Source: a virus (Duplodnaviria > Caudoviricetes). Taken from it: 31,268 bases of DNA. Location: positions 1 to 31,268 of the IMG/VR virus record IMGVR_UViG_3300037171_000022. One strand, written 5' to 3'. Below are positions 1 to 31,268 of this stretch, one piece after another; position 1 is the first letter of the stretch, and every line of letters starts with the position of its first letter. The translations under genes and the position numbers were made by a program. The notes below the pieces were generated by a model. It saw only the letters and a program-made list of their open reading frames with translations. It did no database searches and was not told the DNA's origin.

Positions 1-124
1 TTGCAAGCCAACGTATGATGTGACGGCATCGACTACAATGTTACTTGATGCTACCGAACCGCCTAACATCATGGACATGATTGCGAAGCATAAGGCTAAA
101 CGAGCGGCGTTAGCAAAACTTTAA
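1..124 (+). CDS. 3' end of an upstream gene (partial); possibly a Sak4-like/AAA ATPase from context only
   Basis: Frame 2 is open from the window start (CKPTYDVTASTTMLLDATEPPNIMDMIAKHKAKRAALAKL) to TAA at 122-124. Such ATPases often precede DUF669 genes; no motif is visible. Confidence 0.5.
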   Translation, partial: CKPTYDVTASTTMLLDATEPPNIMDMIAKHKAKRAALAKL

Positions 125-161
125 CCAGATTTCAAAACCAAAGCGCAAGGAGCAGCACACA

Positions 162-662
162 ATGGCATTTCAAATGTCGTATCAGAAAGAAGAACTCACT
201 GGAGCATCGCCCGTACCAGCAGGATGGTACACACTACAGATCAAGAACTTCCGTCCGAGGGCATCAAAGGATGGAGAGTCTGTGTCACTGAACGCCGAGC
301 TTGCTATCATCAATAACGCAGAGTATGATGGCCGCAGGATTTTCGCTGGCCTTAATTCTAAGGCTGGTTTCATTATCCTCGACTTCGTTCATGCTACCGG
401 TTTGCCGATGGAAGAAGTACAGGATGAGTTTGCTGGAACTGAAAAAGCTCACCTGACACTACCGGGGTTCTTTGAAGGTTCCGACACACATCCTGATGAT
501 CCTTCACAGTGGAAGTATCAAGGGCCGCTCTTGAACAAGACAATGGAAGTTGAGCTTGCGGAGACGGAGTATCAGGGTAAGAAGCGTAATGAAGTACGGC
601 AGTTCAAATGCGCCGTGCCGGGTTGTACGGATAAGCATAGCACGAACCTAATCAAGAACTAA
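162..662 (+). CDS. DUF669-like protein, putative ssDNA-binding/annealing partner
   Basis: SD AAGGAG upstream. PVPAGWYTLQI...SKDG...YDGRRIF and C-terminal EYQGKKRNEVRQF match the DUF669-type pattern; located in the replication module. Confidence 0.6.
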   Translation: MAFQMSYQKEELTGASPVPAGWYTLQIKNFRPRASKDGESVSLNAELAIINNAEYDGRRIFAGLNSKAGFIILDFVHATGLPMEEVQDEFAGTEKAHLTLPGFFEGSDTHPDDPSQWKYQGPLLNKTMEVELAETEYQGKKRNEVRQFKCAVPGCTDKHSTNLIKN

Positions 663-667
663 CACAG

Positions 668-703
668 AAAGAGCGCGACTTCTACGGAGGTCGCCTCTTT
701 TTC
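668..703 (+). terminator. Rho-independent terminator with cUACGg tetraloop
   Basis: GCGACTTC-TACG-GAGGTCGC stem (one G-U) extended by AAAGAG/CTCTTT, followed by a T run, directly after the 162..662 stop. Confidence 0.7.
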
Positions 704-738
704 TCTAAGCTCTTGAGGGGGAGCTTAGAGAAAAGGAG
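695..738 (+). promoter_or_regulatory. 18-bp hairpin overlapping the terminator T tract and covering the next SD
   Basis: CTCTTTTTCTCTAAGCTC (695-712) pairs with GAGCTTAGAGAAAAGGAG (721-738) with one G-U; the 3' arm contains AAGGAG for the ATG at 746. Confidence 0.6.
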
Positions 739-745
739 AATAAGA

Positions 746-946
746 ATGAGCTACCATGATCTAAGTGAATGTACCCTTTCGCCACAAGAACGCTTAGAAG
801 AAGCTGTCCGTATTATGGACATGCTTGAGAATTCATCTGAGCTAAGAGACAATGAACGTGGGATGATGGATAATGTTGTTAAGTATCAAACTTGTTCAGT
901 AAAACAACTGTTTTGGTTTCGTGATATCAAGGATCGTGTGCTATAA
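746..946 (+). CDS. Hypothetical protein (66 aa)
   Basis: AAGGAG SD then ATG at 746, a better start than TTG 713; TAATG overlap with the next gene. Confidence 0.75.
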   Translation: MSYHDLSECTLSPQERLEEAVRIMDMLENSSELRDNERGMMDNVVKYQTCSVKQLFWFRDIKDRVL

Positions 947-2034
947 TGCCTTTCATTTCGCCTAGAGGTACGCCAACTTCGAGAATCTGGGTTATCCTAT
1001 CAAAACCCTACGGCTCTGACAAAGGCACACTCTTCTCAGGAGGAATGGGTCATGTTTTCTTTAAGATGTTACAAGAAGCTGGTATCGCTCAGTCAGATTG
1101 TTATTTTACCTCTCGTTCGCCCAATACTGACGACGCTCATGCTTGCGTCAATCTTGATGCTGAGTTAGCCCATCATACTCCTCCGATAATTCTCGTTCTA
1201 GGAGACGTGGCGGGTTGGTTTTTGCCAGAGTTACGCGAGCCGAAGCTAATGACTACAAGCGCAGGGCAGTTGCAGAAATATGCTGGCTCTTTGCTGTCGG
1301 CGCCGTCACTCTCATATCCACATTACATGATTCCGATCTACGGTTCCGAAAGATGCGTGGCCGATTGGACAGAGCGGAACATTACTACCTATGTGGACTT
1401 ACAGAAAGTCCGCGATGAGTTTAAGTATTGGCAAAAGCATGGCACACTTCAACCTCTTCCAGAACGTGTAATGAAGTATCAAGATATGGATACGGATGAG
1501 CTACTCTCTTATCTTGATCGCTTCCGTAATGCTAAGATTCTCTCAGATGATATTGAAAATCCTACGTACCGAAGTGCCAAGTACTCTCCGCACCCAGGGT
1601 ATCCACTGTTAATGGGTCTTGCTGACTCAAGTACGTTTGGGATTAGTTTTAAACTCTTTCGTGATAAGCCAAGCGAAAACAGAGAACTCTGGAGAAGACT
1701 TGATGATCTCTATTACAATGTTCCGATTCTCTTGGGTCAGAACTTCTTTAACTATGATGCACTGTTTCATAACATGCTGGGGTTTAGGATACGACTTGAG
1801 AGAGTCCAAGATACTTTGCTGCGCCATCATATCTTGTGGCCGGAGCTGAGTCATAAGTTACAGTTTATGACCAGACAGTATACTCGTGAGCCATACTATA
1901 AGGATGAGAGTCACCATTGGACACTTAAATATATGGATAGATTTCGTAGATATAATTGTCTGGATGCTTGTATTACAAGAGAGATCTACGATGCCCAAGA
2001 ACTTGAGTTTAACGAACGGCCACACTTGAGGTGA
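946..2034 (+). CDS. DNA polymerase A N-terminal subunit: degenerate uracil-DNA glycosylase-like domain plus DEDDy 3'-5' exonuclease
   Basis: N-terminus resembles family-4 UDG/SPO1 polymerase N-domain (FSGGMG..FFKMLQEAGI...YFT; PPIILVLG). ExoI SDDIEN, ExoII GQNFFNYD, ExoIII YNCLD. Confidence 0.85.
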   Translation: MPFISPRGTPTSRIWVILSKPYGSDKGTLFSGGMGHVFFKMLQEAGIAQSDCYFTSRSPNTDDAHACVNLDAELAHHTPPIILVLGDVAGWFLPELREPKLMTTSAGQLQKYAGSLLSAPSLSYPHYMIPIYGSERCVADWTERNITTYVDLQKVRDEFKYWQKHGTLQPLPERVMKYQDMDTDELLSYLDRFRNAKILSDDIENPTYRSAKYSPHPGYPLLMGLADSSTFGISFKLFRDKPSENRELWRRLDDLYYNVPILLGQNFFNYDALFHNMLGFRIRLERVQDTLLRHHILWPELSHKLQFMTRQYTREPYYKDESHHWTLKYMDRFRRYNCLDACITREIYDAQELEFNERPHLR

Positions 2035-2040
2035 TAACCA

Positions 2041-2460
2041 TTGAGAAGGACTCACATACGTTACGATGTCATTGACAAAGGCTATACGACACCCTGTTGG
2101 ATTTGGCAAGGATGTACTCGTGAAGGCTACGGAATGAAACAGAATTTAACTGGTGGGCCTAGTAAAATGATGCAAGCTCATGTTTATTATTATGAACTTG
2201 CAAAAGGAAAAGTACCTGCTGGTTTAATACTAGATCATCTCTGTAATCAAAGAGCTTGTGTTAATCCAGACCATCTTGAGCCAAAGACTCATAAGGCTAA
2301 CATACGAAGAGGTAAAGTTCCTGTTGTAACAAAAGAAATAGCTGCCAAGATCAAGGAGTTATATTCCACAGGAAAGTGGCAGCAAAGCTGTCTTGCGGCA
2401 GCGTTCAAAATCTCACAACCAACAGTGTCTCAAATTATAAGAGGCATAACTTGGAATTGA
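2041..2460 (+). CDS. HNH homing endonuclease with C-terminal helix-turn-helix
   Basis: CWIWQG...GYG...AH...LDHLCNQRACVNPDHL..KTHKAN; C-terminal QQSCLAAAFKISQPTVSQII HTH. TTG start with GAGGTG SD. Confidence 0.9.
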   Translation: MRRTHIRYDVIDKGYTTPCWIWQGCTREGYGMKQNLTGGPSKMMQAHVYYYELAKGKVPAGLILDHLCNQRACVNPDHLEPKTHKANIRRGKVPVVTKEIAAKIKELYSTGKWQQSCLAAAFKISQPTVSQIIRGITWN

Positions 2461-2491
2461 AGAATTTAACCAACGTCCACAGTTACGATAG
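2459..2491 (+). pseudogene. Orphan duplicate of the exonuclease gene's last codons
   Basis: 2459-2491 reads EEFNQRPQLR-TAG; 2002-2034 reads LEFNERPHLR-TGA. Confidence 0.75.
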
Positions 2492-2499
2492 GAGAATCA

Positions 2500-2652
2500 A
2501 TGAACAAGCATCTGACAAAAATTCGTGAAATCTGTGCGTTTCTTCGGCAACTTGTGCCGATTTGCTATCTTTCGGTACTACAGCATAGGCTGGATGAGAT
2601 TGTTGCAGAAGTTGATGCTATCAAAGTGATTCTGGAAAGAGAGGGTTTGTAA
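2500..2652 (+). CDS. Small hypothetical protein (50 aa), absent from the ORF track
   Basis: AGGAG SD; MNKHLTKIREICAFLRQLVPICYLSVLQHRLDEIVAEVDAIKVILEREGL; TAATG coupling to the next ORF. Confidence 0.7.
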   Translation: MNKHLTKIREICAFLRQLVPICYLSVLQHRLDEIVAEVDAIKVILEREGL

Positions 2653-2972
2653 TGATTACTCCTAAGTTACTAACCTCAGCACAGATCAAAGCTATGAATC
2701 GCTTTCTCAAGAATCGTATGATTGCTTGGGGTGATATAACTTTAAGTAACGAGGCTGCTAATAGATTGGCATTACTTTGTCAAATTGAACCGATAAATCT
2801 TTCTTATGTACTTAGCAGAGATTCAGAGGCGATATCTTGTAGAACAGCTTTGGGATGGTATGTGACATTTCATCGCTTTGAACAAGGAATAGAACAAACC
2901 AATTATTTCGCACTAGAATATGAAGCATGGAATGACGCTGCCAATCGTCTAAGAATGGTTGAGAATGACTGA
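2652..2972 (+). CDS. Hypothetical protein (106 aa)
   Basis: Overlaps both neighbours (TAATG; ATGACTGA); no recognisable motif. Confidence 0.65.
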   Translation: MITPKLLTSAQIKAMNRFLKNRMIAWGDITLSNEAANRLALLCQIEPINLSYVLSRDSEAISCRTALGWYVTFHRFEQGIEQTNYFALEYEAWNDAANRLRMVEND

Positions 2973-4470
2973 TCGAGTAACTAACACCTACGAACACGCT
3001 CTTCAGGCTGCCTACTATGACATAGGCAACCGTGGCATCTGCGTCAACACAGCACGAATCGCAGAGGCTAAAGCCATCGTCAAAGCTGAAGTGGCAAGAC
3101 AATTAGCAATAGCTTCTTCACAATGGCAAACAAAGGTTTTTGTCGGCGCGGCTAATGCTCCAGATGAAGCTGTCAAAGGTCTTAACGCTGGCAGCGCAAT
3201 CAATATCAATGCGACACAGGGTAAGTTTGCACTTTTGACAGGACTCAAAACTCTCGGCTACGAAGTTGTCAAGATCACAAAGAAAAACTCTGAGGGAGAT
3301 TATGAACAAAACTATTCAACCGGAGAACTCGCATTACAAAAGATGCTCTCAAAGAATCAGTTTGCGTATCCCGGAGGAGATCCGGCAATCAAAGCAATAC
3401 TTAAAATTAGAGAACTTGGTAAACTCTACTCCTCTTACCTTAACGCTAGACTTCTCTTTCGAGAAGGAGAAAGTTTCTTTCTTAGTAACTATAATGTCGC
3501 CGGAACGCTTACAGGTCGTAGATCGTCCAGAAGACATACGTTTGGTTTTGGAAACAATGCTCAAAATTTCCCCAAACATTCAGACGTGGCGTCGATGTAT
3601 AGACGATGTCTTGTCGCACGTCCCGGAAATATCTTCTTGATGGTCGATCAGATCAGTGCCGAAGATTGGCCTGTGAGTGCGTTGTCAGAGAATCACCAAG
3701 CACTCAAGGAGCTACGAGATGATACTGACGTTTACGGTCGGCACACTCGACTCGCATCTATCATATTTAACATTCCACTCAATGCAAAAACTCCCGGAGA
3801 GTGGAAAGATTCAATGGAACGGTATCTTGGCAAGAAAACTCGTCATGCCAGCAACTATGACATGAAAGCTGGTCGTATGAGTGATGCACTGGCGCAGGAA
3901 GGCTTTAGTTTTAGCGAGAGCGATTGTAGTACGCTTCTCAAGAAAGTCGCTGCTCATGATCCTTCTGTGCAGAAGATTTTTCATCAGTACGTCAAAGACA
4001 CAATTTCCAAAACACACATGCTAGTAACTCCCTTTGGGAGAGAACGTCAGTTCTTAGGAGCGAGACCAAATGACAGCAACTCAAGTGTCTTCAAAGAAGC
4101 TTATGCTTACATACCTCAATCAACTGTCGGTGACAATACCGGAATGGCAATCCTTGCTATGGAAACTAAGTATCCTGTCGGCGAAAGATTCGTGGTCCAA
4201 GAAGGACATGATAGCATTGTCCAGGATGTACCTTCAGATATCGAAACAGTTTACAGATATCTCCTACGAGTTGGAGAGAGTTTTAAGCGCAGCATTACCT
4301 TCCATAACGGAATTACTGTTGAAATCCCCATTGAAGCAGAAGTTGGGTATGACTTCCAGACAACAGTTAAGATCAAAGAAGTAACTCGTGCTGGAGTCGC
4401 GGCGGCGATCGAGAAGCTCAAGGACAAATTAGCGGCAATAGAACCGAAACAAGTTCTAATCACAGCATAA
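2965..4470 (+). CDS. polA: DNA polymerase family A, polymerase (thumb/palm/fingers) subunit
   Basis: GTLTGRRSS, NAQNFPK, motif A MVDQISAE, motif B RYLGKKTRHASNY, TPFGRER, PQST, motif C QEGHDSIV; no exonuclease domain. ATG 2965 preferred over TTG 2959. Confidence 0.93.
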   Translation: MTDRVTNTYEHALQAAYYDIGNRGICVNTARIAEAKAIVKAEVARQLAIASSQWQTKVFVGAANAPDEAVKGLNAGSAININATQGKFALLTGLKTLGYEVVKITKKNSEGDYEQNYSTGELALQKMLSKNQFAYPGGDPAIKAILKIRELGKLYSSYLNARLLFREGESFFLSNYNVAGTLTGRRSSRRHTFGFGNNAQNFPKHSDVASMYRRCLVARPGNIFLMVDQISAEDWPVSALSENHQALKELRDDTDVYGRHTRLASIIFNIPLNAKTPGEWKDSMERYLGKKTRHASNYDMKAGRMSDALAQEGFSFSESDCSTLLKKVAAHDPSVQKIFHQYVKDTISKTHMLVTPFGRERQFLGARPNDSNSSVFKEAYAYIPQSTVGDNTGMAILAMETKYPVGERFVVQEGHDSIVQDVPSDIETVYRYLLRVGESFKRSITFHNGITVEIPIEAEVGYDFQTTVKIKEVTRAGVAAAIEKLKDKLAAIEPKQVLITA

Positions 4471-4485
4471 GAAAGAGCTTCTAGC

Positions 4486-5712
4486 ATGAGCAGGGTTCTA
4501 AAGAAGCCGTTCCATGAAAGTTTCATTGACTGTGTCAGTCCTCATACTGATATTCCTGATACGTTTATCATCTGGTCGGCGCTCTCTCTTGTTGGAGCGG
4601 CGCTCAAAAACAATGTATACTTTCAGATTGGTACGTACACACTGTATCCGAATATGTTCATAGTACTTGTTGGACCTCCTGGCGTTGGTAAAGGAGCTTC
4701 GATGAACATTTTAGAACAGATGATTATTGATACTAAACCAAATCAGGTAGTCAATACGCTGTCTGATCGTATTACAGCAGAACGTATCATCGAGCGTATC
4801 TCAGACGGCTGGAGTACAGCGCCGCAGCTAAAGAACATGCAACTTGTACTAGGTAAGAATGACCACAATTGCTTGCTCTTTAGTTCTGAGATTCGTGTCT
4901 TACTTGGAGCATCAGATTGGATGCTTGAGTTTCTCGAAGAAGCATGGAGCAAAACGACTTATGAATATCAAACTAAGAACAAAGGAAACGTGGCAATTGA
5001 CAATATGTGCTGCTCGCTACTAGCTGCTTCTGTTCCTGATTTCCTTCGCAATGTCAATCGAGAAGCTCATATGGTCATTACAGGGGGGTTTTCAAGCAGA
5101 TGCCTCTTTATCTACGCAGAAAATCCGTCTAAAGACTTACCATTCCCGGAGCCGCTTAAAAAGAACGTAAAGTCCAAAGCTCTCTATGATAATCTTGTTC
5201 TTGATCTCCAAGAAATAGGCACTCTTCGTGGAGAGTTTGTCATAGACACTGGCGCACGATTACGCTTTGAGACTTTCTTACGTCTCAATCGCGCTGCCTC
5301 GTCAAAGGATGACTCCGAGGCTGTAGCAAATTTTCGAGCTAGAATAAAAGCTCATATTCTGAAGTTAGCTATGATTTTTAGTGTCTCTCGTGATAATTCT
5401 CTTCACATCTCTGATATGGATATGGTCAATGCTATAGCAGAGATACAAAAAATTCTTGCAAGTTTGTCAAAGCTTTTCCGCGGCGCTGGAGAAGGAATGG
5501 ATGCCGCAGTAACGGCACGAGTACAGGATTTTATTGAGAAGTACGGCAGAGTCTCGAAGAAAGAGATTTTCAAAGCGTTACACAGACACTTAAACTCTCC
5601 CGAAACTCTCGATAGAATTCTTTACGTTCTTGAAGCCATAGGTTATTGTACTGTGGTGAACTCAAACAAAATGACGTTTTATCAACCTGTAGTGAGGAAG
5701 GTAGGTCCATGA
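4486..5712 (+). CDS. DUF3987-like P-loop ATPase (putative replicative helicase) with probable C-terminal winged helix
   Basis: LYPNMFIVLVGPPGVGKG Walker A, degenerate Walker B LLFSSE, GGFSSR arginine motif, HILKLAM helix; follows the polymerase. Confidence 0.7.
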   Translation: MSRVLKKPFHESFIDCVSPHTDIPDTFIIWSALSLVGAALKNNVYFQIGTYTLYPNMFIVLVGPPGVGKGASMNILEQMIIDTKPNQVVNTLSDRITAERIIERISDGWSTAPQLKNMQLVLGKNDHNCLLFSSEIRVLLGASDWMLEFLEEAWSKTTYEYQTKNKGNVAIDNMCCSLLAASVPDFLRNVNREAHMVITGGFSSRCLFIYAENPSKDLPFPEPLKKNVKSKALYDNLVLDLQEIGTLRGEFVIDTGARLRFETFLRLNRAASSKDDSEAVANFRARIKAHILKLAMIFSVSRDNSLHISDMDMVNAIAEIQKILASLSKLFRGAGEGMDAAVTARVQDFIEKYGRVSKKEIFKALHRHLNSPETLDRILYVLEAIGYCTVVNSNKMTFYQPVVRKVGP

Positions 5713-6449
5713 TGGCGATCTATAGCATACCAAAGTCAAATAAATCCGTGAACGTGGCACCAGAGGAGCCACAGAAACCAGATGCTCCGAATTTTTTGGC
5801 GCTAAGACGCCTTGAACTAGAAGCAGAAGACGCTGCCGATATAGCACTAAAGTCTGCCAGCGAAATCGTACTCGATGGTTCTAACAAGGTTACTATTCCA
5901 GGTTATGCTTATACATTCGAAGCTCTAGGTGAGCGGATACTCGTTAGTTTAGATATTCCACTCTCAGGCTATGAGTGTAAGACTTGTCTAGGCAGAAAGC
6001 GTATTAAGCGTCAGTGTGAGTGTGTAACGTGTGGAAGAGCAGGAAAAAAGTACACACTGGAACAAATAGAAGACATTCGTAAAACTCTTGGAGACTCTGT
6101 GGCAGATGCTCGTACTGAGATTATCTGTCCAGAGTGCGGTGGTGATCCTGACAGTGTTGCCACAGATGAAGTCTGTCCAGAGTGTAACGGCGTTGGCGGC
6201 AAAGTTTGGATTCCACGTTCAGCAAAAGAATTCCCTACCACCGGTGTCGTAGTCTCGATGGGTTCTGTAGCAAGAGAGAAAGCTGAATTTAAGATCGGTG
6301 ATCGTATTCTCTTTGGTTTCCAAGCAGGAACAATGATTCCAAACAAGGCTGGATTACCGTTTAAATACATGGACTATTACAACGGCGCGATTAAGATTGA
6401 AGGTGCCGAAGCTATGGCAGCCTTTGATTTTGTGTTGTCGGCAGTCTAA
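5709..6449 (+). CDS. GroES/Cpn10-like co-chaperonin with an inserted DnaJ-type zinc finger
   Basis: EALGERILV ... [23 protein letters not shown] ... [15 protein letters not shown] matches the GroES consensus, interrupted by four CxxC(x)G motifs. ATGA overlap with the upstream stop and GAGGAAGG SD. Confidence 0.8.
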
Positions 6450-6462
6450 GAAAGGAGGTGTC

Positions 6463-6624
6463 ATGCCACTTGAAGAAGGGAGTTCAAAAAAAGTAATCTC
6501 AGATAATATTAAAACTGAGATGCACGCTGGTAAACCACAAAAACAAGCTGTCGCTATTGCAATGAGTGAAGCTGGTAAAAGAAGACAGAAGAGAAAGAAG
6601 ACTCAGAAAAAGAAATACTCGTAG
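6463..6624 (+). CDS. Small basic phage protein (53 aa)
   Basis: Strong AAGGAGGT SD; [38 protein letters not shown] plus a K/R-rich tail, a pattern common in small phage proteins. Confidence 0.8.
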
Positions 6625-6627
6625 CAT

Positions 6628-6675
6628 AAGAAAGTCCCACTCTAGAGAACATTCTAGAGTGGGGACTTCTTGTTT
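6628..6675. terminator. Bidirectional intrinsic terminator between the convergent blocks
   Basis: GTCCCACTCTAGA-gaacat-TCTAGAGTGGGGAC stem (one bulge) with AAGAAA on the left and TTCTTGTTT on the right. Confidence 0.85.
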
Positions 6676-6762
6676 GTGCTCCCCCGGTACTACCTCAGCG
6701 CGTCCGTGTTCCGGCTGCTAGTTGCCGTCGATGAGGGAAAGGCGGCTCGACGCGCTCTCTGT

Positions 6763-9609
6763 CTAGTCTGTGCATGTATACGCAAAAACCATAGCTGTGC
6801 TCGCCGGAGGAGCAGTGACCAATTGCGCGTTAAGAAGATCTGTGCTGCTAGATCCGCCCGAGAGCCACTGATAAATTCCTGTGCCGATGGAATTTCCCGT
6901 TATTGTGCAGTTAGCAAAGTTGGGCCGATTGGTTCCCCCATCTACAACATAGACCATTGCTGTTCCGGTGGAACCCGTAGGACTCGTTCCAGTCGTAAAC
7001 AGGACAGTCCCTCCAGATTGGTTACAAACATTACTCGATTGGCATACGGCAGTTGCCCCGGTTCCCGCGCCCGATTGCACTGCGAATGTTACAGATCCTG
7101 TGCCCGTCCAAATTGGGCCTTTCACAATGCCCGTAAAGGTCGGTGCGACGAGGGGCGCCCCTCCTAGATTCGCTAGCGCCGTAGCTGCCGTAGTTGCTCC
7201 TGTTCCACCATTAGCTATTCCTACTGTGCCAGTAACAGCCGGGGCCGTATATGCTCCTGCCCCATTCAGATAGGTGGTCGCGCTGCCGCCTGTTGTCAGA
7301 GTCACTCCGTTGGTTGTTCCTGCACGATTGCTGCTCGATGCAATCTCGTGCCACGCATTATCATAGGCGGAATAAGAAAGAGTCACAAATTCATTTGTCG
7401 GTATCGCCTCGCTCGTCGCGCCTCCCATCAGTTTGATGCCGTTCGGAGACGCTCCGCCTGTTTGAAGAACTGAAGGCCCATACTGAGCTGAGTAGATTTT
7501 TAGCAAGCGTCCATCGTACCCTCCTGTGATGGTGGTTATAGGCGTACCAGCCTGTACATCGTAAAGTCTAATGATGTCTCGATTGTTGGGTTGCAGCGGC
7601 AGGATACCTCCCGTTATGACATCTACAAATGTTGAAGTTTCTCCTGTCGGGGCCGTTGTGGAAACCGGGTTGTCGCCTTCGTTGCCGCTGGCGTCGATAA
7701 TCGTCACCTGCTGACTGAAGTTAGAGCCAATATGGATGTTGCTCTGATTACTCAGTGAGTTGATATAGATGTTCGGCGTTCGATTCCCGCTAATTTCTCC
7801 TGTGCTTTGACCCGCATCATCATAGATACTATAGATGGTTGTCGAGTCGTTGAAGATATTATCATTGACGTTAAAATTTGTGGCGTAAAGGCCGGTAGCT
7901 CGAATGTCGGCATTGGTAACTCCAGACGGACAATTTCCTTCAAAGTAGCCTAATTTGATGGTCACTGCCGCTTGATTCTGTAGATATATGCCAGCGCAGT
8001 TCGTTGCTATCCCTGCACCGTTGCCTTCAATGTCCATCTGGTCAAATTTAAGAGCCATAGACCCTCCGTAGGTCGAACCGGCAATCAAACCCACGCCGTA
8101 ATTGCCATTGTTATTAAACGAGTCTCGTTCCCAAGCACTGTCATGTATAGTGTTGGAAGTTCCGTTGCATGTGGCTGTGGTACCCGTGCAGCCCGTGGTG
8201 CTTGTGTTTGACAAAAAGCCATCATTGCTATCGGAGCTTTCATAAATATCCGTGTACTTACAAATGATGCACCGGCCCACCACATGTATGCCATTAACAA
8301 ATGATCCTTGAATGTTTATATTTTCTATGTCATCTCGATCCGCAATCCAATTCATATCAACTCGGCTTTGGAGTTCGATAGCGTCGTTCGTTCCCGTGCC
8401 AGGACTGTTGACGGTCAAGTCTTTGATTGCAAAATCATTGATAACTGTTGCCGCTTGCACGGTATCTGACTGTAGAGCATAAGGCGTGCTGCACGCAGGT
8501 TCCGTGATCGTAAACTGCGTTGCTGTGGCTGTCCGAATATAGTAGCCAACATAGCCTGTCGTGGCAAACAGCTTCATGCAAGAAGACGCAGGAGAAGTCA
8601 AGAATGGCCCGGTAAAGGCTATGAACTGCGTGCCTCCACCGATAAAGTTGTTATTAGACGTGAATGTTACCACGCCACCGGAGCCAACCGAGTATCCCGT
8701 CACATACGACAAGATTCTCCGGCCCAATGCGGGTTTTGTCGTGTCTAACGGCTCTACCGTCACGCAAGACTTGGCGGCGCCTTCAACCTCAACTCCTGTC
8801 GATGGTTGAAAGTTATCAAGATAAGTTCCACATGGAAGAAAGATCTCCCCGGTAGGATACCCATTAGTGACAAGCTGTGCGTAAGCGGCAGTGATTGTGC
8901 CGGTGCCTGGAACTGCCGCAACGACAGAATCTAGCGAAGTGATATGCTGATCTAACGGCAGGAAGGAAGAGACGCCGCCTAGGTTAGCAAGTGCCACGGG
9001 TGCTGTAGTTGCGCCCGTGCCGCCGTTCGCAATTGTGATTGGTGTAGTAAGCGTATTTCCTGTAACACAACCCCATGCACTACCGCTATAACCTCTATAA
9101 CAAGAATCGGTGACATTGTAATAGATGTTACCTGGTACAAGTTGTAGAATTGCCTCTACGTCAGCATAACCGTAGTTTCCTATGACAGCAGAGAAGCGCG
9201 GTACTGGAATAGTGGCCGTGACTTGTGAGGATATATTCATACTTGGACCCGAAGCAGGAAGAACTAATATCCCACATTTAGAAGTAGAGAAGGGACATAT
9301 AGTATATTGCCAAGAACTTCCAGCTGGAGTTACTTGGGTATTATCGTAGACTGAAACAGAAAAAGTTCCTTCTGAGCCTAGAGAAATTGGTCTTTGATTT
9401 ACAACAGCCATTGATAATGGCGCACCGTTTAACCTATAAACGCTAAGATTTGGCTGCGCTGGGTTAGGAACAAACTGTACTGTAACAGTCCCGTCGAACC
9501 ATGTTATGTTGTCTGAGTCGGTTACTGTGGCAGTTACCGTAGTAGTCTGTGCAAAAGAAATGCCACTCACAAAGAGTAGCATTCCAAGGAAAGCAAGATA
9601 CTTCTTCAT
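6763..9609 (-). CDS. Tailspike/tail-fibre-like protein with a pectin-lyase-like beta-helix and an N-terminal Sec signal peptide
   Basis: MKKYLAFLGMLLFVSGISFA|Q; two IANGGTGATTA..ALANLGG fibre motifs; GEIFLPCGTY...VEGA beta-helix entry followed by N/D/G/I-rich rungs. Confidence 0.7.
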   Translation of the reverse strand: MKKYLAFLGMLLFVSGISFAQTTTVTATVTDSDNITWFDGTVTVQFVPNPAQPNLSVYRLNGAPLSMAVVNQRPISLGSEGTFSVSVYDNTQVTPAGSSWQYTICPFSTSKCGILVLPASGPSMNISSQVTATIPVPRFSAVIGNYGYADVEAILQLVPGNIYYNVTDSCYRGYSGSAWGCVTGNTLTTPITIANGGTGATTAPVALANLGGVSSFLPLDQHITSLDSVVAAVPGTGTITAAYAQLVTNGYPTGEIFLPCGTYLDNFQPSTGVEVEGAAKSCVTVEPLDTTKPALGRRILSYVTGYSVGSGGVVTFTSNNNFIGGGTQFIAFTGPFLTSPASSCMKLFATTGYVGYYIRTATATQFTITEPACSTPYALQSDTVQAATVINDFAIKDLTVNSPGTGTNDAIELQSRVDMNWIADRDDIENINIQGSFVNGIHVVGRCIICKYTDIYESSDSNDGFLSNTSTTGCTGTTATCNGTSNTIHDSAWERDSFNNNGNYGVGLIAGSTYGGSMALKFDQMDIEGNGAGIATNCAGIYLQNQAAVTIKLGYFEGNCPSGVTNADIRATGLYATNFNVNDNIFNDSTTIYSIYDDAGQSTGEISGNRTPNIYINSLSNQSNIHIGSNFSQQVTIIDASGNEGDNPVSTTAPTGETSTFVDVITGGILPLQPNNRDIIRLYDVQAGTPITTITGGYDGRLLKIYSAQYGPSVLQTGGASPNGIKLMGGATSEAIPTNEFVTLSYSAYDNAWHEIASSSNRAGTTNGVTLTTGGSATTYLNGAGAYTAPAVTGTVGIANGGTGATTAATALANLGGAPLVAPTFTGIVKGPIWTGTGSVTFAVQSGAGTGATAVCQSSNVCNQSGGTVLFTTGTSPTGSTGTAMVYVVDGGTNRPNFANCTITGNSIGTGIYQWLSGGSSSTDLLNAQLVTAPPASTAMVFAYTCTD
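7155..7230 (-). repeat. Second copy of the IANGGTGATTAxxALANLGG motif
   Basis: TVGIANGGTGATTAATALANLGGA; synonymously diverged from the first copy. Confidence 0.8.
8972..9045 (-). repeat. First copy of the IANGGTGATTAxxALANLGG motif
   Basis: PITIANGGTGATTAPVALANLGGV. Confidence 0.8.
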
Positions 9610-9617
9610 ACTTCCTC

Positions 9618-10928
9618 CTAGAGCCAGCCATTAGTCTCAAGAAACTGATAACGCTTGAGAGTTGATTTGTTGATATCGGTACGATACTGCATGTTTGGAA
9701 TGTTGATTTTATTGAGCGCTTTATCACACTCAGCTGCGGCTTCCTCAATAGAATCGCCAATGCCAATAGGTGCACAAACGTAACCATAGTTACCACTGGT
9801 AACGAGAGACTTCTTATCTTTAGCGAGCTTCACGTCGTACATATACGTGTGTGTAAGTTGCTCAAGATCCTCTGGATCAAGTCCCTCAATAGGAACATCC
9901 TTGGCTTTAGAAACTCGAATCTCAGTAGGATACGGCGGTATCGAAAGCGTTACCGACATTCCAAACGGCGCCCGCCATTTAATCTGAGGTATCTGAAATG
10001 AGGCCACACGTTGCAGCATCTCGCCAAAACCTGAACCATACATAGTGGCGATAGTAGTATCGGCGAGGTAGCCGAATCGCGGCGTCCACTCTAGGCCATA
10101 AGCTGTATCCATTGTCACAATGGTATTAAGATCAATCATTCCAGTGAAACAATTTGCACGCAGAAAAGGTATAATTTTCTTTAAGCCCTCACGATAGAGC
10201 TTAGATTCTTCTGAGATAGCGAAGACCAAATTACCAGAACATCCTGTATTCGGTCCCTTACCTTCATTCATGAACTTTTTTTCTTCGAGTGTACAAGTAA
10301 GCATATAGAAATCCGCGCCATTGAAATACCCCATCACCGAGGCTTCCGTACCCTTGACGAACTCTTGTAGAATGAATGGCTGATTCTTCGATAGCGCGTA
10401 TAATCTGTCGATGACTTTGAGCATGTCCAGTGCATCCTTAGCAACATACGTCAGCGCCTTATCATCGTTTCCACCTGGACCCTCGTAGGGTTTGTAGACA
10501 TAGCGTTTCCCTTCTTTTTTTATGTGCGCCTTCCCTTCTGAGGCTGTAGCAAACTCCTGATACGGTGGCACCACAATCTTCGCTTGTTCCATTGCTTCCA
10601 AACCGAATTTCCTATCATCCTCCAAGGCTTCTTCAAAACTGCCATCTCCTAGTGTGGGCGCCTCCATTCTTGAAGCATCCGCTTGCTTTGGTTTGCCGGT
10701 GAGATCAAACAAGGACAAATTATACCCTTTATACGATGGGTATCCATATCCTTGCACCGTGCGTCTATGATCCAGCGATAGCTTCTTGGGGGGTGGAATT
10801 AACCCCCCAAGAACATCCTCATAATACTCTGGCTTAGACAAAAAGTAGTCTACATCATGACCTTCCGCAAGGAGGCGTAAGATAAACCACGCGCCCATGC
10901 CAGAAAAAGAGGACATTGCTATCTTCAT
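9618..10928 (-). CDS. PurD (GAR synthetase)-like ATP-grasp ligase, divergent
   Basis: ALEDDRKFG..AM; YVYKP; ILQEFVKGTEAS; GKGPNTG; LEWTPRFG; C-terminal GIGDSIEEA...YRTDI, all colinear with PurD. Confidence 0.8.
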   Translation of the reverse strand: MKIAMSSFSGMGAWFILRLLAEGHDVDYFLSKPEYYEDVLGGLIPPPKKLSLDHRRTVQGYGYPSYKGYNLSLFDLTGKPKQADASRMEAPTLGDGSFEEALEDDRKFGLEAMEQAKIVVPPYQEFATASEGKAHIKKEGKRYVYKPYEGPGGNDDKALTYVAKDALDMLKVIDRLYALSKNQPFILQEFVKGTEASVMGYFNGADFYMLTCTLEEKKFMNEGKGPNTGCSGNLVFAISEESKLYREGLKKIIPFLRANCFTGMIDLNTIVTMDTAYGLEWTPRFGYLADTTIATMYGSGFGEMLQRVASFQIPQIKWRAPFGMSVTLSIPPYPTEIRVSKAKDVPIEGLDPEDLEQLTHTYMYDVKLAKDKKSLVTSGNYGYVCAPIGIGDSIEEAAAECDKALNKINIPNMQYRTDINKSTLKRYQFLETNGWL

Positions 10929-10930
10929 TG

Positions 10931-11200
10931 CTAGTTACCTTCTTCGTCAAGAATTTTACCAAGTTTACAAACGTGAACTTGAGAACTGAGTGTCTGCTTT
11001 TCAATCCTATCGTCAAAAACTTTCTCAAGGTCAACTGTAGCTGACCTCCCATCGTTTGCTTCAAGAGGAATTCTTACAGTAATCCTCTTATTCGCAAAGT
11101 TAATGTACACATAATGCGCACAAGTTGTGGTTGTAAGTTCAATTCCATCTTGATGAACTTCACTTTCGTTTCTGAGCCTAACTTTCGTAAAATCAATCAT
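10931..11200 (-). CDS. Hypothetical protein (89 aa)
   Basis: GGAGCAGGA SD; ends 2 nt before the ATP-grasp start. Confidence 0.7.
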   Translation of the reverse strand: MIDFTKVRLRNESEVHQDGIELTTTTCAHYVYINFANKRITVRIPLEANDGRSATVDLEKVFDDRIEKQTLSSQVHVCKLGKILDEEGN

Positions 11201-11227
11201 TTTCCTGCTCCTTTGTTTTTACTGGTA

Positions 11228-11386
11228 TTACTTGTTATTCTTTCCAGCATGATCTGCTTTTTGGTTTTCATGTGGCTTCTTGCTATGACCGCTACCACAG
11301 CCTTTGGCTTGCGAACCACTGGCTTGCACACGTTCCTGCATCGCCTTGGCTTCTTTGAGTGAGAGTGCTGCACTTTGACCGCTCAT
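11228..11386 (-). CDS. Small hydrophilic, basic peptide (52 aa)
   Basis: AAAGGAGG SD before ATG 11386; MSGQSAALSLKEAKAMQERVQASGSQAKGCGSGHSKKPHENQKADHAGKNNK. Confidence 0.7.
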   Translation of the reverse strand: MSGQSAALSLKEAKAMQERVQASGSQAKGCGSGHSKKPHENQKADHAGKNNK

Positions 11387-11400
11387 GGATTCCTCCTTTC

Positions 11401-13350
11401 TTAGAATTCCCAAGTAGTATCTTCCCTGTGTCTGGAAGGTCGTCTTGGACGAACAGGTTTTTTAGCTTGTCCAATCTTTTGTTCTGCTGGAGTTTTTACA
11501 AACTGATGCGCCAAGATATTACCAGCAAGGGGTATTGTATCCTCCAATATATCACGTACCACAGGAGCTGCATTGTATTTGCCCATACTGTTTGTACGTG
11601 TAACCATGTTGAATACATCCTCTCCGGCACGAAACGGCGTTCCGATCGTCGGACCCATTAAAGAATAAGCTAGGCGATTTCCGTGAGCGGCTCCAATATA
11701 GTTTGTATATACTCCAAAAGACGCATACATGGACATTAGAGAGATGTATTCACGCACAGTCGCAGGAATGTTACCAGAACCAAGCTGAGCATAATCTTGC
11801 TTTGCGGAATCAATTGCTTGCTTCGCATTCAGTGTGCGTCCATAGATTTCTACAGACTTCATCATAGGAGCGACAGCAGGCCATAAAGCTCCAACAGTTC
11901 CTGCAAACTGTGCCAAGCCTACGTAATCACCTGCTTCCCACATTTTAGTAAGTTCACGTCTCAAGAAACGAGATTGAGCGTTTACGAAAGTATGATACAT
12001 TGTTGCAGAGCGCATTACCATATTAGAATTACTCTTGAGAGCTTGCTCTACTGTCTTATCCATGAAAAAACGATTATTTACAAAGTGAAACACTCCCGTA
12101 CGAAGTTGTTCTTCATTAAGTTTTCCACCTTGTCTGATTACTTCTTCTGGATTGATACCCATTTCTTTGAGGTTAGCTATTGCAATCTTAGAACCCCTTA
12201 ATGCTTGCGATGCCCAATTATGAGAAGCGCACCATCCTACAGAAGCCGCATATGAAAGTTGCTTCGAGCGCACAAAACTAAAAAAAGGCATGTGATAAGA
12301 TTTGAAGAAGATCTGACCTGCTGTAGGACTTCCGGTTAACTTGGCAGTTGTACCAGAACCACCACGCATGGCACGATCCATGAAATCATGATCTGTGTAA
12401 GCTAAAATATTAGTAGAGTCAAGAAACGCCTTAAACTCAGGGTCACTCATGTGAAGCATACCTTCAACAAGACGCGGCGCTGGTATAGAAGCAAGGTTTC
12501 CAACCGTAGAAATATGCTTAAATGCCACCTGAGTCAGCTGAACTACCCTCATCACACCTTGTATACGACTCTCGATTCCTAGTTTATCTGGTGGCGTATA
12601 CGTAGACGAGGTGTCAAAAGGCTTGAGCAAATCACTCTTATCCAGCTTCTCACCTTTAGCAAAACTTTGTAGCTTTACAAGTTTATTTCTGCGATTGATC
12701 TCTACTGCAATAGCTAATTTTGAACTAGAAGCTGGCCTAACTCCGCCACCTTCTCTATGATTCACAGTGTCTCGAACTTCATTCGAGATCAAATTCATTG
12801 CACCTCTAGCCCAAGACTCTTGAACAGGATCTTTACTTTCAAGAAGAGGCATTATATAAGGCATGACGTGTTGCATTTTTGGACCAAAAGCTACAGCAGC
12901 TCCTTGTACTCTGGCTTGTTGGATATTTTGATTTTTTATCTGCATTAAAGAGCGATCTTCGTTACCTGCTTCACGTGCCATGAGTTGTACTAAAGGACCA
13001 TTAGAACTTGCGAGAGGATGGTTTAATCTCTGCGCTTCGGCATGAACGTCGCGCAGCGAACTATTTAGACCGATCTTATTACGTAACTCTGGATGCGCTA
13101 ATACTTGTTTTTGAATCGAATCTACAGGAGCATCTAATCTTGTAAGCGCCGCGGCTCGCTCTGTTTGAAAAGTCATATGCAATTGTTGGAGTCTCTCACC
13201 AAACGCACCGCCTACTCTAAAGTAAGCATCCTTAGCACCCACGGTATCGTTAAGATGAATCTCCATCTTGCTGATAGATTCTTCCGCAGAAGGAGCAACT
13301 GCTCGTGCTACTGTACGTCCCAGATCGCCAAGAAGTGATCCAATTCCCAT
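11401..13350 (-). CDS. Putative internal virion/DNA ejection protein
   Basis: Large, helical, with hydrophobic C-terminal segments; last of four such genes after the tail genes. ATG 13350 (GGGAG SD) preferred. Confidence 0.55.
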   Translation of the reverse strand: MGIGSLLGDLGRTVARAVAPSAEESISKMEIHLNDTVGAKDAYFRVGGAFGERLQQLHMTFQTERAAALTRLDAPVDSIQKQVLAHPELRNKIGLNSSLRDVHAEAQRLNHPLASSNGPLVQLMAREAGNEDRSLMQIKNQNIQQARVQGAAVAFGPKMQHVMPYIMPLLESKDPVQESWARGAMNLISNEVRDTVNHREGGGVRPASSSKLAIAVEINRRNKLVKLQSFAKGEKLDKSDLLKPFDTSSTYTPPDKLGIESRIQGVMRVVQLTQVAFKHISTVGNLASIPAPRLVEGMLHMSDPEFKAFLDSTNILAYTDHDFMDRAMRGGSGTTAKLTGSPTAGQIFFKSYHMPFFSFVRSKQLSYAASVGWCASHNWASQALRGSKIAIANLKEMGINPEEVIRQGGKLNEEQLRTGVFHFVNNRFFMDKTVEQALKSNSNMVMRSATMYHTFVNAQSRFLRRELTKMWEAGDYVGLAQFAGTVGALWPAVAPMMKSVEIYGRTLNAKQAIDSAKQDYAQLGSGNIPATVREYISLMSMYASFGVYTNYIGAAHGNRLAYSLMGPTIGTPFRAGEDVFNMVTRTNSMGKYNAAPVVRDILEDTIPLAGNILAHQFVKTPAEQKIGQAKKPVRPRRPSRHREDTTWEF

Positions 13351-13351
13351 A

Positions 13352-15880
13352 TCAATACTCCCACTTTGCAAGTTTGCCCTTAGAAAGTTTTACCAAAAGA
13401 TCGTCGATTTCACTTTGCTTCCCGAGTCTCTCAGCATGTTGGCCTCCCGCAAAAGCCTTAGCGCGATCACCAGCAAGTATATTATACGCAGTTAAAGCTT
13501 GCTTGCGTTCAGCTGGCTTACCACTGAACATATCTGTGATAAGTTTACGTTCTTGGATTATTGTTTCCTTGTGTAACTGCGCTTGTTCCGTAGTTATCGC
13601 ATCTGGAGAATCAAAAGCAGAACGATAGAAGTTTCCAACTTCGCCTTTGATATTTGGCACTTTGAATTTTTCAGTTTGTAGCAGCTCATCCATCTGAGCT
13701 AAGACTCCATGAGCATAGCGTTGTAGATCATCATCACCAAAATTACGAGTTTTACCTTGCCAATCCTGTACTCTTGAGGCACTTGCAAAATCATCTTCTA
13801 ACCTTTTTCTAAAGATCGGTGGCATACGATCTCTAAAATTATACATAAAAGCCAGAAAATTAGGATTCTCAGAACCTTTTCCTGCTACGTGCTCAGTCTC
13901 AAACAATGAAATTCCTGCCTTTTTTAGAGACTCAGGATAGAAAAAATCATGTAAATCTTGCTGAAAATCATGCTCAGAAAGTCCTTTAAGCCATTCTGCG
14001 GTTCCTAGACCTTCAGCTTTGGCTTTCTTAGCTGCATAGACATTCCAATCAGTCGAGATTGAAACAGAACGACCTCCTTTATTAGATGTACGTGTTTTAA
14101 GTGTCATAGCATCTCTATTACGTCGTCTCGCAGCTTCTTCTTTTATGATAGCGCCCCGTCGTGCGGCTATATCAAGCGCATCATCAATAGGTTTTTGTCC
14201 GACTTCTTTAGAAGCTCTTGCAGCTGCTTGTTTGTTACTTTGTACATAAGCATCCTTTCCTACATCTTTTACAACCTGTTGTCCTTGTGGCGTCTCCATT
14301 GCTCGCTTGATCTGTTGTTCTACTTCTGAAGTCTCTGCCTTAGTAAGATTCTCCGCGTGTTTAAGAAGCTCTCCAAACTTCGCAGAAAGATCCGCTCTTC
14401 CTTCTGGAGAAAGTGTAGATAATTTTCTATCCCCAAGAGTTGCTCTGAGCCACGCAGATATTTTAAAAGTAGGATTCCAATACGCTGGGTTTCCTTCATG
14501 TACGCTTCTGATATGCTCGTTAAGTTCCTCGTGTGAAAGATTCTCAGTCTCAGCTACATGCTTAAAAGCTGAACCTAATACATCCATCAATAAAGGTCTA
14601 CCGCCAGCCAGAGAGACTCCTTTTATTGCCTGCTGCACTTCTGGCGCAAGTTTATCAGCGTCGCCATGTATCCAACCTTTTTGAGCCGCTTCTGCTTTTT
14701 CAGCAAGCTGACCTAGTTCCGAAGTACGACTTGCAGAGGTAACTTCTGATAACTTAACCTTGCCAAACTTAGTGTGAAAGATAGTCCCAAGAATAGCTTG
14801 TTGAATCGCCCCTTGGATCATTAACTGATTTTTATCGCCGTCGTCAGCCATAGTATAACCATACATAGCTCCTTCAGAACCATTTATCAATAGTTTAAGA
14901 GCTGTCTTACCACGCTCAGACTGAGAAAGTAACTTCGTAAGTGGCACAGCTGCGGTTTCTCCTGTTGCGCCTGCGATAATACCTTCTGTCAACTTCCCAG
15001 AACCTCTAAAAAAAGGAAGCAACATTGCTTGCTCTGCGCTCCACGAGCGCGCTCTTTCTCCCCATGTAGTATCTGGATTAATATCATGCCAAAACTTATC
15101 GTGTGAAATTGCTGTTTCCAGCGAGCGTAGTACATTACCTACAACAGGCATAGCGCGTGCATTTTTGTCGAAAGTTTTGTAGATTCCCTTTGAAGCCATC
15201 TCTGAATGATCGCCAGAACCATCTGGAGACATATCATCATCAGTACCAGCTTGCCAGTCTGCTTTTACCATGTGACCCAAACCAGCAAGAATAACTATTC
15301 CTGTTCGCGCTGAGTTTTCTAAGTCTTCGAAACCTGCGTACAAGCCATGCCGCCAGTGTGAGTCATAAGCATCATCCATGTTCCATTTCAAAGCACTTGT
15401 ATACGCATTGTCAATCCAGTTTTGTCTATCGGGTATCTCAGAGCCATGCGCTTTACTAAGTTCTCCATAAAACGGAGCTATTATCTTATCGTAGTAATTA
15501 CCTGCTGCCTCAAGTCTCTGTGCAGGTGTGGCACTCTGTGACTCTTTTGAAGACGCCATCACTTTCCATCTTTGCAGGATATTGTTTGACGCATCGTAAG
15601 GTTCTAGATTGAAAGGATTTGTATTCAAGTCTTTCAGAACGCTAAGTTTCTGTGTTCTCTCCATTGAGGATATCGAGTCATACTTTGTCGCTTCACGCTG
15701 TGCCGCTCTCGCATCAGCAGCAGCATGCACATTAAATGAAGTTGGCACAACTCCACTAGAGTCTCGCCGAGGTGGCATCTCCGCTAGAGGACTACCTAAC
15801 TGTCTCGATCGGTTGACTAGGGGGGGCTTTGAACCAGTCTGTGAAGCTGTTCCCTGTTCCTGGGGCTGTGGTAGTGACAC
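13352..15880 (-). CDS. Putative internal virion/DNA ejection protein (842 aa)
   Basis: GTG start with AAGGAGGT SD inside the upstream gene; A/K/E-rich and helical, without Cys; position typical of podovirus core proteins. Confidence 0.55.
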   Translation of the reverse strand: MSLPQPQEQGTASQTGSKPPLVNRSRQLGSPLAEMPPRRDSSGVVPTSFNVHAAADARAAQREATKYDSISSMERTQKLSVLKDLNTNPFNLEPYDASNNILQRWKVMASSKESQSATPAQRLEAAGNYYDKIIAPFYGELSKAHGSEIPDRQNWIDNAYTSALKWNMDDAYDSHWRHGLYAGFEDLENSARTGIVILAGLGHMVKADWQAGTDDDMSPDGSGDHSEMASKGIYKTFDKNARAMPVVGNVLRSLETAISHDKFWHDINPDTTWGERARSWSAEQAMLLPFFRGSGKLTEGIIAGATGETAAVPLTKLLSQSERGKTALKLLINGSEGAMYGYTMADDGDKNQLMIQGAIQQAILGTIFHTKFGKVKLSEVTSASRTSELGQLAEKAEAAQKGWIHGDADKLAPEVQQAIKGVSLAGGRPLLMDVLGSAFKHVAETENLSHEELNEHIRSVHEGNPAYWNPTFKISAWLRATLGDRKLSTLSPEGRADLSAKFGELLKHAENLTKAETSEVEQQIKRAMETPQGQQVVKDVGKDAYVQSNKQAAARASKEVGQKPIDDALDIAARRGAIIKEEAARRRNRDAMTLKTRTSNKGGRSVSISTDWNVYAAKKAKAEGLGTAEWLKGLSEHDFQQDLHDFFYPESLKKAGISLFETEHVAGKGSENPNFLAFMYNFRDRMPPIFRKRLEDDFASASRVQDWQGKTRNFGDDDLQRYAHGVLAQMDELLQTEKFKVPNIKGEVGNFYRSAFDSPDAITTEQAQLHKETIIQERKLITDMFSGKPAERKQALTAYNILAGDRAKAFAGGQHAERLGKQSEIDDLLVKLSKGKLAKWEY

Positions 15881-17201
15881 TTGGAGTACCTCCTTCTGCT
15901 GGTTTGGGTTTAGTTATTGCTGGAATAGGTACCACTCCAACTTGAAGCAACTTGTAGTTAAACTTATCAAGAGAATCATCAGCTTGATCTTGAATTCCTG
16001 CTAGATCATCAGTGGCTTGCTCATAGGAAGCATTTGCCTTCTCGTATGCAGGAGTACCTGAAGTAAGTGCTGCTAGGTTATTCTCCATAGCATCAACTCG
16101 TGCTTGAGCTGCTTCCATCCTTCCATCCCACTCTCGCGCACTTTGTTCCGCTGCATTTTGAACAAGTGTAGGATCAGCATTTCGCATATTCAAAACTTTC
16201 TGCTCACGCTGCACGGCTAAGTCAGATGAGTAATTTGCCAGTCTGCGAGCTTTTTGCTCCTCTAAACCAAGTAGAGATTTTCTATCTTCAAGGCGCTGCC
16301 TTCTTTGTTCGTCTCTTGCTACAATTTCTTCGTGTTGTTTCTGTAATTGAGTCTGCTGCTGAAGTAGTGCAATTTCTCGCGGTGTTTGCGCTTTGTATGC
16401 TTCGACTAGAGCTTTTTCTTGAGCCTGTTGCTGCGCAAGTTGCGCTTGTGCCATCTGATTAGGCGCCAGCGTCTGAGGCTGAGACTTAGCAAATGCCGCG
16501 CCAAAATTCTGTGCACCTTTTGGATTATTCTCGGCAGCGAACTTCTGCTTCGCTGCCTTAGCTGCTTCTATCTTTTCTCTGATACCTTTAGCATTCTTGA
16601 TTGCCGCTTGCACAGCAGCGTGTTCTTCGGTCTTATTATTAGAAGGATCAATATAATCAATATTGAGTCCTTTTGCCAGAGCCTTTCTCAACTTAGGATC
16701 AGAAGTTATACCATCTCTTACTTTGGTATTCTGATCAATAAGTTGCTGAGCTTTCTGCGCTGTAGCGTTATCGCCGATAGCTGTAGCAGAATCATGCTGT
16801 TGTTGAGCTTCATCTATTGCTGCCTGCGCTGTGAAGAGTTTGGTCGCTGCATCTGTAAGATGAGTCCGCTTCTGCTCTTTCTCCGCCGTGATAACTTTAC
16901 TCACAGCATTTCCAGCGGAGTTAATCATATTAGAGATAGCCTCACCTTTACTACGAGGTCGCTCATAGGGAGTCTGATTTTGAGGAGCTTCGCCGATAGG
17001 TTTTGTTAGTGCCGATGGAATTTGACCTACATGTGAACCACTCACAGGAGTGATCGCCTCGCGCATAAGTCTCTGCTGCATTGCTGCGTCACTCTGAATC
17101 TGCTGTAATCGTGCTCCGATATCAACTCCATCGTTACTTGCTCCACTATTACCTACAGAGGTAGGTACAGTACCAATCGACGTAGTTTCTGTTGGACCCA
17201 T
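15792..17201 (-). CDS. Putative DNA ejection protein, coiled-coil (469 aa)
   Basis: Q/A/E-rich coiled coils, GGAGG SD, position after the pilot-like gene. Confidence 0.55.
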   Translation of the reverse strand: MGPTETTSIGTVPTSVGNSGASNDGVDIGARLQQIQSDAAMQQRLMREAITPVSGSHVGQIPSALTKPIGEAPQNQTPYERPRSKGEAISNMINSAGNAVSKVITAEKEQKRTHLTDAATKLFTAQAAIDEAQQQHDSATAIGDNATAQKAQQLIDQNTKVRDGITSDPKLRKALAKGLNIDYIDPSNNKTEEHAAVQAAIKNAKGIREKIEAAKAAKQKFAAENNPKGAQNFGAAFAKSQPQTLAPNQMAQAQLAQQQAQEKALVEAYKAQTPREIALLQQQTQLQKQHEEIVARDEQRRQRLEDRKSLLGLEEQKARRLANYSSDLAVQREQKVLNMRNADPTLVQNAAEQSAREWDGRMEAAQARVDAMENNLAALTSGTPAYEKANASYEQATDDLAGIQDQADDSLDKFNYKLLQVGVVPIPAITKPKPAEGGTPSVTTTAPGTGNSFTDWFKAPPSQPIETVR

Positions 17202-17211
17202 CTTATCCTCC

Positions 17212-17850
17212 TTAAATTATGCCAGCTTTGATAGATGCGCCTGCAATACTACCAGCCGCTCCAATAGCACTGCCGGCGATTTCCCACGGCATCATAGATT
17301 GTTCTGCTGTGTAGTTCTCTGCCGGAGATTCCATACCTTGAATCATGTTCTCTTCCATCTGCTCACCAGATTCAGTCAGGTTAGCACTCTCACCAGCAAT
17401 AGAGGCTGTTTCTTGAGCTTGAAGATTTGCATCAGCGATGCCAGCTACACTAGAATTAGCTGATACTCCACCAGCGCCAAGTGCCGCATTAGTTTGAGCT
17501 TGCGCAGTAGCCATTTGCGGTTGGAGGGACTTAACATAATCCTGCAAAACCACAGAATTAGTTCCACTAACCGAACCGAGAAAACCACTGATATCTCCAC
17601 CAACACCGCCACCAAAAATGTTATTAAGTTCTGCTCCAGAAGCTTCAGTACTTGCAGCTGGTACAGTTCCTGTAGCAGTAGTAGCGGGTACAAGCGGATT
17701 GGCGGTCGATGCTCCTGTTGTGGATGCAAGTGTAGAAGTTGCTCCGGGAAGTGCCTGCATCGCCGTTCCTGTTTTCACACTTCCAGATGTTGGCGTTGTC
17801 TGGTTATTTCCTGCCGGATTCGAGTACGGAACCATGCTATTTGTGGCCAT
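17212..17850 (-). CDS. Putative pilot/DNA ejection protein
   Basis: A/G/S/T-rich with C-terminal IAGSAIGAAGSIAGASI glycine-zipper-like segment; ATG 17850 preferred. Confidence 0.55.
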   Translation of the reverse strand: MATNSMVPYSNPAGNNQTTPTSGSVKTGTAMQALPGATSTLASTTGASTANPLVPATTATGTVPAASTEASGAELNNIFGGGVGGDISGFLGSVSGTNSVVLQDYVKSLQPQMATAQAQTNAALGAGGVSANSSVAGIADANLQAQETASIAGESANLTESGEQMEENMIQGMESPAENYTAEQSMMPWEIAGSAIGAAGSIAGASIKAGII

Positions 17851-17851
17851 C

Positions 17852-18622
17852 TTACACACTCCCCATTCTCAGGCGCATCCGCCTTGTAGTTGTTCCTTGA
17901 TCTCGATTACGCTGTGAGGTACGCTGAAAAATAAGTCCCGGCGCGCCTTCGATTCCTGCGCTAGTTTGAAACTTCTGATCTCCGTACAGAGATGTATGAA
18001 GTTCTGTCTTCTTATCGGCTAAATTTACCGTCGGCGCTATTCTGATTGCCGTGGCATATTCTAAAATCTCCTGCCACTCATCAGCCATCATAATCTGTTG
18101 TGCTGCGAATGCTGCCGCTGCGACGGTATTAGTAGGTGCAATCACAGTCTGTGAAAGTGGATGCTGTGTCTGATAGCGCATGTAACAGTTATAAGTGTTA
18201 TCAGGCATTGAAGCGAGATAGATTAGATTGTTATTTCTAGTCCAATACATTGGTAAGCCAGGAATGTTCAACAATACTTCAATCGAATCAGGACTACGAA
18301 ACTTTAAGTCATAACCAGCATTGGTTGCAAGATTCGAGAGCGAGGGTACTGAGTAAGGATTATTGAAAATGAAAAACGAATTGACCTTACTTATATCCAA
18401 CGGTGCTTCTGTTGGTTGTAAGAAGAAATTTGCTGCATAGTTATTCTGATATGCTGTCAAACTTACAATCGGACCAGTATCTTCCAACAGAGGATGTTTA
18501 TAATCCGTTGTCAGCTCCAGCACCGACTTTCTGATAGCCTCCATCATCACAGTAGTAGCAATGGTGCGATTCATCATAAGTCCAGTAATTCCCGCGACAC
18601 AATCACTAGCAAGAAAACTCAT
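17852..18622 (-). CDS. Head-tail adaptor (tail tubular protein A-like)
   Basis: GLPMYW...IYLASMPDNTY...Y and EWQEILEYATAIRIA follow the podoviral adaptor pattern. Confidence 0.6.
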   Translation of the reverse strand: MSFLASDCVAGITGLMMNRTIATTVMMEAIRKSVLELTTDYKHPLLEDTGPIVSLTAYQNNYAANFFLQPTEAPLDISKVNSFFIFNNPYSVPSLSNLATNAGYDLKFRSPDSIEVLLNIPGLPMYWTRNNNLIYLASMPDNTYNCYMRYQTQHPLSQTVIAPTNTVAAAAFAAQQIMMADEWQEILEYATAIRIAPTVNLADKKTELHTSLYGDQKFQTSAGIEGAPGLIFQRTSQRNRDQGTTTRRMRLRMGSV

Positions 18623-18631
18623 ATAGACTCC

Positions 18632-19024
18632 TTAGAACACATACAACGTAGCGTTTGCTGTTGGGTCAGATGGTAAAAGTGTGATACTGTTTTCATCCGG
18701 TGCTACAGGTTGACAATGAGTGAGTTGCTTATCAGAACTTACGATGTGACAACCTATCGGTTGCCGCAGCAGTCCGTGGTTGATAACCAAATTACCAGAA
18801 GCGGGCCATGTGTAAGTATTGTCAGTACTACCAGTAGCGCCAACTCTAATAAGAACACCAGAGCCATTTCCTTTTTTAAACTCGTTATACTGTCCTGTTG
18901 AGTCCTTTGAAGTTGGAGTTCCCATGTCAACATTACCAGTAAGAACTTGATGTACAGACTGTAGCACTTGCCTGTGCTGCTCCGGCAATGTGTGTGCAAA
19001 CGTATTAGGATCTTTTGGTAACAT
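18632..19024 (-). CDS. Small virion/tail protein (130 aa)
   Basis: C-terminal INHGLLRQP beta-rich motif seen in tail proteins; TAATG coupling with the upstream gene. Confidence 0.5.
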   Translation of the reverse strand: MLPKDPNTFAHTLPEQHRQVLQSVHQVLTGNVDMGTPTSKDSTGQYNEFKKGNGSGVLIRVGATGSTDNTYTWPASGNLVINHGLLRQPIGCHIVSSDKQLTHCQPVAPDENSITLLPSDPTANATLYVF

Positions 19025-21936
19025 TATACTGGCCTCTGTTTCGGATCAAACGAGCCAAAAACTGCTATCTTCACAATATAGAGTTGCGATACTCCCGTAT
19101 CAAGATATCGTGGTATAGTAATTGAGAGCTGCGGAGAATGTACCGTAAAAGCTCCCGAAGTAGTCGTTGAAGATGGAAACACCGGGAACTCTGTTGGCGT
19201 TGTCATATTTAGAGAATCTGCCGTGAGTACCAGAGAGCCAAAAGTTATGCCGTTAAAACTGAAGTTCAAAGTCGTAGCCTCGGTAATATTACCCATCAAT
19301 GAAATATACAATCCATCAATCGTAATATCACGTCCGAAACTAATCTCTTCAACTGGAAAAGTCACAGTTGGAGCATTAGAATTAACTGATATACTGTCTG
19401 GTACTCTGTCAATAAAGCTACAAAAAGTAGGTGCTGTCACCCCTAAAATAGAGTTACCACCTTGTTGACTTTGTACTAGTTGATTAGAACCTTGTATATT
19501 TGCAGACTCACTCACATTTAAGTTCGCAAAAATTCCTAAGAAGGAACTAAAAACTATTTCATCAGATGAAGTAGTTACTGCAAGTTGTGTCCAGGTTTTA
19601 TTCGAAGCATTAAATAAGAATAAGAAATGCTCTAATTGAAAGCAGAAGAGTACTATGATACCCTGACCAGTAAATATAGCACAAGAGCCAGCAGATAATA
19701 GAAGCGTCGTCGCAGCAAGCGTTCTAAAAAACAACGCTTTAATTTTTTGTCCGATGGAACTTATAGAATTTGAGATTTGATAAATATCTGAATTACCTAC
19801 AAAAGCTCCTGTCTGATCGTACTGACAGATCAAAGTTGCAACTTGCGCTCCTTCTCCTTCATCACCGAGTCCAATATGAGAAAAGTTGAACGGGGATGAG
19901 GCATTTCCTGTAGCTGTGGCATAACTTACACCTTGCGAACGAATGATAAAAGCTGTACCACTCGTTACAATCAGGCCAGTGAGATAGTCTCCAATATCTG
20001 CAACTTGATCAAATCCCGCTCCTGAAACATTGTTATCAAGTCCCAGCGTTGCCCAGGTATCTAGGTCATCAGTAGCACTCCACAGAAACATCATATCTTG
20101 AGCCGTGTCCTGTACATTAGGAGGATCAATTTTACCAAGTCCGATGAGCGAGCCAGCAAACTTGCGAAGTACACGTACACCTTGTAGAGTCGTAGAGGTA
20201 GCAAGTGAGCCTGGACCACTATACTTGATAATCATTGGTCCAACATTACCAATGTAAAGAGTTCCACCTACAGAAACTATCGAAGCCTGAGAAGGAAGCG
20301 TTGTAATAAGTTGATTTCCACTTCCACCTGTACTACTTCCATCTGTAAGATGTGTAGCTGTTCTAACAGAGAAGTAGTAATACGAGGGACTTCCACCAGT
20401 AATAACAGATAAATCCTGTGCCGTAATTGTGTTTCCAAGCGAACCAGACCTGATTGAAGTCAGAGTTAGAGAACTTGCACTAACATTAACAGCCGCAGTC
20501 ACATTCTGATCCGGTTGTGTACTCGCAGAGTCAGCCCCACCATTATTTATAGCATCTCTCATTGCATCAAGTACGATGAGAGGTGTAGTAGATACAGTAT
20601 TTACTGGCGCCGGACCTACGATACCAACTAGATAATAGGTAGACAAAACAGGAGCATTAAGACCAGAAGTTTCGAGTCCTGTGCTTACAAGCTGTACACC
20701 TGTTATACCATCCGCTCCGACAGAAGTAATCTCAACCCATACGGTTGAGTTACCAGAACTATCCTCAGCGAGCGTATTTACATCATCAAAAGCCCAGCCA
20801 AGTCCGGTACTGGTAGTATGGGCAGAAGCGAGCATGTAAACTTCGCCAACATTATAACCTGTGCCAGCAGTATTAGAAGCTGTTGCTAGAGATAAGTTAG
20901 CAATGGCTACATCTGAAAAAGCGATTCTCGGTTCTTGAGTGAAAAGATTTATAAAAGTTCCACCTTGGTAAACCCCTGTCACAGAAAACGCCGCCCCAGA
21001 ACTAGTATACGTTGGTGTAACACCGGAACTGCCATTTGATATGACAGTATACGTATTAGTCCCAAACGGTCCCACAATCTCCAAAATTACATCACTTGCA
21101 CTTGTAGTTACTAAGATAGCCGTTGTTATGCTATAACCCCAACCTGCTGTAGAAAGAGCGACAGCATGATTTGCACCATTGATATAAGTAGTATTAAATG
21201 AATTAGGAACAATCGTAAGTCCTGTAATAGCTCCTGTACCAGCATTGATAGAAGATACTGTTACTTGTGCCGTCGCATTAGAACCTTGGACAAGCCAAAA
21301 AGTTTCACCTACTGCGTAATTGATACCACCAGCATTTATACTTACGGTGCTTACGATTCCAGGCAAGGTAAATTCAAAAGCGCCAGATTGTGCTGGACCT
21401 GAGATAGAGGTTATCGCTGTGACGTTAATAATAGCGCCAGAACCGGCAGTTCCTGAACTTGAGGCATCCAAGTTCATAGTAAGTGTAGCAAATGTACCAG
21501 TCTCTACGCTACTATAAAGTGTATTTGTAAGAGTATCATTCCAGAATTGCATTATATCCTCTGGATTCCAAGAAGTCATGTAAAATGTATAAGCTACTCC
21601 AGAAGATGAATTTCCTGTTGCAGGAATAAAAGCTGTTGTATAACCAAGAGCGTAGTTAAGAGTGCCATAAGTAGTATTGTAGAAATTTCCAAAGCCAATT
21701 AGTATTACTCCAGCAGTTCCACTCCACAAAGTGGGCACTGAGACAGGGTTTAACGATGCCGTAACAAGTTTATTATCTACAACAATAAACCCATCGCAAT
21801 TAGCAAAGCACGCCGGATCAATATAAGCCGGCGGCGCAGACGTATCCACGCCGCCGAAGGGAGCTTCTTTTCCACCGTAGGTAATTTCAAGCCCTATATT
21901 ACCATTCGATAGTTCTGTTGTTTGGATAGCGCCCAT
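19024..21936 (-). CDS. Tail nozzle/stabilisation-like protein with a large S/T/G-rich insertion
   Basis: N-terminal PFGGVDTSAPP..ID; beta-propeller-like blades (GGTLYIGN, FAGSLIGL, FLWSATDDLDTW, IGQKIK) flanking about 400 aa of beta-rich insert. Confidence 0.55.
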   Translation of the reverse strand: MGAIQTTELSNGNIGLEITYGGKEAPFGGVDTSAPPAYIDPACFANCDGFIVVDNKLVTASLNPVSVPTLWSGTAGVILIGFGNFYNTTYGTLNYALGYTTAFIPATGNSSSGVAYTFYMTSWNPEDIMQFWNDTLTNTLYSSVETGTFATLTMNLDASSSGTAGSGAIINVTAITSISGPAQSGAFEFTLPGIVSTVSINAGGINYAVGETFWLVQGSNATAQVTVSSINAGTGAITGLTIVPNSFNTTYINGANHAVALSTAGWGYSITTAILVTTSASDVILEIVGPFGTNTYTVISNGSSGVTPTYTSSGAAFSVTGVYQGGTFINLFTQEPRIAFSDVAIANLSLATASNTAGTGYNVGEVYMLASAHTTSTGLGWAFDDVNTLAEDSSGNSTVWVEITSVGADGITGVQLVSTGLETSGLNAPVLSTYYLVGIVGPAPVNTVSTTPLIVLDAMRDAINNGGADSASTQPDQNVTAAVNVSASSLTLTSIRSGSLGNTITAQDLSVITGGSPSYYYFSVRTATHLTDGSSTGGSGNQLITTLPSQASIVSVGGTLYIGNVGPMIIKYSGPGSLATSTTLQGVRVLRKFAGSLIGLGKIDPPNVQDTAQDMMFLWSATDDLDTWATLGLDNNVSGAGFDQVADIGDYLTGLIVTSGTAFIIRSQGVSYATATGNASSPFNFSHIGLGDEGEGAQVATLICQYDQTGAFVGNSDIYQISNSISSIGQKIKALFFRTLAATTLLLSAGSCAIFTGQGIIVLFCFQLEHFLFLFNASNKTWTQLAVTTSSDEIVFSSFLGIFANLNVSESANIQGSNQLVQSQQGGNSILGVTAPTFCSFIDRVPDSISVNSNAPTVTFPVEEISFGRDITIDGLYISLMGNITEATTLNFSFNGITFGSLVLTADSLNMTTPTEFPVFPSSTTTSGAFTVHSPQLSITIPRYLDTGVSQLYIVKIAVFGSFDPKQRPV

Positions 21937-21945
21937 TATCTACTC

Positions 21946-22224
21946 CTACTTGGTTGCCAGAAACAAGTCAACTTCTCCAGTGAAGGTACCGCTAAACGTA
22001 AGCGGTCCAGAGAGCCAACCCATTTCGTAGAATGTCATCTGCGTGTCTACTCCAGACGAAGTGAAGGTATAAGCTCTACCTGCCTCGTCTGTAATGATGA
22101 ACGTCTGTCCAGCAGCCGTCATACCAGTCCACGAACCGCCTTTGACTTTCACATTCGCCGCGCCAAAAGGAGTAGTTCCGCCAGTTGTGATCTTCCAGAT
22201 ACGCCCTGAGAAATCATTCGCCAT
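21946..22224 (-). CDS. Small beta-rich virion protein (92 aa)
   Basis: AAGGAG SD; position in the structural operon. Confidence 0.6.
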   Translation of the reverse strand: MANDFSGRIWKITTGGTTPFGAANVKVKGGSWTGMTAAGQTFIITDEAGRAYTFTSSGVDTQMTFYEMGWLSGPLTFSGTFTGEVDLFLATK

Positions 22225-22239
22225 CTCGGTACTCCTTTC

Positions 22240-22926
22240 TTAGTTAAAGTTATAGTGACAGTGGAATACGGCACCGTAGAAAATAGCAGAGCCGGCAGCT
22301 TGAGTAGTCAGGTTAAGGTTAAACAAGATCTCCGCATCTGCTGATGTAATCATCGCAGGAGTTGTGACCGGCACATTTGTTACATAAGGCTGTGCCTGTA
22401 CTGCGGTTGGAAGTCCGTTAGCACCAAGGGCAATCAAGCTTGTAACCGCCGGTGCGGTATTATTTACAAACACTGTCTTTGTCAGTCCGACAGTGGCAGT
22501 TGTAAGAGCCGCGCCAGTGACAGTATAGATGACATCTATACTATCAATCTGCATACCCTTTGGAACCGGCCCACGTTGAAGATTTCCAAGCGTTGCCAAG
22601 CCAGCAGCAAGAATCGGCGGAATCCCTGCCAGTAGAGCCAATGGACCGCTAGTATTTGCTACAGTCGTAGGTCCAGCAACTCCTGCCGCAGTTCCAAACT
22701 GCTCTTGGTCATACGAAGACGCATACATACCAGTACGTAGCCAAGGTTCAACATTCGAGAACAATGTAGCAGCAAGTGAGGCCGCTAGCGTCTGGCTTGC
22801 AAGTCCAGCACCCTGCGTCGCATTCACAACATGTGCTGACGTGTCAATGAAATCATCGAAGCCTAGGAAAAACTGAAGGTCTGGATAGGACGTGTTTCCT
22901 TCAAACCTTCCTTCAGAAATACTCAT
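22240..22926 (-). CDS. Putative virion structural protein (228 aa)
   Basis: AAGGAG SD; A/T/G-rich with alternating beta-strand pattern. Confidence 0.6.
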   Translation of the reverse strand: MSISEGRFEGNTSYPDLQFFLGFDDFIDTSAHVVNATQGAGLASQTLAASLAATLFSNVEPWLRTGMYASSYDQEQFGTAAGVAGPTTVANTSGPLALLAGIPPILAAGLATLGNLQRGPVPKGMQIDSIDVIYTVTGAALTTATVGLTKTVFVNNTAPAVTSLIALGANGLPTAVQAQPYVTNVPVTTPAMITSADAEILFNLNLTTQAAGSAIFYGAVFHCHYNFN

Positions 22927-22956
22927 AACATCTCCTTTTCCAGCGCCTTCGCGCTC

Positions 22957-23238
22957 TTAAACTAGGAAATCCTCTACTTCTTCGGCAAAGTCTGGATTAC
23001 GAAGTTTTTCTACAGGTGCGAATTCTTCTTTTCCATCAGTGAGTACCTGCGCTATCTTAATATCTCTCTCACCAAGCAATCCCGGAGTACCGTCAGAATC
23101 TTGACACTTCGGACAAAGAAGAAGTCCACGTTCCCATTTCATTAGTGCGATCTTAGTCTTACTATCACACCGATCACAGTAATGCCATGCACCTGTAAGA
23201 TGTGTGTGCCGTAATCCAGTCTGTGCGAAGAAGCTCAT
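22957..23238 (-). CDS. Small zinc-ribbon protein
   Basis: CDRC...WERGLLLCPKC; AGAGG SD; downstream of the capsid gene. Confidence 0.7.
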   Translation of the reverse strand: MSFFAQTGLRHTHLTGAWHYCDRCDSKTKIALMKWERGLLLCPKCQDSDGTPGLLGERDIKIAQVLTDGKEEFAPVEKLRNPDFAEEVEDFLV

Positions 23239-23310
23239 TTTGAATCCTCTGAGTAGTTAGGGGGCGGGAGCAGGAGCGCGCCCCCTTCCACTCTCCGTAA
23301 CGATACTCTG

Positions 23311-23946
23311 TTACGAAACTTGACTACTTGCGAGTATCTCAGCAAACTTGTCTTGAGAAATCCCTAGGTTCTTAAGCGTCTCTCTTAACTGCTGAGTTTG
23401 TTTTTGTTTCTTGCTGTTTGCAAGTCTGTGTTGTCTTAGAACATCTGGGTCGATTTTTTGGCTTAACGGACCAAGTTTCAAACCCACATTGTTTGAATAT
23501 TCCTGCAAAGTCTTACCTGTGTGAAAAATCTTATCTTTCATTTCCTGAATGAAATCCGCCGTAGTTTTGTTACTCTTGTGAGGACATTCTCCAAACTGTC
23601 CTTTAGCCCAGTTACAGTTGATACAGAGCAATTGATACTTATCTTTCGGCCAGCCTTCTCGTCTAGCATCAGAATAAATCTGTTCGTTGTTGTTAGACGT
23701 ATACTGTGCTCTGTGTGCTGAGCCACCACCGTCTAAATGATCCAATGTTAGAAAATGTGGATTATCTTCCCCACAACACTGGCATTTCCAACCAAATACT
23801 TCAAGCATTTCAAGTTTGAGTTGCGCTCTGTATTTCCTGCCGTAACAAGCTTTGCAGACGTGTTTTCTGATACTTCCATCAGGATTTCTTTCAAACTTCT
23901 CAACTGATTTAGTTTCTTTGCAGTTCTCACAGTACTTGGTTTCCAT
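23311..23946 (-). CDS. HNH endonuclease with N-terminal Zn ribbon and partial C-terminal XRE-like HTH
   Basis: CENC/CKAC; CQCCGE...LTLDHLDGGG...QLLCINCNWAK; tail LRETLKNLGISQDKFAEIL. Confidence 0.85.
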   Translation of the reverse strand: METKYCENCKETKSVEKFERNPDGSIRKHVCKACYGRKYRAQLKLEMLEVFGWKCQCCGEDNPHFLTLDHLDGGGSAHRAQYTSNNNEQIYSDARREGWPKDKYQLLCINCNWAKGQFGECPHKSNKTTADFIQEMKDKIFHTGKTLQEYSNNVGLKLGPLSQKIDPDVLRQHRLANSKKQKQTQQLRETLKNLGISQDKFAEILASSQVS

Positions 23947-23967
23947 TTTTGAAACCCTCCCAGAACA

Positions 23968-23996
23968 ATGGTATCACCTATGGGGCATTTTGTCAA
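23968..23996 (-). promoter_or_regulatory. Sigma70-type promoter for the HNH gene
   Basis: On the - strand, TTGACA (23996-23991), 17-nt spacer ending TGA, TACCAT (23973-23968): a consensus -35 and an extended -10. Confidence 0.75.
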
Positions 23997-24036
23997 GGAG
24001 GGTTTTTTCGGGGCTAACCCCTTTGTTTTCAAGTAC

Positions 24037-24996
24037 TTACGGCCCTTGAGTCCCCCATACCCCTTGCCAACGAGGACACCAGGCGGCCACTCTCATACGA
24101 GTCTTCTGCTTGATAGCATCAGTGTCGAAGTCATCATCAAACTCCGTTGTAGGAGCTTCACGATTGACCACTTGCAAGGCATGATCTGCTTTTTCTGCAA
24201 CCAAGAACCAAGCAGACGGCGAGTTAAGCCAAGGAACTTCAAGATTCTTGTAATCCTCAGGCAACAGAGAATTGATCGTATTATCTCCTGTATAGGGCTT
24301 ACCCGGAGAACCAAGAATCTCTCGAACCAAGAACCGAAGTTCAGGAGGAGTAATGAGATTCGCCCATTTGAGCCGAATCGGGAAGCCCATGTTATCTACC
24401 ATGCGGGAAGCGTGGTTAGTAGCAAGTTGAAGACCTGCTACTGAAAAATCCACATCTACAGAAGGTCGGTTAGGATAAGTTCCCGGCGCAGAAATAACGC
24501 CAGCCAATCCTGGACCAATCGCTGTAGCCTGTGCGCCACCGAGCAGAGCATGAGCATTGTAGAAAAGAGGATTACCGTCGAATGTAGTAACCGAAGATGT
24601 AAATCCTTGATTGAGCACATTCCATGAAATCATCTCTTTGGTAAATGCCGCAGACCGTGCCAGCAACGTCGGACCCTTTTTCCCGACAAGGCCATACTTG
24701 TCATCGTCATACAGTTCCTTGGAAGTCCTAATACCAAGAGAGTACGTCAGAGGCTCGACTCTCTTAGAAGCTCCCTGCTTCATCTCTGTATAAGTAGTAG
24801 AAGCATTTTCAGGCTTTTCAAGTAGCACAGAGATGCCTGCCATCTCAAGCTCTTGTTCATACTCAGAGTCAGAATCTACCTCATGAAACACCTTAGGATA
24901 GTCTGACGATTTCAACTGATTGTCAAGGCAATCGAAGTAAATCTTCTTAAGCCCCGGCTGCATCAGCTGTGCGAATTTTGCTCTAACTTGAGGCAT
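24037..24996 (-). CDS. Major capsid protein (HK97 fold, Mu gpT-like)
   Basis: 319 aa; LMQPGL, EKPE, YSLGIRTSKELYDDD, LITPPEL, PWLNSPSAWFL, DFDTD; position after the scaffold. Confidence 0.85.
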   Translation of the reverse strand: MPQVRAKFAQLMQPGLKKIYFDCLDNQLKSSDYPKVFHEVDSDSEYEQELEMAGISVLLEKPENASTTYTEMKQGASKRVEPLTYSLGIRTSKELYDDDKYGLVGKKGPTLLARSAAFTKEMISWNVLNQGFTSSVTTFDGNPLFYNAHALLGGAQATAIGPGLAGVISAPGTYPNRPSVDVDFSVAGLQLATNHASRMVDNMGFPIRLKWANLITPPELRFLVREILGSPGKPYTGDNTINSLLPEDYKNLEVPWLNSPSAWFLVAEKADHALQVVNREAPTTEFDDDFDTDAIKQKTRMRVAAWCPRWQGVWGTQGP

Positions 24997-25011
24997 AGAA
25001 ATCTCCTTCGA

Positions 25012-25635
25012 TTAAGCTACTTGGATCGCTGCGGTTAGAAAGACGAAGTTGACAAGAGAATTGAGTCCCGGTCCCATTGGAAGACCGACGACCTGCACGA
25101 TAGCAGAACCGCCAGTCTTACCACCGTCAACATACCAGTAACCATTGGCATCCTTGGTCATACCAAGAATAGCACCAACAGTAGCCTGTGTGGTAGTCCA
25201 ATTAGCGGTCACAGTGCCAGTGGAGTTATCATACAGAGCCTGGAAGATATTATTCTGATTTGGCTCCATATACAGAGTACGTCCATCAGTAACCGGCGTA
25301 CCAAGTGCCATATTCACACCCAAAGGCTGATTAACTACTGAGCCATAGGTTTGAATTGTGATGTTTCCTGTCACACCACCAAACGGCGCTACGGGAGCAC
25401 CAAGACCTGCGCTACCAAGGTTAGCACCAAAGGACTCTGCTACTCCTAGAATCCCAGCCGTCACTGTAGTACCATCCCAGGCCTGCGCGAATCCTGTGCC
25501 ATTCAACTGCACAGGAGTTCCTGACAAGAAGGTTTGTCCCGCTGCTTCGGGTTGAGAGCTGGTAAACGGCGTAGTACCCGCCTTCTCCAGCACTTGTAGA
25601 ATCGGCAGATGTGTGGTAAGATTTGCCGCTGCCAT
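25012..25635 (-). CDS. Putative capsid decoration/cement protein
   Basis: G/T/A-rich; FLSGTPVQL...ILGV pattern; immediately upstream of the MCP. Confidence 0.55.
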   Translation of the reverse strand: MAAANLTTHLPILQVLEKAGTTPFTSSQPEAAGQTFLSGTPVQLNGTGFAQAWDGTTVTAGILGVAESFGANLGSAGLGAPVAPFGGVTGNITIQTYGSVVNQPLGVNMALGTPVTDGRTLYMEPNQNNIFQALYDNSTGTVTANWTTTQATVGAILGMTKDANGYWYVDGGKTGGSAIVQVVGLPMGPGLNSLVNFVFLTAAIQVA

Positions 25636-25690
25636 ATGCTCTCCTCATTTGCTGTTAGGGCGATGCCTGCTACACCGCGGGGTTTTTAGG

Positions 25691-26269
25691 TTAAGCTACT
25701 GGATCGTAGAATGAGCCTACTTCTGGATTCATAGGAACTTCCTGAAGATCGAAAGTACCTGCGACCCTCGCCGTCGGTGGTCTACGATTGTTTCCAAGTT
25801 GACGCTGTGAGAGTTCTAATCCTGCACGGCGCTTACCGTAAAGGATACGCTTGTGAACACGCAAAGCAACAACATCCACATAGCAGTAGTGCTTGTCTGA
25901 ATCGAACACCAGAGGAAGTTTGAAACTAGGATGTACGTGTTCTGCTATCAGAAACTCGTACCCTTCCGCCATGAGCTGTCCGATCCTTCTCTGATCCTTC
26001 GAGGCCCATACAACCTCATACTCAGGATCTTTCAACTTGATATTCATATAATCAGGCACTTCGTGCTCAACTGTAGGGATATAAGTTGAAGTCTTGTACG
26101 CATCCTGCTCAGTCATGGTAGCCCAATTTGGCTCTTTTGGCTGCGCTGCTTCAATGCGCTCTTGCTTTCCTTTGGCGAGAACACGCTTGATAGCCTCTTC
26201 AAGCGCCGCCGCAGAAACACTAGAACCACTCAATGCTGCTGATATGTCTTTGTGACTAATCTCAGGCAT
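25691..26269 (-). CDS. Head-module protein of unknown function (192 aa)
   Basis: DPEYEVVW...GYEFL motif; sits between scaffold and capsid genes and overlaps the scaffold stop. Confidence 0.6.
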   Translation of the reverse strand: MPEISHKDISAALSGSSVSAAALEEAIKRVLAKGKQERIEAAQPKEPNWATMTEQDAYKTSTYIPTVEHEVPDYMNIKLKDPEYEVVWASKDQRRIGQLMAEGYEFLIAEHVHPSFKLPLVFDSDKHYCYVDVVALRVHKRILYGKRRAGLELSQRQLGNNRRPPTARVAGTFDLQEVPMNPEVGSFYDPVA

Positions 26270-26996
26270 AACCGATTCCTTCCTTATCTAAGATTTCAGC
26301 GTAAGCCTTCGGTGTAAACCCAAGATGCTTAGCAGCTCGTTTGACATTTTCATCTGCTTCCAGTGTAGCGAGACGATTTTTGTTATCGTCTGCTACAGCA
26401 GAACTACCAGCAGAACCTGAACTTGTTCCACGACCGCCTTCTGAGCTGGCAAAACGATTTTTGAGTTTACCTTCCACAAGTTCTGGTGTGTGCTTGCCCA
26501 AGATCGTATGGTAACAGTTCTCAACATTCTGCGCGTTGTTTCTAAACGCCGCTGGCTGATTTTCAAGAAGTGCATCAACTTCTTTCTTGATATCGCCAGA
26601 GTAATAAGGATACTTTTCAGCATCCTCGAAAACTTCACGCTTAATCCGATCCGCACGAAGCAACAACACTTCGTTTGTAACCGGCTGACTAGCAAGAGCA
26701 ACAGCTTCTCTAGTCTTACCTTCGAGCATGAGAGACTCAATACGTTCCTCAAGCTCAGTCTGAGATTCAGTTGAGGTCTTCACCGCTGCTGCACGAGTAG
26801 CTGCTACGTCCTTAGCTGTCTGCGTTTCCACAAACTTGTTAATTCCCGCAAGCGACTCTAAAATCTGCGTCACCTTCGGAGTGAGATCAGCCGCCGCGTT
26901 AGCACCAGCTTCGATCTTAGTAGTCAACTCATCAGGAAGAGCGAACTCCTCAGCTCCATCTTCCTTGACCTTCTTTTGCCACGAGAACAGTGCCAT
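26262..26996 (-). CDS. Capsid scaffolding protein
   Basis: Helical, acidic; G/S linker then C-terminal AAKHLGFTPKAYAE helix; between portal and MCP. Confidence 0.65.
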   Translation of the reverse strand: MALFSWQKKVKEDGAEEFALPDELTTKIEAGANAAADLTPKVTQILESLAGINKFVETQTAKDVAATRAAAVKTSTESQTELEERIESLMLEGKTREAVALASQPVTNEVLLLRADRIKREVFEDAEKYPYYSGDIKKEVDALLENQPAAFRNNAQNVENCYHTILGKHTPELVEGKLKNRFASSEGGRGTSSGSAGSSAVADDNKNRLATLEADENVKRAAKHLGFTPKAYAEILDKEGIGYA

Positions 26997-27313
26997 TAAA
27001 CTTCGCCTCCTTCTTGCGAGCGTCTCATCTTCAATGTCTGATCTTCTTGATGTTTTAGCTGCTCTTCGAGAGTTCTTAATCTCTGCGGCAACTCAAGAAG
27101 TATCTCAGTTACTCTTAACTGCGTACTAATTCTGGTTGATATCGCTTTCACAGTATCTGCACTTTCTTTAGTCGTATCATACCTCGCCCAAGAAAGCGCC
27201 TCCTCTTTGAGACTATTCAACAACTCCATCACCGGCTGGAACTCCTCCTTGAGCCATAGCTCCTGAAGGGCCACTCGGTATGGAATTAGATCCTCGATTT
27301 TGTTGATTTCCAT
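26996..27313 (-). CDS. Small helical protein following the portal (105 aa)
   Basis: Probable start MEINKIEDL at 27313 with GGAGCAGGA SD; overlaps the portal 3' end by 101 nt. Confidence 0.65.
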   Translation of the reverse strand: MEINKIEDLIPYRVALQELWLKEEFQPVMELLNSLKEEALSWARYDTTKESADTVKAISTRISTQLRVTEILLELPQRLRTLEEQLKHQEDQTLKMRRSQEGGEV

Positions 27314-29165
27314 TTCCTGCTCCTGCTTGCGACTGCATCTGCTGCATTGCGGCTTCGATAATCTTTGACACATCAGGTAGCAACGCATCTGGATTATCAC
27401 GGTTAAAGTTACGCGCCAAGGTCATAGCTGATACTCTTGTCGCAAGAAGCATTTCTAAGTAATACTGTTTCAAATCTGGTGAAATGCCGGGAGAATTTAT
27501 TGCTTGAATAATCTGTGCTTGACTCTGATAGTAACGATCAAACCTATCTGAGATAAGAATGTCGTTCTGTTTTTCAAGTTCTTTGTTAGCAGACGCCGAA
27601 GCTGGACGAAGACGTAGACCTAGTGTACCATCGCGATAGAGATCAAGCGCCTTCTTTAACTTCTCAGCATCACTGCCATATTTCTTGAGCTTTTCTCCAA
27701 TACCAAAGTTTGAGTACATTGTAAGAAACTTACAACCTAACTTCACATGTGCTGAGCGCATGTCTCCAGTACGCAGGTTGTTTCTGTTATTCTGCTGCGC
27801 CATGACCATAGAAGTGCCGCTGGCACTGTAGATCCCACGCTTTGGATTTACAAGTCCACCACCTGTGCCACCAGAGGCCGGATCAACGCCAGTACGCTCC
27901 TTAGCTATAGCCATGTGAAACTGGTCTGGACCATCGCTGTAGCCCATGTCAGCGCCAGCTTTAATATGTTCAATTTCATCTTTACGACCCGGTAACACAA
28001 TGCCAGGAAACACATCTAGCATAGAAGCAAGCTTAGATTCAGGATCAGCGCGCCATACACCCAGCATCGCCATGTTACGATTATTTGTACGCCAGTTATT
28101 ATTATTCGACAATTCCTTCTGAATCATGTGAATCATCTCAGCAAAACCTGTACCAAGATAAGACTCATCATCGTAGGCTAATTTCATGTCCTGATATGGA
28201 AGCATGTTCTTAGGATAGTTATTAAAAGCTACCCACAGAATTTTCTCAGAATTCTTGTGATACTTAGCCTGGAAGGAATACTCTTTGCCGCTGAGATAGT
28301 ATGTGAAGAACACTGTATAAATGTACCACCGTGCTGCACCAGTATCCACACCAGAGGAATCAATCGAAAACTGCTCATTGATCTCCCGTTCCATCTCTGT
28401 TTCTTGAACAGCGTCAGGATTACTGAGCAACTCCTCGATGTCCGACTGTTTGTAGTAAGGACTCTTCACTTTAAGATCTTGCACCGCCCACATATCAAGC
28501 GAATCAATATGTCCAAAGAGCTTCATATTCTCAAGCTTAGGCACTGAAGGATCAAAGATAAATCTGTTAAGCGGCAACAACTCAGGATGAGGACCATCAC
28601 GCTTAGTAATGATGCGATCTTCTGAAACTACAGGTCCATCCTCTGCCGAGGTTCCACCAGATTTATACTCACGTACTACCTGCGTCTCGTACTCATAAGG
28701 CGTGTAGATAATTCCTGTACCATACTTAATCGCACTGTGAAATGCGCTCTGTTCTACTCTGTACAAATCAAGCTCATCTGGTGCATAAGCCATGTCCATT
28801 AAGAAATTTTGAACAACCTGTTTCAGCTCTTCCCCATCTTTCTTCGGCAATCCTCCACTCATTGTTGCTGCCCAGAGTGGATCATACATATAAATTCCAC
28901 CCATAATGCGAGCAAGAAGTTCGTCTGAGGCAGTACCAATGATAGGAATCACCAAGTTCGCTGCGCCAGGCCAGGGCCAATCTGCCTCTTTATTTTTTGG
29001 GCGAGCCTTATATAACCGCACATATTCTGGCAACTTCTCAGTTCTAAAAGTCTGCAAACGTCGATCAAAATGTGCAACCTTGTCCTTGACAAAATTACAG
29101 ATCTCATCGAAGTTGTCTTCTCCAATGAGCTTCGGCGTTACTTCAGTAGGCGGCTGGTATGGCAT
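27213..29165 (-). CDS. Portal protein (podovirus type)
   Basis: 650 aa; PWPGAANL, AIKYGTGI, FIFDP, YLGTG, ERTGV; Q/G-rich tail; downstream of the terminase. Confidence 0.85.
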   Translation of the reverse strand: MPYQPPTEVTPKLIGEDNFDEICNFVKDKVAHFDRRLQTFRTEKLPEYVRLYKARPKNKEADWPWPGAANLVIPIIGTASDELLARIMGGIYMYDPLWAATMSGGLPKKDGEELKQVVQNFLMDMAYAPDELDLYRVEQSAFHSAIKYGTGIIYTPYEYETQVVREYKSGGTSAEDGPVVSEDRIITKRDGPHPELLPLNRFIFDPSVPKLENMKLFGHIDSLDMWAVQDLKVKSPYYKQSDIEELLSNPDAVQETEMEREINEQFSIDSSGVDTGAARWYIYTVFFTYYLSGKEYSFQAKYHKNSEKILWVAFNNYPKNMLPYQDMKLAYDDESYLGTGFAEMIHMIQKELSNNNNWRTNNRNMAMLGVWRADPESKLASMLDVFPGIVLPGRKDEIEHIKAGADMGYSDGPDQFHMAIAKERTGVDPASGGTGGGLVNPKRGIYSASGTSMVMAQQNNRNNLRTGDMRSAHVKLGCKFLTMYSNFGIGEKLKKYGSDAEKLKKALDLYRDGTLGLRLRPASASANKELEKQNDILISDRFDRYYQSQAQIIQAINSPGISPDLKQYYLEMLLATRVSAMTLARNFNRDNPDALLPDVSKIIEAAMQQMQSQAGAGNGNQQNRGSNSIPSGPSGAMAQGGVPAGDGVVE

Positions 29166-29428
29166 TAGAGAATTCCTGTGTTCGGTTGAGGATTAACTGG
29201 CTTAGACACTGTATCAATCTGACCAGTAGAATTCTGTGTTGTAAGCACTGGCATAGGCATTGTGGAACTGAAACTCTTGAAATCCGCTGTCAGCAAACTT
29301 AGAAACTTATATAAGAATGGATACCATACACCACCATTTGGTACAGGTAAAGCCTGTACCAAAGCCGAGGCGACAGAGTTTACAACATAGAACAAAAGAA
29401 CTAACTGCAAAGTCACTGGAATGTTCAT
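29165..29428 (-). CDS. Small membrane protein, holin-like
   Basis: Hydrophobic N-terminal helix plus a second amphipathic segment (WYPFLYKFLSLL); GAGG SD. Confidence 0.45.
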   Translation of the reverse strand: MNIPVTLQLVLLFYVVNSVASALVQALPVPNGGVWYPFLYKFLSLLTADFKSFSSTMPMPVLTTQNSTGQIDTVSKPVNPQPNTGIL

Positions 29429-29436
29429 TTTGCCTC

Positions 29437-29670
29437 CTACGTTCTTGATCTGTCATAAGTTGCTTTTGCAGCAGCATAGCCTTCTTGGAAGGCTTTTAAC
29501 GCTGTGATTGCAACAGAGTGTGAAGTAATGTCTCTGGCATGTTCTTCAAGTTGCTTGTCATGTTCTGTCAAGTGAACAGTATGATTATTCTGATTAGAAT
29601 ACAAAATACCAGCAAAAAAGATACAAGTGATAATACTTACGATTGTTGGTCCCCACGCTGCCCAGTCCAT
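29437..29670 (-). CDS. Single-TM plus coiled-coil membrane protein (holin/antiholin-like)
   Basis: WGPTIVSIITCIFFAGILY TM segment then His-containing heptads; GGGGAG SD. Confidence 0.5.
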   Translation of the reverse strand: MDWAAWGPTIVSIITCIFFAGILYSNQNNHTVHLTEHDKQLEEHARDITSHSVAITALKAFQEGYAAAKATYDRSRT

Positions 29671-29684
29671 GTTTATTCTCCCCC

Positions 29685-31268
29685 TTACGCCACTGCTGCT
29701 GTCATACGTTTTACGAACTGTGCCCGTTGTTTAATCATGAATTCATCAACATGTTCCTGAGAAACTTTATCGAACTTCCAGATCTGTGGACCGTAGGATA
29801 GAACATCAAGTAAATCAATTAGACCCTTACGTTGACCATATTGTTCTGCTTCTTCTTTGAACTCTGCACAATTATTCGTATCCAACCAAAGTTCATGACG
29901 CTCTACGATTGGAATGAAATTCTCAATTCGCTCAGCCTTAGCACCAGCGTTCTGAGGAGTTTTGAGTGGAAGAAATTGAATCCCAATAAGTTCTGGATGT
30001 GAGTGCTTGTGCTCTTCGACAAAGTAATTCAGATGGTAAAGTAAATACTTCTGCGCTGCCACAGCTTCAACATAGACAACGCGAAGCTTCCACTTTACAG
30101 CAAGAAAGAAAATCTGTTTGACAAAATCATCTATAGGACAAGCCTTTGCCCACTGATCGAGCAGATATACTCTACGTGGGTCACGCTCTACACCAGTCAC
30201 TGCGATAGCATGGCGGCACCGACCATCTTTGCCGGCCTCAGCTCCTAGATGTGAGCCACCGTGATTCGGATCTACTGTCATATACCGATCAAGATTCCGT
30301 GGGAAAACATCTTTTTCTACATCTCCAGCTGCTACATGATGCCGAATGACAATACGATACTGCTGAGGATGCGAGGTCTCAAAATACCTGCTGAGTGTCG
30401 GAGACTCTTTCGGAATCGCCAGCGCGCCAGTAACTTTCTCAAAATTAAAGTACCGAAAATCCGCCATGTTAAACTTAGCTTTAGACGGATCAATAGGATA
30501 GTTAAGAAACTGACAAGAAAAATGGTACGAACCTAGACGCTTCTTCCACCTGAGTAGCTTCTCTTTCGTGAATGCCTCTGGAAATATAGGGTTCCCAAAG
30601 GGATGGAGACTACAACACCCACCCAAAGCAGAGTGAGTAGTCCAGCTAAAATAAGGTTCTTCTTGTCGAATGTGTGAGTTAAGATCATCGTGGGACCACC
30701 TGTTTCCAACAACTATCTCGTCGAAATCTCTTCCTGGGTTATCTGGGTCTGAGTCAGTCGCACCCACAAGAATCTGGTGATAATCAATTGTATCAGCCAT
30801 GACGACTGTAGATTTACGCGCCTCGCGGCCAACCAAATCATCCTGTACAACGACGTTGTAATGCCGTGATTGAAGCGCGGCTCCCACACCGATAAGATCA
30901 AATGTACCTTCTCCTTGACCGCGACCAGTGGAAGTTCTTCTTTGATGTAAGGATTCATTTGTCCACGTCTCCTTTGATGTAGGCATTATTTCAGGAAAAA
31001 GATGATTGAAGAATGAATTATTTTCGTAGTGATTCGAGATTCTGCTGCCCAACTTGATCGCATTGGTAATGGTCTCACTGACCAGCAGGATACGTATGTC
31101 TTGGCTGTGGGTTCTGTGCATCCACTCGATATAGAGATCAGAATAGCCAACATTCGTAAAGAAATCTTCTTCCCGTTTGCCAAAAGGTAAAGCACGCCAA
31201 ATAGGAAAACACTCACTATAGACTGTGCTTTTGAAATGGTCACGTGGAATTTCGATGCCTTCTTTGAG
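29685..31268 (-). CDS. terL: Terminase large subunit (5'-truncated by the window edge)
   Basis: Frame is open to 31268, adding LKEGIEIPRDHFKST (Walker A). Walker B VVVQDD, VGNRW, nuclease MTVDP, VEAVAAQ and DLLD. Confidence 0.92.
   Translation of the reverse strand, partial: LKEGIEIPRDHFKSTVYSECFPIWRALPFGKREEDFFTNVGYSDLYIEWMHRTHSQDIRILLVSETITNAIKLGSRISNHYENNSFFNHLFPEIMPTSKETWTNESLHQRRTSTGRGQGEGTFDLIGVGAALQSRHYNVVVQDDLVGREARKSTVVMADTIDYHQILVGATDSDPDNPGRDFDEIVVGNRWSHDDLNSHIRQEEPYFSWTTHSALGGCCSLHPFGNPIFPEAFTKEKLLRWKKRLGSYHFSCQFLNYPIDPSKAKFNMADFRYFNFEKVTGALAIPKESPTLSRYFETSHPQQYRIVIRHHVAAGDVEKDVFPRNLDRYMTVDPNHGGSHLGAEAGKDGRCRHAIAVTGVERDPRRVYLLDQWAKACPIDDFVKQIFFLAVKWKLRVVYVEAVAAQKYLLYHLNYFVEEHKHSHPELIGIQFLPLKTPQNAGAKAERIENFIPIVERHELWLDTNNCAEFKEEAEQYGQRKGLIDLLDVLSYGPQIWKFDKVSQEHVDEFMIKQRAQFVKRMTAAVA

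Follow-up and report, generated by a model that had tools for sequence, protein, structure and literature searches.

The mobile loop of GroES is, in textbook terms, a short, disordered docking element; how fast the GroEL cycle runs is generally ascribed to its flexibility, and pre-folding of the loop hairpin has been linked to GroEL affinity. As described in the loop-related passages of one report, the loop of free GroES is mobile or disordered, and residues I25-V26-L27 contact GroEL helices H and I (PMC5653362). Passages on loop engineering state that Cpn10 can remain a heptamer with foreign peptides in the loop, and also that some engineered inserts disturbed heptamer formation in simulations (PMC5118791). 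The limit of the GroEL cage is given as ~60 kDa in the relevant section of PMC3814418. Among phage-encoded versions, the loop of T4 gp31 is longer, with 22 residues and no metal sites, and its roof is missing; gp31 serves the 56-kDa capsid protein gp23 (PMC6318259, sections on gp31). The plain GroES proteins of marine phages, as treated in sections of Marine et al. 2017 (PMC5649160), come from phages with GroES only, often have the roof deleted and are encoded near head genes. Here we describe a phage GroES-like protein in which a cysteine-rich finger takes the place of the loop turn.

The window analysed is the whole of a 31,268-base virus record from a tailed phage (IMGVR_UViG_3300037171_000022). 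Its + strand carries genes for SSB, a split DNA polymerase and a primase/helicase, and its - strand those for terminase, portal, major capsid protein (MCP) and tail proteins. The GroES-like gene is the last long gene of the + strand replication module (Table 1), and its ORF is annotated in PHROGs as co-chaperonin GroES. Terminator-like hairpins number 3 in the window against 2.2 expected from shuffles. The query had no match among cultured or GenBank phages, and neither did a four-motif relative. In two of four runs of RNA libraries with a peat metagenome label, contigs agree with stretches of 180-267 bases of the gene at 99-100%; such contigs carry no strand, may stem from DNA and come without a silent control.

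Table 1. Features of the GroES-like gene and its surroundings in the window (nucleotide positions of the window; residue numbers of the 246-residue protein)
Feature	Position	Strand	Remarks
GroES-like gene with predicted zinc finger	5709..6449	+	246 aa; ATG overlaps the stop of the primase/helicase gene (ATGA, 5709-5712)
Primase/helicase-like gene	4486..5712	+	next gene upstream where the gene order is that of the window
Hairpin of 13 pairs, terminator-like in either direction	6635..6664		separates the replication module from the virion module, which is convergent to it; consensus match only
MCP gene	24037..24996	-	319 aa, 35.4 kDa; family co-occurring with the GroES-like gene
N-terminal extension, residues 1-68	5709..5912	+	variable tail, predicted helix 29-49, clade-conserved segment 52-68
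GroES strand 1, residues 70-82	5916..5954	+	invariant D82 at its end
Descending mobile-loop strand, residues 83-89	5955..5975	+	family motif ending G-Y-E
Cysteine-rich insert, residues 90-161	5976..6191	+
Predicted helical hairpin at finger tip, residues ~116-136	6054..6116	+	between the inner ligands; specific to the window's clade
Ascending loop strand, G163-G164-K-V166-W167-I168-P169	6195..6215	+	triad equivalent to E. coli GroES I25-V26-L27
Rest of GroES barrel	6216..6404	+	includes shortened roof, residues 186-196 (6264-6296)
C-terminal extension	6405..6446	+	clade-invariant F239-D240-F241

Several neighbouring genes deserve mention in their own right. Between the GroES-like gene and the terminator-like hairpin lies a 53-aa ORF (6463-6624, +) that is preceded by a GGAGG ribosome-binding site and whose product has a basic tail at the C-terminus; Pfam and NCBIfam gave no match for it. 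DNA polymerase A is apparently split between ORFs 946-2034 and 2959-4470 (+), both present in 25/34 regions compared; the upstream one combines a uracil-DNA-glycosylase-like domain (PF03167, above cut-off) with a region matching a polymerase PHROG, and the separate polymerase ORF follows downstream. Near the end of the virion module, a PurD-like ATP-grasp protein (9618-10928, -) matches Pfam GARS_A and GARS_C above cut-off and TIGR00877 at E 1.9e-24, below the cut-off of that model; it directly precedes a tail-fibre-like gene in 17 of 34 regions compared and perhaps acts in modifying a virion protein, not in purine synthesis. The tail-fibre-like protein itself (948 aa, 6763-9609, -) starts with an apparent signal peptide and has no match in Pfam or PHROGs.

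A preliminary description of this DNA, made by eye, had assigned the protein to Cpn10, and both profile and fold comparisons now bear this out. Pfam Cpn10 (PF00166) matches residues 164-211 at E 9.7e-7, scoring 29.2 bits where the cut-off is 21.1; every NCBIfam GroES cut-off lies far above the query. An AlphaFold monomer model built from 118 sequences (pLDDT 78.8, pTM 0.54) ranks Cpn10 first in Foldseek, and VIA re-alignment gives a co-chaperonin in each of the 16 best rows, which cover the model from strand 1 to the last strand (residues ~66-232), on both sides of the insert. Matches include 1p3h (Z 9.8, rmsd 4.3, 86 aligned), 1wnr (Z 9.6, rmsd 2.0, 77 aligned) and T4 gp31 itself (1g31; Z 9.3, rmsd 4.3, 95 aligned). 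The hinges to the finger (residues 84-87 and 161-180) are of low confidence, so the orientation of the finger is not fixed by the model. Membership of the MDR family, whose alcohol dehydrogenases contain a GroES-like domain, was rejected: the protein has only 246 residues, MDR rows reach Z of at most 7.0, below the Cpn10 rows, and the sequence matches are to Cpn10. A DnaJ/Hsp40 protein was likewise rejected, as Pfam gave no J-domain match at E ≤ 10.

In alignment with cellular GroES, the insert falls between strand 1 and the G-G-x-h-h-h-P segment, that is, within the mobile loop, where the preliminary description had put it; the phage segment G163-G164-K-V-W-I-P169 pairs with the cellular G-G-I-V-I-P with one extra residue. 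Two further features noted there also hold: the ~65-residue N-terminal extension corresponds to residues 1-68, ahead of strand 1, and the roof is short, with 11 residues (family median 8, 105 parsed) against 17 in 7/7 cellular GroES. A full roof hairpin is also lacking in gp31 and in many viral GroES, so it is not obligatory for phage members. Elsewhere in the family the roof position has been altered in other ways: four proteins (P0172, P0244, P0258, P0267) have an extra CxxC pair there, amounting to a second cysteine-rich insert on the opposite face, and in five others (P0136, P0141, P0145, P0147, the last from L055, and L046) the roof hairpin is swapped for a long, probably helical insert of roughly 40-55 residues. 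Set beside bacterial GroES/Cpn10 (PF00166; 1p3h, 1wnr, 1aon), the phage protein thus shares the barrel fold, the strand order, the hydrophobic triad that precedes the proline of the loop, and two motifs, P-x-x-G-x-V-V-x-x-G and G-D-x-I-L-F; it differs in the 72-residue cysteine-rich insert in place of the loop turn, in the roof and in both terminal extensions, and its gene lies outside any groES-groEL operon.

Four CxxC motifs, starting at nt 5976, 6021, 6126 and 6174, had been read as the layout of the DnaJ cysteine-rich domain. The positions stand; the second motif requires revision, for it is C-x-C (C103, C105) in 105/105 two-site relatives rather than CVTC, C108 being found in 11/118 only. 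Four cysteines of a predicted outer zinc site (C90, C93, C156, C159) are present in 118/118 clade members, and those of a predicted inner site (C103, C105, C140, C143) in 105/105 two-site forms. In 13/118 relatives exactly the inner four cysteines are absent and the outer four kept; this natural loss of the inner pair implies a putative nested pairing of motifs 1 with 4 and 2 with 3, as in DnaJ. The canonical four-CxxC arrangement is the family norm and the window protein is a derived variant of it, since four CxxC motifs occur in 104 of 150 distant representatives.

Likeness to the DnaJ domain (PF00684) and its relatives BSD2, ZnJ2 and anti-TRAP consists in that norm, in the proposed nested pairing and in weak profile matches. 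Both Cpn10 and DnaJ-type Pfam matches had been anticipated for the query: the first was found, and for PF00684 there was no match at E ≤ 10. Across the broad family, PF00684 is reached at E ≤ 1e-4 by 19/114 members (best 4e-7) and PF00166 by 97/114. With the broad family profile, matches were obtained to 1exk, the cysteine-rich domain of E. coli DnaJ, at E 1.4e-6 and to BSD2 at E 8.4e-6, cysteine-rich matches being prone to bias, and to Cpn10 chains at E down to 3e-21. Modelled alone (pLDDT 69.8), the insert gave nothing at E ≤ 0.001 in Foldseek (best BSD2, E 0.42), and a wide VIA search gave at best Z 2.7 to DnaJA2 (rmsd 3.4, 46 aligned), below significance; the query finger is accordingly without a significant Pfam or fold match. 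The phage protein also departs from DnaJ and its J-less relatives in having no J-domain or C-terminal client domain, a C-x-C second motif and an added helical hairpin.

Homologues with the same insert, whose existence the preliminary description had left as a check, are plentiful. A word search gave 159 homologues, and a profile search of representatives at 50% identity gave 384 at E ≤ 0.001. Among the best 150 of these 384, 133 combine strand 1 and the GroES C-half with a cysteine insert, the remainder being 13 fragments and 4 plain tandem GroES; the 133 divide, by HMM-anchored counts (a regex parse missed 34/150 representatives), into 104 with four CxxC, 14 with two, 9 of C-x-C type and 6 others. 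Such numbers, together with dN/dS of 0.10-0.17 for the whole gene against four close relatives, mean that the ORF is not a chance reading, and an artefact was rejected on the same grounds. The nearest clusters in the ESM Atlas are virus-only (searching the Atlas with the insert alone gave no usable feature match), and a scan of 185,579 prokaryote genomes with patterns of the window's clade returned two loci, both in phage context.

The family also includes members without a finger. One complete genome (G046; gene at L261:1318-1725) carries a fingerless relative in the same slot after primase, and seven more fingerless proteins are known (in the set P0302-P0309); they provide a natural control. 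In the fingerless relatives a short turn joins the two loop strands directly, so the finger replaces only the hairpin turn. On a 38-genome capsid tree, read by eye, one-site forms turn up in at least four separate positions. With five distant outgroups, the capsid tree places the fingerless G046 among finger-bearing phages (81/96, not starred); a GroES-core tree places fingerless forms beside cellular GroES (82/88, not starred; 36/37 pairs, with G015 left out because it did not parse).

Constraint is uneven along the protein. Against the same four relatives, dN/dS is 0 for residues 69-89 (strand 1 and loop stem, with no non-synonymous change in 4/4), 0.02-0.12 for the C-half and 0.16-0.35 for the finger; judged by these ratios, the finger is under selection, but more loosely than the remainder. 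Beyond the cysteines and a few glycines the finger is poorly conserved, its non-cysteine columns having a mean top-residue share of 0.22 family-wide and 0.46 in the clade. The docking triad is better kept: positions 166 and 168 are hydrophobic in 118/118 clade members, the three positions before the proline are 100/83/83% hydrophobic (116 parsable of 150 representatives), and the triad is conserved among members only 20-35% identical.

The gene is near-universal in a large uncultured group of ~48-kb phages without a GroEL of their own. All 15 genomes at least 90% complete that were found via the GroES-like gene (31 records from 33 loci) share one MCP family; this set includes one apparently chimeric record (G003). 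In a reverse sample, 160 loci found by MCP yielded 31 long records (>21 kb) once records already found via the GroES-like gene were removed: 21/31 match the GroES-like family, and the gene is present in all 11 near-complete genomes, with the finger in 10 of them and fingerless in 1. GroEL (PF00118) was found in 0/15 gene-picked and 0/11 MCP-picked genomes at least 90% complete (0/26 in all). Together with the retained docking triad, this makes host GroEL the most likely partner, in agreement with the preliminary description. The gene is retained in two orders, following the primase in one and lying a short way ahead of terminase and portal in the other. Distances computed for the GroES core are correlated with those for the MCP (Spearman 0.70, 36 genomes, 0/2000 permutations), which shows vertical inheritance, not co-adaptation. 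The cultured marine phages CRP-901 and HTVC023P have MCPs of ~26% identity and a plain GroES, without the cysteine insert, four genes before the MCP.

For the host there is a single, tentative lead to Gammaproteobacteria. One relative (L057) lies in a ~48-kb island of low GC (0.45 against ~0.62) inside a 638-kb contig labelled as uncultured Gammaproteobacteria; the genome concerned carries its own groES-groEL, and the MCP of this prophage groups with that of the window (97/95). The prophage (L057, L274-L277; G063 contig C2, ~176-225 kb) is apparently full-length, with several genes that look split into two ORFs through decay or sequencing errors. When the one-site L057 protein (residues 8-163, 82 alignment rows) was modelled with the GroEL apical domain of the same genome (23 rows), the complex scored 0.28 against a mark of 0.32, a value that speaks neither for nor against binding. 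A second long record (G003, L265-L267; 99.6 kb) seems to join a ~48-kb phage of this group to lower-GC, different phage DNA and is probably a chimeric assembly; the idea that its flanks are host DNA was rejected, since they look like another phage.

The reading that we consider somewhat probable is that of a gp31-like lid with a GroES fold, capping host GroEL to fold phage proteins. Like gp31 and RB49 CocO, the protein is phage-encoded without a GroEL, with a lengthened mobile loop and a reduced roof; its loop region of ~90 residues is far longer than that of gp31, and its sequence motifs are closer to ordinary GroES. The lid would assemble into a heptameric ring, with V166-W167-I168 docking between GroEL helices H and I, and the finger would bind zinc and point away from the cage. 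The outer site would tie together the two loop strands, pre-folding a hairpin that is disordered in free host GroES; because the free loop is disordered until bound, tying its ends should favour binding, and the pre-folded hairpin may raise affinity or slow release, such that the phage lid would prevail over the GroES of the host. The role of a variable accessory would then fall to the inner site and helical tip, and a wider opening would result from the short roof. The clients are probably virion proteins. The rationale of gp31, with the MCP as a client in need of a larger cage, is doubtful here, since at 35.4 kDa the MCP is well below the cage limit; the portal (73 kDa), the terminase or the polymerase (56 kDa) are possible clients instead.

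Some points weigh against such a lid. An insert of ~70 residues, if rigid, could clash with neighbouring loops or GroEL; the window-type gene order puts the gene at the end of the replication module, outside the head module; and the co-occurrence with the MCP may reflect only shared ancestry. In addition, 28/118 clade members have a polar residue (H or E) in the middle of the triad; a polar residue at this position is given for 23% of viral GroES in the relevant passage of Marine et al. 2017 (PMC5649160).

A different role for the finger, the capture of phage clients for delivery to GroEL, was proposed in the preliminary description. In a fuller form of this idea the lid is functional, and its seven fingers, as a holdase or thiol-disulfide helper, seize phage proteins that are unfolded or only partly assembled and pass them to GroEL. 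The family profile matches to 1exk and BSD2 given above point in this direction, as do purifying selection on the finger and the retention of G112, Y115, G128 and R135 in the helical tip of the clade. So does precedent: the DnaJ finger is described as helping polypeptide binding and thiol reduction (PMC4428491), and J-less finger proteins act as holdases, ZnJ2 among them, although the ZnJ2 report has this activity independent of the cysteines (PMC5818400). Yet the finger is 16% hydrophobic against 34% downstream, with poorly conserved non-cysteine columns; its length ranges from 31 to 124 residues; its inner half is repeatedly missing; and one complete genome does without it. We therefore regard client capture as unlikely. 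The finger is likely to clamp the docking hairpin structurally instead of trapping clients, because its surface shows poor conservation, few hydrophobic residues and repeated trimming, and because the outer site is kept in all finger-bearing forms and sits directly on both loop strands. A combination of both roles, in which DnaJ-type fingers on a seven-armed lid would lock the ring on host GroEL and also collect unfolded virion proteins outside the cage, would be a hybrid chaperone without cellular counterpart; this too we hold to be a minority prospect.

The same tight, clamped-loop binding could serve to hijack or inhibit GroEL, with a cage that leaks or stalls, so that host clients would be starved or a defence protein that depends on GroEL would be blocked. 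In keeping with this, the triad is kept while the roof is cut, the gene closes the replication module, a position that suggests that it is expressed ahead of the virion genes, and T4 39.2 is a reported precedent for a phage modulator of GroEL. Inhibition is nonetheless improbable: conservation extends over the entire barrel and the two terminal strands, as it does in working lids, the roofless gp31 is a functional lid according to the gp31 sections of PMC6318259, and the second gene order has the gene just before terminase and portal. A GroEL-independent ring scaffold, on which the seven fingers are presented to some component of the phage (terminase, portal, capsid shell or DNA), would account for the large clade-conserved extensions absent from GroES, the heavily rebuilt loop and, in one gene order, the adjoining packaging genes, but is quite improbable given a GroEL-binding triad conserved across such divergent members, a finger net charge near zero (median +1, 87 parsed), unlike that of a nucleic-acid binder, and the existence of fingerless members.

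The architecture is real, widespread and apparently undescribed in print. A search of open-access PMC and bioRxiv, with subscription papers, bioRxiv supplements and figure images outside its coverage, found no description of a GroES with a zinc-finger mobile loop. In Marine et al. 2017 (PMC5649160) the words "zinc", "cysteine" and "insertion" are absent from the main text, and these and "DnaJ" from the text of the supplement; the available text of the soil-virus chaperonin paper and of the CRP-901 paper makes no mention of the architecture, and a term search in the text of a polyvalent-protein survey gave 0 matches.

The family bears on how phages take over host folding, and the gene marks a large uncultured group of ~48-kb phages. 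With a folded, putatively metal-binding domain of 30-120 residues in the loop and natural forms of no, one and two sites, it offers a ready-made test of how loop rigidity and bulk affect GroEL binding and release. It also shows where GroES tolerates a whole inserted domain, which should be useful in engineering heptameric display scaffolds. Should the hybrid chaperone prove true, one small gene would re-programme the host chaperonin into a phage-specific assembly line, with the zero-, one- and two-site versions tuning the effect.
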